Shown piece by piece: positions 1-64,000 of a DNA stretch of 64,000 nucleotides. The translations under genes were made by a program, and so were the position numbers. The stretch's first letter is position 1; the number at the start of each line of letters is the position of its first letter. Under the pieces are notes generated by a model. It saw only the letters and a list, made by a program, of their open reading frames with translations, did no database searches and had not been told where the DNA came from. The stretch covers positions 704,001-768,000 of the forward strand of contig CAVPJU010000006.1 in assembly GCA_963705505.1 (NCBI GenBank), written 5' to 3'. Source of the DNA: an uncultured bacterium. Its GTDB lineage: Bacteria; Desulfobacterota_D; UBA1144; Nemesobacterales; UBA2774.

Positions 1-72
1 TTTGCCAAAGGGCTCATTCCCCAGATAAGTTAACGACCTGACAGCATAGTCGAGAGTTTTCGTTACCTGCAT
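1..72 (-). CDS. Rrf2-family transcriptional regulator, 5' part (runs off the window edge)
   Basis: Hand translation from ATG at 72 gives MQVTKTLDYAVRSLTYLGNEPFGK, matching the Rrf2/IscR N-terminal DYAxRxLxYL pattern; AGGGAAG RBS upstream; not in the ORF track. Confidence 0.8.
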   Translation of the reverse strand, partial: MQVTKTLDYAVRSLTYLGNEPFGK

Positions 73-81
73 TTTTCTTCC

Positions 82-119
82 CTAATATGGATATTAGAAC
101 TCCATAATATGCATATTAT
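82..119. promoter_or_regulatory. Tandem palindromic operator-like sites upstream of the Rrf2 gene
   Basis: CTAATATGGATATTAG (82-97) and the perfect palindrome ATAATATGCATATTAT (104-119) share the core TAATATG-S-ATATTA. Confidence 0.55.
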
Positions 120-246
120 TATATGGTAAAAATTACCAGTGAATACATGCGGTGTCAATCAAAGGTCTTACCCGGCCCGATGTTTAATATACCAGAACCT
201 CCGTACTTGTTAAATAAATACCGCATGGGGAGAACGGAAAAAATCT

Positions 247-275
247 TTGACACGACCAGTATTTAAGGTTACAAT
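247..275 (+). promoter_or_regulatory. Sigma-70 promoter of sodA
   Basis: TTGACA (247-252), 17-bp spacer, TACAAT (270-275). Confidence 0.75.
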
Positions 276-389
276 ACGTTAGTTAACCGGTTTGCTGAAA
301 CACGGTTGTTTTTAATCGATTTTTCAATGTGAAATGCCTGAAACATCGGTTCTCCATTTGAAAAAAATTTAGCTTAGGGGGGAGAAACC

Positions 390-1001
390 ATGCCACACCA
401 ATTACCCAAACTTCCTTATGGTTACGATGCCTTGGAACCTCATATAGACGCCCGTACCATGGAGATTCATTATACGAAGCACCACCAGACTTATATAAAC
501 AACTTAAACGCCGCTCTTGAAAAACACCCCGAGCTTGCGGATAAGAGTGTGGAGGCTCTGCTCAAGGATCTGAACGCAATCCCCGAAGATATAAGGACTG
601 CGGTCCGAAATAACGGCGGCGGGCATGCCAACCATAGCCTTTTCTGGACCATAATGGGACCAAAGGGGGGCGGTGAGCCTAGCGGGGAGTTGGCTGAGGC
701 GATAAAATCGACCCTCGGCGGTTTTGATAGTTTTAAAGACCAGTTTTCCAAAGCTGCCGCCGGAAGGTTCGGCAGCGGCTGGGCATGGCTCTCGGTCGAC
801 GGAAAGGGTAAAATCTCGGTTACTTCGACACCTAACCAGGATAGTCCCTTGTCCGAAGGGTTGACTCCGATTCTCGGGCTTGACGTCTGGGAACACGCTT
901 ATTATCTCCACTATCAGAACAGAAGGCCTGATTATATCGCCGCATGGTGGAACGTCGTAAATTGGAAACAGGTGTCTTTAAATTACGCAGCAGCAAAATA
1001 G
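390..1001 (+). CDS. sodA: Superoxide dismutase, Mn/Fe family (Mn-type signature)
   Basis: [15 protein letters not shown] and DVWEHAYY motifs; GGG-H signature of Mn-type enzymes. Confidence 0.95.
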
Positions 1002-1273
1002 GTTGAATTAATTTTGAGAATTTGATAGAATTGGCGGTAACCGGAAGGCAGGACATTTTTAATTTGCGGTATCGATTTTTTGTTTTGGATGAAATTTCTG
1101 AGTAGACGGTTTAGGGTTGTATAAGGGTAATAGTTTATACGCTTTAGCATTCGTTTCAGGAGGAATGGTAATTTCCCACCCCCTAAGTTTCCGATTTTTA
1201 TTTGGAAAAATTCAAATCCAGAGACATCTTCACGTTTGTTTCAGCAGCTGAATATCGTTTAAAGGAAGAAGAA

Positions 1274-2455
1274 ATGGAGACAAAATATAACGAGTTCGAT
1301 GAAACTGCATCCGTCAGCGAGTTTGGTGAGTTCGAGAGGGAGGACGATGAGGTTTCATCCATCAATTTCAAGGATAGTTATGCAAGGGAAGACAGGCAGG
1401 AATCTGAGTACGAATCGGAAAACGTAAATTCCAAGTCCAAATCGGACGATACCCCCGATGAGCAGCTCAGGCTCCTTTACGTCTATTTTAAGGACATGTC
1501 GGTTGAGCCTCTTTTCACTGCGCAGGAAGAGGTCGAAATTTCAGCAAAAATTAAGAAATGCGAGTCCCGGACCCGTGAGCTCGTGATTCTCGTAGGCAAA
1601 TTGGCGGACGGGAAAGTAAAACTAAACGGATTTGCCAGACACAGGAACGGCCACGGCAGTCTGAAAAACGGTTACCTCGAAAAGCGAATTAAAAGCCTTA
1701 ACGCCTTCATAAGGGTTTATTCGGAAAACGCGAAGAGGTTCAAGCAGAGGTTTGTAAAGGCCAATCTGAGGCTCGTCATTACCATATCGAGGAAGTACAT
1801 GGGCCGGGGGCTTCCGCTTTCCGACCTTATACAGGAAGGGAATATGGGGCTCATGCGGGCGGTCGAAAGATTCGACCACAGAAAGGGTTTCAAATTCTCG
1901 ACGTACGCCTCCTGGTGGATACACCAGGCTATACTGAGGGCGCTTCAGGGACAGACAAGGACTATTAAGGTCCCTGTTTACCTTCTCGAGCAGGCAAACA
2001 GGGTTTACAAGGTCAACGCTCTCCTGGCCAAGAAATTGAGCAGGAAGCCCACACCCAAGGAAATTGCCCGTAAATCCGGCATATCGGTCGAGGTCGTCAA
2101 GCGTATATTGAGGTCCACGAAGGATGCTATCAGCCTCGATACCCCTATACTCGACGGAGAGAAAACTACGCTGCTTGACTCCATAGCGGATAACGATACG
2201 GTAATCCCCGAGTCTCTCGTGGCTAAGTCCGACCTCACGGATAAGCTGAGGGAGGCGCTCATGCTCCTTAATCCGAGGGAGGAAGAGATTTTAAGGCTCA
2301 GGTTCGGAATCGACCAGCAGAGCACTTACACGCTCGACGAGATCGGAAGGAAGTTCAATCTCACGCGGGAGAGAATAAGGCAGATCGAAAAAGCCGCTCT
2401 CGGGAAACTCGCCAATTCCGATATCAAAGACCATCTGGAAAGCTTCCTGAGATAA
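1274..2455 (+). CDS. RNA polymerase sigma-70 family factor (RpoD/RpoS-like, probably group 2)
   Basis: ANLRLV, DLIQEGNMGLMRAVERFD, KFSTYASWWI, TRERIRQIE; ATG 1274 with AAGGAAG upstream preferred over TTG 1202. Confidence 0.9.
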   Translation: METKYNEFDETASVSEFGEFEREDDEVSSINFKDSYAREDRQESEYESENVNSKSKSDDTPDEQLRLLYVYFKDMSVEPLFTAQEEVEISAKIKKCESRTRELVILVGKLADGKVKLNGFARHRNGHGSLKNGYLEKRIKSLNAFIRVYSENAKRFKQRFVKANLRLVITISRKYMGRGLPLSDLIQEGNMGLMRAVERFDHRKGFKFSTYASWWIHQAILRALQGQTRTIKVPVYLLEQANRVYKVNALLAKKLSRKPTPKEIARKSGISVEVVKRILRSTKDAISLDTPILDGEKTTLLDSIADNDTVIPESLVAKSDLTDKLREALMLLNPREEEILRLRFGIDQQSTYTLDEIGRKFNLTRERIRQIEKAALGKLANSDIKDHLESFLR

Positions 2456-2559
2456 GCGCTGCGGCCGGATGGTGTAATTATATCTCGGCCCAAGGACTCT
2501 CTCTCGGCACTCAATTACAATTTCAGCACCGGAATAAACGCAGGCAAGCAGTGGGTCGA

Positions 2560-2880
2560 TTAATCGAGAAGTCCTCCGATTATCGCTCCTATGAGGAGCG
2601 GGCCCACGTTCGACGCGACAAGCACAAACGCTCCTGCCCCGGCAACGACACCGATAAGCGGAGCGCCCGTGAGCGCGGATGCGAATACGAAGAGTAAGCC
2701 TCCGAGAACAATCGCAGGCAATAAGGCTGCGATTATGGCATTCCCGACCCCTCCCGCTTTCTTGCCCCCAACAATGCCTGCTATGAGAGGGCCTACTGAG
2801 GGGAGCCAGAAAAGCAGGATAGATATAATGAGCATCCAGAACAGCCCCGCCAGTATGCTCCCTTTTTTTTGCTCATTCAT
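2560..2880 (-). CDS. Small Gly/Ala-rich integral membrane protein
   Basis: 106 aa, almost entirely hydrophobic, about 3-4 TM segments. Confidence 0.7.
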   Translation of the reverse strand: MNEQKKGSILAGLFWMLIISILLFWLPSVGPLIAGIVGGKKAGGVGNAIIAALLPAIVLGGLLFVFASALTGAPLIGVVAGAGAFVLVASNVGPLLIGAIIGGLLD

Positions 2881-2953
2881 ATCGCGTTCCGGGTTTTACC
2901 GATTCGGATGACATAAGATAAAAATATACTATCGAGATATTAAAATGTGAAAT

Positions 2954-2989
2954 AAAAAGCCCGATCTCATTTGCGAGATCGGGCTTTTT
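2954..2989. terminator. Rho-independent terminator downstream of nrdJ (bidirectional shape)
   Basis: AAAAAGCCCGATCTC-ATTTGC-GAGATCGGGCTTTTT perfect inverted repeat with A/T tails. Confidence 0.85.
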
Positions 2990-3024
2990 GCTTCTCATCA
3001 TCCTCTCATGGAACTTTTATGATT

Positions 3025-5523
3025 TTAGTCGCATTTGGAGAACCCGCAGCTTCTGCATGTCACGCATCCCTGCTCGAATGCGAGTGCCCTGTCCCCGCAG
3101 TCGGGGCAGCGCTCGAGATTTAAATCAACTGCGCGCTTTGTAGTTTGCGAATCGTTTTCTGATGACTCTACGAAGTGTTTCTTTAAAACCGTGGCGATTG
3201 CATCCGGTATCGACATCACGAGCTTCCCTTCCGAGAAAACCGGAGACGATCCCCCTATCCCTTCGAGCTGCTCTACTACATCTTTTACGCTTATGCCCGA
3301 CCTCAGCGCAAGGGAAACGAGCCTGCCCGTCGCCTCGGCGTCCGCCATTGTGGAGTACCCCGATTTACCTATCTGTACGAAGACCTCAAACGGCCTTCCG
3401 TCATAGGTATTGATGGTAACGTACAGGTTTCCGTACCCGGTCTTTATGACTTCCGTAAACCCTTGCAGGAACTGAGGCCTTTTTATCGGCTTGATCTCCG
3501 GCATTTGGGTTGGACGAGGGGATGAGATGGGGTTGGGGTGATGGGTTTTTTTCATCCCCTCGTCCTGGGTCTGGGTCGGAAGCTTTATTTCGTCTTTTAT
3601 TTGCTGGGCCTTTATCTGGTCCTCTGTAACCAGTATGCCCTCTCTCGAGCCCTCCCTGTAAACGGTAATGCCTTTACAGCCGAGCTTCCACGCGAGGAAG
3701 TAGATCTTCTCCACTTCGTCCAGTGTTATGTCGGCCGGGAGGTTCACGGTGCTTGAAATACATGAATCGATATGCTTCTGAATCGCTGCCTGCATGCGCA
3801 CCCTCATTTCAGGCTCGATGTCGTGGGAGGTTACGAATGTCTTCGGAACATCTTTTTCATTTTGCAAATCGTATTTTTCTAAATATTCCTCTACTAGCGG
3901 GTGATAGACCTTAAATTCCCCTTTCGAGAGGGATTTGGAGCGCCTGAAGTAAGATAGTGCGAACATGGGCTCTACGCCGCTTGTCGTTCCGGCAAGCACG
4001 GAGCCGCTGCCGACGGGAGGGACGGTGAGTATGCACGCGTTCCTGAGCCCTTGTCTCTTTATTTTTTCCAGTACGCGGCCGTCGATCGTTTTCAGGAACG
4101 GAAGCGTCAAATGAGTGTCCCTGACGTAGGCGGGGAAAGTACCCTTCTCCGTTGCGAGATCGGAGCTCGCTTCGTACACGGTGTTTTTAATGTGTTCGAA
4201 CATCTTGTCGGCGAACTCAACGGCCTCGTTCGTATCGTATTTAATGTTCAGTTTTGCGAGCATGTCCCCGAATCCCGTAAAGCCGACCCCGATGCGCCTC
4301 GAGTGTGTAGACGCTTTTGTCTGATATACGAGGGGGTGCTTCTGCATGTTGTAGTCGAGCACGTTGTCCAGGAACCTTACAGAGTATTTGAACGCCTTTT
4401 CGAGGTTTTCCCAATCGATGGAAGCTTCTTCGGTGAATGCGTCCTTTACGAACGGCGACAGGTTAATGTTGCCGAGGCAGCAGTTTCCGTAGTCCTCAAG
4501 AGCCTGCTCGCTGCAGGGGTTGACGCCGTTTACTTCCATACCGCCGTACTCGGTGGGGGAATACCTCTTTACGGCATCCCAGAATATAACGCCCGGCTCT
4601 GCGGATGCCCATGCTGATTTTACGAGCTTTTCCCAGAGCGCTCTCGCTTGGACGGTCTTTGCGTACTTGACCTTCTCGTTTTCGAACTTGAGCTCGAAAT
4701 CCCTGTCTTCCTCGACTGCGCGCATGAACTCATCAGAGATCTTTACGGAGATGTTCGCGAATTTGACTCTTGACCTTTCGAGGTCGTTTTTAACGTCGAT
4801 AAATTCCTGTATATCCGGGTGGTTAACGTTGATTGTTATCATCAGGGCGCCCCGCCTCCCCGCCTGGCCGATCGTGCCGGTTGTTGTCGAAAGGAGGTCC
4901 ATGAAAGATACCGCACCCGTCGAGTATATAGCCGAATTGTTGACGGGAGCGCCTTTCGGCCTCAGGATGGATATGTCCGTCCCCACGCCGCCCCCGAACG
5001 AGTATGTCCTCGCCGCCTCCTTGCACCATTCGAATATGCCCTCTATGGAATCCTCTTTGATAGGCATGTAGTAGCAGTTAAGGAGTGTGGCCCTTCTGTT
5101 TTGCCCGGCTCCGAAAAGAATCCTGCCTCCGGGTATGAATTTGAAATCAGACAGCAGCCAGTAGAAATTGTCTTCCCATTCTTTCTTCTGCTCTTTCGTC
5201 TTCTCCGGAGAGGCTATTTCTCTTGCGACTCTATGCCACATGTCTTCAGGGGTCAGCTCCACGATCCTCCCGGTTTTGTCCCGGAGAGCGTACTTCTCAT
5301 AAAAAACGCGCGCGCGCAGCTCATCGCCGCCGAACGCCTTCAATGTCTTTTCCGGGAGATCCATGACCCCTTCCGTCTTCTGGACAAATTCTTCCTCTTC
5401 CTGGGTGTTTTGAATTGTCGATACCTCGATTTCCGGGATTTCCGGTTCGAGGCTTTTGTCCATCAATTTAGTCCCATGGCCGTTTCCGTTTGTCTGTGTG
5501 GGGCTGAGTTTATCAGAAGACAT
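3025..5523 (-). CDS. nrdJ: Adenosylcobalamin-dependent (class II) ribonucleotide reductase with C-terminal TSCPD-like domain
   Basis: FIPGGRIL, NPCSEQ, CCLGNINL, PPVGSGS, ISSTVNLP, KGITVYR; C-terminal CPDCG...CRSCGFSKC; no NrdB partner adjacent. Confidence 0.92.
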   Translation of the reverse strand: MSSDKLSPTQTNGNGHGTKLMDKSLEPEIPEIEVSTIQNTQEEEEFVQKTEGVMDLPEKTLKAFGGDELRARVFYEKYALRDKTGRIVELTPEDMWHRVAREIASPEKTKEQKKEWEDNFYWLLSDFKFIPGGRILFGAGQNRRATLLNCYYMPIKEDSIEGIFEWCKEAARTYSFGGGVGTDISILRPKGAPVNNSAIYSTGAVSFMDLLSTTTGTIGQAGRRGALMITINVNHPDIQEFIDVKNDLERSRVKFANISVKISDEFMRAVEEDRDFELKFENEKVKYAKTVQARALWEKLVKSAWASAEPGVIFWDAVKRYSPTEYGGMEVNGVNPCSEQALEDYGNCCLGNINLSPFVKDAFTEEASIDWENLEKAFKYSVRFLDNVLDYNMQKHPLVYQTKASTHSRRIGVGFTGFGDMLAKLNIKYDTNEAVEFADKMFEHIKNTVYEASSDLATEKGTFPAYVRDTHLTLPFLKTIDGRVLEKIKRQGLRNACILTVPPVGSGSVLAGTTSGVEPMFALSYFRRSKSLSKGEFKVYHPLVEEYLEKYDLQNEKDVPKTFVTSHDIEPEMRVRMQAAIQKHIDSCISSTVNLPADITLDEVEKIYFLAWKLGCKGITVYREGSREGILVTEDQIKAQQIKDEIKLPTQTQDEGMKKTHHPNPISSPRPTQMPEIKPIKRPQFLQGFTEVIKTGYGNLYVTINTYDGRPFEVFVQIGKSGYSTMADAEATGRLVSLALRSGISVKDVVEQLEGIGGSSPVFSEGKLVMSIPDAIATVLKKHFVESSENDSQTTKRAVDLNLERCPDCGDRALAFEQGCVTCRSCGFSKCD

Positions 5524-5548
5524 CTAGCCATCCTCCTTTTGTAACATT

Positions 5549-5602
5549 GCATTATATATTGTGCTATGAATCGATTGAACCACAATATGTTGTGGTTGTC
5601 AA
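5549..5602 (-). promoter_or_regulatory. nrdJ promoter with two tandem NrdR boxes
   Basis: GCATTATATATTGTGC (5549-5564) and CCACAATATGTTGTGG (5580-5595), 31 bp apart; minus-strand TTGACA(5602-5597)-N17-TTCAAT(5579-5574) brackets the second box. Confidence 0.85.
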
Positions 5603-5936
5603 GGGGGTTTTTATGGATTATTTATCATCAAAAAATAATGTTGTGTGAATTCGGAAGGTTATACAGAAAAAAATTTTTTGGCGGAAAAAATTTTTATGTT
5701 CGCATGGCGGTTGAAAAGCATAGTTAAAGCGTGATTTGAATAAGATTAGGGGATTGTCTGAAGATTTTCAGGCTGACTTCGCGATTCAATCTCAGGGCTT
5801 AAAAAAGCAGGCTCGGACATACTAACATCTTTTAAATTTTTTTGCAAGTAGGTGTTAATTTTTTGTTAAGATTATTAAAAAAACTCATGCTGTCCGGGGA
5901 CTATGTACAGGAAATCCCATATAATTAATCGAGCTT

Positions 5937-6561
5937 ATGGAACCGAATACCGAGGAGAGCAGGCAGGCATTCATACTGAATTTCTGGTTCGGCGATCTTA
6001 AGGAGGGAGATGTCCCTCCCGAAGAATTGAGCCGGATGTGGTGGGCAAAGGACGAAAAGACGGACGAATATATCAGGACTAATTTCGAATCCGACATTGC
6101 GGATGCAAAAGAAGGCAGGCTCCACGAATGGGAAAAGACTCCGCGCGGCACGCTCGCTCTCATAGTACTGCTCGACCAGTTCTCGAGGAATGTGTACAGG
6201 GACACGCCAGGGGCTTTTTCGCAGGATCGGCCAGGCATTGGAAATAGCCGTAAGCGGGATCGAAAAGGGGTTTGACAAGGAGCTCCATCCCATTGAAAGG
6301 GTGTTCTTCTATATGCCCTTCATGCACCGTGAGGATATCGATATGCAGAAGAGGTCGATAGCCCTGTTTGCGGCTTTAGAGAGGGGTTTCACTTCCCCTG
6401 CTGAACTTGCGGAAATGCTTTCTACCAACAGTGAATACGCCCGAAGGCACTATGCGATTATAGAGAGGTTCGGAAGGTACCCGCATAGGAATAAGATACT
6501 GGGTAGGGAATCGACGCCTGAGGAGGTCGAATTCTTGAAACAGCCGGGGTCATCTTTTTGA
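5937..6561 (+). pseudogene. DUF924-family protein split by a +1 frameshift near 6228-6232
   Basis: ILNFWF and LALIVLLDQFSRN in one frame, FFYMPFMH and IIERFGRYPHRN in the next; removing one base gives a 207-aa protein. Confidence 0.8.
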
Positions 6562-6592
6562 GTTGATAGAGCGTCCGGGTTTGAACTCAAGC

Positions 6593-6970
6593 TCACTTTG
6601 GTTCGGCGTAATGAACGATTACCCTCTCGATTCTTCCCTCACTATCGAGGAACATGACCTCGGCGGCGAGCATCCCCTTTACGCTCCTATAATAGAGGGT
6701 AAGGCTCTTTACTCCCGTGAGTATATTTAACAGCTCGAATTTAAGGTCGGGATAGGCATCGAGCCCCTTTCTGAAATATGCCCTCAGCTTAATTTTTCCC
6801 TTGATTGTACCCGAGGCTTCCCCCATGAGTTTTTCGACGAAGGGGGAAGTGAATTCCACATCTTCTGCGTAGTGAGAGAGTATGGAATCGAGGTCATGCC
6901 TGTTCCATGCATCGATCCAATCCTTCGGCCATTTGTACGGGCTTCTTCCGAGGAAATCATAGAAATCCAT
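6593..6970 (-). CDS. SnoaL/NTF2-like family protein
   Basis: WIDAWNRHDLDSILSHYAEDVEFTSP motif. Confidence 0.8.
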   Translation of the reverse strand: MDFYDFLGRSPYKWPKDWIDAWNRHDLDSILSHYAEDVEFTSPFVEKLMGEASGTIKGKIKLRAYFRKGLDAYPDLKFELLNILTGVKSLTLYYRSVKGMLAAEVMFLDSEGRIERVIVHYAEPK

Positions 6971-7058
6971 TCTGGAGTCTCTTTTTAAAGCTTATTTGCC
7001 GAAACGCTCCGCGATATACTCCGGTTTGATATTAATTCTCACTCTGGCAGCGGTTGAG

Positions 7059-7466
7059 TTACTTTCCCTTGAGCTTAGCCTCAATCTTGCTGAGTACATA
7101 GCGCGACAGGCTCTCATCGCCGAATGTACCCACCCTTATCGATATGTCGGTCAGGTTATCTGTGACTCTTTTAAGCTGTATCTTTACGGTTTTATTGTCG
7201 GCTGTTTTCGATTCGAGCTCGGCCGAGACGTCGTCTTTTATCTTATTGACTACGAGGAACTGCAGATCATCGATTGCGGCGACAGTAGCCCCCCACGTTT
7301 TGTTAAGAGATGCTTCTTCAGTGGCTTTTAATTCGCCTTTTATATATGCTACCGTACCGGCTCCTGCTGCTGCCGCCCCGCCCACCGCTGCCGCCGCCAG
7401 GCACCCGGTCAATATGAACGGACATGCTGCCAGTAATAGTAAAATCAAGAGTTTCTGCTTTTTCAT
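7059..7466 (-). CDS. DUF3568-like lipoprotein
   Basis: Lipobox LTGC, AAAVGGAAAAGAG stretch, IRVGTFGDESLSR C-terminal motif. Confidence 0.75.
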   Translation of the reverse strand: MKKQKLLILLLLAACPFILTGCLAAAAVGGAAAAGAGTVAYIKGELKATEEASLNKTWGATVAAIDDLQFLVVNKIKDDVSAELESKTADNKTVKIQLKRVTDNLTDISIRVGTFGDESLSRYVLSKIEAKLKGK

Positions 7467-8037
7467 AACGTGCTTCCTCCGGTCTTCATGGTCTTAATAG
7501 ATTTGATTACGCGTAAGTCAATCAATTATATCCGGTGATAGTTGATTTTCGCAACTGGAATGTTCATTTGGCAAATATAACGCCGGCGGGCGTCGATCTT
7601 AATTATTACTGCGCCTCGGACAGGCGCATATACAAAGGGTCGAGCGGAGTCGGTCTCGGGAAAAAGAGCGTTTCCGAACAAAACCAGTCATATGACTGTC
7701 GTTATCGAGTTGTTGAATTATTACTCCCGCATTATTAGAATTGTAATATCACGGGGTAACAGCGGGGATTAAATTCGGATGGGAAATAATAAAGCAATGG
7801 TCTATTCAGGGGAACTGAGACATTCTGAAACTTTTTATGGGCATAATCGTATTTTTATAAAGAGGGACGGCATCGTTATCAGGGCGGATGACGGGGAGTG
7901 CATCGCTGCCCCGGTGGAAGGAATAATGAAGAATCCAAGGTCAAAATTGCGAAGCGCGCGAGAGCGGTCGGAAGGATGTTTCCGGACAGTGACTGTATAT
8001 CCGTTTTAAAAACTATGAATACACCTGACCTTCGAGC

Positions 8038-9891
8038 ATGGCATCGATAAACGAAGACTATCTAATACCGCTCGTTATAGGGGTGACCAGCCGGAAGGGT
8101 ACCGTTGCGGATGAAGAACGTCTGTCCGGACTCATAAGCGGAGAGATGGTCAGGCTCAGGAATACGTTTCCGAATTCTCCGTTCATTGTCATTTCTTCTC
8201 TTGCGGAGCGGGAGGAACGCCTCACCGCCAGGCTTGCGATCGAGCACCTGCGGGCGAGGCTCATAGCAATACTTCCGCAACCGCCCGAGCAATGTGTAAA
8301 TACGCTTCAGAACGATATTAACAGGGAGGACTTTTCACGAATTCTCGACCTGGCGGAGTCCTCACTCGATATCTCATCGCTGATGCAACTGAGGCTCGGT
8401 GTGAAAAGATACGATTTATTGGAAGACAGCGCGTTGAGGGAGAGCTTTACTGCCGCCTTTATTGCCGAGCATAGCGAGATTCTGTTCGCGATTTGTGCGG
8501 ATGAAACTGAGGGAGAGACAGACACGACCGCTCAGATTATTAACTGGATAAGGGAAGGCAGCATCACACGCGAATTCTCTTTGAGGGAGAGCAAAACAGG
8601 CCTGGATAATTTGGACAAAAGCATGATAATCTCAATAAATCCCATAACCTGCCTGACAGCGACTGAATCCGCCCCGCCCGAGGAAAATACAGAAGCGGCA
8701 AATGATGAATCCGGGGATCAAACGGGATTTATGCGTTCTATTCTCAGCAAGTTCTCCGGGAGTATCTTCGGGTTCGTCGAGAACGTGAGTGATTCTCTCG
8801 ATAACCTATATGATTATTATTTCAAGCATACGGCAGCCCAGGCGACGGATAAATATGAAAAATCGCCCTTCATAAATATAATAGAGAGGATCGACGGATT
8901 TAACCTCGATATCAGGAATTATTATGAGGGTCACGGTGAGCAAGAGCTCAATCAATCTAAAAAGTATTTACTCCAGAGTGAATCAGATAACGAGCTCATT
9001 TCGGATAATCCGACACTCCAAAGAATTATATCCCTTTACTCGGGCGCGGATGTTTTATCCCAGTACTATCAGAAAAAAACCTCGGGCCTCATAAACTGGA
9101 TCTACGCCCTCTTTTTAGTTGCCGTCTTGCTCTATGGACTGATCAATATGAGTTCTTATCTGGTCCTTTTCTACATAGGTTTAATACCCGCCATTGCCCT
9201 TCTGGTTAAAAAGAGTCTGAAAGACAGGGTGGAGGATCGGTTTCTCGACTACAGGGCCCTCGCGGAGGGGCTGCGCGTACAGGTCTTCTGGACGCTGTGC
9301 GGGATAAATGAGAACGTTTCATCCCACTACCTGAGCAAGTATGAGGGATTGCTGACCTGGATCAGGAAAGCGGTGAGGAGCATCGAGATTATGACGTTAA
9401 GAACGGACAGCGGAGATGGGCGGCGGGATAAATCCGCGCTGGTGGATATTACAAAAAGATTATGGATAGACTCGCAGCTCGATTATTTCAGGTCGAAGAG
9501 GAGACCGATTTTCATGAGGTCACGGCAGTTCGGGAATGTTGTATTTTTATCTTTTGTATTTACTCTTCTGACGGACGTCGTGTACGGCGCATACGTTCTG
9601 ATAGCCGGAGTCGACAACGGCAAAGCGATAAATGATTTTCAGATTCTCCTGGGCGTGATTGCCGCTGTCGGAGTTGCCGCCCAGGCATATAAAAATAAGA
9701 AGGCCTACGACGAGCTCGAGAGGAGGTACAGCCTGGCCCAGCAAATTTACGCCGCCGCGAAGAGGGAGCTCGAAATCGGCAAAGTGCCCGCGGAGAAGAT
9801 TCTCGTCGCGGTCGGCAGGGAAGCTTTGCTTGAGAACAGTGACTGGCTCTGGACTCACAGGAATGTTCCGATAGAGCTGCCCAAAGGATAG
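8038..9891 (+). CDS. SLOG-like (degenerate) plus tandem 2-TM SLATT-like membrane protein; paralog of the next gene
   Basis: LVIGVTSRK, SSLAERE and ILFAIC align with SLOG motifs; about four TM helices; RFLDYRALAEGLR, QLDYF and ENSDW shared with the neighbour. Confidence 0.65.
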   Translation: MASINEDYLIPLVIGVTSRKGTVADEERLSGLISGEMVRLRNTFPNSPFIVISSLAEREERLTARLAIEHLRARLIAILPQPPEQCVNTLQNDINREDFSRILDLAESSLDISSLMQLRLGVKRYDLLEDSALRESFTAAFIAEHSEILFAICADETEGETDTTAQIINWIREGSITREFSLRESKTGLDNLDKSMIISINPITCLTATESAPPEENTEAANDESGDQTGFMRSILSKFSGSIFGFVENVSDSLDNLYDYYFKHTAAQATDKYEKSPFINIIERIDGFNLDIRNYYEGHGEQELNQSKKYLLQSESDNELISDNPTLQRIISLYSGADVLSQYYQKKTSGLINWIYALFLVAVLLYGLINMSSYLVLFYIGLIPAIALLVKKSLKDRVEDRFLDYRALAEGLRVQVFWTLCGINENVSSHYLSKYEGLLTWIRKAVRSIEIMTLRTDSGDGRRDKSALVDITKRLWIDSQLDYFRSKRRPIFMRSRQFGNVVFLSFVFTLLTDVVYGAYVLIAGVDNGKAINDFQILLGVIAAVGVAAQAYKNKKAYDELERRYSLAQQIYAAAKRELEIGKVPAEKILVAVGREALLENSDWLWTHRNVPIELPKG

Positions 9892-9897
9892 AGTCTC

Positions 9898-11676
9898 ATG
9901 ACAAGCACAAATGAAATGAAATCCCCTCCTAAAGCCCGCCTCGCGGTCAGGGTCGGCGTTACGGGACACCGTCCCTCGGGACTTGATAAGGCCGATATGA
10001 AGGTACTCAGGACGCAGGCAGCGGAAGTTCTTAAACATATCAAGAGTGTTGCTAACGCAGTGAAGTTTTCCTTGTATTCCGACGGAGCGCCGCCTGTGCT
10101 GAGGATAGTGTCGCCACTTGCGGAGGGCGCCGATACGCTTGTTGCGGAAGAGGCCTTGAAAGAAGGGTATGAGCTCCAGTGCGCGCTCCCCTTCGACCGA
10201 TACGAGTATGAAAAGGATTTTTGGGACAGTGATTCCGTCAGAAGGTACCGGACTATGCTGGGGGAAGCTACCTCCATACTCGAGCTCGACGGTTCACGGG
10301 CGACTGAGGACCTCGAGAAGGAATCATATCAAACGGTCGGCCGGATGGTGCTCATGCAGAGCGACGTTCTTATTGCGATATGGGACGGCGAGGACGCAAA
10401 AGGGAAGGGGGGGACCGGGCAGATCGTGAATGAGTCGCACATACACGAAATCCCCGTCGTCTGGATAAATTCTAATGCCCCGCACGAGGTCAAGGTGCTG
10501 ATGGGGGAGGAATACGGGAGGCAAATTGAAGTGCGCCTCCCGGACCTCGAGATCCGCTTGAAGAGGGTCCTTCAGCCTCCCGCCGCGAAAAAGCCCGACC
10601 TCAGCAGGACCTACTTTTCCGAAAGGCAGCCATCGTGGACGTGGGGATTTATATTCGAGACATTCTGCGATATTTTCTCGGGCGAAAGGATAGAGACCAG
10701 AGGCGTCAAGGTCAGGAATTTCGTGGAAGAAACCGAAGAAGAATGGCGGAGAGTCTGGGATTCATGCCCGGATTTTCCGCAATCGGTCAAGGACCAGATC
10801 AACGATAAATTCCTCGGGCATTACAGCTGGGCGGACAAGCTCGCCAATTATTATTCAAACATTTACAGGAGCTCATTCGTGGCTAATTACCTGATGGCCG
10901 GTCTGGCGGTATTCTTCGCCCTCCTCACTCCGACCGTACGGAGTCTGGAGACACTCTGGATAATCTGCGAGCTCGCTCTGATCATACTCATAATACTGAT
11001 AACAGGCATCGGCAACCTGAAGCGCTGGCACGAGAGGTGGATAGACTACAGGCTCCTCTCGGAGCAGCTCAGGCAGCTCAGGTTTCTTACACCGCTCGGC
11101 CTCACGACGCCGGCATTCAGGGTGCCTGCCCACGATACTTACGGCGATCCCAGGAGCACGTGGGTGAACTGGCATTTCCGGGCGATTGTCCGGGAAGCGG
11201 GCATGGTCGGAGCGAAGATCGACGGGGAGTACCTGAAATCCTACAGGGATTTCTTATCGCAGCAGGAGATTACTGCGCAGATTAAATACCATGAATACAA
11301 CGCCCCCCGCTTTCATACGATCCATAACGTACTGCATATAATAGGCACCGGTCTATTCGTACTTACGCTCATTGCGAGTTTGGCTCATTTATATGTGCAC
11401 AACGACTGGCTGACTCTCTTTACGGCTGTCTTCCCCGCATTGGGCGCAGCGTTTTACGGTATCCGGACACAGGGGGAATTCGAGCAGATAGCAAAGAAAT
11501 CCGAAGCGATGGGCGCTCAGCTGGACAATCTCAGGGACGAGCTGCTTAAAACGGATTTCGTCCCGTCATACGGCGTGCTGGGCAACATTGCGGAAAGTAC
11601 CGCGGAGATCATGTCGTCGGAGACTCTCGACTGGAGAATAGTATTTCAATCCAAGCGGTTAGTGTTGCCTGGGTAG
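9898..11676 (+). CDS. SLOG domain plus tandem 2-TM SLATT-like (DUF4231-like) membrane protein
   Basis: VGVTGHR, SPLAEGAD and LIAIWDG..GKGGTGQIV SLOG motifs; four TM helices; RWIDYRLLSEQLR, QIKYH, ETLDW. Confidence 0.75.
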   Translation: MTSTNEMKSPPKARLAVRVGVTGHRPSGLDKADMKVLRTQAAEVLKHIKSVANAVKFSLYSDGAPPVLRIVSPLAEGADTLVAEEALKEGYELQCALPFDRYEYEKDFWDSDSVRRYRTMLGEATSILELDGSRATEDLEKESYQTVGRMVLMQSDVLIAIWDGEDAKGKGGTGQIVNESHIHEIPVVWINSNAPHEVKVLMGEEYGRQIEVRLPDLEIRLKRVLQPPAAKKPDLSRTYFSERQPSWTWGFIFETFCDIFSGERIETRGVKVRNFVEETEEEWRRVWDSCPDFPQSVKDQINDKFLGHYSWADKLANYYSNIYRSSFVANYLMAGLAVFFALLTPTVRSLETLWIICELALIILIILITGIGNLKRWHERWIDYRLLSEQLRQLRFLTPLGLTTPAFRVPAHDTYGDPRSTWVNWHFRAIVREAGMVGAKIDGEYLKSYRDFLSQQEITAQIKYHEYNAPRFHTIHNVLHIIGTGLFVLTLIASLAHLYVHNDWLTLFTAVFPALGAAFYGIRTQGEFEQIAKKSEAMGAQLDNLRDELLKTDFVPSYGVLGNIAESTAEIMSSETLDWRIVFQSKRLVLPG

Positions 11677-11730
11677 TCAATCACAGCTATAATCCTTCAG
11701 TATTTCCTCGGGAGGAGAGGGGGAAAACGC

Positions 11731-13074
11731 ATGGCTCACGATGTTTTTATCAGTCACTCTGCGAAAGATAAACCGATAGCCGACGCCGTATGCGCTACTC
11801 TTGAAAAAGGAGGCGTCAGATGCTGGATCGCCCCGAGGGATATCGTTCCCGGTACCCAGTGGGGGGAGGCGATCATTGATGCGATCAGCTCGTGCCGGGT
11901 TATGGTGCTCGTGTTTTCAGCCAACGCCAATGAATCCCAGCAAATTATACGGGAAGTCGAGCGCGCGGTCAGTAAGGGGGTACCGGTTATCCCTTTCAGG
12001 GTGGAGGACGTCGACCCCAATAAGTCCCTCGAATATTTTATAAGCGCTCCTCACTGGTTAGACGCTCTGACACCGCCTCTCGAGAAACACCTGGAACAGC
12101 TACTATCTACTATAAAGCTTCTGCTGACGAGAAAAGGAGCGCGCGCCGAGCCGACGCCCGATAAGGATACCCCCGGGTTAGAGACAATAAGGCCGCTCGA
12201 TACAAAGGGATATGTGCCGAAAAAGTCCTTTCTGGATAGTCTGGATGCAAAGAAAGTCGGGGGCGGCATAGTCGCTCTAATTATCATAGTCGCAGCCGTG
12301 TATTTCCTTTCCGGGGGCGGCAAGGATAATAATACAAATAACGATTCAAATAAGAATTCAAATAATAATAGCTCTCAAAATGTAGTACCGCCTGCACCTA
12401 CCAACTATAATCCTCCCGTTTATAAGACGTCTCCTCCGGGACCCCACGACAACGAGGGGACATGGGGAGCGATCTCCATCGCCCCTAGCGGCGGATGGGG
12501 TTTTTCTACTAATATGACCTCGAAACAGGCGGCCGAGCAGGACGCTATCGAAAGATGCAGTCAGTTCAACACGGGTTGCGAGGTGAGGGTCGCATTCAAC
12601 TCCTGCGCTGTCTATGCAACAGCGCCAGACGGGTCATACGGCTGGGCAACCAATACGACCGTTGACCTGGCGAGGAATAACGCGGTCACTGAATGTCATA
12701 AATACACGAGTGAAACATGCAGCTCGTTCATTGAGTTATGCTCGGACGGAAGCGTGAAGACAGTGAACGTATGGGCGGCCATAGCCACAGCCGATAACGG
12801 GCAATACGGAGTTTCATGGAACTATCCTACGCGTAGTCAGGCGGAGAAAGCGTCTATTGATGAGTGCACAAAATACGGGCCCAACTGTCAGATGAGGATT
12901 TCCTTCACCGACTGCGGCGCGGTAGCGCGGAGTGAGGACGGTGCTCTCGGTTGGGGGTACTATTCCGATATGAATGAAGCGGTAAAGGCGGCAATTGAGG
13001 AGTGTGACGGCCGAAGTGAGAAAAAATGCAGCATCCTTACTCAGCTGTGCGCCGACGGAAGCCAGAAGAAATAA
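11731..13074 (+). CDS. TIR domain, single TM, tandem DUF4189-like Cys-rich repeat protein
   Basis: DVFISHS, CWIAPRDI.PG and SQQIIREVERA (E75); KK then TM at aa 176-193; Asn/Pro linker; two approximately 103-aa repeats with 6 Cys each. Confidence 0.85.
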   Translation: MAHDVFISHSAKDKPIADAVCATLEKGGVRCWIAPRDIVPGTQWGEAIIDAISSCRVMVLVFSANANESQQIIREVERAVSKGVPVIPFRVEDVDPNKSLEYFISAPHWLDALTPPLEKHLEQLLSTIKLLLTRKGARAEPTPDKDTPGLETIRPLDTKGYVPKKSFLDSLDAKKVGGGIVALIIIVAAVYFLSGGGKDNNTNNDSNKNSNNNSSQNVVPPAPTNYNPPVYKTSPPGPHDNEGTWGAISIAPSGGWGFSTNMTSKQAAEQDAIERCSQFNTGCEVRVAFNSCAVYATAPDGSYGWATNTTVDLARNNAVTECHKYTSETCSSFIELCSDGSVKTVNVWAAIATADNGQYGVSWNYPTRSQAEKASIDECTKYGPNCQMRISFTDCGAVARSEDGALGWGYYSDMNEAVKAAIEECDGRSEKKCSILTQLCADGSQKK

Positions 13075-13094
13075 CACCCAGCCGGGAAAACTTC

Positions 13095-13967
13095 TCAATT
13101 GCCCGATTCTTTAAAGGACTCTTCTTCCATGACGACTTCGGGTGAGCTGCGGCCGTTCTCAAACCCCTCGTACCTGACCCATCTGTGCGGGGGCGCAACT
13201 CTAAACCAGAAATATGTCTTCGGAAAAAAGACTTTAAATATATTGAGCACGCCTAATTTGGGCACGAGCTCAACTTTGTAGCACTCTATTTCGCCGTCAG
13301 GCGTATTGATTTTCTCGATTCCCCTCTGTTTGAGCTCGATATTGTAAAGATCGGGCTCGTTTGTAAGGAATTGAGCTTTGACAGTATCATCCGTACCGAA
13401 CGGGAGCGAGCGGAGGGCCAGAACGATCCCCTCAACGAACAAAACGTTCCGGTCTGTCTCGTATGTCTTGTTCGCCGACCTGCCGCTTTCAAAATCCTGT
13501 CTTACGAATGACACTGTTCCGGTAGAGTCATCTACGGTTTTCCTTTCCGTCATAACTACTTTGCCCCGCATATCTTTAACCTCGGTTGAGGATTCAACTG
13601 GTGTGAATGCGGATCCGGCCTTCCACACCGATACGGTCTCCCATCTCATATCCCTCGTAAATGGGTTAGTAATTCCCTGCCCTTTCAGTGTGAGTCTTAC
13701 CGTGGTTTCTCCGTTGTCTGTGAATTTTTCGGTCGTCCAGTCCGCTTTCCATCTGGTCCCGCCCCCCTTGTAAGTGGTGACCATGGAGCCTTCCTCTCTT
13801 TTGCCAATAGGAGGTGTGCTAATCGGGTGTGCCGGCAGCGGGGTTACCAGGACTGTTAAAAGAAAGAAGGGAAATAATAGAAATGCATTTTTATGGGATA
13901 TACCGTAATTAGTCCTGCACCAGCTTCCGGCAAGTGAAGCTATTCTCCAAAATGTTTGCTTATACAT
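13095..13967 (-). CDS. Exported beta-rich protein, DUF3108-like (start uncertain)
   Basis: Hydrophobic signal-like segment; EKINTPDGEIECYKVEL and YFWF...WVRYE C-terminal pattern. Confidence 0.55.
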   Translation of the reverse strand: MYKQTFWRIASLAGSWCRTNYGISHKNAFLLFPFFLLTVLVTPLPAHPISTPPIGKREEGSMVTTYKGGGTRWKADWTTEKFTDNGETTVRLTLKGQGITNPFTRDMRWETVSVWKAGSAFTPVESSTEVKDMRGKVVMTERKTVDDSTGTVSFVRQDFESGRSANKTYETDRNVLFVEGIVLALRSLPFGTDDTVKAQFLTNEPDLYNIELKQRGIEKINTPDGEIECYKVELVPKLGVLNIFKVFFPKTYFWFRVAPPHRWVRYEGFENGRSSPEVVMEEESFKESGN

Positions 13968-14162
13968 CTATACGAGTTCTCGTAATCTCAGTTGTGTTGT
14001 TACTCAGTCAAAAATAGTACCATGTAAATTAATAATATGGTCGATTAACCGTGAAAAGTTCTTCGGGCAGTAATTCTTCAAGTCTCGATTATAATGAACT
14101 ATTCATTTGAAGATGGATCCGATCCGTTAAAGATCCGCAGCATTGAAAGTATTGCAGGAGTT

Positions 14163-14300
14163 GATGCCGCCCTTGTCGAGACCCCTTTTAAACCACCTTG
14201 CCCTCCGCTCCGAGCTGCCGTGAGTGAATGAGTCCGGGGTTACGTAGCCCCGTGATTCCATTTGAAGACGGTCGTCTCCTACGCTGCTTGCGCCAGTATC
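14163..14300 (-). ncRNA. Candidate structured ncRNA, possibly 6S (ssrS)-like; strand uncertain
   Basis: GC-rich island in an AT-rich intergenic region; long imperfect rod; minus strand has CGCAAGC near the 5' end, CATTCAC and terminal GGCGGCATC, as I recall from E. coli 6S. Confidence 0.4.
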
Positions 14301-14344
14301 TACACGTATGTATTTTCAGAAAGAACGTGTAATATTTATGCCAA

Positions 14345-15013
14345 ATGGACAAGAATGCTCTTTTCTCCTGGAGCGGCGGCAAGGACAGCGCGCTCGCTCT
14401 CTATGAAATTCTGAGAGGCCGTGAGTATGAAGTTAGAGCGCTCTTCACGACGGTTACGGGGGACTATGACAGGGTCAGTATGCACGGCTTGAGGCGTGCT
14501 CTCCTCGAAGATCAAACGGACTCGCTCGGGCTTCCTCTCGAGAAGGTAATAATATCCCGAAATGCATCGAACGAGGATTACGAGTCCGCTCTCGAGAAGC
14601 TGCTTCTGGCGTATAAAGAGTCCGGTGTGAGTTCCGTGATATACGGCGACATATTCCTTGAGGAGATAAGGAAGTACCGCGAGGATCATTTGGGTAAAAT
14701 AGGGCTCAGGTGCGTGTTTCCTATCTGGAGTATAGATTCAGTCCATCTTGCCCGGACGTTCATCGAAGCGGGTTTTAAAGCCGTTACTGTTTGCGTCGAT
14801 TCAAAGGTTCTCGACGGGAGCTTCGCCGGAAGGGAATACGACCAAGATTTCTTATCCGACTTGCCGCTGGGGATAGACCCCTGCGGGGAAAACGGCGAGT
14901 TCCATACTTTCGTATATGACGGACCGATATTCAGGAAAAGGATTGAATTTGACAGGGGAGAGGTTGTGCTGAGGGATAACCGTTTTTATTTCTGCGATCT
15001 CGTGCCGCGCTGA
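14345..15013 (+). CDS. Diphthine-ammonia ligase-like (MJ0570/Dph6 family) PP-loop ATPase
   Basis: SWSGGKDS, GDIFL and DPCGENGEFHTFV. Confidence 0.9.
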   Translation: MDKNALFSWSGGKDSALALYEILRGREYEVRALFTTVTGDYDRVSMHGLRRALLEDQTDSLGLPLEKVIISRNASNEDYESALEKLLLAYKESGVSSVIYGDIFLEEIRKYREDHLGKIGLRCVFPIWSIDSVHLARTFIEAGFKAVTVCVDSKVLDGSFAGREYDQDFLSDLPLGIDPCGENGEFHTFVYDGPIFRKRIEFDRGEVVLRDNRFYFCDLVPR

Positions 15014-15171
15014 ACTGTGAATTGCTGCGGAGCTTAGTCTTTACCAGTTAATGTACAAGCCGTGTTTCGTTTAATGGGATTCTATTTTCAAGCCCCTGCT
15101 TATGACCCTTCAAATTTGTCCGCCCTTAATTGGAAAAGGCCCGAGCAGTTTGTTTCTTCCATGAAGAACCT

Positions 15172-15396
15172 TCAGACCTCGATGATAATTTTATGGGAAT
15201 GACTTTTCAATTTCTTCAGGAATTTCTCGTTGAGCATTGATTCCGGCATGTTTCTCAGGATGATAGTGGAATTAAACATCTTCGCGGTTTCCAAAACGTC
15301 TTCCATATGCTCCTCGTATTCCTTTACATCTATCGAGACATTGAAGCCTATGTGCATGAGCTCGATAGCACTGAGAGAACTTGAATTTTTCGGCAT
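15172..15396 (-). CDS. Small hypothetical protein
   Basis: 74 aa, GGAGGGG RBS upstream, protein-like composition. Confidence 0.55.
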   Translation of the reverse strand: MPKNSSSLSAIELMHIGFNVSIDVKEYEEHMEDVLETAKMFNSTIILRNMPESMLNEKFLKKLKSHSHKIIIEV

Positions 15397-15493
15397 CTTG
15401 ACCCCTCCGTTTTTTTGTAATAATGATGAATTAGTTTTTCAAAAAGGAAAGACCGTATTTGATTCGGCATTAAAATAGAGGGAAGGAGCGGAT

Positions 15494-16159
15494 ATGAAGA
15501 GAATCACGGAGCGCGAGCTGATGGTTGACCCCGAGCAGGTTCTTGCATACGGAAGGGCCGATTTTGAGGATCCTCATTCCAATTTCATAAAGCTCCTTAA
15601 AACATATTTTCCCGCTCCGGGCACTATTAATACCGCTCTCGACATGGGGTGCGGCACGGGAGACATTACATTCAGGCTCGGAAGGGCTTTCCCCCGGACA
15701 AAGATAGACGCAATTGACGGTTCGTCCGCTATGCTGGATTTCGCTTCCGGGATGCTCGAAAGAGAGCCTGAGATTAAGGGGAGAGTCAGTTTTATACACG
15801 TATCGGTCCAGGAATTCCTGCCGGACAAATATTATGATCTTATAATCAGCAACAGCCTCCTTCACCATATGCCGGACCCGTCAGACTTTTGGGATGCCGC
15901 AAAGAGATTCTCATCTCCAGGGACCCGTGTTTTTGTAATGGACCTCATAAGGCCCGGGACGGCGGATGAAGCAATGAAGCTCGTCGAGCGCTATTCGCCG
16001 AATGAGCCCGAAATTCTGAAACGGGATTTTTATAATTCCCTTCTCGCGGCCTTCGAGATAGATGAGGTGAAACTGCAGCTGGAAACAGCTGGTCTCGGAT
16101 ATTTCAAAACCGGGCGGGCGAGTGACAGGCACGTGATAGTTTACGGGATTCGCGAGTAA
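15494..16159 (+). CDS. Class I SAM-dependent methyltransferase
   Basis: LDMGCGTGD, AIDGSSAML, SNSLLHH. Confidence 0.9.
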   Translation: MKRITERELMVDPEQVLAYGRADFEDPHSNFIKLLKTYFPAPGTINTALDMGCGTGDITFRLGRAFPRTKIDAIDGSSAMLDFASGMLEREPEIKGRVSFIHVSVQEFLPDKYYDLIISNSLLHHMPDPSDFWDAAKRFSSPGTRVFVMDLIRPGTADEAMKLVERYSPNEPEILKRDFYNSLLAAFEIDEVKLQLETAGLGYFKTGRASDRHVIVYGIRE

Positions 16160-16177
16160 AACCCGCCGCTATCGTAA

Positions 16178-16681
16178 TTATTCTGCCCTCACACGCTGTC
16201 CCGTGAATGTATCGGAAATGACGTTCTCAGGCACCGAATCCGGGTCGAGCGGGTTGACATCAGGGGCATAGAAACTGACCGTGAATCCCCCTTCTATTCC
16301 GCTGCAGCTATTATCGGTGAACGTGACATCTGCATTTACTTTCGCGATATCGGCGAGACCGCCATCGGGATCGAATGAAAAATCGAGTGAGGTTGCCGAA
16401 GCCCGGAGCTTCCCGGTCTTCCTCCATGCGCCCTGCTCGTCGGTGAAGTCAAGAGCGGCCTGCGCGGAGCTGGTTACGAAAAATACACCTCCGGTACCGA
16501 AAGTCCAGAGGCTTTTGGTACCGTTCCCTTCGTCGACAAGAAAAGTGCCGACGAAACACTTGGGAAAATTTTCTGAGCCTGCGTAGACATCCGGGGCATG
16601 TCCCAATACCGAAACTAAGGCGGCGGCAATGACGAAGAATGTCTGTCTTTTTAGACCTGCTAATGATTTCATGATACTCAT
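16178..16681 (-). CDS. Exported hypothetical protein
   Basis: Signal peptide ending VYA; AGGAGG RBS; beta-rich mature part with two Cys. Confidence 0.65.
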   Translation of the reverse strand: MSIMKSLAGLKRQTFFVIAAALVSVLGHAPDVYAGSENFPKCFVGTFLVDEGNGTKSLWTFGTGGVFFVTSSAQAALDFTDEQGAWRKTGKLRASATSLDFSFDPDGGLADIAKVNADVTFTDNSCSGIEGGFTVSFYAPDVNPLDPDSVPENVISDTFTGQRVRAE

Positions 16682-16885
16682 ATTCTTCCTCCTTGGGTGA
16701 TTTGGCCCCTGTTACTACATCAGTTCCCCTTTTTCACTCATATGTCCGGTTAAATTTACACCCATATTCCACCCGATGAGAAAATTAATCGATAAAATCC
16801 CTCTCCGTTGAAAAAAGCCCATGCTCGTCTACTATATTCTCGGGGATCGGGGTCGTTTCAAAGACACTGCGCAGGAGGCGATAAA

Positions 16886-17371
16886 TTGGGAAAAGAATCG
16901 ATCAAGGAATCGGTGGAAGTATCGAATTCCGAGCTTGTCTTCCCGACACATACGAACCACTACGGCACGATTTTCGGGGGAAGGGTGCTTGAGCTGATGG
17001 ACATGGCAGGCGCCATGGCCGCAATGCGTTTTGCCAACGAGGACACCGTTACCGCGTCTATCGAAGCAGTCGATTTCAAAAAGCCCGTGAAAGTCGGGGA
17101 CATCATGGAAGTCAAGGCGAAGGTTATATACACCGCCCATACCTCGATGGTCGTAAAGGTGGACGTTTATAAGGTCGGCAAATTCAGTCCGGGTATGGAA
17201 TTTACCTGCAGGGGTTATCTCGTTTTCGTCGCGGTGGATGCGGACGGCAGGCCGATACCCGTACCCGCTCTCAAGGTCGTAACTGAAGAGGACGAACGAT
17301 ACCGGAAGATCGGAGAAAGGGTGAAAAACAGGTCCAGAGAGAGACAAGCAAACGGAGATGATTTAGCTTGA
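16886..17371 (+). CDS. Acyl-CoA thioesterase (YciA-like hotdog fold)
   Basis: VFPTHTNHYGTIFGGRVLELMD and FVAVDADGRP; TTG 16886 follows AGGAGG. Confidence 0.9.
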   Translation: MGKESIKESVEVSNSELVFPTHTNHYGTIFGGRVLELMDMAGAMAAMRFANEDTVTASIEAVDFKKPVKVGDIMEVKAKVIYTAHTSMVVKVDVYKVGKFSPGMEFTCRGYLVFVAVDADGRPIPVPALKVVTEEDERYRKIGERVKNRSRERQANGDDLA

Positions 17372-17436
17372 TATCGTTTGTCGGGGCTCACGTCGCCCGC
17401 GTGATTGATGCTCTCGCATTACTCGTTTACCGCAGT

Positions 17437-17703
17437 CTACTCGGGCATCTGTGATTCCATCCGCTCACAGCTGACTTTCCCCTGCTCGCCCGCTGCCTTT
17501 TCGCAGTCGTATGAATATCCCTGACAAAGGGCATTCCAGGTTTCAGTTCCGTCGGGGTTTGTTTTATGCTCGATTACCTCGATCATCTCAGGCTCACACG
17601 GTATCTGTGTGGCGGACTGCTGCTGTATAGGGTCGATCACGTAAGGATTACCGCATGAAAGAACGGAGAAAAACACTGCCGGTATTATTAAATATCTTTT
17701 CAT
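17437..17703 (-). CDS. Small Cys-containing lipoprotein
   Basis: Lipobox VLSC plus four further Cys. Confidence 0.65.
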   Translation of the reverse strand: MKRYLIIPAVFFSVLSCGNPYVIDPIQQQSATQIPCEPEMIEVIEHKTNPDGTETWNALCQGYSYDCEKAAGEQGKVSCERMESQMPE

Positions 17704-17820
17704 CTCTTCACCGCCTTTGTTGTTTTTGTGTGCCTTCAGACCGTAAAGCCTTGCAAGCTCGATTTATCATAATAAGCTAGAGTATAAAAATTTTCAATTT
17801 GGATATAAATATACGTCAAT

Positions 17821-18840
17821 ATGAAAGCAATAGTGCTTAGGAAAAACGGCGGGCCGGATGTTCTCATCTCTGAGGAAGTAAAAGTGCCTCTTCCCGGAAA
17901 GGGAGAAGTCAGTGTTTCGGTCAGTTTTGCGGGTGTTAACTATGCCGAGATACTCTCGAGAAAGGGGATTTACGGCTGGTCGCCGAAAAAACCGTACGTC
18001 CCGGGGATGGAGTGTGCGGGGGTGATAGAGGAAGCGGGGGAGGGGGTTGACCCGTCCCGGATCGGAGAGAAGGTGATGGTCGGATCGAAGTACGGCTGTT
18101 ATGCGGAGAAAATCGTCGTACCCGCGAAAAACGCGATCCCCGCAATAGGCGGGTTCTCTATGGAGGAAAGCGCTTCCTTTCTGGTGAATTATATGACGGC
18201 CTGGGTCTCACTTTTTAAGATGGCTAAGGTGTGTTCAGGGGAAAAATTGCTCGTGACCGCGGCCGGCGGCGGCGTGGGAACCGCAGCCATACAGCTTGCT
18301 TCCCGCGCAGGCTGTGAAGTGTACGGAATGGCCGGGAGCTCCGAAAAGATAGAACTGATTAAATCCCTCGGAGCCGCAGGCGGATTTAATTACAGGGACC
18401 CTGACTGCTTTAAAAACCTGATCGGGGTTACGGGCGGTGTGGATGCGGTGATAGAGATGGTGGGCGGGGATGTCTTCAGACGGGGCTTGGATTCGCTTAA
18501 CCCATTCGGGAGGATGGTAGTCACGGGATTTGCAAGCCTCGACCTCGTTAAGTGGAACCCTCTGTCGTGGCTTAAGACTTGGAAAGATATACCGAGGGTC
18601 GATGTCGGAGTGATGGCTCAAAGGTCTATCGCCGTGATGTCATCTCACCTGGGCTATCTGCTCGACCGGGAACCCGATACGATGGTACGGATTTATGAGG
18701 AGCTAAGGGATTTCGTAATTGAGCATCGAATAAGACCTGTCGTGAGCAGGGTATTTAAATTGGAGGAAGCCGGGTCGGCCCATGAATACGTCGAATCGAG
18801 GAAAAGCTTCGGCAAGGTGCTGCTAAAAGCCGGTCGGTAA
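17821..18840 (+). CDS. NADPH:quinone oxidoreductase / MDR-family (VAT-1-like) oxidoreductase
   Basis: GVNYAE, PGMECAG, AAGGGVG, GKVLL. Confidence 0.88.
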   Translation: MKAIVLRKNGGPDVLISEEVKVPLPGKGEVSVSVSFAGVNYAEILSRKGIYGWSPKKPYVPGMECAGVIEEAGEGVDPSRIGEKVMVGSKYGCYAEKIVVPAKNAIPAIGGFSMEESASFLVNYMTAWVSLFKMAKVCSGEKLLVTAAGGGVGTAAIQLASRAGCEVYGMAGSSEKIELIKSLGAAGGFNYRDPDCFKNLIGVTGGVDAVIEMVGGDVFRRGLDSLNPFGRMVVTGFASLDLVKWNPLSWLKTWKDIPRVDVGVMAQRSIAVMSSHLGYLLDREPDTMVRIYEELRDFVIEHRIRPVVSRVFKLEEAGSAHEYVESRKSFGKVLLKAGR

Positions 18841-18925
18841 TCTTTAACGACCGTTGACGAGAGCAGAAAAGGTCAAACCGTATTTGGAATTTGATCAAAG
18901 AGCCCGGAATACGAATAAGACCGAA

Positions 18926-20077
18926 CTAAGCCATTTCTTCTTTACTCGATACAAGCCTGTCGAGGATCTCTCTCTGTATGCCTTCGATCTCTTCCCTGGC
19001 TTTCTTGATTTCCTCGGTGGGCTTTCCCCTTTCCCTGCATTCTTCGACAAGCTCCTCCAGCTTCGCCCCTATGTGCTTTAATTTTGTCTGCGCTTCGATA
19101 TTGGCTTTTATGAGCATTTCCTCGCTCTCCCATTCTCGCTTCGAATACGCATCGAGCTCTTTTGCCTGTATGAGCAGCTCCCTGAGACGGTCCCTCCAGC
19201 CGTGGAGAGATTGGTGTATAACCGACTGGACCTCGGTTTTCTCGCCGGGGTCTCTCCAGAGAACATTCTCCAGAAAGCGCAGGTCCTCCTCCGAGACCTC
19301 GCTCCTCCCCTCAAGATATGCCCTGGCTTTAAGGAGCGAAACCGATTGCTTGTACCTTCTGTCGGAGGGGATTATCCCCTTTTTCCTGAGATCTTTTCTT
19401 ATCCGCGATATAAGCTTCAACATATTGGGAGGCAGTTTTACTTTCTCCGTTTCGGTTTTGCATGTGTTGAGCTCATCAGCCGTTATTACTCCTTCGTCGG
19501 ATTTGTCGGCTTCAGTGTTAAGCATCTTCAGGAACCTGAAATCTTCTCTTATATAATCCACTACGTATCTCAGCAGGAACCTGTCGTAGAGCGCTTCGAG
19601 CTCGTCTTCCTCGGACGGCAGCTCGTTGCTCGCGCCGAAAAGAGAAATCAGGGGTATCTTTACCTTTTCCGTTCCGTTGTAAAAAATTCTCTCGTTCATG
19701 ATGGTGAGCAGGGTGTTGAGTATAGAGGAGCTGGCTTTAAATACCTCGTCCAGAAATGCGATGTGGGCCTCGGGCAGCTTCCCGGCTGTCACCCTTCTGT
19801 ATTCGTCGTTCTCGAGCCCTCTCAGGCTTACCGCTCCGAATAACTCCTCCGGTGTGGTGAACTTGGTGAGAAGCCACTGAAAATATTGGGCCCCCGCGAT
19901 CTTACGGCATAGCTCGTTTGCGAGCTGGGACTTGGCCGTGCCGGGCGGACCGATAAGAAGGAGGTGGCTTCCGGTAAGGAGAGCACAGAACGCCCCGTCG
20001 ATGACATCATCCCTTTCCAGATACCGCGTCTTCAGATCGGTTCTGATCTTCTTTAGTTTTTCTAGAATTCTTTCCAT
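18926..20077 (-). CDS. RavA/MoxR-family AAA+ ATPase
   Basis: GPPGTAKS Walker A, FTTPEELFG, FLDEVFKA, GASNELP, ALYDRF. Confidence 0.9.
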   Translation of the reverse strand: MERILEKLKKIRTDLKTRYLERDDVIDGAFCALLTGSHLLLIGPPGTAKSQLANELCRKIAGAQYFQWLLTKFTTPEELFGAVSLRGLENDEYRRVTAGKLPEAHIAFLDEVFKASSSILNTLLTIMNERIFYNGTEKVKIPLISLFGASNELPSEEDELEALYDRFLLRYVVDYIREDFRFLKMLNTEADKSDEGVITADELNTCKTETEKVKLPPNMLKLISRIRKDLRKKGIIPSDRRYKQSVSLLKARAYLEGRSEVSEEDLRFLENVLWRDPGEKTEVQSVIHQSLHGWRDRLRELLIQAKELDAYSKREWESEEMLIKANIEAQTKLKHIGAKLEELVEECRERGKPTEEIKKAREEIEGIQREILDRLVSSKEEMA

Positions 20078-21174
20078 GTCACTATATCCACTATGACGTC
20101 CTGGTCGCGCCTGGTTTTTTTAATCACGGCTTCGATAACCCTCTTTGTGGGGCTAGCTTCCCCCAGGCTGCCAACGGATCTAACGGAAAATATTTCGCTT
20201 TCTCCGCTGTTGAGGGTAACGCCGACAAGGCCGGCGTTCACTGTTGACTCAGGGTCGATGTTTCTTGCTATTTCTCTCGCCTTTTGCTGGTCGATCACCG
20301 GCGTTTCTTTTCTTGCTTCAATGACTTGATCTGCGATTTGCTCAGCCACGTCGTCGTCGACCTCATCTTCGGAGGAGCTTCCCTGCCCTCCGATCGCCGA
20401 TACGGCTGAGCCTTTAATGGCGGCCATTATCACTACCTTCGGGGCCGTGCTGAAATTAATTTTCTTATCGTGAGGATAGACCGTAACGTAATCCTTTATC
20501 CGGTTGTAGAATTCATCGTCCATGCCGTCGACCATTCGTATCTCCTGAAGTGTATCGAGATGGCCGTCCTTGATCCTGTAAGGATTCTCGAGGCCGGCAT
20601 AGAACTCTCCGTTTGCTCCCGCGGGGTCCTGATCGTTTTCCGCGCCCTGGATAGGTGCGTCTATCCAGTTAATCAGGCTCGAAATGAACCTCTCGGATTT
20701 ATTACTGTCTACATCAAGGAACTTGAAAAGCTCTCTTATTTCCGTAAGCACCTGCTGATCCACCTTGTTTGTCGACGTGTTTACCAGCGCATTAAGGTTT
20801 ATCTTGGACCTTTCGTCGGTCACCGTGACCGAGACGTTCCCGTCACCGACCGGGAAATAGGGCACGCTGATAGCCCAGAGGCCTTCGGAGTTCTGCGCTT
20901 GCCCGCCCATGGCGGCCGTAATCTCGGTGAGCTCTTCGAGCGGTCTTTCCTTAAGTGTGCCGGCTGCGACATGCACTCCCGATTTGGCTATATACCGGGC
21001 TTTGATTTCATCCCGCGTATTTGACGATATCTCCGTATCTATCTGGGTAAAATAGATCAGGTCCGTGACGAGTATCATGAGGATCGCTATGACGATGATC
21101 ACTATGACCAGAACGATCCCTTTTTCCGAATTTCTGTTTCTTGGAGCGCATGTAAAAAGCATTCTTTTTTTCAT
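20062..21174 (-). CDS. gspK: Type II secretion minor pseudopilin K
   Basis: G/IVLVIV prepilin site, DERSKINLN, KINFSTAP. Confidence 0.9.
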   Translation of the reverse strand: MKKRMLFTCAPRNRNSEKGIVLVIVIIVIAILMILVTDLIYFTQIDTEISSNTRDEIKARYIAKSGVHVAAGTLKERPLEELTEITAAMGGQAQNSEGLWAISVPYFPVGDGNVSVTVTDERSKINLNALVNTSTNKVDQQVLTEIRELFKFLDVDSNKSERFISSLINWIDAPIQGAENDQDPAGANGEFYAGLENPYRIKDGHLDTLQEIRMVDGMDDEFYNRIKDYVTVYPHDKKINFSTAPKVVIMAAIKGSAVSAIGGQGSSSEDEVDDDVAEQIADQVIEARKETPVIDQQKAREIARNIDPESTVNAGLVGVTLNSGESEIFSVRSVGSLGEASPTKRVIEAVIKKTRRDQDVIVDIVTWKEF

Positions 21175-21222
21175 GGTTTCGAGGTTGTCTATTGATCCAT
21201 TTATATCGAGAGCATAACCATT

Positions 21223-21906
21223 TTAATTGACGACCGGTATCGTCACCGTCGTGTTGAATACGATATTCTCACCCCTGGGATTTCGCATAATCAGATTTAC
21301 ATTCACAGCGATCGGCAGGGATAATGTTTCGTTCGAATTCCATTCGCTTGCAGACTCCTGCGTTACACCGTCAACAGGACTATTTGCAACGTATGTAAGG
21401 TTGAAACCCACTACTCTTTCCGATAGCGCATATTGAGTCCCCCCTGTCTCGGGTTCTAAGGTAGGGTTGTCCCTTCTGATGAGTGCGAAGAGGTCCGAAT
21501 CCTGGACCGGCTCGAGAAAGTAGCTTATTAGCGTCTGATCTGATTCCCTCGAATTTTGTGTAGGGGTACGAGATAAGGATGTGAAGACCAGCTTGCTGTG
21601 GTCTCCTTCCTTGACCCCGAAAAAAAAGGGTGTTGTGATGTTCGTTGTCTGCGAGTTAACTAATCCCCGGGGAAATGCCGTCGTAAGGTCGTTAGTTATC
21701 TTCGAAATTACGACCCTTGCCTCGTGATAGAGATCAAGCTCTTCTTCTATCCTGTCTTTCGCCTTCGTTATCTGAAAGAATGAAGCATAGAGCACTGTAA
21801 GGACGATGGATCCGATAAATACCGCAAGCAGCACTTCGATGAGGGTAAACCCTCTATCCGTGGTTTGAAATCGCCGTAGCAACTGTGAACTCCTTATTTC
21901 CTTCAT
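21223..21906 (-). CDS. gspJ: Type II secretion minor pseudopilin J
   Basis: GFTLIEVL prepilin motif; position in the operon. Confidence 0.8.
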
Positions 21907-22288
21907 CCCAGGTTATTGTCAATATGACGATTCTTATCTCGGTTCCGAGCTGTTCTATGTTATACGGCTGGACGGATACGTACCATTTGAACTCCGGGTT
22001 ATCTTCAAACGTCCCCTGCTGGTCCCCTACTTCCGGAAATCCTCCGATCTCGACTTCTCCGAGCTTCCTTTGGGCAAGGAAAGACGCGATTGAAAGGTTT
22101 TTCGATTGTGACGCGAGGATGAGGTTCTTGTTGACCGCTCCCAGCAGTATTGCTAGGGATGAGCCGATTATCGCAACAGCTATAATGACCTCGAGAAGAG
22201 TAAACCCGGCGTTTCGGGTTTTCTGTTCCGGGCACGATTGCGGATTTTCAGAACAGCCTTGATTTGCGACCGGGACCAGTTTATTCAC
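21854..22288 (-). CDS. gspI: Type II secretion minor pseudopilin I
   Basis: GFTLLEVI prepilin motif; size and gene order. Confidence 0.8.
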
Positions 22289-22796
22289 TCCTCATAAGCG
22301 CCACATATTCGTTATATACCTTGGTTCCGCCCGTATAAGGCTTCGTTTCCAGGGTGTAGTTGTCGTTGTTATCTGTTACAAGATGAATAACGGCGGGTTC
22401 GACAAAACCCGTGGGCAGAAACAGTATAAATACCTCGGAATCATCGAGAGCGCTTCTCCCCTGGCTGCGTTCGGTAACGACGTCCTTAAAATGGACGCCG
22501 CTCGGTAATGTCCGTTTTTTTTGTAAGAAATCGGTCGACACGACATACTCGTTGTCATTCAAAACCTCGACCCAGTATTCTCCCCTGTCGATATCGAAGA
22601 CAAGCCTGTAGATGTTTTTCTTGAACGCCGCTTCGTTGTATAGGTACTTGATCGTTCCGCTCAGGTTCCGGGAAGCGCTTTTAATATTCATCTCGGTCCC
22701 GCTTTGAATTTTCGGTAAGGCTATGAATACAAAAGTGCTGATGAGAATAATGACTACCAGGAGCTCTATGAGTGTAAAACCGTTCTTTGATTTCAT
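22281..22796 (-). CDS. gspH: Type II secretion minor pseudopilin H
   Basis: GFTLIELL motif; FLPTG C-terminal pattern. Confidence 0.8.
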
Positions 22797-23221
22797 TGTA
22801 TCGTACGGCTCGTAATATCGTCCTCGGACTGCTGTACTCCGTCTTCGCCCATGGAGATTATTTCATAGGTGCCGTCCCCGGTCTGGTCCGGGCCGATATA
22901 AATAAATTCGTTCTTCCAGCCGTCACGAGGGACCTGGCTCCCTTCCAGGTATCCTTCCTTGGAATAGCAGCAGGGTTCTCTCCCCACCGTCGGCTGCTGT
23001 ATCAGGGCGTTCAGGCCCTGCTGTGTTTCAGGGAAGAAACCGTTATCAAGCTTGAAAAGCTTAAGAGCCGACTCCAGGTTTTTTATCTGGATCTTGGTTT
23101 CCTCCTTCTTCGCCTGCCCGAATCTCCCGATAACATTGGTGCCCACAATATATGCGAGCCCCGCGATGATCAGCAGAACGACCATAATTTCAATAAGCGT
23201 GAAACCGCCTTCAGATTTCAT
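22793..23221 (-). CDS. gspG: Type II secretion major pseudopilin G
   Basis: GFTLIEIM, ALKLFKLDNG, GLNAL, DGWKNEF, SMGEDG...DDI. Confidence 0.93.
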   Translation of the reverse strand: MKSEGGFTLIEIMVVLLIIAGLAYIVGTNVIGRFGQAKKEETKIQIKNLESALKLFKLDNGFFPETQQGLNALIQQPTVGREPCCYSKEGYLEGSQVPRDGWKNEFIYIGPDQTGDGTYEIISMGEDGVQQSEDDITSRTIQ

Positions 23222-23236
23222 ATCTCATACCTCCTT

Positions 23237-24442
23237 TTAACTTATAGTTGATGTCAAATTAAATATTGGCAGGAGAACAGCGAAAACAATAAATGCCATC
23301 ACGGCGCCGATTATCAAAATCATAACGGGCTCGAGAAGAGAAGTAAGGGTCGATACCATTGTCTCGACCTGCTGATCATATATATCGGCCACTTTTGTGA
23401 GCATCGCTTCCATTTCGCCGGTCTGCTCCCCGACCGCAATCATTCGCGTTACGAGCGGGGGGAATACTCCGCTGTCCTTCAAGGGCTTTGCAAGACTTGT
23501 CCCTTCCCTTACGTTGGACCTGACTTCTTCGAGAGTTTTACCGTAGACCCGATTCCCCATAACGGCTTCGCCTATCTTAAGCGCATCCAGAAGCGGAATT
23601 CCGCTTGCGAGCAGGGTCCCCAGAGTTCGTGTAAACCTCGATATCACGACCATGGTGGTTATTTTTCCGAATACGGGCAATTTCAAGGATAATCGATCGA
23701 AAAAGAACTTCCCCCTCTCCGTTTTGTTGAAGCGGTAAGCTGCAAAGACGAGTGCGGGGATTAAGATCAGGAGGAGCAGTATATTGTTGCTGAAAAAGCC
23801 GCTTACGTTTATGAGTATGACTGTCATGACGGGCAGAGCCTTCTGGCTGTCCTCGAAAATCTTCGCAATTCTTGGTATTACATATGTCATTGTGAAGAAG
23901 AGTACCCCGCCGCCGATGAAAAACATAAATATCGGATAGATCAGGGCGCTTTTTACTTTGGAAGTCAGGGCTGCCTGTTTTTCAAGAAAATCCGCGAGCC
24001 TGAGCAGCACGATGTCGAGCGTTCCGCTCGCTTCGCCGGCCCTTACTATATTTATGTATAGGTCGGAAAAAACGTTCCTGTGCTCGTTGAGCGCATTTGC
24101 GAGAGAGCTTCCCTCGCTGACCCTGTCCTTCACCTGTGTCAGTATTTGACCGAGTCTGGCGTCCTCCGTCTGTTCGGAAAGAGCCGTTAGAGACGCCTCG
24201 AGGGGCAGTCCTGCCGAGATCAGAGTGGAAAATTGCCTCGTCGTGATCGCGAGCTCGGAAATGTTTACGCCCCTGAAGGGAATGAAACTCCTTGCTTTTC
24301 CCTCCTTGACTTCATTCAGGGACGAGAGGAAGACTCCCTGATGCTTGAGCTTATCCGTTGCACCCTTGGGTGATTCCGCGTCTATAATTCCCTGAACGGT
24401 TCTTCCGGTCTCGTCAATGGCTTTATATTTATATACAGGCAT
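23237..24442 (-). CDS. gspF: Type II secretion inner-membrane platform protein F
   Basis: AGEASGTL, ALIYP, VGEQTG, LLEP. Confidence 0.95.
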   Translation of the reverse strand: MPVYKYKAIDETGRTVQGIIDAESPKGATDKLKHQGVFLSSLNEVKEGKARSFIPFRGVNISELAITTRQFSTLISAGLPLEASLTALSEQTEDARLGQILTQVKDRVSEGSSLANALNEHRNVFSDLYINIVRAGEASGTLDIVLLRLADFLEKQAALTSKVKSALIYPIFMFFIGGGVLFFTMTYVIPRIAKIFEDSQKALPVMTVILINVSGFFSNNILLLLILIPALVFAAYRFNKTERGKFFFDRLSLKLPVFGKITTMVVISRFTRTLGTLLASGIPLLDALKIGEAVMGNRVYGKTLEEVRSNVREGTSLAKPLKDSGVFPPLVTRMIAVGEQTGEMEAMLTKVADIYDQQVETMVSTLTSLLEPVMILIIGAVMAFIVFAVLLPIFNLTSTIS

Positions 24443-24497
24443 AACCTAATATAATATCCTTTTCTGTTGTAAAATCGGGGTAGACCCTATCGGCGGG

Positions 24498-26180
24498 TTA
24501 TATTATGCTTTCCTCTTCGGTAACCCTCATGACCTCGTCAACCGAAGTCAGACCTTTTGCCACCTTCTCCGCCCCGTCCATCCTGAGCGTAGTCATACCG
24601 TGCTCCATTGCCTTTCGCTTGATCTTTGTCGAATCGACCTGGCTAAGCGTCAGGTTTCTTATGTCGTCGTTGATTAAGAGCATTTCGAAAATCCCCGTCC
24701 TGCCGCTGTACCCCATATTAAAACATTTGTCGCACCCCTTTGCCCTATAAAGGATACCGTCATGAAGCTGATTTCGCTTAAGGCCGATCTTTATGAGTTC
24801 ATCGTCATGGGGCTCATACGGTTCTTTGCAGGAATTGCAAAGGAACCTGAGGAGGCGCTGTGCGATTACGGCCATGAGCGAAGAAGCCACCAGGAAAGGT
24901 TCGATCTCCATATCGATGAGCCTCGTGATAGCGCTTGCGGAATCGTTCGTATGGAGGGTGGAGAAGACGAGGTGTCCCGTGAGCGATGCGTGAATTGCGA
25001 TATCTGCGGTCTCTCTATCTCGGATCTCGCCGACCAGGATCACGTCGGGGTCCTGGCGGAGTATGGACCGGAGGCCGTTTGCGAATGTGAGATTTACTTT
25101 CGGGTTAACCTGGATCTGATTGATTCCCTGAATCTGGTATTCGACAGGGTCTTCGACAGTGATAATTTTTTTGTCAGGCGAGTTTATCCTTTCAAGTCCC
25201 GCGTAGAGGCTAGTCGTTTTACCGCTGCCCGTAGGTCCGGTGACCAGTATTATTCCGTGAGGGCGCAGAATAAGCCCTTCAAATATATGGAGCTTCTTGC
25301 CTGCGAGCCCGAGGTCCTCAAGACTGAGGAGCACCGAAGACCTGTCGAGAATTCTCATTACGACGCTCTCTCCCCAAGTCGTCGGCACGGTCGATATACG
25401 GACATCCACGTCCCTTCCCGCAACTTTTACGCGGATCCTTCCGTCCTGGGGCTTTCTCTTCTCGGCTATGTCGAGCTCGGCCATGATCTTGACCCTGGAT
25501 ATTATCGACGCCTGAAGCTTTTTGGGGACCGAGGTTATTTCGTGCAGTATTCCGTCCTTTCTGAATCTTACCGACAACTCCTTCTCGAAACACTCGAGGT
25601 GTATATCGCTCGCTTTTTCCTTTACGGCCTGAAAGAGGAGCGAATTGACGAACCTGATTATCGGCGCTTCGTCCTCGGCTTCGAGGAGGTCTTTGGGCTC
25701 CTGCAGATCGTATTCCGATATACCTGTCGAGTCGTCTTCGATCCCTTCCGTCATCTCCTTGCCGCGCTCGTAGACGCGGTTAATGCTGTCGAGCACTATG
25801 TGGTTCATGGTGAGTACGGGCTCGACTTCGCACCCGAAGAGGGATTTGACTTCATCTATGGCATAAAGGTCGAGCGGCGGCGCAAGGATTATAACGACTT
25901 TTCCGTTCTTCTTCTGGAACGGGATAAGCCTGAATTTTTTTGCGAAGCTGATGGGGAGGATCTTTACGAGTTCCGAATCGATATCCCTTTCGGATATTGT
26001 CAGCGTGTAGGGGAATTCATAGAATTCGGAAAGTACTTCGAGGACTTCCTTCTCGTCAAGAACTTTTGACTTGATCAGGACTTCTTCGAGGCTTTCCCCG
26101 TTCTTGGATATGAGTTCATCTATTTTAACCAGTGCGTCCGGATTTCGTTCGCTTATTATTTCCTGAATACTCTTCATCAT
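24498..26180 (-). CDS. gspE: Type II secretion ATPase E
   Basis: ASDIH, GPTGSGKTT, LRQDPD, STLHTND, tetra-Cys motif. Confidence 0.95.
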   Translation of the reverse strand: MMKSIQEIISERNPDALVKIDELISKNGESLEEVLIKSKVLDEKEVLEVLSEFYEFPYTLTISERDIDSELVKILPISFAKKFRLIPFQKKNGKVVIILAPPLDLYAIDEVKSLFGCEVEPVLTMNHIVLDSINRVYERGKEMTEGIEDDSTGISEYDLQEPKDLLEAEDEAPIIRFVNSLLFQAVKEKASDIHLECFEKELSVRFRKDGILHEITSVPKKLQASIISRVKIMAELDIAEKRKPQDGRIRVKVAGRDVDVRISTVPTTWGESVVMRILDRSSVLLSLEDLGLAGKKLHIFEGLILRPHGIILVTGPTGSGKTTSLYAGLERINSPDKKIITVEDPVEYQIQGINQIQVNPKVNLTFANGLRSILRQDPDVILVGEIRDRETADIAIHASLTGHLVFSTLHTNDSASAITRLIDMEIEPFLVASSLMAVIAQRLLRFLCNSCKEPYEPHDDELIKIGLKRNQLHDGILYRAKGCDKCFNMGYSGRTGIFEMLLINDDIRNLTLSQVDSTKIKRKAMEHGMTTLRMDGAEKVAKGLTSVDEVMRVTEEESII

Positions 26181-26192
26181 AGTTACGTGATG

Positions 26193-28916
26193 TCAGTTGT
26201 CAACGTCCTTATTGAACCCCCTCTCCTGTAAAAGCATATTGCGTCTTTGTCTTTCTTCAAGTAACCGCTGCATGTCTTGTTCGTTCTCGATGATTCTGGG
26301 CGTGAGGAGAATCATGAGATTGATTTTCGTGCTCGATCTCTGCTTGAATTTAAACAGGTTTCCTATCACGGGTATATTGCCGAGCACGGGTACCCTGTTC
26401 TGTAGCACGCTCTCTCTGTCCTGTACGAGTCCCCCTATCACTATGGTCTGTCCGCTTTTTACGACTACGGACGAGTCCGCCGTTCTGGTGGTCGTGGCAA
26501 TACCGAACTGTGCGGTGTTGAGTCCGGCGACCGGAGTGTCCTTGATGGAGGATACCTCGGTCAAAATATCTAAATTCATGAAGTCGCCTTCGCTGATCTG
26601 CGGTGTTATGGACAATCTTATTCCAACGGGCTCACGCTGGATTGTCTGCACCGTCACTCCGCTGTCCCCTACGGTGCTTCCCGTGGGGAACGGTATGACG
26701 TCCGCCACGATAATTTCCGCGGGTTCGTTGTCCGTGGTGACAATGCTCGGCGTGGAAAGGACATTTACGTCCGTCAGAGAGGTCAGTGCCTGAAAAAGAG
26801 CGCTAAAGGACGGTATCGGAGGTATCGGGCCCGAGCCGTCCGGGTCTACTTCCTGACCTATAACACCCATGAAAAGGCCGGAAAGGCTGTTCAGAACGGT
26901 TGTAGATGCTGTGGGGTCGGCTGCGACACCGAGGAGGCTGGGGACACCGGGGAGGACAGTTCCGCCGAAGCCGAGAGTATCGCCGTTTACCGTAAAACCG
27001 ATACTTAAATTGGTCCCGAACGACCTTATTTTATCGAGACCGACTTCGAGGATCGCAGCCTCTACGTATACCTGCTTTCTCCTCACGTCCAATTCTTGGA
27101 TTACTTGCTTGACTGTTTCGTAATCCCTCTTGGAGCCTATAAATATTATGGAATTTGTCGAAGTGTCGGCTGTAACCCTGAGCTCGTCCGTCTCCGCTAC
27201 TATGGCGGATCCGGCTGTTACGCCGCGCTGAATCGCCTGTCGGGACTGGGAGCCGGAGGTGGATCCGAATGCCGAGGTGGATGAGCTACCGAGCTCCGTA
27301 TTTGCCCCTAAGCCCGAGGTTCTTTGTGCCAGGTTCGATTGAGCCCCGGTTCTGGCGCCGCTTCCTCCGAATAAACTCGCGAGAACTGACACTATCTGCT
27401 CGGCATCGGCATTCAAAACCCGGATCACATATATACCCTCTTCCGGTTCGTCAGTTTCGACGTCTAATATTTCAATCACCGCTTTGATTTTTTTCATATC
27501 GTCCGGGTATGCGATAATTATCAGCGAGTTCGTCCTTTCGTCTGTGATTACCTTGAACCCCACTGCGGAGGTTTCGGTCGTCGACTGGGATGTTATAACC
27601 GGAGTTTCGGATCTGCTCTGAGAACCTGGAAGACTACGCGTGCGTGCCGTTGTTTGTCTTTGCGACTGGGATTGTTGTACGGGAGTGTTTGCTGCTCCTG
27701 TCGAAGCCGTTCCTCCGAATATCTCGACAAGCTTGGCTGCCACTTCCGCGGCATCCGCGTTGTGTATCTTTATAAATTCAATTTCGGTCTCTACATCGAG
27801 GTTCTCGATTATTTTCAGTATCCTGTTCAGGTTATCCACTGTTTCAATGATAATGAGCGTATTCGTGGCCGGGTAAACGACTATGTCTCCCTCACGGGAA
27901 ATAAGCGGCTTCAGGATATTCGCTACCTCGCTTGCCTGTACGTTCTTCAGCTGTACCAGTCTCGTGATAAAGCTGTCCGAGGACTCTCCCATCTGGGTGC
28001 CCACTTCCGTAGGTATGCTCGTGATTTTTATGTCTCTCTTGGGGACGATAATATTGGTTCCGTCTTTTTTGACCACCGAGAACCCGTTCAGGCTGAGGAT
28101 GGTTTCAAAGAGCTTCATTGCATTTTCCTTTTTGAAGCCTCCAGGCGCTATTACGGTGATTTTCTTGCCCTTGACCGACTCGTCCAGTATGAAGTTTTGA
28201 CCCGTGATCTCACTGATAGTTTGAATCAGATCCTGTATATCCATCTCTGATTGGAGATTTACTATTTCGCCGTCGGTTATTGTAACCTCCGGTTTTTCTT
28301 CTTTTGTCTCTGTTTCCGTCGATGCTTTTTTTTGAGTTTCCGTTCCGGTTTCTTTCGGCTTGAACTGCGGCAGTCCTTCGCTTTCCCTGCCCCTCGTTCC
28401 GTGATTCTGTCCCTGCTCTTGCTGGCGGTACTGCTGTCTTTGCTGTATCAGTTCCTGTCTTCTCTTTTCAATTTCGGCCTGCCTGTCCGAACTTTGCTGT
28501 TCCGTGTCCGAAGTGTTTCCTTCGCCGAGCGACTGAGTCATGGTTTGGGAGCTATCCGGATCACCGTAAGGAGCGTACTCATCCTTACTCGCAAGTTCAG
28601 GGCCTTTGGTTTCATTCTTGCCGGGTATGTCTATATATTCGCCGACCGATAACACGTCCTTCGTCAAACCGTTGAATTCTTTGAGCTCCCCGACCGACAC
28701 ATGAAACCTTTCTCCGATTTGAGATAAGGTATCGCCGTTCTGTACCCTGTAGCTTGTGTCCTGCTTCACGGCGGAGTTTTCGGATTCTGCAGTTTCGAGC
28801 TCGGTAGTTTGTGCGGAGTTCTCTTTAATAACAGTTTTTTCGTGGTCCGTGTTGACATAGACGTATAAGGTCAAAAGAAATCCCAGAATCAGAACATTGA
28901 TCAGCAATCCTCTCAT
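26193..28916 (-). CDS. gspD: Type II secretion secretin D with an N-terminal LysM domain
   Basis: N0 and N1-3 repeats (TNTLII, DERTNSLII), QVYVEAAILEV, VPVLGNIPVIGNLF, LTPRII; LysM at aa 56-98. Confidence 0.92.
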   Translation of the reverse strand: MRGLLINVLILGFLLTLYVYVNTDHEKTVIKENSAQTTELETAESENSAVKQDTSYRVQNGDTLSQIGERFHVSVGELKEFNGLTKDVLSVGEYIDIPGKNETKGPELASKDEYAPYGDPDSSQTMTQSLGEGNTSDTEQQSSDRQAEIEKRRQELIQQRQQYRQQEQGQNHGTRGRESEGLPQFKPKETGTETQKKASTETETKEEKPEVTITDGEIVNLQSEMDIQDLIQTISEITGQNFILDESVKGKKITVIAPGGFKKENAMKLFETILSLNGFSVVKKDGTNIIVPKRDIKITSIPTEVGTQMGESSDSFITRLVQLKNVQASEVANILKPLISREGDIVVYPATNTLIIIETVDNLNRILKIIENLDVETEIEFIKIHNADAAEVAAKLVEIFGGTASTGAANTPVQQSQSQRQTTARTRSLPGSQSRSETPVITSQSTTETSAVGFKVITDERTNSLIIIAYPDDMKKIKAVIEILDVETDEPEEGIYVIRVLNADAEQIVSVLASLFGGSGARTGAQSNLAQRTSGLGANTELGSSSTSAFGSTSGSQSRQAIQRGVTAGSAIVAETDELRVTADTSTNSIIFIGSKRDYETVKQVIQELDVRRKQVYVEAAILEVGLDKIRSFGTNLSIGFTVNGDTLGFGGTVLPGVPSLLGVAADPTASTTVLNSLSGLFMGVIGQEVDPDGSGPIPPIPSFSALFQALTSLTDVNVLSTPSIVTTDNEPAEIIVADVIPFPTGSTVGDSGVTVQTIQREPVGIRLSITPQISEGDFMNLDILTEVSSIKDTPVAGLNTAQFGIATTTRTADSSVVVKSGQTIVIGGLVQDRESVLQNRVPVLGNIPVIGNLFKFKQRSSTKINLMILLTPRIIENEQDMQRLLEERQRRNMLLQERGFNKDVDN

Positions 28917-29027
28917 CGTTCAGTCCTCACTGTCTGCACGCGCCCTTCTCGGCCTCTATTCGAATAACAGGGTCTCATCAAACCATAAAAGCAAGCCAAT
29001 AACGACTTTGAGCATTCTGAAGCTCTT

Positions 29028-29963
29028 TTATTTAACAGTGTACTCATATGTGTATTGTTTACCAGCCCTGGTAAAATCAATCGTGAAATTGCTCTGGGAT
29101 CTGAGTTCTTCAAACACACTGAGAGCCTTTTCCACATCATTCAATTCGACGTTGTTTATCCTATGGAGGGTGTCCCCGTTTTTTATTCCGATCTTCCAGA
29201 ATATGCTGTTCGACCTGATCCCGAAAAACCTGAGTCCGTCGCTTTGCGGTATTACCCGCGCCTGTTGTACAATATTCGTGGGATCACTGAGGACATCTTC
29301 CAATAACTCCCTGCTCACCTCATATTCATTATCTCCCACTTTATTTATGCCTCCGGCCTCGAGCGACCCCTCCGTACTTCCCGAGTCGAGACCCCTTGTT
29401 TGAGTCCTTCTGCCTAAAGCCGATTCAGGCGCTGCGGAAACTATTTCTCCCAAATTTTTACATTTAATCGTTTCGCGGCCGGTCTTTTGACGCTCTATGA
29501 CGGCCTTGCAGTTCATTACTTCTATGAGTTTTACATTCTCGGACTTGATTATGTCTACCAGCTCCCCGCTGCGGTAGCCGTTTACTTTATTATTATCCGG
29601 ATTCTTGATGATCGCTACTGAGGGTGCGTCGCGGTTTATGATCGTCCCCAGGAGCACTATGTTGAGCGTGGTGTCCGGCAACGCTTCCTGGCTTGTGCCG
29701 GTCGGCCCCGCGTCTGATAAATTTGTAATTCCGAAGATGTTTCTCGTAAGGATGATCTTGTAGTATGACGTCGGGTGTTTAGTGCTCGAATCCGGTTTGT
29801 CGCTTTTTTCGGAAGGCATGAATTTTTGTGATGCAGCCGCGCCGGGAGAGCTTATCATGCCTTCGATTTTTTGGTTTACGGCAACAGCTGTCAAGTAAGC
29901 GAGTCCCGTAAGCAGACATAAGTTAACAACCCAGACATATTTTTTTAAAATCGTGACAAGCAT
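29028..29963 (-). CDS. gspC: Type II secretion protein C (HR plus PDZ)
   Basis: N-terminal TM, RNIFG, LLGTI...VAII, GIKNGDTLHRIN PDZ. Confidence 0.85.
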   Translation of the reverse strand: MLVTILKKYVWVVNLCLLTGLAYLTAVAVNQKIEGMISSPGAAASQKFMPSEKSDKPDSSTKHPTSYYKIILTRNIFGITNLSDAGPTGTSQEALPDTTLNIVLLGTIINRDAPSVAIIKNPDNNKVNGYRSGELVDIIKSENVKLIEVMNCKAVIERQKTGRETIKCKNLGEIVSAAPESALGRRTQTRGLDSGSTEGSLEAGGINKVGDNEYEVSRELLEDVLSDPTNIVQQARVIPQSDGLRFFGIRSNSIFWKIGIKNGDTLHRINNVELNDVEKALSVFEELRSQSNFTIDFTRAGKQYTYEYTVK

Positions 29964-29991
29964 TTAAGTAGAATAGTTAATTTTACCTAAA

Positions 29992-30020
29992 AAAATAAAG
30001 TTTTTCACTTTATCTGTCAA
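29992..30020 (-). promoter_or_regulatory. Putative sigma-70 promoter of the gsp operon
   Basis: TTGACA-N17-TATTTT on the minus strand, overlapped by the inverted repeat ATAAAGT-N5-ACTTTAT. Confidence 0.5.
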
Positions 30021-30257
30021 GCAAAACTTTATTCCATGCGGAATCGAACGAGAATCTGTTATAAATAGCCATCTCCCATTGCTGTATTGTTTTAGCTGTG
30101 ACGAACCTATCACAGCGGTTCTTTAAACCAGAATCATTGCTAGGGCATTTCGAGTTTTCAATAAACAATGGTAATGGGATGAATTCCCTGCCTCTTTATT
30201 ACACTTTACTTTTTCATTCGCCAAAAAGCAATTCCGGCATTCCAGCCGCTTTGTTTA

Positions 30258-31700
30258 TTAATTAACAGTTGAATCTTGCACGGTTCCCGCTCCGCAGCAT
30301 CCTACCAGTTCGGTAAGCAGGCTGTTCTGGAACTCCTTGGTTTTCCATCCGAGCCCGTTATCCAGAATAGAGAACACGAGCACATCGCCCTGCTTGGTGA
30401 AAACATATCCGGAGAGCGCTCTGACGTTGTTGAGATAGCCCGTTTTCGCCATTACCCTGCCCTGGACATCGGACTGTTTGAACCTTTTCTTCAGTGTTCC
30501 GTCCACACCTGCAATCGGAAGGGAGTCGACGAAGTCGGAGGCTATGACCCTGTTTGTATAAGCGTAGCTCAATACGTCTGTCAGAGTCCGGGGTGAAACA
30601 CGGTTAAGGAGCGAGAGACCCGATCCGTCCACTACCCTGAATCCGTCCTTTATGCCGATCCCGTTGAGAAATTCCGATATTACCAGGGAACCGTTTTCCC
30701 AGGACCCCGGGATACTTTTAAATTCGGCTCCGAGGGTCTTTATGAGATTTTCACCGATTATATTGACGCTGTTTTTGAGGTACTCGGTTATTATCGAGGA
30801 AAGGGGGTCCGAGTAATGCGTGTAAAACAGGGTGGCCCACTTGGGCACTTCGCCCGCTATTACGGGTCCGGTAACTTTTATACCCGCTTCCTCGAGGGCG
30901 TTTTTCAGGATATTTCCGGTGAGGAGTGTCGGGTTTTGGACCGGGATTTTCAAAATTACCGTCGCTTTGGATCTGATTTTTCCGCCTACCACGATTGTCT
31001 GGTCGTTACTCCAGGTCGTTGTAAGGACCCCCTGCTTTGAGCTCGTGACCGCGTTATTTATTATCGATATGTTCGAACCCTCCGGCAGGATTGTAACAGA
31101 CGGCTTCTGTCCCGAACCGGAAGAACTAACTTTTACCTCGATCGTATTGTAGTTAAAGGAAAGAGCGCTTATCGGCGGACTGTAAAAATCATCCGTCCAC
31201 TCTTGTTTCCATCCCACCGCCCGCCTTACCCTGCTGAAATAGGAGTCGTCTACGATTATTCCGTCTCTGATTTCCGCTATACCCCGCTTCTTCAACTCAT
31301 AGACGATGAACCCGAGGTGCGGCTCCCCGAGAGTCGGGTCTCCATAGCCCTTTACATAAAGGCCGCCGTGAAGGGTGCCTTTCGATACCCCGCCGCCGCT
31401 GTAGAATTCCGTTTTGAACCTGTAGTCTCTTTTCAGGAGGGAAAGCGCCGCAACCGATGTGATTATTTTTTCATTTGAAGCGGGGATAAAGAGACTCTGT
31501 GCGTTATACTCGAATAACGTTTCCCCCGAAGTGAGGGATTTGACTATTACGCCCAGCTTGCCGTTGTTCCTGGCTTCTTTAGGAACCAGGGTCGCGATTT
31601 TCGCTGAATATGTCGTAGTTGCGGAATTGGCTGATAATACGATCCGATCTGAAACAGCGACGAGAACGACCGCGAGAATAGGAACAAAATACCATTTCAT
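30258..31700 (-). CDS. dacB: D-alanyl-D-alanine carboxypeptidase/endopeptidase (PBP4, peptidase S13)
   Basis: PASNEK (SxxK), SVN, DGSGLS, AKTG. Confidence 0.93.
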   Translation of the reverse strand: MKWYFVPILAVVLVAVSDRIVLSANSATTTYSAKIATLVPKEARNNGKLGVIVKSLTSGETLFEYNAQSLFIPASNEKIITSVAALSLLKRDYRFKTEFYSGGGVSKGTLHGGLYVKGYGDPTLGEPHLGFIVYELKKRGIAEIRDGIIVDDSYFSRVRRAVGWKQEWTDDFYSPPISALSFNYNTIEVKVSSSGSGQKPSVTILPEGSNISIINNAVTSSKQGVLTTTWSNDQTIVVGGKIRSKATVILKIPVQNPTLLTGNILKNALEEAGIKVTGPVIAGEVPKWATLFYTHYSDPLSSIITEYLKNSVNIIGENLIKTLGAEFKSIPGSWENGSLVISEFLNGIGIKDGFRVVDGSGLSLLNRVSPRTLTDVLSYAYTNRVIASDFVDSLPIAGVDGTLKKRFKQSDVQGRVMAKTGYLNNVRALSGYVFTKQGDVLVFSILDNGLGWKTKEFQNSLLTELVGCCGAGTVQDSTVN

Positions 31701-31911
31701 AGTTGGAAAAATATTCTAACACCTCCGTGATTCAATGCAAAGTAATTATGAAATCTTATCGGAACTATTCCGATTAGTACAGTATATTTTCGATAGAATA
31801 AAAATTCAGGCGAAAGGTATTTCACTTTTATTGTTCCCATGAACGAATTAGAGGAACTTTACACTTATGCTATCATTTTCCATGTGCTGATGTGTAAACG
31901 ATCAGGGTGCA

Positions 31912-32631
31912 TTGTTTAGAAAAATGGTGAGGGAATTGGTTTCAAAAAAGGCTTTTTTCTTTGATTTCGGAGATACTCTCGCATCTACGGATCCGCCTTA
32001 TATATACAGAATTGCGATGGCGGTGAGGAGAGCGGGTTTTGACATTACCGACCGGGAGTTCGAGGCCGAGTTTGCCAAAGCTGACTACAGGCTTTTCTTA
32101 AAGCATATGGAAACGGGCGGCATCAGCCCTCGGGAGCACCGTGAGTGGTTTTTCCCGATTCTCTACGAATCGCTCTCACCCTCATCCGACATCGACGAAT
32201 TCCGGAAGAACGTGAGGCGGGAGATGAGTGAGATCGAGTTTACGAGAGCGCTCCTTCCCGGTGCCGCGAGTCTGCTCCATTACCTCAAGGGGAAAGGGTA
32301 TATGCTTGCCGTCATCTCCAACAACGACGGCTATACTGAGGAGAAGTGCGAGGAAGTCGGGATCAGGCAGTATCTCGATTTCGTTTTCGATTCGACTAAT
32401 TTGGACATGATAAAACCGGACGCGCGCATATTCAGATATGCGGCGGACAAATTGGGGATTTCTCCCGGAGAAGCCGTACACGTAGGCGATATGTACGGCA
32501 GCGATATTATGGGCGCGCTCAACGCGGGAGTCGATGTTATATGGTTTAACGGCAGGGGGATAAAGAAGTTTAACGACACCGAGGTAAAAGAGGTCGGGGA
32601 GTTGGCCGAAATACTCGGATTGATCGATTAG
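31912..32631 (+). CDS. HAD-superfamily hydrolase
   Basis: FDFGDTL, VISN, KPDARIF, HVGD...DIMGA. Confidence 0.88.
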   Translation: MFRKMVRELVSKKAFFFDFGDTLASTDPPYIYRIAMAVRRAGFDITDREFEAEFAKADYRLFLKHMETGGISPREHREWFFPILYESLSPSSDIDEFRKNVRREMSEIEFTRALLPGAASLLHYLKGKGYMLAVISNNDGYTEEKCEEVGIRQYLDFVFDSTNLDMIKPDARIFRYAADKLGISPGEAVHVGDMYGSDIMGALNAGVDVIWFNGRGIKKFNDTEVKEVGELAEILGLID

Positions 32632-32714
32632 TTCTGCGCTTAAACCGCGAATACCAGTCGCGCGCAAAGACATTTTCTTTTCATCCTTATAATCGAATAA
32701 AAAAGGGCAGGGTC

Positions 32715-35447
32715 ATGGAAGGCGAGATTAAAATCGAGGGAGCCAGGGAGAACAACTTAAAGAATATAACCGTCTCTATCCCCTGGCATAAATATACGGT
32801 GGTAACCGGCCTGAGCGGTTCGGGAAAATCCTCACTCGCCCTGGACACGCTCTATGCGGAAGGTCTGAGGAGGTATATCGAATGCCTTTCGACATACGCA
32901 AGACAGTTCCTCGAGCGCGTGGATCGTCCGGACATGGACGATATATCGGGTCTCCCTCCTGCGGTTGCGATCGAGAGCAGGAACTCGGTCAGGAATTCAC
33001 GCTCGACTGTGGGGACGACGACCGAGGTCTACGATTATCTGAGGCTCCTCTTTGCAAAAGTGGGGAGGACCTTCTGCCCCGAATGCGGGAAGGAAGTCCG
33101 GCACAGGTCGCCCGGAGACATAGCGGAGGAGTTGTTAAAAGACCATGGGGGAGAAAGGGCGGTAATCACATTCCCTCCGGGTAATTTAAATCTCACGCCG
33201 GCGGAGCTTTTATCGAACGGATTCACGAGAATCATCGCGGGGGGAGAAATAGCGGAGGTCGAGGGGCTGGCCAAGATTCCCAAGGGCGCCGAAATTGTCC
33301 TCGACAGGGTGTCTATAGATAAAAAATCCCGCTCCAGGATCGTGGGTTCGCTCGAGCTTGCCCTTGAAGAAAGCAGGTATGTGAACGTCCGCATACTCGA
33401 CGGGGAGGTCTTGCGATACTCGGCCGACCTCGAGTGCCCGACCTGTCATAAACGGTTCGGCGAGCCGACCCCTCTCCTCTTCTCCTTCAATAGTCCCCAG
33501 GGGGCATGTCCCGAGTGCAAGGGGTTCGGCAACATCCTGGGTCTTGACCCCGACCTCGTCGTCCCGAATCCGGAAAAGAGCCTGTCCCAGGGCGCGATAG
33601 AACCCCTTACAAAGCCTTCTCTCAAACCCCAGATGAGAAAGCTACTCCATTTCGCCGAGGAGAGGGGCATCTATACCGGTAAGCCGTATGAAACGCTCAC
33701 GGAGAAGGAAAAGGAGCTCGTTTTCGAGGGGGACAGGGGTTTTCCGGGCGTCAGGGGATTTTTCAGGCATCTCGAGGAAAAAAACTACAAGATGCATGTC
33801 AGGGTATTCCTCAGCAGATACAGGTCGGCGTTCATCTGTAACGCGTGCATGGGGTCGAGGCTCGTCAAAGAGGCGCTCTGGGTGAAGGTCGGCGGTATGA
33901 ACATCTTCGAGCTGTCTCTCCTGCCGATAGACAAGCTCAGGGAATTCTTCGACGGGCTCACTCTCAGCCAATACGAAAGGACAGTCGCGCACGAAATCTT
34001 AAAGCAGATCAACTCCAGGATCGAGTTCCTGATAAAAGTAGGCCTCGAATACCTTACGCTTTCCCGGCTTTCGAGAACCCTCTCCGGCGGCGAAGCGCAG
34101 AGGGTCAACCTTGCCTGCCAGCTGGGAGCGACGCTGACAGAAACACTTTATATAATGGATGAGCCGTCGATAGGGCTCCATCCCAGGGACGTCGACCGTC
34201 TTATCTCTCTCATTAAGGAGCTGAGGGACAGGGATAACACGGTCGTCGTGGTCGAGCACGATTTTGAAATGATAAAGTCCGCCGACCATATAGTGGAGCT
34301 CGGACCCCTCGCGGGTGAAAGGGGAGGGGATATAGTCTTTCAGGGAGACGTAAAGAAACTGCTCAATAACTCCGTCGAGTCCCTGACGAAGCGGTACATA
34401 ACGGGGAAGGCCAAAATAGAGACTCCCGGAAAAAGGAGGAAGGGCAGCGGAAAGTTTTTGACCGTCGTCGGAGCGGAGGAGAATAACCTGAAAAATCTGA
34501 CCGTATCGTTTCCGCTCGGGACGTTCATCTGCGTAACTGGCGTTTCCGGCTCCGGCAAGAGCTCTCTCGTCGACGATGTGGTTTATTCCGCACTTGCCCG
34601 GAAGTTCAGGGGAGAGGTCGAAAGGGTGGGAAAATATGCGGAGATCAGAGGCTCGGAGCTCCTCTCCGATGTGATTATGCTCGATCAGAATCCGATAGGG
34701 AAAAGCTCGAGGTCAAATCCGGTCACATACATAAAGGCATACGACGAGATAAGGAAGACGATGGCCGGAACGTGGCAGGCAAAATCGAAAGGACTTACAG
34801 CGTCCCATTTTTCATTCAATGTCCCCGGCGGGAGGTGCGAGGTCTGTGAAGGGGAGGGGGTGCAGCAGATAGAAATGCATTTTCTGGCGGATGTGTTCGT
34901 CACCTGCGAGGAGTGCGGGGGCAAAAGGTTTAACAAGGACGTGCTGTCGATACAGTACAGGAGCAGGAATATCGACGAGGTTCTGGCGCTCACTGTGAAC
35001 GAGGCTATAAATTTCTTCTACGAGGTCCCGGCGATCGGAAGAAAGCTGAAGATACTTCAGGATGTCGGCCTCGGATATATAAGACTCGGGCAGGCGGCGC
35101 CCACGCTCTCGGGTGGGGAGGCTCAGAGGATAAAAATAGCCAGGGAGCTCGGAAGGAAAGGCGGCAGGGACATACTTTACATATTGGATGAGCCCACAGT
35201 AGGGCTCCACGCGGAGGACGTAAGAAAGCTGCTCGAAGTGATAAATAAGCTCGTCCTTGCGGGTAACACGGTACTCGTCGTGGAGCACAACATGGACGTG
35301 ATAAAATCAGCCGATCATGTGCTCGACCTCGGCCCCGAAGGCGGAGACGAAGGGGGATACATAATTGCCCAGGGCACTCCCGAGGAGATCGCGAAGGCGG
35401 GGGGATCACACACCGGGAGGTATCTCGGACAGTTACTTTCTTCCTAG
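32715..35447 (+). CDS. uvrA: Excinuclease ABC subunit A family protein
   Basis: Two ABC ATPase halves (GLSGSGKS, GVSGSGKS, LSGGEAQR twice) and Zn fingers. Confidence 0.93.
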   Translation: MEGEIKIEGARENNLKNITVSIPWHKYTVVTGLSGSGKSSLALDTLYAEGLRRYIECLSTYARQFLERVDRPDMDDISGLPPAVAIESRNSVRNSRSTVGTTTEVYDYLRLLFAKVGRTFCPECGKEVRHRSPGDIAEELLKDHGGERAVITFPPGNLNLTPAELLSNGFTRIIAGGEIAEVEGLAKIPKGAEIVLDRVSIDKKSRSRIVGSLELALEESRYVNVRILDGEVLRYSADLECPTCHKRFGEPTPLLFSFNSPQGACPECKGFGNILGLDPDLVVPNPEKSLSQGAIEPLTKPSLKPQMRKLLHFAEERGIYTGKPYETLTEKEKELVFEGDRGFPGVRGFFRHLEEKNYKMHVRVFLSRYRSAFICNACMGSRLVKEALWVKVGGMNIFELSLLPIDKLREFFDGLTLSQYERTVAHEILKQINSRIEFLIKVGLEYLTLSRLSRTLSGGEAQRVNLACQLGATLTETLYIMDEPSIGLHPRDVDRLISLIKELRDRDNTVVVVEHDFEMIKSADHIVELGPLAGERGGDIVFQGDVKKLLNNSVESLTKRYITGKAKIETPGKRRKGSGKFLTVVGAEENNLKNLTVSFPLGTFICVTGVSGSGKSSLVDDVVYSALARKFRGEVERVGKYAEIRGSELLSDVIMLDQNPIGKSSRSNPVTYIKAYDEIRKTMAGTWQAKSKGLTASHFSFNVPGGRCEVCEGEGVQQIEMHFLADVFVTCEECGGKRFNKDVLSIQYRSRNIDEVLALTVNEAINFFYEVPAIGRKLKILQDVGLGYIRLGQAAPTLSGGEAQRIKIARELGRKGGRDILYILDEPTVGLHAEDVRKLLEVINKLVLAGNTVLVVEHNMDVIKSADHVLDLGPEGGDEGGYIIAQGTPEEIAKAGGSHTGRYLGQLLSS

Positions 35448-35476
35448 TCTTTTCCCGTTTTAGTTCCCGGAGCGCT

Positions 35477-35567
35477 CGAATTCCCCGCTCATTCTGGGAT
35501 AGGGGCCGATTGTCAGATAAAATATCCCGCTCAATACCGGGTTTCACCCGGAATGACACGGAATTCG
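35477..35567. repeat. REP/MITE-like imperfect inverted-repeat element
   Basis: CGAATTCC..CTCATTCTGGG paired with CCCGGAATGAC..GGAATTCG; internal hairpin CCGGGTTTCACCCGG. Confidence 0.45.
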
Positions 35568-35637
35568 CCGCTGGCAGAGACTTGAAAAACTGAAAATGAT
35601 TTTTATATAAGATTTAGTAATAAAAAGGTTATTACAT

Positions 35638-36726
35638 ATGGCAAACCGAAAAAGAGACTATTACGAAGTGCTGGGCGTCGAGAGAACGGCAAGTCAGCAG
35701 GAAATAAAAAAGTCGTACCGCCGCCTGGCGATGGAGTACCATCCCGACCACAACAGGGAGCCCGATGCCGAAGAGAAGTTTAAAGAGCTTTCGGAGGCCT
35801 ACGGCGTGCTATCCGATTCCGATAAGCGGGCGCGTTACGACAGAGGGGGTTTTTCCGCTCTCGACGGTATGTCGGCAGAGGACATTTTCAGCGGAATAAA
35901 CTTTGGGGACATATTCGGGGGAGGGGGTATCGGCGGGAGCTTATTCGATGAGATATTCGGATTCGGAAGAAGGCGGGGCCCCACCAGGGGAAGGGACATA
36001 GAGGTGGAAATCACGGTACCCCTGAAAAGAATACTCACGGGCGGCGAAGAAACGGTCGAGTACAGCCGGAGGGTCGCATGCCCCGATTGCGGCGGATCAG
36101 GCGCAAAACCCGGAACAGAGCCCAGGAACTGCAGCGAGTGCGGCGGGACCGGTCAGAGGGTATATACGAGCCGCCAGCAGGGTATGACGTTCCAGCAGGT
36201 CGCGGTCTGTCCTTCATGCAAGGGACGCGGCTCGATAATAGATGAGTTCTGCCCCGCATGCGGGGGAAAGGGAAATGTCGAACGGAAGAGCGAAATCAAA
36301 ATCAAGATACCCGAGGGGATTGAGGACGGTACTGCGCTGAGGGTAACGGGGCACGGAAGTCTCAGTCCCGAACCCGGAGGAGCGCCCGGGGACCTGATAG
36401 TCATAGTCAGGACGGAGGACGACCCGCGGTTCGAAAGGAGGGGCGAGCACCTCTACAGAGTGGAAATGATAAGTGTCGCCGATGCGGTCCTCGGGACCAG
36501 GCTCGATATCCCAACACTCACGGGCGAGGTCGAGATGAAGGTCCCGGCCGGTACACAGCCCGGAACCGTGCTTCGCATTCCAAACGAGGGGCTGCCAAGC
36601 TTCAGGAGCGGGAGGCGGGGGGATATTTATATAAGAATTCAGGTGGAAATACCCAAAAAGCCTTCGTCCGAAGAAAAGGAACTCTACGGTAAGCTCAAAG
36701 ATATAGGCGGCGCGAAAGCAAACTGA
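35638..36726 (+). CDS. dnaJ: Molecular chaperone DnaJ
   Basis: J domain with HPD, G/F region, four CxxCxGxG repeats, C-terminal domain. Confidence 0.95.
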
Positions 36727-36844
36727 CGGCCCATATCTTAGGCCGCTATGATGCATCAGTTTTTTGATCTTCTTTAATCGCCCATCTTTCTGAAGGTGCG
36801 GATTTTATTTGACGTGAATTAAAACACCCGTATCAAAAATACTT

Positions 36845-37588
36845 TTAATAACCCCCCGCGGCGACGGGGAACTGGAACGAAAGCGTTCGGAATACAGGCG
36901 TGCCCTCGATGCCGTAACCTATATCGAGCGTGACCTGGGTCACCTCATCCGGTATCTGTTTGAAAAATAAATACCCCCTGACGGACGCGTTCGGGGCGAT
37001 CGATCCGGGCGTGAGCGCCTCGGTTATCACGTCCTTCGTACTCGGAGGCTTCGCGTAATAATAAGTGGGCGGCGGATAGTACCAGAATGGGTCGTACGCA
37101 TAAAAGCCGAAAGGTCTCCAGTACGGGCCGTAATAAGGCCCCCAGGGCCCGCGGTAATAGCCTCCGTAATACCCTCCGCCTATTCCGATCGATACGTTCG
37201 GATATGAAGGATATGCATACACGGTTGTGCCGGTGGATTTTACTATATCGGCTACGGCCTGAGGGTTGAGAGGGCTGTACTGTGTCCTGAACTGGTCGAA
37301 TAGTACGATATCGCTGTAATCGAATCCGATGGCTTTGCCCGAAAAGTTCTCTATTTCCACATAAAAGGGCGTTACATAATTCTGGAGGTTTCCGGGCGAA
37401 CCTGTCCAGTATGACGGGATAACGGTAATCCTCACGCCGTCCCCGCTTGTCTGGACGCTCGGTGTCGGGTTAAACGGTGGTGGCGGAGGCGGGGCGTAAT
37501 AGCCTGATGGATAGCATGCCGCCAATATCAGTATCGGCAGTATAAATCCCAGGCGGGTGAGAGTGTTTAACCGGGGAATATGTTTCAT
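36845..37588 (-). CDS. Lipoprotein with Pro/Tyr/Gly-rich segments
   Basis: Lipobox LAAC; PPPPPP; GGGYYGGYYRGPWGPYYGPYW. Confidence 0.7.
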   Translation of the reverse strand: MKHIPRLNTLTRLGFILPILILAACYPSGYYAPPPPPPFNPTPSVQTSGDGVRITVIPSYWTGSPGNLQNYVTPFYVEIENFSGKAIGFDYSDIVLFDQFRTQYSPLNPQAVADIVKSTGTTVYAYPSYPNVSIGIGGGYYGGYYRGPWGPYYGPYWRPFGFYAYDPFWYYPPPTYYYAKPPSTKDVITEALTPGSIAPNASVRGYLFFKQIPDEVTQVTLDIGYGIEGTPVFRTLSFQFPVAAGGY

Positions 37589-37749
37589 ATCAGGACCTTT
37601 TCGGGAATGAGGCATAACTCACTATATATTAAGTATATTTGATTAATTATCCCTTTTCTATGAATATCTTTTCTATTTACCGCATGATTTGGATTACACA
37701 TTCATTTTTGCTACAATAACCTTGAAAATTCGAAAGGAGACATTCAGAT

Positions 37750-39057
37750 ATGGGTAAATATCCGCCGGGGCTTGACGTTGCTGTCGATTATAAATTCATG
37801 GATGCCGTTTTCGAGCGGAGGTCGAGGAGGTTCGGCCTCGGCATGGAGATCGAGAAGGGGCCGCTCGCTTACAAATCCAAGCACGCCCCGGTTCCGCTCT
37901 CCGAGCTTGAAGAGGCTATAATCGTCTGGAACGGGTTAGGTATAAAAAACATAAACCTTTCTGATTTTCCCCCGCACGTCGGACTCGACCTCGAGATGCA
38001 GTTTACGAGCAGGACGATCCCCGCGCTCGGCGACGTTCACAGGACGGAGCTCTTCTACACTAACGACGAAGGCACGTACATGGTGAAGCTCCACGACAGG
38101 AGGCCCGATGATTTCAGGGGCCTCGAGGGCCTTAGCCGGGAGAAGAGGGTAGACCGTATACTCGAGCTCTTCAGGGAGTCGAGGATAAAGCTCGAGGACA
38201 AACGGGCCGACCTGCCTTCGAAGCCGCCCGGACTTGCCGCACATAATCTCTGGAACGTAAATAAGCCCGGCACGACGGTGTTTATGCCTGTAACGGATCT
38301 CTCCGCCTGCATAATAAACCTTTATTTTTTCTACATGCGTCCCGATCACAGATTTAATTTCGTCGACGAGCTTCACGGAATGAGGGCGCCGGGAACTGCC
38401 GAATGGCAGAAAAAGGGCTTCCTTGACCTGGGGAAGAGAATGCCGCTTATAGAAGCGGAGCTGAGGTTCGCGAACGGCTACATAGCCGAGCAGGCGTTCA
38501 TGGGGCAGAACATGGTGCTTACGCTTCAGGCTCTTGGGCTCGGGGGATGGCTCTTCAGCGGGTTTGCGAGCATGTTCATGCTTGGCGGCACACCCTTCAA
38601 CCGGGGCCTCGGGTTCAGGTTCATTACGCCGCAGCTCAAGGGTGAGACGGGTAACCCGAACCCTGTCGCGGTCGGAAAGGACGGGTTTTTCCAGGCGTTC
38701 TGCCCCCCCTATTACAAGGATATGGGAGAGGCGGTCGAGGCGTTAAACGATATGAAATGGACCAACTGGGAATCCCATACGATGCCCTTCAAGAACCCCG
38801 AAGGCGTGCTTCAGGAAGTCGAGAGGCCGAGCAAGGAGGAGATACAGGTCGTTAAGGACATATGCAGCTATGTGTACGATACGTACGGCAGGTTCCCCGC
38901 CTTCTCTGACCCCATGTTCCTGAGATTCATGGTGCAGGCGCACCACCTCGACCTGGACTTTTACGACAAGTATTATCCGCCCGGCGCATATACGGAAAAC
39001 CACAAGAACCATTTCAAGCTATGGCACCCGGAGATACCAGACCCGTTTGAGAAATAG
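37750..39057 (+). CDS. Uncharacterised protein with nitroreductase-like motifs
   Basis: RRSRRF, PLSELEEA, GQNMVLTLQALGLGGW; AAGGAG RBS. Confidence 0.6.
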   Translation: MGKYPPGLDVAVDYKFMDAVFERRSRRFGLGMEIEKGPLAYKSKHAPVPLSELEEAIIVWNGLGIKNINLSDFPPHVGLDLEMQFTSRTIPALGDVHRTELFYTNDEGTYMVKLHDRRPDDFRGLEGLSREKRVDRILELFRESRIKLEDKRADLPSKPPGLAAHNLWNVNKPGTTVFMPVTDLSACIINLYFFYMRPDHRFNFVDELHGMRAPGTAEWQKKGFLDLGKRMPLIEAELRFANGYIAEQAFMGQNMVLTLQALGLGGWLFSGFASMFMLGGTPFNRGLGFRFITPQLKGETGNPNPVAVGKDGFFQAFCPPYYKDMGEAVEALNDMKWTNWESHTMPFKNPEGVLQEVERPSKEEIQVVKDICSYVYDTYGRFPAFSDPMFLRFMVQAHHLDLDFYDKYYPPGAYTENHKNHFKLWHPEIPDPFEK

Positions 39058-39139
39058 CCGGGCCAGAATTTAAATGCCGGGATGGGTCGGCGGATTATTT
39101 GCCAACTGTAAATAACCGGAAATCTCATAATATAAACAA

Positions 39140-40117
39140 ATGGAAAAGATTTATGTCAGCGCTCAGTATCCGGGAGAGCCGCTCGATCGGCTCAAAAAGG
39201 AATATCGCGTAGAGGAATTTTTGGGAGAGCGTCTGCCTACAAGAGCGGAGCTTCTGGAAGGCGCATCGGGCTCTGCGGCTGTCATTGCTACGGTCTCCGA
39301 TCAAATCGACAAAGAGTTCATCGATCTCCTCCCCGGCCTCAGGATAGTGTCCAACTGCGGCGTCGGATACGAAAACATAGACGTTCTGTACGCGACTGAA
39401 AAGGGTGTCATGGTCACAAATACCCCCGATGTACTCACCGAAACCACTGCTGACCTCGCCTGGGCTCTGATGATGTCCGTCGCGCGGCGGGTTATCGAGG
39501 GGGACGATTATGTAAGGGAAGGGAAGTTCAGGTGCTGGCACCCGTCTCTCCTCCTCGGGCAGAATATCTACGGCAAGACACTGGGTATCTACGGTATGGG
39601 AAGGATAGGCGCCGCCGCTGCCAGAAGGGCCGGGGGGTTCGGCATGAGGGTTATATACCACAACAGGAAAAGGAATGAAGTTGCAGAGATGGAGACGGGG
39701 GCTGTCTACGCGGACTTTCCCGAGCTCCTTAAGGAGTCGGATTTTATAATCGTCTCTTCTCCACTTAACAAGGGAACGCGGGGACGTTTCGGGATCGAGG
39801 AGTTCAGGCAAATGAAGCCTACTTCAATTATCGTAAACGTCGGAAGAGGGCCCATCATAAAGGAGAACGAGCTTGCTGAGGCTCTCAGGAACGGACTTAT
39901 ATGGGGAGCCGGCCTCGATGTGTACGAAAATGAGCCCGAAGTCCATCATGAACTACTGAAGCTTAATAATACTGTACTGCTGCCGCACATCGGGAGCGCT
40001 TCCCGGGAAACGAGAGTAAGGATGATAGATATGGCTGTTGAGAGCGTCGAGTTAGCGTTAGGCGGAAAGACCCCCAAGCACCTCGTCAATCCGGAAGTGC
40101 TCGGACGCCTCGGTTAG
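39140..40117 (+). CDS. D-2-hydroxyacid dehydrogenase (glyoxylate reductase/D-glycerate dehydrogenase)
   Basis: NTPDVLTETTAD, GMGRIG, NVGRG, AGLDVYENEP, PHIGSA. Confidence 0.92.
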   Translation: MEKIYVSAQYPGEPLDRLKKEYRVEEFLGERLPTRAELLEGASGSAAVIATVSDQIDKEFIDLLPGLRIVSNCGVGYENIDVLYATEKGVMVTNTPDVLTETTADLAWALMMSVARRVIEGDDYVREGKFRCWHPSLLLGQNIYGKTLGIYGMGRIGAAAARRAGGFGMRVIYHNRKRNEVAEMETGAVYADFPELLKESDFIIVSSPLNKGTRGRFGIEEFRQMKPTSIIVNVGRGPIIKENELAEALRNGLIWGAGLDVYENEPEVHHELLKLNNTVLLPHIGSASRETRVRMIDMAVESVELALGGKTPKHLVNPEVLGRLG

Positions 40118-40177
40118 GCTTTATTCTTTTATATATGGTTATGCCCTTCAGATAAGCTCCCCCCGTCAAAGCCCCCA

Positions 40178-40666
40178 TTACTGGGAGTTAAGGGTCGGGA
40201 ACAGGTTTTTATTCCCGGTGAGCTTCTTGATGGTTTTGAATATGTCGCTTTCCTCGAATTGCGACGGGTGAATCGGCTCCGACTCTTCATCCTCAAAAAG
40301 CCTTTCGTAGGATATGAGCAAAGCCTTCGCTTTGGCGATCTGATGTTTGGGAGATTCCTGCGGGCCGCCTAAGAGTAATTCGATCAATTCCTTTCCTCTG
40401 TCCTCTCCGTATTCTTTGATACCTTCGTCTATGAATTGCTGATAGACCGAATTTCGATTGACGGATAAGTCCCCCTTGTGAGATTCGGAGAATTCGTAGA
40501 TTCCGATTAGCTTGTTGGAGAGGTTTTTTATCCTGTTCATGTCTTCATGGATCAGGTCTATTTTTTCCATGAGACCGGGCAGGTCGTTGTAATCTATATC
40601 GGAGAGATCAAAGCCTCTATAGTTGACAGGAATATCTGAATCGAAGTCATCGAAATTATCTATCAT
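40178..40666 (-). CDS. Acidic hypothetical protein
   Basis: 162 aa ORF with AAGGAGG RBS. Confidence 0.6.
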   Translation of the reverse strand: MIDNFDDFDSDIPVNYRGFDLSDIDYNDLPGLMEKIDLIHEDMNRIKNLSNKLIGIYEFSESHKGDLSVNRNSVYQQFIDEGIKEYGEDRGKELIELLLGGPQESPKHQIAKAKALLISYERLFEDEESEPIHPSQFEESDIFKTIKKLTGNKNLFPTLNSQ

Positions 40667-40788
40667 CCTAACCCTCCTTTTCAGACTTACCTATATAAAA
40701 GTCTATAATTTTTATAACAAGTTTCAAGCCCCTATTTTTATCCGCCTTGTTCCGGGAATCCGGCTAGCCGGCTCTTTTGCCTTCAGTT

Positions 40789-41043
40789 CTAGCTGCTCCC
40801 GTTCTGTTTCTTCGTTTCCTCCTCTTTGGTATCTCCGAATAAGGACTTGAACGGCATCTTTAGTATAAACAAAATAACGGCCGGCCGCAGGAATATGGAC
40901 GCGAACTGCCATATGTCCGCCGGAGTCAGGTAGATTTTCGAATCCCATACGCCCATCTGGCCGCTCAATACCACAAAGTCCCCCTCGACCGATGAGTCGC
41001 TGACCTTAATTTCGAAATCTCCTGCCGGGCTTACAACTTTCAT
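40789..41043 (-). CDS. Small hypothetical protein
   Basis: MKVVSPAGDF start preceded by GGAGG. Confidence 0.55.
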   Translation of the reverse strand: MKVVSPAGDFEIKVSDSSVEGDFVVLSGQMGVWDSKIYLTPADIWQFASIFLRPAVILFILKMPFKSLFGDTKEEETKKQNGSS

Positions 41044-41174
41044 CACGCCTCCGATTGTATCGCAGCTTATGAGATCATAGTCTAAATTATCCCATAAAGC
41101 CCCGGTATTTGCCAGTGGGGACACATAGTGTCGTTTTTAAGGGAGTAAAAGGTGGATCGACTTCTGGTAAGAGC

Positions 41175-42023
41175 TTATTCTATGGCCTTTCTCATCACAT
41201 CTACTGGGGCGTCCCTGCCCGTCCAGATCTCAAAGCTAAGGGCCCCCTGGTAAAGAAGCATGCTGAGCCCCCCGGAAGCTCTGTGTCCCAGTTCCCGCGC
41301 TTTCTTTACAAGGCTCGTCTCCCTGGGCTTGTAAACAAGGTCGTAGACCGCGGCTGATTCTTTGAGGGATTCGAGCGGGACCTCCATCGTTTCGCCTTCC
41401 TCCATTCCGGCGGATGTCGAGTTAACGAGTATGTCCGTTTCCGAAAGGCGGGTTTTTATGGCTCCTTTATCGTCGAGCGCAATCGTTTCTATCTTTATAT
41501 TTTTGAATTGCTTTCCGAATTCAGACGCCAGTTTCAGGGCTTTCTCACGCGTTCTGTTTACTATGCATATGCTTTCAGCACCGTTCATGCAGAAAGCCGA
41601 CATCACCGCCCGGGCTGCCCCGCCCGCACCCAGGAGGAATACATTCGCTCCTTCGGGTTTGGAACCCAGATCCTCCTCAGCCGCCCTCAGGAATCCCCCC
41701 ACATCGGTGTTGTGGCCCGAGAGCTTGCCATCTTCGTTTTTTACAGTATTGACAGCCCCTGTGAGTCTTGCATCGGGAGAAATTTCGTCGAGGTGCGGGA
41801 TTATGCTCTCTTTATGGGGTATGGTGATATTTATACCCTTTATTCCGAGCGTCCTGACCGCATCCGCTGCATGGCCTATTTTTTCAGGACGTATATCGAA
41901 TGCCAGATATACGCAGTCAAGTCCGAGCGCTGCGAAAGCGCTGTTGTGCATTACCGGTGAGAGGCTGTGGGCGACCGGATGACCGAATATGCCGTATATT
42001 TTCGTTGTCGCTTTTACTTCCAT
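41175..42023 (-). CDS. aroE: Shikimate dehydrogenase
   Basis: HSLSPVMHN, NITIPHK, AVNT, NTDVGG, GAGGAARA, MLLYQG. Confidence 0.95.
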   Translation of the reverse strand: MEVKATTKIYGIFGHPVAHSLSPVMHNSAFAALGLDCVYLAFDIRPEKIGHAADAVRTLGIKGINITIPHKESIIPHLDEISPDARLTGAVNTVKNEDGKLSGHNTDVGGFLRAAEEDLGSKPEGANVFLLGAGGAARAVMSAFCMNGAESICIVNRTREKALKLASEFGKQFKNIKIETIALDDKGAIKTRLSETDILVNSTSAGMEEGETMEVPLESLKESAAVYDLVYKPRETSLVKKARELGHRASGGLSMLLYQGALSFEIWTGRDAPVDVMRKAIE

Positions 42024-42065
42024 TTTTCCCCGCGTGTTAAAACATATTAACACTTTATTTCATCA

Positions 42066-42983
42066 CTAAGCGGTCGAGAGGACAATTTTTACATTCTCCA
42101 CGTCCCTCTTTATCTGGGCGATGAGCGAGTCCACATTCTCAAAGCGCTGCTCGTCCCTTATCCTCTCCACGAATTCGAGCCTGAGCCTTTTACCGTAGAT
42201 ATCGGAATTGAAATCGAATATATGAGTCTCTATGAGCAGCTTGTTGTTTCCGAAAGTGGGCCTGTAACCTATGTTCGTGATACTGTCGAATTTTTTATTG
42301 TCTGTATAGGCCCTCGTGGCATAAACACCTGTCTTGGGCAGTATATCCCAGTCTGTATCGAGGTTGGCGGTGGGATACCCGATCTGCCTTCCCCTCTTTT
42401 CTCCCTCGGTTACCTGCCCCTCTATGTAATAGAAATACCCCAGGAATGCTGCGGCCTTTTTCGTGTCGCCCGATTTGAGGAAATTCCTTATAGCGCTGCT
42501 GCTGACGACCTCGTTATCTATGTAAACCGGCCCCAGGACGCTCGTTTCGAAGTCGTAAGTACCACCCATCGTCTTCAAAAGCTCCGAATTGCCTTCCCTT
42601 TTTCGTCCGAATGAAAAATCAGGGCCTACGATCAGGTGCTTCACTTTAAGCTTGCCGACCAGTATCCCGGAGATGAAATCTTTTGCGGAAATTTTTGAAA
42701 TCTCCTCCGTGAACGTGTAGCATGCGACAAAATCTATCCCCTCCTTTTCGAGGAGCCTCAGTCTTTCCCTGATAGGTATAAGGAGTGGGATATCTATATT
42801 CCGGAGGATCTTCTGGGGATGCGGATGAAAGGTTATCACGCAGGAGCTCAAGCCTTTCTTTTCCGCGCTTTCCCTGACCGCGCTCAATATCTTCTTATGG
42901 CCCAGGTGTACGCCGTCGAAGTTCCCGATCGTTGCGGAGGTAGGGTTCTCTATGGGTTCTTCGGGGTTAAAGATCACTTTCAT
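42066..42983 (-). CDS. ribF: Bifunctional riboflavin kinase/FAD synthetase
   Basis: IGNFDGVHLGH, SSSAIR, GYPTAN, ETHIFDF. Confidence 0.95.
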   Translation of the reverse strand: MKVIFNPEEPIENPTSATIGNFDGVHLGHKKILSAVRESAEKKGLSSCVITFHPHPQKILRNIDIPLLIPIRERLRLLEKEGIDFVACYTFTEEISKISAKDFISGILVGKLKVKHLIVGPDFSFGRKREGNSELLKTMGGTYDFETSVLGPVYIDNEVVSSSAIRNFLKSGDTKKAAAFLGYFYYIEGQVTEGEKRGRQIGYPTANLDTDWDILPKTGVYATRAYTDNKKFDSITNIGYRPTFGNNKLLIETHIFDFNSDIYGKRLRLEFVERIRDEQRFENVDSLIAQIKRDVENVKIVLSTA

Positions 42984-43237
42984 TTTATCAAAACCGGGAC
43001 CGCGGAGGGATTCATGCGGGTAAGGATGTCGCCCCTTGCAGATGGGCACTTTTTGAGAGTTTATAATGGCGCTAATCTCCTTCATGCCTTTCATGTCTAT
43101 TCGGGAAATTATTTAAAATCAGCGGTATTTATGATTTTTCCTGATCTATAAACGTCCTGAATATTACCATAACATATTCAAAGTAAAAGCATTTATAAAT
43201 ACCGGAGACAGCGGCAATCGGGCGGCAAATTACACTT

Positions 43238-44002
43238 TCAGGGAGCGGCTACCGGCCCGGGCGCACGGTTTTTGGCCTTCCACAGAATTACAATCCCCGT
43301 TACGACCAGTACGACTGACATGATCTGGGCCTGTGATATGCCGGGGATGAAGCTCGGCGTGGTGTGGCGGAGGAACTCCACTAAGAATCTCTGGACGCCT
43401 AAAATAATGAATGTGACGGCCGTCATCCAGCCGGTGGGGAAGCTCTTCTTGCGTATGCTCCAGAGCACTGCGAATAGTATCACCATGCAGATCGTATCGT
43501 ATATCTGAGTGGGGTGTACGGCTTCGATAGTCGGCGGGGAGCCTTCCGGAAAGGACATCGCCCAGGGAAGGTCGGAAGGGATTCCGTAGTCGTCCCCGAC
43601 GAGCAGGCATCCTATTCTGCCAACTGCATATGCTATGACTATGAGCGGGCACATAGTGTCTGTGACGGTTAAAAAACTGATCCGTTTCATCTGAGTCGCA
43701 AGCCACACGAGTATTAATACCCCGAAAAAGCCCCCGAAGGAGGTGAAACCGGACGCGAGGTACCTGACGGGGTCGGCAATAAAGTTTGTTATGGGGACCT
43801 GCTGGTAGAGGAACAAAATTTTCGCGCCGCCTAGTCCGCCTACAACGCAGGCTATGAGCAGCAAATCCACGAGGTTGCCGTTTAAACCTTTCCTCTTGAA
43901 TTCGGATTCCCCCAATATGTATGCGACAAGAAAGGCGATGAGGACCATCACCGAGAAGGAAGAAACCGACACGTCGCCTATTCTGAAAAGAACGGGATAC
44001 AT
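43238..44002 (-). CDS. lgt: Prolipoprotein diacylglyceryl transferase
   Basis: MYPVLF, GRIGC, HPTQIY, RFLVEFLR. Confidence 0.9.
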   Translation of the reverse strand: MYPVLFRIGDVSVSSFSVMVLIAFLVAYILGESEFKRKGLNGNLVDLLLIACVVGGLGGAKILFLYQQVPITNFIADPVRYLASGFTSFGGFFGVLILVWLATQMKRISFLTVTDTMCPLIVIAYAVGRIGCLLVGDDYGIPSDLPWAMSFPEGSPPTIEAVHPTQIYDTICMVILFAVLWSIRKKSFPTGWMTAVTFIILGVQRFLVEFLRHTTPSFIPGISQAQIMSVVLVVTGIVILWKAKNRAPGPVAAP

Positions 44003-44202
44003 TATTCACTCCCATTTGCAATATTGGCAGATAAGTCTTACACGGTTTGGCCCCGTCTGCAAACGCCTTCTTGTCGAGTTAAGTGACTCGGGAAACGAGC
44101 GTATCGGGGTTTGAATGGTGTCGGGCATCCGATAATTGCGCCCTCCGGAAATAGTACTTATCCGAAGCCGGCGAGCGGAGACCTGTGGTAATTTATTAAG
44201 CC

Positions 44203-46005
44203 ATGCGTATGTATTCGCTGTCTTTGATTCTATCCCTTTTGATGCTCACGCCGTCTCTTGCGGATGAGGCTCATCCCGGCGACGTCGGGAAGGGCATAAA
44301 CTCTGAGGACATCATGACCCACGTGCGGTATCTCTCTTCGGACGAGCTCGAGGGGCGTATGACCGGCGAAAAGGGCTGCGTGATGGCGGCCGGCTATATC
44401 GCCGGTCATTTCCAGGAAGCAGGTCTCAAGCCCCTCGGGGACGGCGGGACATACTTTCAAAATTTTCCGCTGCCCGAAAGAGTAGTTCCGGGAAAGTTCA
44501 ATTCGCTCGCGGTAATTACGAAAGGTGTGAGGGAGAAGCTTGAAATGGGCCGGGATTTCTTTCCGCTCGATATTTCCGCTAACGGCTTTTCTTCGGGAGG
44601 ATTGGTATTCGTCGGATACGGGATCAGCGCCCCTGAGCTCGGCTACGATGATTATGAGGGGCTGGATGTCAGGGGCAAAATCGTGCTTGCGCTCAGGAGC
44701 GCTCCCCGGGATATGGATTACAGGAGCCATTTCTATGATTACGCCTCTCTCCGGTATAAGGCAACTAATGCAGGAGAAAAAGGGGCAAGCGGGATAATAT
44801 TGATAACCCCGGCTTCTCAGGATGAGGAGGGGGATATGGGAAGCGCAGCCTTTGAGCCCTCACCCGGGAATGCGGGTATAGAGGCGGTGATTATCAGAAG
44901 GGAAAAAGCGGAGGAAATCTTGCGCTCGTCGGGAAAACACCTCGATGATTTGGAGAGGCTCCTCTCCCAAAGGAAAAACGCCTCGTTCGCGATTCCGGAT
45001 TCGCGGGCGCAGATACGGACGGAGCTCGTAACGGTTGCAGGCGGGAGTGCAAACGTGCTGGGAATCCTGGAGGGAAGCGACCCCGTGCTTAAAAAAGAGG
45101 TGATAGTGATAGGCGCGCATTACGACCATCTGGGGAACGGGGAAACGTATGGCAGCTACGGGGAAGAAAAGGGCAAGATTTATAACGGGGCCGACGACAA
45201 CGCTTCGGGTGTGGCGGGCCTCCTGGAATTGAGCAGATATTTTGCCCACAACAGAGCCGCGATAAAGAGGAGTCTTCTTTTTATAGCGTTTTCGGGAGAG
45301 GAGATCGGCCTCCTCGGGTCCTCATATTATATCGAGCATCCGGAGATACCCTCCGGTAATACGATAGCGATGATAAATATGGATATGATAGGGCGTCTCA
45401 GCGGAAACAAGCTCATGGTCTTGGGCGTCGGATCGGGCGAAGGGTGGGAAAGCCTCATTAATAAAGCGAATTCGGGCATCGGCTTAAATATAAGCTTCAC
45501 GGAATCGGCGTTCGGACCGAGCGATCAGACTGCTTTTTATACTGACAATGTGCCTGCGATTCAGTTTTTTACCGGACTCCATGAGGACTATCACACGCCA
45601 AACGATGACTGGCAGAGGATAAACCCCGAGGGTGAGGATAGGGTCCTAGACCTCATTGCCAATCTCGTTACGGAGCTCGCCAATAACCGCGAGAAGATCG
45701 CGTTTTCGGGGGAGCGGAGAACGGATCAAGGGCCGCCCGGAATCAACGTCTATCTGGGTACGGTGCCCGATTACACGAGCCGTGAAAAAGGAGTCAGGCT
45801 CTCGGCTGTCAGGAAAGGGAGTCCGGCGGATAGAGCGGGGCTCGCGGCCGGTGACACGATTATGGAGTACGGCGGCAAGACAATTGAGAACGTTTATGAT
45901 TACCTCCATGCCATGGAGGTATCGGGACCCGGCGTCCCTGTCGACCTGGTCATAATCAGGAATGGGAGGCGAATGACAATTAGAGCCGTACCGGAGCACC
46001 GTTAA
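44203..46005 (+). CDS. M28-family aminopeptidase with PA and PDZ domains
   Basis: Signal peptide, GAHYDH, GADDNASG, GEEIGLLGS, YHTPND, C-terminal PDZ. Confidence 0.9.
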   Translation: MRMYSLSLILSLLMLTPSLADEAHPGDVGKGINSEDIMTHVRYLSSDELEGRMTGEKGCVMAAGYIAGHFQEAGLKPLGDGGTYFQNFPLPERVVPGKFNSLAVITKGVREKLEMGRDFFPLDISANGFSSGGLVFVGYGISAPELGYDDYEGLDVRGKIVLALRSAPRDMDYRSHFYDYASLRYKATNAGEKGASGIILITPASQDEEGDMGSAAFEPSPGNAGIEAVIIRREKAEEILRSSGKHLDDLERLLSQRKNASFAIPDSRAQIRTELVTVAGGSANVLGILEGSDPVLKKEVIVIGAHYDHLGNGETYGSYGEEKGKIYNGADDNASGVAGLLELSRYFAHNRAAIKRSLLFIAFSGEEIGLLGSSYYIEHPEIPSGNTIAMINMDMIGRLSGNKLMVLGVGSGEGWESLINKANSGIGLNISFTESAFGPSDQTAFYTDNVPAIQFFTGLHEDYHTPNDDWQRINPEGEDRVLDLIANLVTELANNREKIAFSGERRTDQGPPGINVYLGTVPDYTSREKGVRLSAVRKGSPADRAGLAAGDTIMEYGGKTIENVYDYLHAMEVSGPGVPVDLVIIRNGRRMTIRAVPEHR

Positions 46006-46105
46006 AGAAGGAGAGGGTTGGAGACGCCTCTTGTACTAAATCTTCGTTTGGGGGACCTGATAAGGGATACATTATTCCGGCTGTCCGACTAAGGCGAAAA
46101 TATTC

Positions 46106-46687
46106 TCAGGGCTTCCAGGGCGAATGATCTATGTCGTGGATGATATCGAGAGAATATGCCACAGAGCGTGAGAGCTTCTCCCCGTACTCTTCGATCCATT
46201 CGGGCGGTGCGTACGTGTAGAAGTGATTGAGGGTCATCCACTCGCCTCCGCTCATTATTCCGCCGTCCTCGACGCTCACGAGGAATGCAGTCATGTCCCC
46301 TCCGTCCATCGCGTTAATCACCCGGCACTCGGCGTAGGAGTGAGCTTCTGCGAGTACGGGGCTTCCCGTAACGCCCGTCCTGTACTCTACGTTCTCGAAC
46401 TTATTTCGCTCCCTTCCCGTATAGAATCCGAAATTTTTTACAAGGCTCACCTGGTCGGGTTTGAGGAGGTGGATCGTGAACGCCCTGCTGTTTATGATGA
46501 ATTGGTGTGTGTAGTTGCCCTTCCATATCCCGACGAGGAGCCTCGGAACGGAATGGACTATAGAGGACGTGACCGCCGTTACGGCCACCTGTCCGTTCGG
46601 TTTCCCCTCCCAGGAGCTCGTGATTACGACCACGGGCGAAAGCGACCAGAATGCTCCGGCCACAGCCGAACCCTCTTCTTTGCTCAT
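46106..46687 (-). CDS. Flavin reductase-like FMN-binding protein
   Basis: VVVITS...NGQ, FGFYTGRERNKF, GSPVL. Confidence 0.85.
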   Translation of the reverse strand: MSKEEGSAVAGAFWSLSPVVVITSSWEGKPNGQVAVTAVTSSIVHSVPRLLVGIWKGNYTHQFIINSRAFTIHLLKPDQVSLVKNFGFYTGRERNKFENVEYRTGVTGSPVLAEAHSYAECRVINAMDGGDMTAFLVSVEDGGIMSGGEWMTLNHFYTYAPPEWIEEYGEKLSRSVAYSLDIIHDIDHSPWKP

Positions 46688-46763
46688 TGCCCTTTCCTTT
46701 CACTGATTCTTTATTTTGAAGGCCGGTTTTATCTTAATGAGGCGGATAAGCGTTCGCCCATAT

Positions 46764-47552
46764 TTACCATTGAAATCCGATGACGACCTGACCGCTTACG
46801 AGAGGGCCGATGTTTACCTTGTCCTGGTCGGGGATAATTATCCTCATCGGGTTTACAACGTAACCGAGAGCGTTCAGAAATCCGCTGTTTCTGGAGATGA
46901 GCCAGTTGGACGTTTCTTCGAGCACGATGCCCGCGGGAACGCCTATTCCTGGCGTGATCACCATGTCGTGTATTGAAGGGGACTGTATGACCCCCTCTAT
47001 CGTATATTCGAAAAGTGTGCTCAGGACGGCTGATCCGAAGGCGGATGTAAAACGGTCATAGCCCTTGGCGCGGTAGTAAAGATAAGTGTAAGCTCCGAAA
47101 GCGGGATGAGCCACCCAGTTTGTTTTGAACCTGTCACCGTCCTTCCACTCGAAATCGCCCCTTCTCCTTCCGTCATTCTGGAATCCGAAGAAGTTCTTCC
47201 ACCACCTTATGGGATTTATGATTATTTGCTCTTCCTTCATGCTGTTATCGAGCATGTTCACCTGTGCTATACGGATGAGCCAGAGAGTGAAATAGACGTT
47301 GCGTGTGTTTTGCAGAAAATCCCCGAAGTCTGCGAGCGACTTCCTTTCGGCTTCTTTCTCGAGGGTAATATCCGGTTTTTTGTATTCGTTTATGTCAATA
47401 AACACCGAATCGTTAACAGGGGTTAACGGCATCATCATATCTTCATTGTCTATTGTTCCCGAGCGTGCGGAATCGTTCTGCAGCATTATCAGGGACACCT
47501 GAATAATCAGAAATACTTTTATAAAAGCCGGAATTTTTACAGGACGGTTCAT
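46764..47552 (-). CDS. DUF3943-like exported/outer-membrane protein
   Basis: DGDRFKTNWVAHP, FEYTIE, PSIHDMVITP; C-terminal W. Confidence 0.7.
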   Translation of the reverse strand: MNRPVKIPAFIKVFLIIQVSLIMLQNDSARSGTIDNEDMMMPLTPVNDSVFIDINEYKKPDITLEKEAERKSLADFGDFLQNTRNVYFTLWLIRIAQVNMLDNSMKEEQIIINPIRWWKNFFGFQNDGRRRGDFEWKDGDRFKTNWVAHPAFGAYTYLYYRAKGYDRFTSAFGSAVLSTLFEYTIEGVIQSPSIHDMVITPGIGVPAGIVLEETSNWLISRNSGFLNALGYVVNPMRIIIPDQDKVNIGPLVSGQVVIGFQW

Positions 47553-47732
47553 TCATCCCTCGCGTTTTTAATAATAACATCCGGCGGCGCGTTTTGGTAG
47601 CGATTATTTGCTTTAAAAATTCTCCTTTTTTATTTGAGATTTAATGCATTTTTGATTAAAATCTCTTGACTTAACAACCAAAATAATGTAATTATCTCAG
47701 GTATAAGTTTCATTTCAATCAGGAGGAGCTTA

Positions 47733-48431
47733 ATGGAAAGGCTGTGGTTTACTGCTGTTAGCATTTGTTTTGTAATTACGTTAATGTTTGCGGTTAGTTG
47801 CGGATCGAATCTAGATAAAGAGATGGCTGATGCCGAAGCTGCCCTCCAGGCGGCAAAAGACGCAGGCGCAGAGGGGCTGCCCGAATATCAGGCTGCCGAA
47901 GATTTGATTGAAAAAGCAAAGGAAATGATGGCAGCGGGAAACAAAGACGCCGCCCGCCAGCTTTTGGAAGAAGCGAGGTTTAAGGCTATAGAGGCAGAGG
48001 GAAAAGCAAAAAATCAAGCTTATGCGCAGACGGCCAATGAAGAGAGTTTGCAAAATTTGAGCCCGGCAGGCTCGCAGTACGGTTTAGTAGATATATACTT
48101 TGACTATGACCAATCTTCTGTAAGAATTGATGCAAAACCCGTACTTGATCAAAATGCAAGTATAATTAAGAGCAGCGGGGATAAGTTTCAGGTTGTTGTG
48201 ATAGAAGGTTACTGTGACATACGAGGCACGGAGGAATATAACTTAGCACTAGGTCAGAGGAGAGCCGAATCCGCTGCGAACTATCTAGTCGGACTCGGGG
48301 TTTCGCCTTCTAAGGTTCAGGCTATTAGCAAAGGGGAAACCGAACAGTTCGCGGCAGGGACGACCGAATCCGATTATCAGCAGAACAGAAGGGCGCATTT
48401 CGTTCCGGCGGTTGCTTCTCCGAGTTTCTAG
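47733..48431 (+). CDS. Pal-like OmpA-domain lipoprotein with an N-terminal DUF4398-like helical domain
   Basis: Lipobox AVSC; IYFDYD, IEGYCDIRGT, YNLALGQRRA, NRRAHF. Confidence 0.85.
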   Translation: MERLWFTAVSICFVITLMFAVSCGSNLDKEMADAEAALQAAKDAGAEGLPEYQAAEDLIEKAKEMMAAGNKDAARQLLEEARFKAIEAEGKAKNQAYAQTANEESLQNLSPAGSQYGLVDIYFDYDQSSVRIDAKPVLDQNASIIKSSGDKFQVVVIEGYCDIRGTEEYNLALGQRRAESAANYLVGLGVSPSKVQAISKGETEQFAAGTTESDYQQNRRAHFVPAVASPSF

Positions 48432-48440
48432 GTATGATCT

Positions 48441-49175
48441 ATGACCGCTAAAGTTATAAATCTTATACTGGTGGTGATTTCTATTATGTCTCTAGGTTGT
48501 GTGGCTACTCAGGGCGATGTCAGCAGCGTTTACGCTCGTCAGACGAGGCTTGAAGCCAAAGTGGAGAGATTGTCTAATCAAGTGAATACGATGAGTCAGA
48601 AAGAGACGACGACCACCGGGACCGATGTCGAATTAAGAGAGAAGGTTTATCAGCTTGAAGCCCAGCTGGAACAGTTAAACCAGTCTTATTCGAAGCTGGA
48701 ATCGAAAGTCAGCCAGCTGAGCCTGGGCTCTCCGCCGCCTTCGTCTGAGGCAGGGCCCCAGATGTCCACGCCCTCCGAAACGGCTTCCGTCAATAGCGAA
48801 GAGGCTTTATTCAACGAAGGGTACACGGAGCTTAGTGAAGGGAATTACGACGGTTCAAGGACGAAGTTCAAGGAATTCTTGTCCAAATACCCCAAATCCC
48901 CGAAGTCCAATGACGCTACGTACTGGATTGCGGAATCTTATTACAGGGGAGGGGAATTCGAAGAATCGATTCTTGAATACCAGAAGTTTATAGATACTTA
49001 TCCCAAGGACGGAAGGGTACCTCTTGCATATTTGAAACAGGGCCTTTCTTTGGTTGAAATCGGCAAGCAGGAAGAGGCTAAATTGTTCTTCCAGACACTG
49101 ATAGATAAGTATCCGAATTCCGACGAAGCTAAAACAGCAAAAGAAAAAATTTCGGAACTTGCAGTTGAGCGTTAA
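48441..49175 (+). CDS. cpoB: Tol-Pal system protein YbgF/CpoB (coiled coil plus TPR)
   Basis: Lipobox, coiled coil, ATYWIAESYY, AYLKQG, LIDKYPNSDEA; follows a pal-like gene. Confidence 0.85.
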   Translation: MTAKVINLILVVISIMSLGCVATQGDVSSVYARQTRLEAKVERLSNQVNTMSQKETTTTGTDVELREKVYQLEAQLEQLNQSYSKLESKVSQLSLGSPPPSSEAGPQMSTPSETASVNSEEALFNEGYTELSEGNYDGSRTKFKEFLSKYPKSPKSNDATYWIAESYYRGGEFEESILEYQKFIDTYPKDGRVPLAYLKQGLSLVEIGKQEEAKLFFQTLIDKYPNSDEAKTAKEKISELAVER

Positions 49176-49235
49176 ACTGTTTATTATTATGTACTCGTTA
49201 AGTACTCAAAAAACTCTTAAAGGAGGTGCAGTAGA

Positions 49236-50006
49236 ATGAAAAGGGATAAGCAAATTATGTTTTTGGGTCTTCCCTTATTAGTTGTTGCATTGCTCTATTT
49301 AGCTAGCTGCGCGACACCCCCGCCGACTAAAGAGCTTGCAGCTGCTGAATCGGCAACAGCTGAAGCGAAAGCTACTTGTGAGCAATGTAAGCAGAGAGTC
49401 TGCGGCGATGATCCTACAAGGGGCGATTATTGCGGAGCGCCTTGTGGTGAAGATGAGCTAGCAGCTGCTGAATCGGCATTGGCTAAGGGTAAAGCTCTGG
49501 CAACTGAATTCTGCAGTGAGCTCGAAGCTCGCAGAATGCTTATCGATGCCAAGGCAAAGGCTGATGAAGCGAAATTAAAATGTGCAGTACCACCACCCCC
49601 GCCGCCACCGCCACCGCCGCCACCCGCACCTGAACTCAAGGATATTTTCTTTGATTTCGATAAGTACAACATCAGGCCGGATGCTGCGTCGGTGCTAGAA
49701 GAAAATGCGGCTACCTTACAGGCGGACGCGAATCTGACTGTAATGATTGAAGGGTATGCGGATATCAGGGGTACACCTGCATACAACTTGAAGCTTGCTC
49801 AGAGAAGGGCCGACTCTACGAAGGCGTTTCTTGTCCAGCTGGGAATCGATCCTGCCAGGATAACAACAGCAAGCGGTGGTGAAACAACACAGTTCGGTGC
49901 GGGAACGACCGAAGAAGCCTATCAGCTTAACAGAAGGGCTCACTTCGTAGTAACATCGCCGACTGCAAAAGTAGGTGCAAGACTTATATTTCAGTACGCT
50001 AACTAA
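49236..50006 (+). CDS. Second Pal-like OmpA-domain lipoprotein with a Cys-rich N-domain and poly-Pro linker
   Basis: Lipobox LASC; 7 further Cys; 12 consecutive Pro; IFFDFD, IEGYADIRGT, NRRAHF. Confidence 0.85.
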   Translation: MKRDKQIMFLGLPLLVVALLYLASCATPPPTKELAAAESATAEAKATCEQCKQRVCGDDPTRGDYCGAPCGEDELAAAESALAKGKALATEFCSELEARRMLIDAKAKADEAKLKCAVPPPPPPPPPPPPAPELKDIFFDFDKYNIRPDAASVLEENAATLQADANLTVMIEGYADIRGTPAYNLKLAQRRADSTKAFLVQLGIDPARITTASGGETTQFGAGTTEEAYQLNRRAHFVVTSPTAKVGARLIFQYAN

Positions 50007-50086
50007 TATAAGTTTGCCCTGATTGCTTGAATATAAGAATTTCTCATCATTCTTGAAGCCTGAGAAAGATGAGGTTATAAATTACG

Positions 50087-50122
50087 GAGAGAAACCCCGA
50101 GAGGGGTTTCTCTCTTTTTTTT
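50087..50122 (+). terminator. Rho-independent terminator of the pal-cpoB-pal cluster
   Basis: GAGAGAAACCCC-GAGA-GGGGTTTCTCTC followed by T8. Confidence 0.9.
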
Positions 50123-50224
50123 AAGCTTTTTCGATGGTTGTTAACTTCCGGAATTACTTGACACCTTGTTATAATCCATGTTTACTACTGGCTGTTTTAA
50201 TGATTTCCTCTCCTGATTGCGGAA

Positions 50225-51514
50225 ATGGAACTCCGATTCACTAAATCGAAAAGACTGTATAAAACTGCGGAACACCTTATGCCGGGCGGTGTCAACAGCC
50301 CCGTAAGATCGTTCAATGCCGTGTCCGGCACTCCTTTATTTATATCGAGGGCCAAGGGCCCTTATATTTATGATGAGGACGGAAATAAATTCATCGATTA
50401 TATGTCCTCATGGGGCCCGCTTATACTAGGCCATGCGGAGCCTGAGGTCGTTAAAGCTATAAAGAGCGCTGCCGAAAAGGGAACTAGCTACGGAGCGCCC
50501 TGTAAAAATGAAATAGAGCTGGCCAAGCTGATAGTCAAATCCTATCCCTCTGTAGATATGGTCAGAATGACTAGCTCCGGCACGGAAGCCACGATGAGCG
50601 GAGTCCGTCTTGCAAGGGCATATACAAAAAGAGATTATATCGTTAAGTTCGAGGGCTGTTATCACGGGCACGCGGATTATCTCCTCGTTCAGGCCGGTTC
50701 CGGGGCCACGACATTCGGAACGCCCAGCAGCCCCGGCGTTCCCAAAGCCTTTACGGAAAAGACCCTATTGGCTACATATAACGATCTGGATTCCGTAAAA
50801 AGACTGTTCAATAAATACGGAGATAAAATAGCGTGTGTGATCCTGGAGCCAGTTGCCGCCAATATGGGCGTCGTCCCGCCCGGGGAAGGCTTTCTCGAAG
50901 GACTCAGGCGGATTACACATGATTCGGGCTCGCTCCTTATCTTCGACGAGGTAATAACGGGGTTCAGGCTCAGTATGGGCGGAGCTCAGAGTAAATACGG
51001 TGTTACTCCCGATATTACCTGCCTCGGGAAAATAATAGGGGGAGGACTCCCTGTAGGGGCGTTCGGCGGAAAGAAGGCGGTAATGAGCATGGTAGCCCCC
51101 ATAGGTCCAATGTATCAGGCAGGGACCCTTTCGGGGAACCCGCTCGCAATGGCTGCGGGTCTCGCAACCCTCGGAAAGCTCAAGCAGAGGGGTAATTATA
51201 GGAGGCTCGGAGAGCTATCCCTTATGCTTGTCGAGGGCCTCAGGGATATGATAAAAAGGCTGGGAATAAAGGCGACTGTCAACTCCGTCGAATCCATGTT
51301 TACGCTCTTTTTTACGGAAACGGAGCCCGTGGATTACAGGACGGTGCTGAAAAGCGATACAAAAAAGTATTCTAAATTTTTTGAAAATTTGCTCAGGGCT
51401 GGTATTATGTTTCCGCCCTCTCAGTTTGAGGCTGTTTTTCTTTCTCTGGCCCATACGGAAAAGGACGTCGATCGTACGCTTCAAGTCGTGTATAAAGCTC
51501 TTAAAGCGGTCTGA
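50225..51514 (+). CDS. hemL: Glutamate-1-semialdehyde 2,1-aminomutase
   Basis: PGGVNSPVR, SGTEATM, FDEVITGFR, GKIIGGG, YQAGTLSGNP. Confidence 0.96.
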   Translation: MELRFTKSKRLYKTAEHLMPGGVNSPVRSFNAVSGTPLFISRAKGPYIYDEDGNKFIDYMSSWGPLILGHAEPEVVKAIKSAAEKGTSYGAPCKNEIELAKLIVKSYPSVDMVRMTSSGTEATMSGVRLARAYTKRDYIVKFEGCYHGHADYLLVQAGSGATTFGTPSSPGVPKAFTEKTLLATYNDLDSVKRLFNKYGDKIACVILEPVAANMGVVPPGEGFLEGLRRITHDSGSLLIFDEVITGFRLSMGGAQSKYGVTPDITCLGKIIGGGLPVGAFGGKKAVMSMVAPIGPMYQAGTLSGNPLAMAAGLATLGKLKQRGNYRRLGELSLMLVEGLRDMIKRLGIKATVNSVESMFTLFFTETEPVDYRTVLKSDTKKYSKFFENLLRAGIMFPPSQFEAVFLSLAHTEKDVDRTLQVVYKALKAV

Positions 51515-51765
51515 GAAAACAGGGGGAACGTACTGTTAAGAGTGACGGAAAATATAAATGGCTGCCGTTTATCGCCATCGGGTTCGAGCTCGGGTTTTCG
51601 GTGATCGCGGGAATATTGCTCGGGCATTACGTCGATAAATGGGTTGGAACCAAGACTCCCTGGTTCACTATAATAGGCTTATTGGCGGGAGGTTTTGCGG
51701 GATTCAGTCTTCTATTGAGGATGTTAAAAACGGTAAATGACGGAAAGGACAGCGAGTCTAATTAA
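51511..51765 (+). CDS. AtpZ/AtpI-family (ATPase gene 1) 2-TM protein; probable CTG start
   Basis: Hand translation ...IGFELGFSVIAGILLGHYVDKWVGTKTPWFTIIGLLAG...; G.Y.D.W...PWF pattern; directly before the atpI-like gene; absent from the ORF track. Confidence 0.8.
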   Translation: MRKQGERTVKSDGKYKWLPFIAIGFELGFSVIAGILLGHYVDKWVGTKTPWFTIIGLLAGGFAGFSLLLRMLKTVNDGKDSESN

Positions 51766-52123
51766 TATACCGACCATAGGGCGAGTGGAAAGAAGCGGCT
51801 TGGCGGTAACTGCAATCTTAATGGTCGTGAACTATTTGGTGGGGTCAAAGGAGCTTGCGGTGGGGACGGCTGCCGGGGGGATTTTGTTTACCGCCAATTT
51901 CATGGCTATCAGATTCCTGGTGAACGCGCTTGTGTCGAATTCATATCCCAAGGGTTTCGGGATATTCGCATTTATAATCAAAATGGCTGTTTTTATAGCG
52001 ATAGTCGTGTGTTTATTCATTTTCGCGAAGGTGAATTTATACGGATTTTTTATCGGGGTTACCGGGGTTGTTATCGTGATCATCGGAGAAAGTTTAAGAG
52101 GGAGTAAAGATGGAACACTTTAG
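51737..52123 (+). CDS. atpI: ATP synthase protein I
   Basis: 4-TM, 128-aa protein immediately upstream of subunit a. Confidence 0.75.
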   Translation: MTERTASLINIPTIGRVERSGLAVTAILMVVNYLVGSKELAVGTAAGGILFTANFMAIRFLVNALVSNSYPKGFGIFAFIIKMAVFIAIVVCLFIFAKVNLYGFFIGVTGVVIVIIGESLRGSKDGTL

Positions 52124-52808
52124 CTGGTTTTCGCTGATGGGGCTCGGGAAATATGATTATATACTCGGCTCGATTCTGGTGCTGATTCTTCTTGCTCTGT
52201 CCGGGTTTGCAATCAAAAAAGCACTGTCGAAGGAAGATTCCGTTCTTCCCGATGAGAAGTTCTCCATCAGGAATATTTTCGAGATACTCACGATCGACTT
52301 CCTTTTTGATCTCTTTACGAATATGCTTGGCTCGAAAGAGCAGGCTAAAAAGTATTTCCCTCTCTTAGGCGCAGCTTTTTTCTTCATATTATTTGCGAAT
52401 TTTCTCGGTATCCTTCCGGGCTTCCTGCCTCCGACGGGGAACTTCAACGTCCCTGTCGCGTGCGCGCTCGTTATATTTGTCATGTATAACTTTTACGGAT
52501 TTAGAGAGAACGGGCTTGGTTATTTAAAGCATTTTGCCGGACCCGTGGTATTTTTGGCACCCCTGATGTTTATAATTGAGGTGATAAGTCATTTCGTACG
52601 CCCCGTATCGCTGTCTTTGAGGCTTTTCATGAACATTACGGGTGACCACCTGATACTGGGTGTTTTCACGAATCTGGTGCATTATATAATACCCGCTATA
52701 TTTATAGGGCTCGGCATATTTGTATCTTTTCTTCAGGCGTTTATATTTACGGTGCTCTCGGCGATATACATTTCGCTTGCTACAGCGCACGAAGCTGAAA
52801 TTGAATAA
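52110..52808 (+). CDS. atpB: F0F1 ATP synthase subunit a
   Basis: NFLGILPG, RPVSLSLRLFMN, LQAFIF. Confidence 0.95.
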   Translation: MEHFSWFSLMGLGKYDYILGSILVLILLALSGFAIKKALSKEDSVLPDEKFSIRNIFEILTIDFLFDLFTNMLGSKEQAKKYFPLLGAAFFFILFANFLGILPGFLPPTGNFNVPVACALVIFVMYNFYGFRENGLGYLKHFAGPVVFLAPLMFIIEVISHFVRPVSLSLRLFMNITGDHLILGVFTNLVHYIIPAIFIGLGIFVSFLQAFIFTVLSAIYISLATAHEAEIE

Positions 52809-52864
52809 AATTTGAACACAAAATTGAAAAATAAATGACCTACTATACAAAAGGAGGTAAAAAA

Positions 52865-53191
52865 ATGAAAACAGCACTTTCGATTCTCTCGATAATCGGA
52901 GTGGCTTTTCTTGCTGCTTTTATTCCGGATTCTGCATTCGCTCAGGAAGGAAGCGGCGGAGAGCTCACGAAGCTCGGACTTGCTCTCGGAGCGGGTTTGG
53001 GAATAGGGATCGCTGCCGGCGTGGCGGGTTTGGGCCAGGGGCGCGCAACCGCGGCTGCATTGAGCGGTATTGCGAGAAATCCGGGCGCAAGCTCGAAGAT
53101 CCTCACGCCGATGATTATCGGTCTTGCTCTCATCGAGTCTCTCGTTATTTATGCTCTTCTCATAGCATTTCTGCTGCAGGGAAAAATTTAA
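52865..53191 (+). CDS. atpE: F0F1 ATP synthase subunit c with a signal-peptide-like N-terminal extension
   Basis: GxGxG motif, ARNP loop, [11 protein letters not shown] 52865 follows AAGGAGGT. Confidence 0.95.
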
Positions 53192-53198
53192 ACCGGGC

Positions 53199-53260
53199 GC
53201 GGGGGGTTTTCACAAACCCTCCGCATTCGGAAATGCCGGGATACTTTATTCCGGGCATTT
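53199..53260 (+). terminator. Two hairpins after atpE (terminator or mRNA stabiliser)
   Basis: GCGGGGGGTTT/AAACCCTCCGC and AAATGCC...GGCATTT inverted repeats. Confidence 0.5.
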
Positions 53261-53293
53261 GATATATTCGTCCCGCGGTATTACCATTCCACT

Positions 53294-53740
53294 ATGAAGA
53301 AAGCTGTTTTGTCCCTGGTTCTGGTTTTCGTCTTGTTCGGGTGTGGTACGACGAAAGGTTTAATTCAGAAAGACGACCAGGAATCCCTCGCAAAATCATC
53401 CGACCTTTATTACAAGCTGATAATGTGGAAGTCTTATGATAAAGCCGCCAAGTTCGTGGACCCCGAGAAGCACAAGCAGTTCGAGAGCTTCGTGCTCGCA
53501 AATCAGGAGGACCTCAACATTACGGGCTATGAGATAAAAGATATGGCCTATATTACGGAAGGCAAGCCCGACGGCAACAACAAAGAAATGGAAACCAGCG
53601 TGTGTGAGGTGAGGGTGCTTTATACATATTATAAATACCCTTCGGTCTCGGAGAAGAGCGTCATGGCGAAGGACACGTGGGTACAAATTGGAAAGTTCTG
53701 GTATATATCATCCGATTTCAATGAAGGGACTTTCAAGTAG
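53294..53740 (+). CDS. Hypothetical lipoprotein
   Basis: Lipobox LFGC. Confidence 0.7.
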   Translation: MKKAVLSLVLVFVLFGCGTTKGLIQKDDQESLAKSSDLYYKLIMWKSYDKAAKFVDPEKHKQFESFVLANQEDLNITGYEIKDMAYITEGKPDGNNKEMETSVCEVRVLYTYYKYPSVSEKSVMAKDTWVQIGKFWYISSDFNEGTFK

Positions 53741-53752
53741 ATTTATTTGAGC

Positions 53753-55123
53753 CTAATCACTCCGCTCGTCAAGCGGGTATTTTTTTGACACTATCTCTTC
53801 CGCTTCTTTTCTGTTTTTTATCTCACCTTCAAGCTGCGCTTCCTCAACGAAATTCAGTATCTCGGTGAATATGGGGCCGGGGGTATATCCCATTTCGATA
53901 AGCTCCCTGCCTCCCAAAAGCGGCTCGGGTTTTATCTCCTCGTCCTTGAACTCATCGAACTTTTTCATGATGAAGTCGTATGCTTCGGTTGAGCCGTGGC
54001 TCGCCATGCAGTCGGCAAGGTGCAGGACCAGGTGTTCTTCGAAATCGGGAGTCCCGATGAATCGCTTTAATGTGCTTTTTTTCATGTAAAACACGTCTTT
54101 AAACTTCAGATGGTCCCGCACTAGCTCATAGACGACCTCTGTCTGTTTATTCGAGAATTTGAGCCTCCTGCATATGTCAACGGACATTTCTGCCCCGAGC
54201 TTGTCGTGGCCGTTGAACCTTATTCTATCCGAAACGGAAAATGTCGGGGGTTTCCCCACATCATGCAGCAGCCCCCCCATGGCGAGCTCGGGCGATATGA
54301 TGCCCCCGGTGTTCTCGTATATCTTGTCCAGCACGAGACAAGTGTGCGTGAATACATCCCCCTCCGGGTGGAATTCGGGAGGCTGTTCCACTCCGTACAT
54401 TCGATCGACCTCGGGAAGTATATGACCGAGCAGGCCGCTTTCCCGTAGCAGCCCGAGCCCTGACCCGGGGTTCTTCTGCGTTATAATTTTTACGAGCTCG
54501 TCCCTGATTCTCTCCGCGCTCACCTGATTTATTCCCGATGCGAGTTTTTTGAGCGCATCGTGTGTACTATCCTCGAGCGCGAAACCGTATCTCGATGCGA
54601 ATCTCACGGCGCGCATGAGCCTGAGCTTATCCTCGCTGAACCTCTCAAGCGGAACGCCTATGGTCCTGATTATCCCGTCCCGTATATCGTCCATTCCGCC
54701 TACATAATCGATGGCTTTTTCCTCGATAGGGTCGTAGAGCATCCCGTTTATCGTGAAGTCCCTCCGCAGCACGTCCTCTTCTTCTTCAGTGCTGTAGGTG
54801 ACTCTGTCAGGGTGACGGCCATCGGAGTAACTCTCGTCTTTCCTGAACGTGGCGACTTCAAATCTGTAATGGCCTATGAGCACGAGGATTACGCCGAAGC
54901 TCACTCCGACCGGTATCGTGTGCGAGAATAATTTCGATACTTCATCGGGAGTGGCGCTTGTAGTTATGTCGTATTCCTTCGGAGGGACGTTCATAAGCGT
55001 GTCTCTCGTGCACCCGCCGACGCAGAACGCCTTGTACCCCGAATTCCTCAGCTGGGTGACGAGGTATTTCCCCATATCGAATAATTCGCTCTTAAACGGT
55101 TTAACTTTTACAACTTTTTTCAT
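53753..55123 (-). CDS. cca: CCA-adding enzyme / tRNA nucleotidyltransferase with HD domain
   Basis: VGGCTRD, RRDFTING, EDKLRLMRAVRF, HPEGDV, LHDVGKP. Confidence 0.88.
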   Translation of the reverse strand: MKKVVKVKPFKSELFDMGKYLVTQLRNSGYKAFCVGGCTRDTLMNVPPKEYDITTSATPDEVSKLFSHTIPVGVSFGVILVLIGHYRFEVATFRKDESYSDGRHPDRVTYSTEEEEDVLRRDFTINGMLYDPIEEKAIDYVGGMDDIRDGIIRTIGVPLERFSEDKLRLMRAVRFASRYGFALEDSTHDALKKLASGINQVSAERIRDELVKIITQKNPGSGLGLLRESGLLGHILPEVDRMYGVEQPPEFHPEGDVFTHTCLVLDKIYENTGGIISPELAMGGLLHDVGKPPTFSVSDRIRFNGHDKLGAEMSVDICRRLKFSNKQTEVVYELVRDHLKFKDVFYMKKSTLKRFIGTPDFEEHLVLHLADCMASHGSTEAYDFIMKKFDEFKDEEIKPEPLLGGRELIEMGYTPGPIFTEILNFVEEAQLEGEIKNRKEAEEIVSKKYPLDERSD

Positions 55124-55204
55124 TGTTTTAAACTCAGAGTTTTATAGTATATTTTACACTCTGTCCGGTAAAGGATATTCTAACGTAAGTATTGATTATA
55201 CCGA

Positions 55205-56212
55205 ATGAGCGAAAAGACTATACCAGAACTTCTGCAAAATCGAGTCAAGGAACACGGCACGAGACTCCTCTTCCAGCGGCGGGACGGCTGGAGCTGGAAA
55301 CAAATTACCTGGCTCGACTTCGACCGTAAAGTGAAGAACATCGCCGCTTTTCTGCTGGACCTGGGCTTCGGCAGGGGAGACCGGGCGCTCGTGGTTTCTT
55401 CAAACAGGCTCGAGGCGATCTCGGCTGAGATGGCTATCTTCCATCTCGGGGGGATCATTGTCCCCCTGTCCGCGGATGAAAGCTCGGACAGGATCGTCGG
55501 AGCGGTCAATGAGATCAATGCGAAGCTTATATTTCTCGAGCATGGAGCTTCAACGGACGGAGTTCTGGATACTCTCCACACGATGCCGGGGGTCGGCAGG
55601 GTTATAATATTCCCGGACGCAAGAATAAAAAACGACAGGGTTATCGACTTTAAAGCGGTTCTGAAATTCGGATTGATGAAAAGAAAGAAGCTTGAGGACG
55701 AGCTTGCCGGGATTTATAAAAGCATCGATCCCGAAGTCCCCTCAGCCATTTTTTTATATTCCGACACCGGACATCACACCGAAGTCTCACAGGGCGGATT
55801 AATGGAGGCGCTTCACAATGCGTCCCTCAGGTGTCCGCATCTGAGTGCCGAAGACCAGTCCTTTTCTTATCTAACGGCCGCCAGCCCCTTTGCGAAGTTC
55901 GTCAACTATCTCACCCTTTATCAGGGCAGCAGGGCTGCGGTCGCGGAAACGAGAAAGGATTTCTACCAGGATCTGGTCGAGGTAATGCCCACGGTATTAT
56001 TCGAGACGAAGGCGGGTCTCGAGAGCTTATGCGGAAAGTCTATTGCGGAATCGAACGGGCTTCCGCCTGGGAAGAAGCTGAGGATGGATATGGGAAACAG
56101 GGTTAAACATATATTTACCGATTCTCTTCCCGGGGGGGAGATCGAAAGTCTCCTGAAAAATACGGGAGCTCTCCTCGTAGAAGTACCCGAATTTAACTCT
56201 CTGCTCGGCTAA
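55205..56212 (+). CDS. Truncated, degenerate AMP-binding (long-chain acyl-CoA synthetase-like) protein
   Basis: WKQITW and GFGRGDR N-terminal ANL pattern; no intact TSGTTGxPKG motif and no C-terminal domain. Confidence 0.65.
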   Translation: MSEKTIPELLQNRVKEHGTRLLFQRRDGWSWKQITWLDFDRKVKNIAAFLLDLGFGRGDRALVVSSNRLEAISAEMAIFHLGGIIVPLSADESSDRIVGAVNEINAKLIFLEHGASTDGVLDTLHTMPGVGRVIIFPDARIKNDRVIDFKAVLKFGLMKRKKLEDELAGIYKSIDPEVPSAIFLYSDTGHHTEVSQGGLMEALHNASLRCPHLSAEDQSFSYLTAASPFAKFVNYLTLYQGSRAAVAETRKDFYQDLVEVMPTVLFETKAGLESLCGKSIAESNGLPPGKKLRMDMGNRVKHIFTDSLPGGEIESLLKNTGALLVEVPEFNSLLG

Positions 56213-57378
56213 TCTTCCGTCTCGGTCACGGAGCATCTGGCTTTCCCGCTGTTAAAATTTATCAGGACATTATCTCCGCTCCGGAGCTCTTTGGAGTCCT
56301 TTACGACTTTCATGGAAGGGATCTTGTAAGTGATGCTGTAGCCGCGGTCGAGCACCTTGAGAGGGCTCAGAGCGTCTAGCTTTCCCGCAAGCGCGCCCGT
56401 CTCCGATAGAGCGTTATCGTATTTAATCTGAAAGAGCCTCGTCATATCCGACTGCATCTGATCGATTTCCCTGGCGTGGATTTCGATACGGTTCACTAGC
56501 GCTAAAGCGATCTTTCCCTTAAGCTCCGCCAAGTCCTGAAGCAGCAGGGCCTTTTCCCTGACCACTAATTCGGCTGCATTTGAAGGGGTCGCCGCTCTTA
56601 CGTCCGCGACAAGGTCGGCAATCGTAATGTCTATTTCGTGTCCGACGGCGGATACGACCGGCACGGGGGATTTCGCAATCTCCCTCGCGAGCGCCTCGTC
56701 GTTAAAAGCCCTGAGGTCTTCCTTCGAGCCGCCCCCCCTTGCCAGGATAATGAGGTCGATCCCAGGAAGCCTGTAAAGTTTATTCAGGGCCGATATTATT
56801 TCTCTCGGGGCTTCATCTCCCTGCACCCTTGCCGGGGAGATGAGTATTTCGAGGTTCGGGAACCTCACGTCTAGGACTTTCAATATATCCTTTACGGCGG
56901 CTCCAGTGGGCGACGTGACGACTCCGATCCTTTGAGGAAGGAAGGGGAGGGGACGTTTTCTCTCCGCGTTAAATAGCCCCTCCGCGAGGAGCTTCTCTTT
57001 TAACTGTTCGAGCGCGAGGGCCTGGGCCCCGACACCCTTGGGCTCCATATCCCTCACATTTAGCTGGTAGACGCCCTGTTTCTCGTAAACCCCTACCTGT
57101 CCCGAGCAAATTACTTCCGTACCGTTCTCGGGAAGGAATTTAATCGCCTGATTGGCCCACTTGAAGCAGACCGCGGATATCTGGCTCGAGGCGTCTTTGA
57201 GAGAGAAATACCAGTGCCCGCTCGTGTAGTTGCCTTTGAAGTTGGAAATCTCGCCCACGACCCAAATGTACTCGAACCCTATGTCCTCTTCGATCGTCTC
57301 TTTAATCCTGGCGTTGAGCTCGGATACGGTATATATCTGCGATTTGAAGATTTCCTGAAAAGATATCGGGTCTTCCAT
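56209..57378 (-). CDS. xseA: Exodeoxyribonuclease VII large subunit
   Basis: GEISNF, SGHWYFSLKD, RGGGSKEDL, SAVGHE, ATPSNAAE, LSPLKVLDRGYS. Confidence 0.95.
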   Translation of the reverse strand: MEDPISFQEIFKSQIYTVSELNARIKETIEEDIGFEYIWVVGEISNFKGNYTSGHWYFSLKDASSQISAVCFKWANQAIKFLPENGTEVICSGQVGVYEKQGVYQLNVRDMEPKGVGAQALALEQLKEKLLAEGLFNAERKRPLPFLPQRIGVVTSPTGAAVKDILKVLDVRFPNLEILISPARVQGDEAPREIISALNKLYRLPGIDLIILARGGGSKEDLRAFNDEALAREIAKSPVPVVSAVGHEIDITIADLVADVRAATPSNAAELVVREKALLLQDLAELKGKIALALVNRIEIHAREIDQMQSDMTRLFQIKYDNALSETGALAGKLDALSPLKVLDRGYSITYKIPSMKVVKDSKELRSGDNVLINFNSGKARCSVTETED

Positions 57379-57457
57379 TCGGATGTAGTATTTTGGATAG
57401 GCGGGGAATAGTCAAGAAATATCGATCATTCGGGAACGGGTCTCTATCGTTCGGTTC

Positions 57458-57953
57458 TTAAAGCAGCTCCGGGTGTTTATCCGAAATAAATTCTAAGAGA
57501 AGCGGGTCGAGTTTTGCATTATGCAGGGTTTTCACGGTCGAAATCTGCTCAGGCGTCATCTTCATGCACCCGGCAAGGTCTGCGCCTTCGAGTATCGCCT
57601 CCTGGAGGTTCGCGAGTTTCAGATTAACTCCCCTGAGGTTCGCCCGAGTGAGGTCGGTTTTTATCAAATGCGCTCCTTCGAGCGTGGCACCTTCGAGATT
57701 CGCGTCTTCGAGGTTTGCACCCTCTAAGTTTGTCCCGAATAGAGTGGCTCCCTTGAGCTTCGCTCCTTTGAGGCTCGAGCCTTTACAGAAGGCGAGCTTC
57801 ATATTCGCGCCTTCGAGGTTTACTACCGCTTAGGTCGGTGCCTACGAGGTTCGCCCATGCGAGATCCGGTTTTGTGCCCGGATTAACTTCCCTCCATCTA
57901 TTCCACTCCTCCACACCTTTTTTGATTAGAGTTACGTGCTCCTGGTTTGCCAT
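57458..57953 (-). pseudogene. Pentapeptide-repeat protein interrupted by a +1 frameshift near 57824
   Basis: MANQEHVTLIKKGVEEWNRWR...PDLAWANL in one frame, A(N/D)LxG repeats in the next; 164 aa once corrected. Confidence 0.8.
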
Positions 57954-58002
57954 GTGCCGGGATTACCCTGATACTCGCATTTCGCAGCGTGCATGCTCGA
58001 TA

Positions 58003-59485
58003 CTACTTTACTCTCTTTAACGCCGGGGCTACGAGGTTTGAGTGGTATTTGCCGATCTCCCTCGCCAGCATACCGGTTACATTTTTAATATCCCACTGTG
58101 CCCCTTCGGACATCCTTAAATTTATAAGGTGATATAGCTCCCACAGGTCGAAGCTTCCGAGAACGCGCCTGTTATGTGCATTCGTCACGACGTAGCTCGC
58201 CGTTTCGGTCAGGTTTTCGTTCATCAGCTTATCGTAAAATTTTTCACTTTCATCGGCTGCCTTCACAAGCATTTCCGCGACCCCCGCTTTTTCTATATTA
58301 GGCGGGACCGTGATCCCGTGAGATACGGAGGGGTCCTTGTAAATCCAGTCCGTCTTCCTGTGGCGGAGAAGCTGGTGCCAGCAGGCTTCGCTTATGACGA
58401 ACTCTGCCTCGTAATGAACGAGCCTGAGAGCGTTTACGGGATTATCGTATTTCCCGAGCTTCTCTAGTGACTTTTTCAATATGTCGAGTTTGCTCCCGAG
58501 TCCTTGTCCATGAAGCGTCTTTTCGATCTCCTCATAGCTCGAATCCGAGTGCTCGAAGAGTATGGCTCCGATCATTTTATCGATGGCCGCTTCTTCGGGG
58601 TTTGGGGAGCCCTTGCCCGTCCAGTCTAGTAGATTAACGCGAGGGTTCGTTTGTTTGCTCAGGCGTGTTCCGCTCGAGTATCGTGTTTGAAATTTTTGCG
58701 AGCTCTTCCCTGGTTTCTGTGATGTACTTATTTTCATTCGCGTACTTTACGAGCGTCGGTACGGAGAACCGCACTTCATCCTTTATTTCCTGCGCCCTCT
58801 TCCTGACCTCGGCGTATTTATTCGACAGGAGCTTCGTTAGTGAGTCCTCGATCGCCCTCGCATTTGCGGTCATTCCGAGGTTGGTGAAGGTCGCGAGGCT
58901 GAGCGCGTACCTGGCGTCTTCGAAGGCGACCTTTTCGAGCGCCCTCAAATGCGCCTTCTCGTCCGTCCCTCCGGGCGCCGGTACGGTTCTCTTTAAATGC
59001 TCGAAGAGCCTTTCATTGAGCGAGGAGTATACGGTGTAAAGGCCGTCATTGAGATTAACGTACTCTTGCCTGAGTGTGGGGAATCGGTCGAGCTCCCCGG
59101 GCACATAAAAATCCCCTCTCGAAGGCTTCTGATACCTCTGTGAGTACTCCGTGAAAGAGATGTATTCATTTGATAGCTCCAGCATCGACGAGAAGAGTCG
59201 GGACACCCTCTCGATACCCACGTGCACGGCAGCGTGCTCGGCAACGGAGGCGTGCCCGTAGTTGAGCACCCATTTCTCGTGGAACTTCGATGCCCTTTCC
59301 TGTCCGAGCTGTTCTTCCTGAATGACCGCGCCAATATTATCCCGGAAGCTCTTGGGGCTTCTGCTTACATAGGCGAATATTACGGCGATTACCTCTTCGG
59401 GGATATTGCTGACCGTATAGATGTCCCTGTCTGTATTGGATACGTATCTTTTGATTTCGGTAGTGTGCGGTTTTTCCTCAGCCAT
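58003..59485 (-). CDS. thyX: FAD-dependent thymidylate synthase, tandem-domain type, split by a +1 frameshift at 58643-58645
   Basis: YGHASVAEHA and TEYSQRY in the first ORF, HQLLRHR and LRMSEGAQWDI in the second; deleting one C gives 493 aa. Confidence 0.85.
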
Positions 59486-59557
59486 TATTCTCCTCGGAAT
59501 GTCCGGTGATTTATTGTCACGGATGGGGTTCAGGAGTCCTTATTATACCGGCATCAG

Positions 59558-60310
59558 TCAGGAGATGGTAATACTTTCCTTAACCTTTTTTAAAATATAA
59601 TTCAGCACCTGGCCGGGCTTGCCGTATATGACCGCATCGACGTAGTCGTCGGCAGGGCTTTCCTTTTCGTTTATGATAACCACTTTGGCGTTATTCTCCT
59701 TGGCCAGAAATGGGTAAGATGCGACAGGCTCCTTGTCCAGCGAGGCTCCGGCAATGAGAAAGAGGTCGGCGTTATGAAGCCTCATCCACGCCTCCCGGGC
59801 TTCCCAGTGCGGGAGAGGCTGCCCCGGGAACGAAATAGTGGGTTTTAACTGGTCGCTTCCGCATTCCCTGCAGACGGGCACGGATGCGCCCTTTTCGAGC
59901 ATGCCGATGATTTCATCGATCGAATAATCCTTGCCGCAGCTGGGGCATGTGATCCATTGTATGCTGCTGTTGAGCTCGATCACGGTCGTATTTCCCGCCC
60001 TGCGGTGGAGTCCATCCGTGCTCTGCGTGAAGACGCAGTCGAGGTTCCCCAATAATTCCAGCTCAGCAAGCGCCCTATGCCCCGGACCCGGCTCGGCATT
60101 CTGGAGAGACGGGTAGATCTCCATTATCTTCATCCAGTACTCGGCCCGCACATCCCTGTTTTCACGGAAGTCCCTGATATGAGGGTTTAGCCTGGGGTCC
60201 GTAAAATCCGGCAAGCCGCTCTCGGCCGATAACCCGTACCCCGTGAGGACGATGATCTTCCGGGCCTCTTTGATCCACTCCGCGACCGTCCCTGCGACAT
60301 CCCTTTTCAT
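59558..60310 (-). CDS. Sir2/CobB-family protein with substituted catalytic motifs
   Basis: LTGYGLSAESGLPDF, TQSTDGLH, IELNSS, two CxxC pairs, IINE. Confidence 0.85.
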   Translation of the reverse strand: MKRDVAGTVAEWIKEARKIIVLTGYGLSAESGLPDFTDPRLNPHIRDFRENRDVRAEYWMKIMEIYPSLQNAEPGPGHRALAELELLGNLDCVFTQSTDGLHRRAGNTTVIELNSSIQWITCPSCGKDYSIDEIIGMLEKGASVPVCRECGSDQLKPTISFPGQPLPHWEAREAWMRLHNADLFLIAGASLDKEPVASYPFLAKENNAKVVIINEKESPADDYVDAVIYGKPGQVLNYILKKVKESITIS

Positions 60311-60420
60311 CAGGATTTGATTATACAATTTTCGGATAAAACATGTCAACGAAGCGGGCTCCCGGCGCAAGATTCGGTACAATATAGGTGCATAAATCGT
60401 GAGTGATGCAAGGGGGAGTA

Positions 60421-60765
60421 ATGTCTAAATACAAGCCCGCGGAAATTACCGAGTTCAGCGATACGGCGCTCCTGATAGTATGGGACGACGGGCACGAGAG
60501 TATTTATCTGTTTGAGGATCTGAGACAGGAATGTCCCTGCGCTACCTGCAGGCAGCTGAGGAAAACTAGCAAGACCGGCAAGCTGCCGTTTAAGAAGACG
60601 ATTCCCTTGAGAGTTCAGTCCGCGGCGATCAAGCCTCTGCGCACGGAGCACGTAGGTCAATACGCGATCAAGTTCAGCTGGAACGATAAGCACGATACGG
60701 GGATTTATACGTACGACTTCCTGAGAGAGCTTTGCAGCTGTGAGGAATGCCGTACCGGGGGCTGA
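60421..60765 (+). CDS. DUF971 / gamma-butyrobetaine hydroxylase-like N-terminal domain protein
   Basis: WDDGH, LRQECPCATC, VGQYAI, WNDKHDTGIY. Confidence 0.85.
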   Translation: MSKYKPAEITEFSDTALLIVWDDGHESIYLFEDLRQECPCATCRQLRKTSKTGKLPFKKTIPLRVQSAAIKPLRTEHVGQYAIKFSWNDKHDTGIYTYDFLRELCSCEECRTGG

Positions 60766-60769
60766 CTCT

Positions 60770-61489
60770 TCATTCTATCTCGAACACGATGCTGACTGAA
60801 GCGCTTATCGAGAGATCGCCCGGCTCTATGGGGGTGGGGGGCGGAGGAGCCGCGGCTTCCTTGCTGAGGGCATAATCCCTGTATACGGGTACCGGGTAAT
60901 CGAAGGACGGGGACAATTGAAGTATTTTCGTTATGCTTACTCCTGCCGCCTTTGAAAGGGTTTCAGCAGTCGCCTTAGCGTCATTCACAGCCGCGACAAG
61001 GGCCTCTCTCCTGTACTCGTCCCTCTTCGTCGTATCGAATGAAAGGCTTTCGATGTTGTTAAGCCCCGCCTCGGCGGTGGTATCGATGATCGTCCCGATT
61101 TCTTTAAGGTTGTGCGCTTCGACGATGATGCGGTTGCTTGCCCTGTAACCTTTGAATTCCGAGTTGCTTGTCTGATTGTTATATTCATATACGGGGTTGA
61201 GGCTGTATCCCGCTGTCGAGACCTTATCGTTTTTGCCGAGCTTCGCCTTTATCGCCTCGATGACTTTATTGGTTTTCCCGGCATTTTCCCTGACTGCCTG
61301 GGAGGCGTTTTTTGCGAGGGTTTCGACCGAGAGGCTCAAATACGCGACATCGGGCGCAGCGTCCACCTTCCCGCTGCCCGTAACGCTAAGCGTGCGCTTC
61401 CCGTTCTGGCTCTCCTGGGCATAGGATGCATAATCCGCCGTATTTATTAGAATTAAACATCCCAGCAGGAGTGCTGTATAGGCTCTCAT
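60770..61489 (-). CDS. SIMPL (DUF541) domain periplasmic protein
   Basis: Signal peptide, LSVTGSG...PDVA, PIEPG, VSIVFEIE. Confidence 0.9.
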   Translation of the reverse strand: MRAYTALLLGCLILINTADYASYAQESQNGKRTLSVTGSGKVDAAPDVAYLSLSVETLAKNASQAVRENAGKTNKVIEAIKAKLGKNDKVSTAGYSLNPVYEYNNQTSNSEFKGYRASNRIIVEAHNLKEIGTIIDTTAEAGLNNIESLSFDTTKRDEYRREALVAAVNDAKATAETLSKAAGVSITKILQLSPSFDYPVPVYRDYALSKEAAAPPPPTPIEPGDLSISASVSIVFEIE

Positions 61490-61732
61490 TCTTCACCTCG
61501 CAAATGTTATTCCTATTCTCGCAAGCGTACCTATTATACTTAATCTTTACGATTGATTTCAGGTTTGGATTTAACTCGTATCCTGCAACTAAATTGAAAG
61601 GGCTCCGGCCGGATCCCGTTTATTTATAAACCCCGCCTCTTCAAATCTATCGAAAAATAGCATATATTTTAAAAATCAGCTTAAGATCGGCTTGTTGATT
61701 TTAATCATTCTTAATGATAGTTTTCTTAGTCC

Positions 61733-62407
61733 ATGATTGAGAAGAAGCTAGGTTATAAATTCAGGGAGAGCAAGCTTCTTAAAACTGCGCTTACCCACAG
61801 TTCTTACGCGAACGAGACTTCAGTCGAAAGCAACGAGAGGATGGAGTTCCTGGGTGATGCCGTCCTGGGTTTCATCGTCGCGCGCGTATTATACGACCTG
61901 TTCCCCGATGCTGCGGAAGGCAAGCTCTCCAAGATGAGGAGCGCCATAGTGAGCCGTATGAATTTCGCCCATTTCGCGAAGGAGCTCAAGATGGACAAGC
62001 AGCTACTGCTCGGGAAGGGTGAGGAGAATACGGGGGGGAGGAAGAGGCAGTCCAACCTCGCCGGCGCTTTCGAGGCTGTAATAGGGGCCATATTCATAGA
62101 CGGAGGGTACAAGAAGGTCTATAGGATAGTTACGAGGCTCTTAAAGAATTGCCTTAACGGCAACGAGGAGATTTTCAGGGATTATAAAACCAGGCTTCAG
62201 GAAGTCGCTCAGCGGCAGTTCAAGAAGGTACCCAAGTATAAAGTCGTGCTCGAAGAAGGGCCTCCCCACGACAAGTGTTTCCATGTGGAGGTGAAGCTCG
62301 GCAGGAAATGCATGGGTAAGGGGATCGGGAGGAATAAAAAACAGGCTGAGCAGGCTGCTGCAAAAGAGGGGCTTGAATATATAGAAGGCTTGAATAAGCT
62401 CACCTGA
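61733..62407 (+). CDS. rnc: Ribonuclease III
   Basis: ALTHSS, NERMEFLGDAVL, FEAVIGAIFIDGG, C-terminal dsRBD. Confidence 0.96.
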   Translation: MIEKKLGYKFRESKLLKTALTHSSYANETSVESNERMEFLGDAVLGFIVARVLYDLFPDAAEGKLSKMRSAIVSRMNFAHFAKELKMDKQLLLGKGEENTGGRKRQSNLAGAFEAVIGAIFIDGGYKKVYRIVTRLLKNCLNGNEEIFRDYKTRLQEVAQRQFKKVPKYKVVLEEGPPHDKCFHVEVKLGRKCMGKGIGRNKKQAEQAAAKEGLEYIEGLNKLT

Positions 62408-62418
62408 CAGTTTTCGTG

Positions 62419-63855
62419 CTAATCGTTATCTTTTCCCTCGAGTCCTAATTCTTCCATCTTTTTTGAAAGTGTGTTTCTGTTAATACCGAGTAACTGAGCT
62501 GCCTTTTTCTTGTTTCCATTGGTAATTCTCAACAGGGCTTCGATGAGGGGTTTCTCGACTTTTTTGATTATTTTGTCGTAGATTTGCCCCGGGGAGTCGC
62601 CGCCGCCTGTTTCTATTAAATAGTTGAGCTCGTTTGTTATGAGCTGGTCGAACGATTCCTGCTCTCTTCTTCCCCTTCCTTCGAGGTGCGGCGCGGCCTC
62701 GATCAGTGTTTCTTTCGTGATAACGCTGTCGGATGTCAGTACTAGTACGCGCTTTATTATGTTTTCGAGCTCCCTGACATTGCCGGGCCAGTTATAACTT
62801 AGCACGAGCTCTTTGGCGTCGTCGGATACGGTCCTTTTAGCTACCCCCAGCTCTTTTGAATATTTATTCAGGAAATGGTCTATCAGCGGCACTACGTCCT
62901 CTATTCTTCTCCTGAGCGGCGGTATCTCGATCGTTATGGCGTTGAGTCTGTAATAAAGGTCCTCTCTGAACCTCCCTTCAGACACCTCTTTTTCGAGGTT
63001 CTTATTGGTCGATGCTATTATTCTGACGTCGACCGGGGTGGGTCTTTCGCTGCCGAGCCTGTAGAATTTCCTCTCTTCGAGTATCCGCAGGAGCTTCGTC
63101 TGTAGCTCGGGCGGCATGTCCCCGATCTCGTCCAGGTGGAGCGTACCTTTATGGGCTTCTTCGAACCTTCCCTGTTTTGGCAGGGAGGCTCCGGTGAATG
63201 CTCCTTTTTCATACCCGAACAGCTCGCTTTCGAGCAATTCTTTCGGAATGGCCGCTATGTTCACGGCGACCATCTTCCCGTCCCTTCTCATGCTGTTTTG
63301 GTGTATAGCGCGCGCGACCAGCTCTTTTCCTGTCCCGCTCTCACCTACTACCAGCACGGTTATGTCCCGTTCGGCGACTCTCCCTATCATCTTATATATG
63401 TTGAGCATCACCTGGGATTTGCCGACTATGTCCTGAAGCGAGTCCTCTTCTGCGGATTCGGTCCTTAGCATATCGAGCTTCTTCGAGTTCTCGTAGCTTT
63501 CTATGGCCCTTTGTACGGTTATTTTGACCTCGTCGAGGTCAAAGGGTTTGGCTATGTAATCATAGGCGCCCTGCTTCATGGCATCTATTGCGTTCTTAAC
63601 GGTATTCTGAGCGGTGATAATGATTACCGGAGGATTGATCCCCCTCGACCTGAATTCCCTAAGCACATCGAACCCGCTCATATCCGGCATGGTTATATCG
63701 AGTACTATCGAAGAAAAACCTTCTGACGATGCGCACTCAAGAGCCTTCGCTCCGTTATCGGCATACCTGACAAGATAACCCGCCTTTTCGAGGCACTTGC
63801 CGAGCACCCACCTGATGCTTTCTTCGTCGTCCACTACCAGTATTTTCTTTTTCAT
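62419..63855 (-). CDS. Sigma-54-dependent response regulator, NtrC family
   Basis: Receiver domain, GESGTGKE, GAFTGA, WPGNVREL, Fis-type HTH LLGINRNTL. Confidence 0.93.
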   Translation of the reverse strand: MKKKILVVDDEESIRWVLGKCLEKAGYLVRYADNGAKALECASSEGFSSIVLDITMPDMSGFDVLREFRSRGINPPVIIITAQNTVKNAIDAMKQGAYDYIAKPFDLDEVKITVQRAIESYENSKKLDMLRTESAEEDSLQDIVGKSQVMLNIYKMIGRVAERDITVLVVGESGTGKELVARAIHQNSMRRDGKMVAVNIAAIPKELLESELFGYEKGAFTGASLPKQGRFEEAHKGTLHLDEIGDMPPELQTKLLRILEERKFYRLGSERPTPVDVRIIASTNKNLEKEVSEGRFREDLYYRLNAITIEIPPLRRRIEDVVPLIDHFLNKYSKELGVAKRTVSDDAKELVLSYNWPGNVRELENIIKRVLVLTSDSVITKETLIEAAPHLEGRGRREQESFDQLITNELNYLIETGGGDSPGQIYDKIIKKVEKPLIEALLRITNGNKKKAAQLLGINRNTLSKKMEELGLEGKDND

Positions 63856-63920
63856 TTGCTATCTATGGATCCGCTCCGCGCCTATGACGTTATTATTCAG
63901 TTTGCGCTTCCGTTGTAAAC

Positions 63921-64000
63921 TTATAAGCCTGAAATAGGAATGTACACCTTGACGGTCGTGCCGGCTCCCGGTTCGCTGTCAACGAAAATCGCTCCTCCGT
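63921..64000 (-). CDS. Sensor histidine kinase, 3' end (NtrB-like; runs off the window edge)
   Basis: Hand translation GGAIFVDSEPGAGTTVKVYIPISGL*, a typical HATPase_c C-terminus; upstream of the NtrC-type gene. Confidence 0.85.
   Translation of the reverse strand, partial: GGAIFVDSEPGAGTTVKVYIPISGL

Follow-up and report, generated by a model that had tools for sequence, protein, structure and literature searches.

Three co-oriented open reading frames were found on the forward strand of the window, the 64,000-nucleotide stretch of DNA analyzed here, with intergenic gaps of only 6 bp (gene 1/gene 2) and 54 bp (gene 2/gene 3). A preliminary description of the locus had reported this tight spacing among unrelated neighbors, and its coordinates proved exact. 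The genes and their features were as follows.

8038..9891, + strand: gene 1 (617 aa), a divergent gene 2 paralog comprising an N-domain of degenerate SLOG-like type, an insert and two SLATT-like 2-TM modules
8056..8652, + strand: gene 1 N-domain (aa 7-205), apparently SLOG-like with the pocket motifs lost (alignment A3)
9088..9681, + strand: gene 1 membrane region, with hydrophobic segments at aa 351-369, 372-390, 504-522 and 530-548 (Kyte-Doolittle)
9898..11676, + strand: gene 2 (592 aa), a predicted SLOG sensor domain followed by two SLATT/DUF4231 2-TM modules
9931..10587, + strand: gene 2 SLOG domain (aa 12-230), predicted to be of the YpsA/DprA-like branch (AF2 and structure alignment)
10816..11088, + strand: first SLATT/DUF4231 module of gene 2 (aa 307-397), TM segments 326-344 and 353-371
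11269..11625, + strand: second SLATT module of gene 2 (aa 458-576), TM segments 478-496 and 504-522 (helix pattern of the AF2 model)
11731..13074, + strand: gene 3 (447 aa), a cytoplasmic TIR domain joined by a single TM helix to a periplasmic pair of DUF4189 domains (Pfam)
11734..12102, + strand: TIR domain of gene 3 (aa 2-124), TIR_2 E 7.7e-23, 81.7 bits (cut-off 28)
11953-11955, + strand: candidate catalytic Glu75 of gene 3 (TIR alignment)
12256..12312, + strand: TM helix of gene 3 (aa 176-194), Kyte-Doolittle 2.49, followed by an Asn/Pro-rich linker
12463..13050, + strand: two DUF4189 domains (12463-12741 and 12772-13050), PF13827 E 4.3e-20 and 1.9e-21, above cut-off

The flanking genes were of a housekeeping type and unrelated to the operon. 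Upstream were genes for SOD, sigma-70, a class II RNR, a DUF924 protein, a SnoaL-like protein and a DUF3568 lipoprotein; downstream were a convergent DUF3108 gene, a Dph6-like gene, a methyltransferase and a thioesterase. The synteny of the locus was conserved across the clade. The surroundings did not resemble a defence island, with neither tRNA nor mobile genes among the neighbors seen and no defence genes near the operon. PADLOC returned no model for genes 1 and 2 beyond weak 2TM/4TM effector matches (E 0.0021 and 0.015), and for gene 3 only partial TIR models, including ThsB1 at E 6.9e-4, with no match to ThsA. The stable chromosomal site and an unusually conserved TIR domain fit a stable signaling role at least as well as phage defence.

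The full-length AF2 model of gene 2 had a pLDDT of 88.8 and a pTM of 0.88, with a pLDDT of 93 for the N-terminal domain. By this model, the domain adopts the SLOG fold, a Rossmann-like three-layer alpha/beta arrangement shared with YpsA, DprA/Smf, LOG and the MoCo carrier protein, as had been proposed from the letters alone. Foldseek matched it to YpsA (2nx2) at E 4.4e-7 with a probability of 1.00, and VIA-align gave YpsA at Z 17.1 (rmsd 2.5, 158 aligned), DprA at Z 14.0, ShosA at Z 11.6 and LOG at Z 9-10. TRPM2 (Z 8.3 for 8sr7, Z 7.3 for 7aov) and the BcThsA SLOG with 3'cADPR (7uxs, Z 7.7) were more distant, such that the modeled domain appeared structurally much closer to YpsA/DprA than to the cADPR-binding ThsA SLOG. 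Curated SLOG models in Pfam and NCBIfam (YpsA/DUF1273, DprA, LOG, LSDAT and others) gave no match at E<=1, and none of 24 gene-2 family members matched the Pfam SLOG models. At the sequence level, leads to SLOG were limited to a tblastn match to a DUF1273-annotated gene (E 1e-8) and to YpsA clusters of the atlas, which scored 0.80-0.84.

Residues invariant in the gene-2 family were G20, G23, H24 and R25; S72, A75, E76, G77 and D79; and G171 and G172. The TGHR motif singled out earlier is real and invariant across the family. These residues sit in the loops following strands 16-23 and 67-72, and, for G171 and G172, before helix 173-182; in this class of domain, nucleotide contacts are made by loops after strands (PMC9503650). 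The C-terminal half was likewise of the predicted SLATT/DUF4231 type. The first module exceeded the curated cut-offs of both NCBIfam SLATT_1 (E 1.7e-16, 60.3 bits, cut-off 41) and Pfam DUF4231 (27.7 bits, cut-off 24.7), while matches to the second were all below them (Pfam SLATT_1 E 0.0019 and SLATT_4 E 0.0061; NCBIfam SLATT_4 E 7.8e-8). DUF4231 was matched by 21/24 gene-2 family members. A Kyte-Doolittle scan found four hydrophobic segments in each of genes 1 and 2, in agreement with the roughly four TM helices first counted.

Genes 1 and 2 had been taken for paralogs sharing an N-terminal Rossmann-like domain. BLASTP related them at E 1e-4 only, and profile-profile comparison (hhalign, family A3 against family A1) bore the claim out over the full length, with a probability of 100, E 2.7e-52 and 542 columns. 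The gene 1 N-domain was matched by the gene-2 SLOG profile at E 3.2e-6 and, judged by such profiles, is homologous to the SLOG domain with the pocket motifs absent: GVTSRK, LAEREE, CAD and DTT replace GVTGHR, LAEGAD, WDG and GGT. None of the four pocket motifs (GHR, EGxD, WDG, GxT) was kept in any of 15 gene-1 clade orthologs, compared with 14-19 of 19 distant members. The idea that gene 1 is an equal second sensor subunit was thus abandoned. Divergence was also faster in this domain than in the gene 2 SLOG (29% versus 54% identity to locus L004). By contrast, the membrane region was the best-conserved part of gene 1, with 80/76/59% identity to L010/L002/L004. For gene 1 alone, SLATT matches were weak (E 0.0037-0.07, below curated cut-offs in Pfam and NCBIfam); across the gene-1 family, SLATT_1 and SLATT_3 were each matched by 16/34 members. 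Because the membrane half stayed under constraint after motif loss, it may well be the part of gene 1 that carries function.

Gene 3 conformed to its initial reading as a TIR domain, a TM segment and Cys-rich repeats, the repeats being two DUF4189 domains (whole-protein E 3.1e-40) and the genome's only matches to that family. Glu75, which had been named as the catalytic residue, falls in a column that is Glu in 45/51 aligned TIR domains from gene-2-family loci. The spacing from Ser63 to Glu75 is presumably that of PdTIR, the computed alignment ending at residue 66. The match to the TIR model and the conserved Glu suggest a TIR of the catalytic type, for which NADase or cyclase activity would be expected. 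Within the clade, the domain is 87-95% identical. Four Lys residues lie just before the single hydrophobic helix and no N-terminal signal peptide was read from the translation, implying that the TIR domain is inside the cell. Twelve Cys residues follow the helix, six in each DUF4189 domain, and DUF4189 is described in the available part of a recent preprint as a periplasmic fold with three disulfides (bioRxiv 10.64898/2026.05.09.723464).

The gene-2 family comprised 11,636 representatives at E<=0.001, and SLOG-2xSLATT proteins are usually annotated only as "DUF4231". Co-occurrence of the genes in other genomes, on which the original proposal depended, was evident. Genes 1 and 2 were adjacent in 11/14 loci of the phylum, and the order 1-2-3 recurred in L001-L004 and L010. 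Across several phyla, a TIR gene lay within 6 kb of a gene-2 homolog in 46/80 genomes, and in 19 genomes it was on the same strand within 300 bp. In the remaining 34/80 loci, some on contigs that end early, no TIR was detected within 6 kb by the iterated model; eight of these carry a probable divergent TIR-FGE-sulfatase protein. The same TIR pairing was present in the independent NCBI annotation of a Caballeronia plasmid, and TIR pairing extends to the sister family (family B) where the motifs of the latter are intact (G015).

A hydrophobic segment followed the TIR domain in 43 of 56 associated TIR proteins, with exactly one such segment in 36. Their C-terminal domains varied widely, including DUF4189, TPR, WD40, FGE-sulfatase, BNR, PDZ, CHASE2, LVIVD and SPOR. 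The second commonest neighbor of the gene-2 family was a RyR-domain protein (22/75 loci), with the RyR domain found in six of the seven scanned; SIR2-TIR and nSTAND proteins also co-occurred. RyR domains bind or cleave cADPR isomers (2026 preprint), and their frequency near the gene-2 family ties it to that recent finding. The locus belongs to a very large pair of unnamed families, in which a SLOG-2xSLATT protein accompanies a highly conserved TIR on a single-pass membrane protein with interchangeable outer domains.

Taken together, the data probably reflect a TIR second-messenger system of the Thoeris kind, arranged as an outside-in membrane circuit with a SLOG-SLATT output. Gene 3 would span the membrane once, presenting its disulfide-rich DUF4189 pair to the periplasm and its TIR domain to the cytoplasm. 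A periplasmic ligand would cluster the TIR domains, which would then convert NAD+ to an ADP-ribose-derived nucleotide, for example a cADPR isomer. This nucleotide may be bound by the YpsA-like SLOG of gene 2, switching its two SLATT modules to a permeabilizing or ion-conducting state and leading to growth arrest or cell death, or to a physiological output rather than defence. Gene 1 would contact gene 2 as a non-sensing structural or regulatory partner. SLATT has itself been predicted to be a membrane effector regulated by ADPr derivatives (PMC9503650).

The foremost alternative, which we consider unlikely, is that the TIR is the effector and depletes NAD+ upon activation, as in CBASS, Pycsar and pAgo contexts, the SLOG-SLATT proteins being upstream sensors or unrelated membrane proteins. 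Gene 3 has the catalytic Glu, and some bacterial TIRs are NAD+-depleting effectors, as stated in the accessible portion of the type VII Thoeris preprint (bioRxiv 10.64898/2025.12.03.692087). However, it is the TIR protein that looks like the sensor, because the variable, mostly extracytoplasmic domains sit on it. Its partner couples a SLOG of the ligand-binding type, whose pocket is invariant, to a membrane module, and the RyR-domain neighbors point to a diffusible, cADPR-type signal.

It is quite unlikely that the SLOG domains are instead enzymes, such as LOG-like N-glycosidases, which would either generate a signal of base or nucleotide type themselves or break down what the TIR produces, with SLATT as a mere membrane anchor. 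LOG enzymes were among the structural matches (Z 9-10), the gene-2 family has an invariant His-Arg and Glu-Gly-x-Asp, and some SLOG domains have been proposed to cleave ribosyl-adenine bonds (PMC9503650). Yet the best matches were to YpsA and DprA, which are non-catalytic or DNA binding, and the constraint on the gene 1 membrane half after motif loss suggests that function resides in the membrane part. In the sources, as far as they are available, SLATT is consistently called an effector rather than an anchor (bioRxiv 10.64898/2025.12.03.692087; PMC9503650).

Very little weight was given to a housekeeping device for the envelope or ion homeostasis that uses no nucleotide signal, with the TIR recruiting both membrane proteins through protein-protein contacts, in the manner of the adaptors of Toll-like receptor signaling in animals. 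Such a role would suit the stable position among housekeeping genes, the lack of defence genes nearby and the very strong conservation of the TIR, but not the retention of the catalytic Glu in most TIR domains, the invariant SLOG pocket residues or the company of cADPR-handling RyR domains, SIR2-TIR and nSTAND proteins. Finally, that the genes are neighbors by chance with no joint function is scarcely credible: although promoter-like and terminator-like sites were not above shuffled expectation, the gaps are short, the gene order recurs, and the grouping is more than chance because the 2.88-Mb genome has no TIR_2 match other than gene 3 and no match to the gene 2 SLOG profile besides genes 1 and 2, and the family lies near a TIR in over half of the genomes surveyed.

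Beyond the favored Thoeris-like circuit, a broader and decidedly tentative proposal is that gene 3 and thousands of relatives are transmembrane TIR receptors that recognize extracytoplasmic ligands by swappable outer domains, whose NAD-derived messenger would open a SLOG-gated SLATT channel built from gene 2 as the sensing and gene 1 as the non-sensing subunit. In gene 3 the outer domain is DUF4189, and the single member of that family studied binds VirB5 at the tip of an attacking type IV secretion system. This would constitute an envelope-surveillance or cell-contact pathway apart from the cytoplasmic phage sensing of known Thoeris, and a prokaryotic counterpart of Toll-like receptors and ADPR-gated TRPM2. 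If the favored circuit is real, TIR/cADPR-type signaling would extend to events at the cell envelope, and the operon would offer a testable case in which a SLOG domain gates a membrane module directly, the design principle of TRPM2. Gene 1, with its decayed pocket, would then serve as a natural experiment in the assembly of effectors of this sort.

Among known systems, type VII Thoeris comes closest, and the operon is most likely a Thoeris-type variant. According to the part of the report available, type VII Thoeris comprises a ThsB TIR and a ThsH SLATT effector, signals with canonical cADPR and defends against phage (Yirmiya et al., bioRxiv 10.64898/2025.12.03.692087). In both cases, a TIR gene adjoins a SLATT-domain membrane protein, and the effector, which would breach the membrane, is expected to respond to an ADPR-derived nucleotide made by the TIR. 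ThsH is set apart here by its description, which places the ligand pockets between the protomers of SLATT and names no SLOG domain. The effector here instead combines a YpsA-like SLOG with two SLATT modules in about 600 aa and is accompanied by a paralog whose pocket has degenerated; gene 3 anchors its TIR in the membrane and carries periplasmic DUF4189, and the locus is outside a defence island. The earlier statement that no characterized system has this exact architecture hence held in part. The TIR and SLATT kind has now been named as type VII Thoeris (10.64898/2025.12.03.692087), while the literature consulted yielded no account of a SLOG-2xSLATT effector, of a degenerate paralog beside it or of a TIR protein facing the periplasm, with ThsH compared by its description.

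Type I Thoeris (ThsB and the SIR2-SLOG protein ThsA, with 3'cADPR as the signal) similarly pairs a TIR generator with a SLOG sensor, to which the gene 2 domain could be aligned as noted above. It differs in its output domain, SIR2, which is replaced here by SLATT, and the SLOG of gene 2 resembles YpsA/DprA more closely. Domain searches found no SIR2 in genes 1-3, and the preliminary description had already drawn this distinction from canonical Thoeris. To our knowledge, the Thoeris systems characterized so far all detect infection intracellularly by means of soluble TIR proteins. Associations of SLOG-SLATT with TIR were reportedly predicted by Burroughs et al. in 2015 (NAR). That concept, like the present one, joins a nucleotide signal to a SLOG sensor and a pore-type SLATT effector, and it is reflected in the Pfam name for SLATT, "SMODS and SLOG-associating 2TM effector domain."

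TRPM2 and other TRPM channels also have an N-terminal SLOG-like domain joined to an ion-conducting membrane part. TRPM2 is gated by ADPR. Its 6-TM TRP part is unrelated to the 2x2-TM SLATT arrangement, and the likeness is one of analogous design and does not imply a common family. Regarding the outer domains of gene 3, the same DUF4189 periplasmic fold with three disulfides occurs in XAC2611/Tpf of Xanthomonas citri, whose binding partner is the VirB5 protein of a type IV secretion system with antibacterial action (bioRxiv 10.64898/2026.05.09.723464). XAC2611 is described as soluble and periplasmic, 164 aa long and bearing a signal peptide, whereas in gene 3 two DUF4189 domains are tethered via a TM helix to a cytoplasmic TIR. 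This combination of an ectodomain, a single TM helix and a cytoplasmic TIR is also that of animal Toll-like receptors, although in gene 3 the order is reversed, with the TIR N-terminal, and the catalytic Glu is kept, such that an enzyme rather than an adaptor is expected.

The operon appeared in the ORF listing with the coordinates, shared forward orientation and intergenic gaps of 6 bp (genes 1 and 2) and 54 bp (genes 2 and 3) that had been claimed for it. Its features are as follows.

8038-9891, + strand, gene 1, ORF of 617 aa
9898-11676, + strand, gene 2, ORF of 592 aa
11731-13074, + strand, gene 3, ORF of 447 aa
12463-12741, within gene 3, first DUF4189 domain (DUF4189 match)
12772-13050, within gene 3, second DUF4189 domain (DUF4189 match)

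The surrounding genes, already described as unrelated to the operon, were housekeeping genes: upstream, SOD, a sigma-70 factor, a class II ribonucleotide reductase (RNR), DUF924, a SnoaL-like protein and a DUF3568 lipoprotein, and downstream, a convergent DUF3108 gene, a Dph6-like ATP pyrophosphatase, a methyltransferase and a thioesterase. The GC content of the operon (0.46 to 0.54) resembled that of the flanks, and tRNA and Rfam scans of the window returned no match. A scan for promoter-like sites (11, against 6.2±2.5 in shuffles) and terminator-like sites (7, against 5.6±2.7) was not informative. The 571-bp gap 5' of gene 1 (window 7467-8037) had no Rfam match and contained one promoter-like site (7713-7741) and a 76-aa ORF (7779-8009) without a family match. 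The DUF924 gene was present as two overlapping ORFs in different frames (window 5937-6275 and 6190-6561), each matching half of the Pfam model; its ortholog in L010, a locus from a clade relative, is one ORF of 207 aa. The frameshift (window 5937-6561) therefore indicates a pseudogene or else an error in the assembly. Elsewhere, on the minus strand (window 18926-21906), the gene for a bpMoxR AAA+ ATPase, the MoxR type of the MoxR-vWA-beta-propeller ternary systems, adjoined T2SS K/J-like pseudopilin genes.

The C-terminal half of gene 2 matched SLATT_1 of NCBIfam (E 1.7e-16; 60.3 bits against a curated cut-off of 41) and DUF4231 of Pfam (27.7 bits against a curated cut-off of 24.7), the families that had been expected there, while a further SLATT-like module, at aa 458-576, scored under the cut-offs. 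Its four hydrophobic segments (326-344, 353-371, 478-496 and 504-522) lay within two repeated helix units in the full-length model (pLDDT 88.8, pTM 0.88). The N-terminal 230 residues were matched by no Pfam or NCBIfam model. Here the preliminary description had proposed a Rossmann-like SLOG domain, and an AF2 model made from 32 relatives (pLDDT 93) predicts a clear SLOG fold. With this model, Foldseek found YpsA (E 4.4e-7), then DprA, ShosA, LOG and MoCo carrier protein. VIA-align against 48,161 chains likewise ranked YpsA first (Z 17.1, rmsd 2.5, 158 aligned), followed by DprA (Z 14.0), ShosA (Z 11.6), LOG-type proteins (Z 9-10) and TRPM2 (Z 8.3), with the BcThsA SLOG carrying bound 3'cADPR at Z 7.7. 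The residues invariant in a 24-sequence alignment of the gene 2 family (G20, G23, H24 and R25; S72, A75, E76, G77 and D79; G171 and G172) were located in loops after strands in the model, reported as the nucleotide-contact region of this domain class (PMC9503650). Foldseek with the full-length model gave credible matches to the SLOG part only, the SLATT half matching no solved structure, and the gene 2 profile found nothing meaningful among PDB sequences (best, gp41, E 0.02).

By BLASTP, gene 1 matched gene 2 only weakly (E 1e-4, 25% over 170 aa). However, hhalign of the gene 1 family (34-sequence alignment) against the gene 2 family gave a probability of 100 (E 2.7e-52, 542 columns), and a gene 2 SLOG profile run against the whole genome matched genes 2 and 1 only (E 1e-91 and 3.2e-6, respectively). 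The two genes are therefore paralogs of one architecture, as had been claimed, but belong to two sister families. Gene 1 on its own fell under the SLATT cut-offs; within its family, SLATT_1 and SLATT_3 were each matched in 16/34 sequences. The earlier reading of gene 1 as a paralog of gene 2 stood, but it needs correcting with respect to the pocket. Distant members of the family retain the motifs GHR (14/19), EGxD (18/19), WDG-like (19/19) and GxT (18/19), whereas among the 15 clade proteins, gene 1 included, each of the four was found in 0/15, and these proteins carry an extra insert of about 90 residues. The gene 1 N-domain was also the faster diverging (29% identity to the L004 ortholog, against 54% for the gene 2 SLOG); the membrane half was conserved (59% against 67%). 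A complex prediction for gene 1 (aa 300-617) with gene 2 (aa 285-592) reached 0.27, the mark being 0.32, and speaks neither for nor against a contact.

Gene 3 had the TIR-TM-Cys-rich architecture attributed to it, with a TIR_2 match at aa 5-124 (E 7.7e-23), a single hydrophobic helix at aa 176-194 and, after it, the two DUF4189 domains and 12 Cys. Because the translation lacks an N-terminal signal peptide and a Lys run precedes the helix, the TIR domain is placed on the cytoplasmic side of the membrane and the Cys-rich domains on the outer side. The DUF4189 fold has been described as periplasmic and as containing three disulfides, and one member, XAC2611, as binding the VirB5 protein from a type IV secretion system with antibacterial activity (bioRxiv 10.64898/2026.05.09.723464). 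Glu75, singled out in the preliminary description, is a conserved column, with Glu in 45/51 aligned TIR domains from gene 2 family loci. Among the candidates scored, 4,889 proteins matched gene 3 at E<=0.001. The TIR domain (window 11731-12135) was 65 to 77% identical to those of proteins from other phyla (P0264-P0360) whose remaining sequence is unrelated. Judged by these identities, conservation is unusually strong for a bacterial TIR.

In the 2.88-Mb genome (93.6% complete), gene 3 was the only TIR_2 match and the sole carrier of DUF4189 matches. Neighbourhood conservation, proposed earlier as a check, was found: genes 1 and 2 were adjacent in 11/14 loci examined, and the order RNR, DUF924, SnoaL, DUF3568, genes 1-2-3, DUF3108, Dph6-like and methyltransferase was the same in the clade relatives L002, L004 and L010. 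This makes the operon a stable element of the chromosome across the clade, not a piece of a mobile island. A gene-1-type protein occurred in 15/120 genomes of the phylum (by genus, 8/9 in g1, 3/3 in g7, 1/1 in g8, 2/3 in g16 and 0 in the others). Two order-level relatives had a single gene of the sister family (family B) with motifs intact, and in G015 the family-B gene was directly 3' of a 650-aa TIR gene. In a third order-level relative, G013 (L115, contig C126, ~6936-7789), the family-B SLOG-SLATT gene was fragmented, with an in-frame TGA. Between DUF3108 and the Dph6-like gene, L002 (7909-10041) and L010 (10195-12330) contain genes for a sodium:dicarboxylate symporter (409 aa) and for a protein of 285 aa; both are missing from the window (13967-14345), which therefore records an indel beside the operon.

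Beyond the clade, the gene 2 profile matched 11,636 cluster representatives at E<=0.001, of which 3,658 also passed E<=1e-30. Scanning a single genome for each species yielded 562 relatives, and the top 80 were retained together with flanks of 6 kb; no relative was found in the phage records searched. In these 80 loci, an iterated TIR model identified 56 TIR ORFs in 46 and none within the flanks of the other 34. The TIR ORF lay <3 kb from the gene 2 relative in 42 loci, and <300 bp away on the same strand in 19. Eight further loci had, directly 3', a protein in the BLAST cluster of a TIR-FGE-sulfatase protein; the two of these scanned gave TIR_2 matches below threshold. A hydrophobic segment followed the TIR in 43/56 ORFs (exactly one in 36/56), and the C-terminal domains varied (DUF4189, TPR, WD40/PD40, FGE-sulfatase, BNR/sortilin, PDZ, CHASE2, LVIVD, SPOR and AAA_35). 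SIR2-TIR and DUF4062-TIR fusions were also among the associated proteins, and on a Caballeronia plasmid the NCBI annotation lists a DUF4231 protein, then a TIR protein, then a WD40 protein. In some Acidobacteriota, a SIR2-TIR fusion and a large nSTAND1-TPR NTPase flank the gene 2 homolog (L006:6968-10804, L007:7859-12962 and L015:231-5907), surroundings that are conflict-system-like.

The second commonest neighbour of gene 2 homologs (22/75 loci) had an RyR domain in 6/7 proteins scanned, in many cases with two TM segments and TrkA_N on its N-terminal side (4/7). Such TM-TrkA_N/RCK-RyR proteins, with two N-terminal TM segments and a C-terminal RyR, are located at L021:7851-9821, L030:7802-9835, L009:4144-5943, L013:5398-7209 and 18 more loci; small proteins (about 100 aa) with RyR alone occur directly 5' of gene 2 homologs (L016:5656-5982, L026, L053 and L069). 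The K+ selectivity-filter motif was absent from 22/22 TrkA_N-RyR neighbours, which are therefore not called K+ channels. Since RyR-domain proteins are reported to bind or cleave 2' and 3' cADPR (2026 preprint), these neighbours may serve as additional effectors or may clear the signal.

From the operon's parts, with their folds, residues and topology, and from the linkage observed, we infer four biochemical steps, which form the best-supported reading. A periplasmic ligand would act on the DUF4189 domains of gene 3; its TIR domains would then assemble and convert NAD+ to an ADPR-derived nucleotide; this would be bound by the gene 2 SLOG; and the SLATT modules would alter membrane permeability, with gene 1 as a putative non-sensing partner of gene 2. 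A simple anti-phage reading is made less likely by the housekeeping flanks and conserved synteny, the very strong conservation of the TIR domain, a SLOG nearer YpsA and DprA than ThsA, the 34/80 loci without a TIR by the iterated model, and PADLOC, proposed earlier as a check, which gave no system-level match for the locus. A defence-island reading was rejected on the flanks and synteny. The preliminary observation was confirmed as a whole; its interpretation was largely right in domains and logic, with the mechanism still a proposal, and needed correcting on gene 1 and on the claim of novelty.

SLATT bears the Pfam name 'SMODS and SLOG-associating 2TM effector domain', reflecting an earlier prediction of a nucleotide-responsive membrane effector, for which Burroughs et al. 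2015 is reportedly the original paper. Such domains are predicted to be membrane effectors responding to a nucleotide or ADPr-derivative signal (PMC7159879, PMC9503650). No description of a membrane-anchored TIR paired with a SLOG-2xSLATT effector was found in the SLATT/SLOG/TIR, Thoeris and DUF4231 literature searched, although the supplementary tables of 10.64898/2025.12.03.692087 (29 putative types) may contain it. This applied to the fused YpsA-like SLOG with tandem SLATT modules, to a paralog with a decayed pocket such as gene 1, and to a TIR generator in the form of a periplasm-facing, single-pass receptor. The survey in that preprint is described as retaining only TIR clusters enriched beside known defence genes, and it may therefore have missed a family of this sort. 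The novelty claim did not hold for the kind of system, since TIR + SLATT operons have been validated as type VII Thoeris, with canonical cADPR as the signal (Yirmiya et al., December 2025, 10.64898/2025.12.03.692087), and the locus, with its probable Thoeris-like TIR signalling to a SLATT effector, belongs to a kind already known. The TIR + SLATT operon is the likeness; the preprint's account of the type VII effector ThsH places ligand pockets between SLATT protomers and describes it without mention of SLOG, whereas gene 2 carries a SLOG domain.

Follow-up and report, generated by a model that had tools for sequence, protein, structure and literature searches.

Two neighboring genes in the 64,000-nucleotide stretch of uncultured bacterial DNA analyzed here (the window) encode membrane proteins of the same general architecture, an N-terminal SLOG fold followed by two SLATT units that together contain four membrane helices. 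One of them carries the ligand motifs of the SLOG domain and the other has lost them, which raises the question of what a full-length protein with a degenerate sensor does beside an intact one. The original prediction answered it with a heteromeric ligand-gated membrane complex, in which the degenerate copy is a structural, inhibitory, or altered-specificity subunit that pairs with the active sensor. The comparisons described below establish the domain make-up, order, and conservation of these genes and of a third one downstream. The features of the locus, with the type of evidence in brackets, are:

8038..9891, + strand: gene 1, a membrane protein of 617 aa that combines a degenerate SLOG domain, an insert, and two SLATT-type 2TM units (ORF).
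8065..8661, + strand: SLOG-fold domain of gene 1, aa 10-208, in which none of the four ligand motifs remains (fold, entropy, dN/dS).
8638..8862, + strand: insert of gene 1, aa 201-275, an acidic low-confidence linker and a predicted amphipathic helix (alignment, pLDDT).
9028..9888, + strand: tandem SLATT region of gene 1, aa 331-617, with four hydrophobic helices (hydropathy, sub-threshold NCBIfam match).
9898..11676, + strand: gene 2, a 592-aa membrane protein of SLOG-(SLATT)2 make-up that retains the ligand motifs and is presumed to be the active sensor-effector (ORF, NCBIfam, Pfam, AF2).
9940..10575, + strand: SLOG domain of gene 2, aa 15-226, YpsA-like, with GHR, AEGAD, WDG, and GGT (structure comparison, conservation).
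10798..11673, + strand: tandem SLATT region of gene 2, aa 301-592 (Pfam, NCBIfam, AF2, hydropathy).
11731..13074, + strand: gene 3, a 447-aa protein with a TIR domain, a single TM helix, and two DUF4189 domains (Pfam, hydropathy).

All three genes are co-directional. An AAAGGA sequence is located just upstream of the gene 1 stop codon, 9-14 nt ahead of the gene 2 ATG, and the translation of gene 2 is probably coupled to that of gene 1. Gene 3 starts 54 nt 3′ of gene 2, and its ATG is preceded by a strong Shine-Dalgarno-like run, GGGAGGAG. A scan of positions 7400-13300 for promoters and terminators was near chance (10 promoter-like sites vs 5.5 expected and 7 terminator-like sites vs 5.5 expected), and between the ends and starts of genes 1-3 it contained no terminator-like sites apart from weak internal ones. 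A search for sequencing runs listed 20 DNA metagenome runs and none of RNA.

Genes 1 and 2 are homologous end to end (hhalign prob 99, E 4.6e-18, 537 columns, 19% identity), a relationship of which BLASTP detects a single region (aa 261-424 of gene 1 aligned with 239-403 of gene 2, E 1e-4). As originally proposed, the ligand-motif stretches of gene 2 and their degenerate counterparts in gene 1 share alignment columns, and both proteins keep the membrane-region motifs AD.L...Y, DYR.L.E.LR, Q..Y, E..DW, and C-terminal LP(K)G; MAFFT and profile-profile alignments agree on both points. Residues R406, E410, R413, W418, W441, W476, G593, E599, and W603 (gene 1 numbering) are invariant in 102 sequences.

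The gene 2 ligand motifs are VGVTGHR (aa 19-25), SPLAEGAD (72-79), IAIWDG (159-164), and GKGGTGQIV (169-177), in which G20, G23, H24, R25, A75, G77, D79, G171, and G172 do not vary across 61 sequences. The SLOG domain of its AF2 model (pLDDT 89.4, pTM 0.89) resembles YpsA (Z 16.1, rmsd 2.5, 157 aligned), followed by DprA (Z 12.9), ShosA (Z 11.1), and LOG (Z 9.9), with a Foldseek prob of 1.0. Comparison of the model with the BcThsA SLOG domain bound to 3′cADPR (7uxs) gave a Z of 7.3, and with the SLOG part of TRPM2, a Z of 7.0-7.4. No SLOG-type model of Pfam or NCBIfam matched gene 1 or gene 2 at E <= 0.1, so that the SLOG assignment of both rests on fold, and a phmmer search of PDB sequences with gene 2 returned 0 matches. 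The predicted structures place both proteins in the YpsA-like clade of the SLOG superfamily. The membrane region of gene 2 is recognized by NCBIfam SLATT_1 (E 1.7e-16, 60.3 bits, cut-off 41) and by Pfam DUF4231 (27.7 bits, cut-off 24.7), whereas its match to SLATT_4 (E 7.8e-8, 32.3 bits) is under the cut-off of 55. Gene 1 matches no Pfam or NCBIfam family above cut-off (SLATT_1 and SLATT_3 reach a sub-threshold 17.2 bits). On sequence grounds, both proteins belong to SLATT, gene 2 by these models and gene 1 by its end-to-end alignment to the gene 2 profile.

In the motif columns, gene 1 displays IGVTSRK (aa 14-20), SSLAEREE (53-60), FAICAD (150-155), and ETDTTAQII (160-168), that is, SRK, EREE, CAD, and DTT at the ligand-contact positions. 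The GHR, AEGAD, WDG, and GGT motifs are missing from gene 1 and from all 36 orthologues that have an N-terminus. In 72 motif-bearing relatives, the pocket columns are nearly fixed (in gene 1 numbering, H19 100%, G58 100%, D60 97%, W153 99%, D154 93%, G163 94%, and T164 100%), whereas in 30 gene 1 orthologues the entropy of these same columns is 1.7-3.0 bits. The mean entropy of the SLATT region, on the other hand, is 0.76 in these 30 orthologues vs 2.21 in the 72 relatives. As the gene 1 orthologues are far less diverged elsewhere and yet variable at the pocket, the loss of the motifs is not a matter of chance. The TGHR site itself reads GVTSRK, GVSGRK, GVAAQN, GVLAED, and others across the clade, and by these alignments the motif loss is pocket-specific and ancient.

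The fold has apparently outlived the pocket. The SLOG domain of the gene 1 AF2 model (pLDDT 81.4) matches YpsA 2nx2 with a Z of 15.6 (rmsd 3.1, 163 aligned), DprA with 11.2, and LOG with 9.3 (Foldseek prob 1.0), figures that may be flattered by the inclusion of motif-bearing relatives in the alignment used for modeling. The acidic and amphipathic insert that had been noted in gene 1 was borne out: it adds ~45 residues around aa 213-262 relative to motif-bearing relatives, and aa 201-275 contain 13 D+E vs 5 K+R in 75 residues, with a predicted helix at 231-262 and pLDDT <50 at 217-230 and 263-268. The insert is the fastest-evolving part of the protein (mean aa identity 0.32, mean dN 0.795) and the SLATT region, with many invariant residues, is the best conserved; an NTFPxSPF stretch and the insert helix are conserved features specific to the clade.

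The two genes were predicted to be a paralog pair. They are full-length homologues, but far more distant than that term implies and not recent duplicates: the gene 1 clade is monophyletic (support 100), nested inside a motif-bearing subfamily as the sister of P0160-62 (98), and gene 2 is the outgroup. Members of this subfamily that bear the motifs stand alone, and on the tree the loss of the motifs coincides with pairing. A single intact gene is almost always found at the 74 motif-bearing loci of the gene 1 subfamily and the 80 loci of the gene 2 subfamily. Gene 1, in turn, has gene 2 immediately behind it in the window as well as in 6/6 genome loci, the gap being 6 nt in 5 loci and 23-27 nt in 2; gene 2 is present in 11/11 relatives carrying gene 1; and among 41 related genomes both genes occur in the same 13, counting the genome of the window and a further one whose lone protein is of another type.

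Relaxed selection or the retention of TGHR in gene 1 orthologues would speak against the original prediction. The His of TGHR is kept in 0/36 gene 1-clade proteins having an N-terminus, and the dN/dS of the gene 1 SLOG domain (0.21-0.30, 5 pairs) is near that of gene 2 (0.16-0.31), with 0.05-0.10 (4 pairs) for the gene 1 SLATT region; with dS of 0.4-1.5, these values are rough. The gene 1 ORF runs undisrupted over its full length in the window and in 5/6 loci whose contig covers it, and its orthologues (41-71% identity) form ~39 protein clusters. The alignments thus indicate that gene 1 is under purifying selection, in agreement with the view that it is not simply decaying.

Gene 3 consists of a TIR domain (aa 5-124; Pfam TIR_2, 7.7e-23), a TM helix (aa ~176-197), an Asn-rich linker, and two Cys-rich DUF4189 stretches (3.1e-40), and is the sole TIR_2 match in the 2.88-Mb genome. 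The TIR domain is predicted to be cytoplasmic and the DUF4189 domains to lie outside the cytoplasm. Among orthologues, the TIR domain has a mean aa identity of 94% and a dN/dS of 0.007-0.03. A Glu in its conserved REVE stretch (aa 74-77), placed by eye, presumably occupies the position of the catalytic Glu. A TIR-DUF4189 gene is found downstream in 4/4 orthologous loci whose contig extends that far, and TIR-like genes are near at least 63/160 related loci (4/6, 34/74, and 25/80). The latter were found with a local TIR HMM, and 32/32 of those submitted to Pfam matched TIR_2 above cut-off; the all-family Pfam scan covered 87 neighbors of L001-L049, and the neighbors of L050-L160 were surveyed for TIR (257 neighbors in total). 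The original prediction overlooked the downstream TIR gene, the separate subfamily of gene 1, and the TIR genes near related loci.

A TIR gene in the putative operon of a ligand-sensing effector is the arrangement expected of a Thoeris-type system, and the TIR gene is the likely source of the ligand. Burroughs et al. reportedly predicted SLOG-SLATT fusions and TIR-SLOG and TIR-SLATT neighborhoods in 2015. The TIR gene beside genes 1 and 2 and the TIR genes near related loci point to a Thoeris-like system of TIR, SLOG sensor, and SLATT effector. PADLOC recognized no system at the locus and gave no match for gene 1; its weak matches were gene 2 to the 2TM/4TM effector (E 0.002-0.015) and the TIR domain to ThsB (best 6.9e-4). 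No obvious defense island surrounds the genes; the flanks are housekeeping genes (RNR, DUF3568, DUF3108) syntenic across two genera. Given this setting and the unusually conserved TIR domain, a physiological role fits as well as defense.

Combining these findings, we propose a model in which genes 1-3 form one Thoeris-like signaling module and gene 1 is a sensor-dead co-subunit of gene 2, a reading to which we give an even chance. The outward DUF4189 domains of gene 3 would receive the trigger, upon which the membrane-anchored TIR protein would turn NAD+ into an ADP-ribose-derived nucleotide. Gene 2 would bind this nucleotide through its intact, YpsA-like SLOG domain, and its SLATT helices would then permeabilize the inner membrane or gate it. 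Gene 1 would have been recruited from a second SLOG-SLATT subfamily, losing its pocket and keeping the SLOG fold and the well-conserved SLATT region, and would most likely be a co-subunit that works with gene 2 and binds no ligand. In the favored version, its pseudo-SLOG domain would pair with the gene 2 SLOG domain and its SLATT helices would enter the membrane assembly, so that gene 1 would set the stoichiometry or threshold of activation. The locus suggests an immune-type switch that combines a working receptor with a dummy one, makes a small molecule, and opens the membrane; the output may be abortive anti-phage defense or a physiological reaction to a cue from the envelope. The heteromeric complex is what we infer, indirectly, from the strict co-occurrence of the two genes, their probable coupling, and the recurrence of such pairs at two other loci (see below). 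At ~19% identity, a conserved homotypic interface is less likely than between recent duplicates. A complex prediction for the C-terminal helical halves only (gene 2 aa 232-592 with gene 1 aa 277-617), run without controls, scored 0.24 and 0.29, under the mark of 0.32, and counts neither for nor against the complex.

The proposed use of SLOG as the receptor of a TIR product parallels type I Thoeris ThsA (SIR2-SLOG), but the output here is SLATT membrane helices and not SIR2, and the SLOG domain is nearer to YpsA (Z 16.1) than to ThsA (Z 7.3). TRPM channels have an N-terminal SLOG-like MHR1/2 domain, TRPM2 is ADPR-gated, and the SLOG site binds ligand in some members of the family and not in others. 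Our proteins likewise fuse a SLOG-fold domain to a membrane conduit, although the membrane domain is unrelated and the analogy is one of design only. Type VII Thoeris combines a ThsB TIR protein with ThsH, a SLATT-annotated effector predicted to oligomerize, and signals by canonical cADPR; ThsH ligand pockets are described as lying between SLATT protomers, with no SLOG domain mentioned for ThsH, and the SLOG domain of ThsA as binding 3′cADPR (bioRxiv 10.64898/2025.12.03.692087). As far as that description goes, the present locus is alike in that a TIR gene adjoins a SLATT-domain membrane effector and in its logic of a TIR-made ADPR-derived signal and an effector oligomerizing in the membrane, and differs in that (i) a YpsA-like SLOG domain precedes two SLATT units, (ii) two such genes are present, one of them sensor-dead, and (iii) the TIR protein is membrane-anchored and carries DUF4189 domains. 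The main text of that preprint mentions no 4TM, heteromer, or paralog; a SLOG and TM effector may stand in its figures or supplements. No match to a ThsH model was found in NCBIfam or PADLOC. SLATT is described as a predicted permeability effector regulated by ADPr derivatives in PMC9503650, which cites Burroughs et al. 2015 as its ref 12 and, in its available part, makes no mention of degenerate SLOG paralogues paired with intact ones; our literature search found no prior description of degenerate SLOG paralogues among the papers listed.

Similar pairs exist elsewhere. Locus L039 contains a TIR gene, an intact SLOG-SLATT gene, and, transcribed divergently, a 475-aa copy whose truncated SLOG domain lacks the motifs (prob 100); P0259, 54% identical to this copy, is likewise motif-less. 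The gene order at L126 is a 228-aa intact SLOG-only protein, a 578-aa motif-less SLOG-SLATT protein, and a DUF4062-TIR-SPOR protein. As the sole intact sensor and the sole membrane module are separate proteins there, that system, if it works, has to relay its signal through contact between proteins. The L039 and L126 pairs arose independently of the one in the window's clade. L124 has two intact copies side by side.

A co-subunit could also act with the opposite sign, which is a sub-case of heteromerization: gene 1 would be an antitoxin-like or dominant-negative safety subunit, blind to ligand, that caps or dilutes gene 2 assemblies and so guards against accidental firing until a high signal overrides it. 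The placement of gene 1, 5′ of gene 2 and probably coupled to it in translation, is usual for a protective partner, the assembly-relevant SLATT region is kept while the pocket alone is lost, and live/dead pairing recurs at L039 and L126. However, hundreds of single-gene relatives do without such a brake, the degenerate L126 protein must be the effector since it is the sole membrane module there, and inhibition and co-activation are equally compatible with the data. We consider this rather unlikely.

It is similarly improbable that the two proteins share an operon and nothing more, with gene 1 a separate effector or channel gated by its insert, the membrane state, or TIR contact. They come from different subfamilies whose members are normally single genes, so that each could act alone here too; NTFPxSPF and the insert helix are conserved within the gene 1 clade; and two receptors can coexist, as at L124. 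Against this, the gene 1 clade was never seen without gene 2 (7/7 loci, 11/11 relatives), motif loss and pairing coincide on the tree, and the insert evolves fastest, unlike a conserved gate. The altered-specificity subunit of the original prediction, with a remodeled pocket for a different ligand, is very unlikely: the SLOG fold is retained under selection (dN/dS 0.21-0.30), but the old pocket positions vary within the clade and are not fixed to new residues. The reading of gene 1 as a pseudogene in decay or an artefact of annotation, which the missing motifs and family matches might suggest, is hardly credible and is refuted by dN/dS well below 1, many invariant residues, ~39 orthologue clusters down to 41% identity, and ORFs intact in the window and 5/6 covering loci.

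Returning to the sensor-dead co-subunit, a bolder and doubtful extension is that live/dead SLOG pairing is a recurrent TIR/SLOG/SLATT design with at least three independent origins (the window's clade, L039, and L126), in which the pseudo-SLOG domain docks the ligand-binding one and a single bound sensor controls a hetero-oligomeric conduit. Here, it would serve a vertically inherited, non-defense second-messenger pathway from DUF4189 sensor to TIR, NAD-derived nucleotide, and channel, and would be the bacterial equivalent of the gating of TRPM2 by ADPR.

A major branch of bacterial immunity relies on nucleotides that are made by TIR proteins and sensed by SLOG, Macro, or SLATT effectors; the same chemistry is at the root of plant and animal TIR signaling. 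To our knowledge, the described systems all use one effector type per signal. A selected, ligand-blind receptor copy that is always beside a live one and has evolved repeatedly would, if true, add a regulatory principle, and such a pseudo-receptor subunit would parallel eukaryotic heteromeric channels and pseudoenzyme pairs. At L126, the live SLOG protein is soluble and the dead-SLOG effector is bound to the membrane, which makes this locus a clean experimental system for SLOG signal relay. Furthermore, the outward-facing TIR protein, anchored in the membrane, and the stable place of the locus on the chromosome raise the question of whether this chemistry may be used in ordinary envelope signaling.

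The SLOG paralogs that the original prediction had paired are exactly two adjacent, co-directional ORFs; a third co-directional gene, which that prediction did not mention, starts 54 nt after the second:

8038–9891, + strand: gene 1, 617 amino acids, degenerate-SLOG, SLATT membrane protein adjoining gene 2
9898–11676, + strand: gene 2, 592 amino acids, intact SLOG-(SLATT)2 protein
11731–13074, + strand: gene 3, 447 amino acids, TIR-DUF4189 protein

An AAAGGA sequence directly precedes the gene 1 stop codon and lies 9–14 nt ahead of the ATG of gene 2, a position that is compatible with translational coupling of the two genes. Gene 2 matches NCBIfam SLATT_1 (1.7e-16, 60.3 bits, cut-off 41), SLATT_4 under the cut-off (7.8e-8) and Pfam DUF4231; the SLATT matches of gene 1 are sub-threshold only. 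Long helices follow the SLOG domain in both proteins, and their hydrophobic segments form two 2TM units. Gene 3 carries a Pfam TIR_2 domain (aa 5–124, 7.7e-23) and two DUF4189 domains (3.1e-40), with one hydrophobic helix (~aa 176–197) and an Asn-rich linker between them, and this arrangement predicts a cytoplasmic TIR domain and Cys-rich DUF4189 domains that lie outside.

The motifs first quoted for gene 1 and gene 2 are present and fall in the same alignment columns. BLASTP aligns the two proteins weakly and in the first membrane region only (E 1e-4); profiles of 30 gene-1 orthologues and 61 gene-2 homologues align end to end (hhalign probability 99, E 4.6e-18, 537 columns, 19% identity). 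The AlphaFold2 models of gene 2 (pLDDT 89.4, pTM 0.89) and gene 1 (pLDDT 81.4, pTM 0.82) are confident, the alignment for the latter having taken in motif-bearing relatives, which may favour an intact fold. Both N-terminal domains adopt the SLOG fold with YpsA as the nearest structure, and the Foldseek lists concur. Gene 1 superimposes on YpsA with Z 15.6 (rmsd 3.1, 163 residues aligned) and gene 2 with Z 16.1 (rmsd 2.5, 157 aligned), the latter followed by DprA (12.9), ShosA (11.1), MoCo-carrier (10.5), LOG (9.9), TRPM2 (7.4) and the ThsA SLOG with 3′cADPR (7.3). The insert noted earlier in gene 1 (~aa 213–262) is real; it is acidic, fast-evolving and modelled with low confidence.

In homology searches gene 2 has 976 relatives at E ≤ 0.001 and gene 1 has 231, with 120 listed for each. 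The listed matches of gene 1 fall into about 39 orthologues (41–71% identity) and a large subfamily, G1d (22–31%), which retains VIGVTGHR, LAEGAD, ALWDG and GGTAQ. The ligand motifs are missing from all of the ~39 orthologues listed, with the His present in 0 of the 36 that include the N-terminus. A tree of 48 proteins over 578 columns (IQ-TREE quick search, rooted on the gene-2 family) places the gene 1 clade, which is monophyletic (100), within G1d, with P0160–62 as its sister (98). On this placement gene 1 did not arise by a recent duplication of gene 2; it belongs to a second subfamily, and its pocket was lost once, on the stem of the gene 1 clade.

A scan with a further family profile (A3), one genome per species, gave 80 loci, 6 gene-1-type and 74 G1d. 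In all 6, from Dadabacteria/Thermodesulfobacteriota MAGs, and in the window, gene 1 is followed directly by a gene-2-type gene, the gap being 6 nt in five loci and 23–27 nt in two. The syntenic order is RNR, DUF924, SnoaL-like, DUF3568, gene 1, gene 2, TIR-DUF4189, DUF3108. The G1d gene is solitary except in L039 (two copies), L012 and L015 (split genes), and L058 and L065 (weak SLATT-only neighbours). None of the 80 loci from a metagenome scan that used distant relatives of gene 2 (A5) has a gene-1-type neighbour; three of these, L126, L143 and L150, contain two pieces. At one locus, two convergent gene-2-type genes have intact motifs in both (L124:3310–7106), which shows that coexistence of two live receptors is also possible.

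Co-occurrence is strict: the same 13 of 41 genomes (the window's own and 40 relatives) match both profiles, these counts not being independent as the genomes are kin. The 13 comprise 8/9 of genus g1, 3/3 of genus g6, the window's own and one from another family, which has just a single protein of another type; both profiles are otherwise unmatched in other families and in the family's five other genera (0/12 genomes). The window's genome has no further copy of either gene. In a same-genus relative (G009:C30:312148–313999), gene 1 is matched as two adjacent pieces (profile 1–75 in a 144-aa frame, 71–617 in a 566-aa frame), a split that a frameshift or a fault in the assembly could explain. The window's DUF924 gene is split by a frameshift (5937–6561; ORF 5937–6275 covers profile 1–80, and ORF 6190–6561, in another frame, 75–180), so that either the gene is broken or the assembly is wrong at this point; the L001 orthologue is a single 207-aa frame covering 1–180.

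A motif census of all loci (hmmalign, ORFs ≥ 200 aa and ≥ 200 bits) found 7/7 key residues in 134 ORFs and 6/7 in 14. The full-length proteins with ≤ 3 are the gene 1 clade, L039b, L070 and L126b, the other low scorers being contig-end or split fragments. In L039 (Thermoanaerobaculia MAG), a TIR_2 gene and an intact G1d gene share one strand, and divergent from them lies a G1d-type gene of 475 aa whose SLOG is shortened and has none of the motifs; its SLATT motifs are intact. Its product matches the family profile A4 (hhalign probability 100, E 7.7e-69) and is 38% identical to its intact neighbour in the C-terminal half. Among 1.84 billion cluster representatives, the full-length P0259 is 54% identical to this dead copy and also motif-less; the next match, P0260, is intact. 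The metagenome contig L126 carries, within 5959–10719, an operon of three consecutive genes whose stop and start codons overlap:

first: SLOG-only protein, 228 aa, all motifs
second, overlapping the first by 8 nt: gene-2-type protein, 578 aa, motif-less SLOG, SLATT motifs intact
third: DUF4062-TIR_2-SPOR protein, 782 aa

The two L126 SLOGs share 31% identity (E 3e-15), and among orthologues of the dead protein motif decay is graded in P0241–P0250 while P0251–P0257 are intact. Judged from these sequences, the live-plus-dead pairs of L039 and L126 are independent recurrences. The L126 TIR protein has a cell-wall-type outer domain, as does the window's TIR-DUF4189 protein. A Planctomycetaceae MAG encodes a lone 608-aa SLOG-SLATT protein (L070:6191–8017) whose partly degenerate SLOG is without the His and AEGAD and retains WDG; neither a second copy nor a TIR match was found within about 6–7 kb, so a partner does not always lie within 7 kb.

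Gene 3 is the sole TIR_2 match in the 2.88-Mb genome, and its orthologue follows gene 2 in 4/4 loci whose contig reaches that far (L002 ends within the gene 3 orthologue and L006 within gene 2). At E < 1e-3, a local HMM trained on eight TIR domains matched ORFs in at least 63 of 160 related loci (4/6 gene-1-type, 34/74 G1d, 25/80 gene-2-type), a lower bound because many loci are short contigs. Many matches lie 0–1.3 kb away, and all 32 of those examined with Pfam are TIR_2 above the cut-off. A Pfam scan of neighbours added ten TIR_2 proteins and one TIR-STING; the L126 TIR is not detected by the local HMM. Partner types vary widely and include TIR-TPR (~700 aa), SIR2_2-TIR, TIR-NB-ARC, TIR-WD40, TIR-FHA, TIR-REC, TIR-FGE-sulfatase and TIR-DUF4189, which is the pattern that a signal generator with interchangeable sensors and a constant receptor-effector would produce.

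A recurrent TIR_2/ThsB_TIR-TPR protein of ~690–780 aa lies 0.1–1.3 kb upstream of SLOG-SLATT genes of both subfamilies (L059, L066, L068, L071, L080, L086, L088, L106, L123, L159), and SIR2_2-TIR_2 fusions adjoin others (L009:3430–4854, L038:8167–9612, L081:1987–3396). A Pelotomaculum MAG has a motif-bearing SLOG-SLATT gene between a TIR-STING fusion (CAP12-PCTIR_TIR plus prok_STING) and a transposase of the IS200 type (L021:1458–2522 and 4606–5079). RyR-domain proteins, some with TrkA_N, directly adjoin motif-bearing genes (L016:4397–6977, L022:8905–9219, L041:2546–4648), with TIR genes also in L016 and L022. Class III adenylate/guanylate cyclase proteins carrying TPR or AAA_16 neighbour SLOG-SLATT genes at L011:4765–6657 and L038:2176–5490.

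In Thoeris, TIR proteins make ADPR-derived signals and the ThsA SLOG binds 3′cADPR, according to a preprint (bioRxiv 10.64898/2025.12.03.692087). By analogy, the gene 3 TIR would make a nucleotide signal, the gene 2 SLOG would sense it and the SLATT helices would then act on the membrane. Gene 1 would cooperate with gene 2 as a co-subunit that binds no ligand, a reading for which we see a roughly even chance; heteromerisation of the two, the central claim of the original prediction, is putative. The best argument for the co-subunit reading is L126: as its sole intact sensor is soluble and its sole membrane module has a dead SLOG, a signal can be relayed, if that system works, only through contact between proteins, plausibly from SLOG to pseudo-SLOG. 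That gene 1 is instead a brake-type partner is possible but rather doubtful, and independent action of gene 1 is similarly doubtful.

Pocket columns that are 93–100% conserved in 72 G1d sequences reach 1.7–3.0 bits of entropy in 30 gene-1 orthologues, whereas the SLATT region is much more uniform in these orthologues (0.76 bits) than in G1d (2.21), so the motif loss is specific. A SLOG of altered ligand specificity is decidedly unlikely, since the former pocket positions vary within the clade and have not been re-fixed. That gene 1 is a pseudogene is barely credible; the dN/dS check shows purifying selection and, rough as the values are, clearly no neutral drift.

Pairwise dN/dS (NG86) from codon alignments of the window and L001–L006. 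Only pairs with dS < 1.5 were kept (3–8 of 15 per region dropped for want of usable dS); values are rough, as dS reaches 1.5.
Gene 1 SLOG: 0.21–0.30 (5 pairs)
Gene 1 SLATT: 0.05–0.10 (4 pairs)
Gene 2 SLOG: 0.16–0.31 (10 pairs)
Gene 2 SLATT: 0.08–0.17 (10 pairs)
Gene 3 TIR domain (11743–12102): 0.007–0.03 (5 pairs)

Pointing to defence are the STAND, NB-ARC and SIR2 types among the TIR partners of the family and the one locus that adjoins TIR-STING and an IS200 transposase. Pointing to physiology are, in the window's lineage, a constant chromosomal position in two genera, flanked by housekeeping genes; the predicted membrane anchoring of the gene 3 TIR, with outward-facing domains; and the extreme conservation of that TIR domain (94% mean amino acid identity among orthologues), the linker and DUF4189 parts diverging normally (48% and 69%). 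Also on this side, PADLOC recognised no system at this locus.

Burroughs et al. in 2015 reportedly predicted TIR plus SLOG-SLATT systems by comparative genomics. Two articles predict that SLATT is a permeability effector under the control of ADPr derivatives and that YpsA-like SLOGs sense cADPR (PMC9503650, PMC7159879). TIR plus SLATT has been validated as type VII Thoeris, and the preprint (bioRxiv 10.64898/2025.12.03.692087) gives cADPR as its signal and predicts that the SLATT effector oligomerises. The window's TIR plus SLOG-SLATT is an already-known kind of system. In the accessible portions of the literature searched we found no account of a SLOG-SLATT paralogue with a dead sensor that accompanies a live one, a point on which Burroughs et al. 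2015 and the preprint's figures and supplements might bear. What would be new is this degenerate partner of a live SLOG-SLATT protein, which is real, conserved and recurrent, and the live-plus-dead pairing opens a clear experiment.
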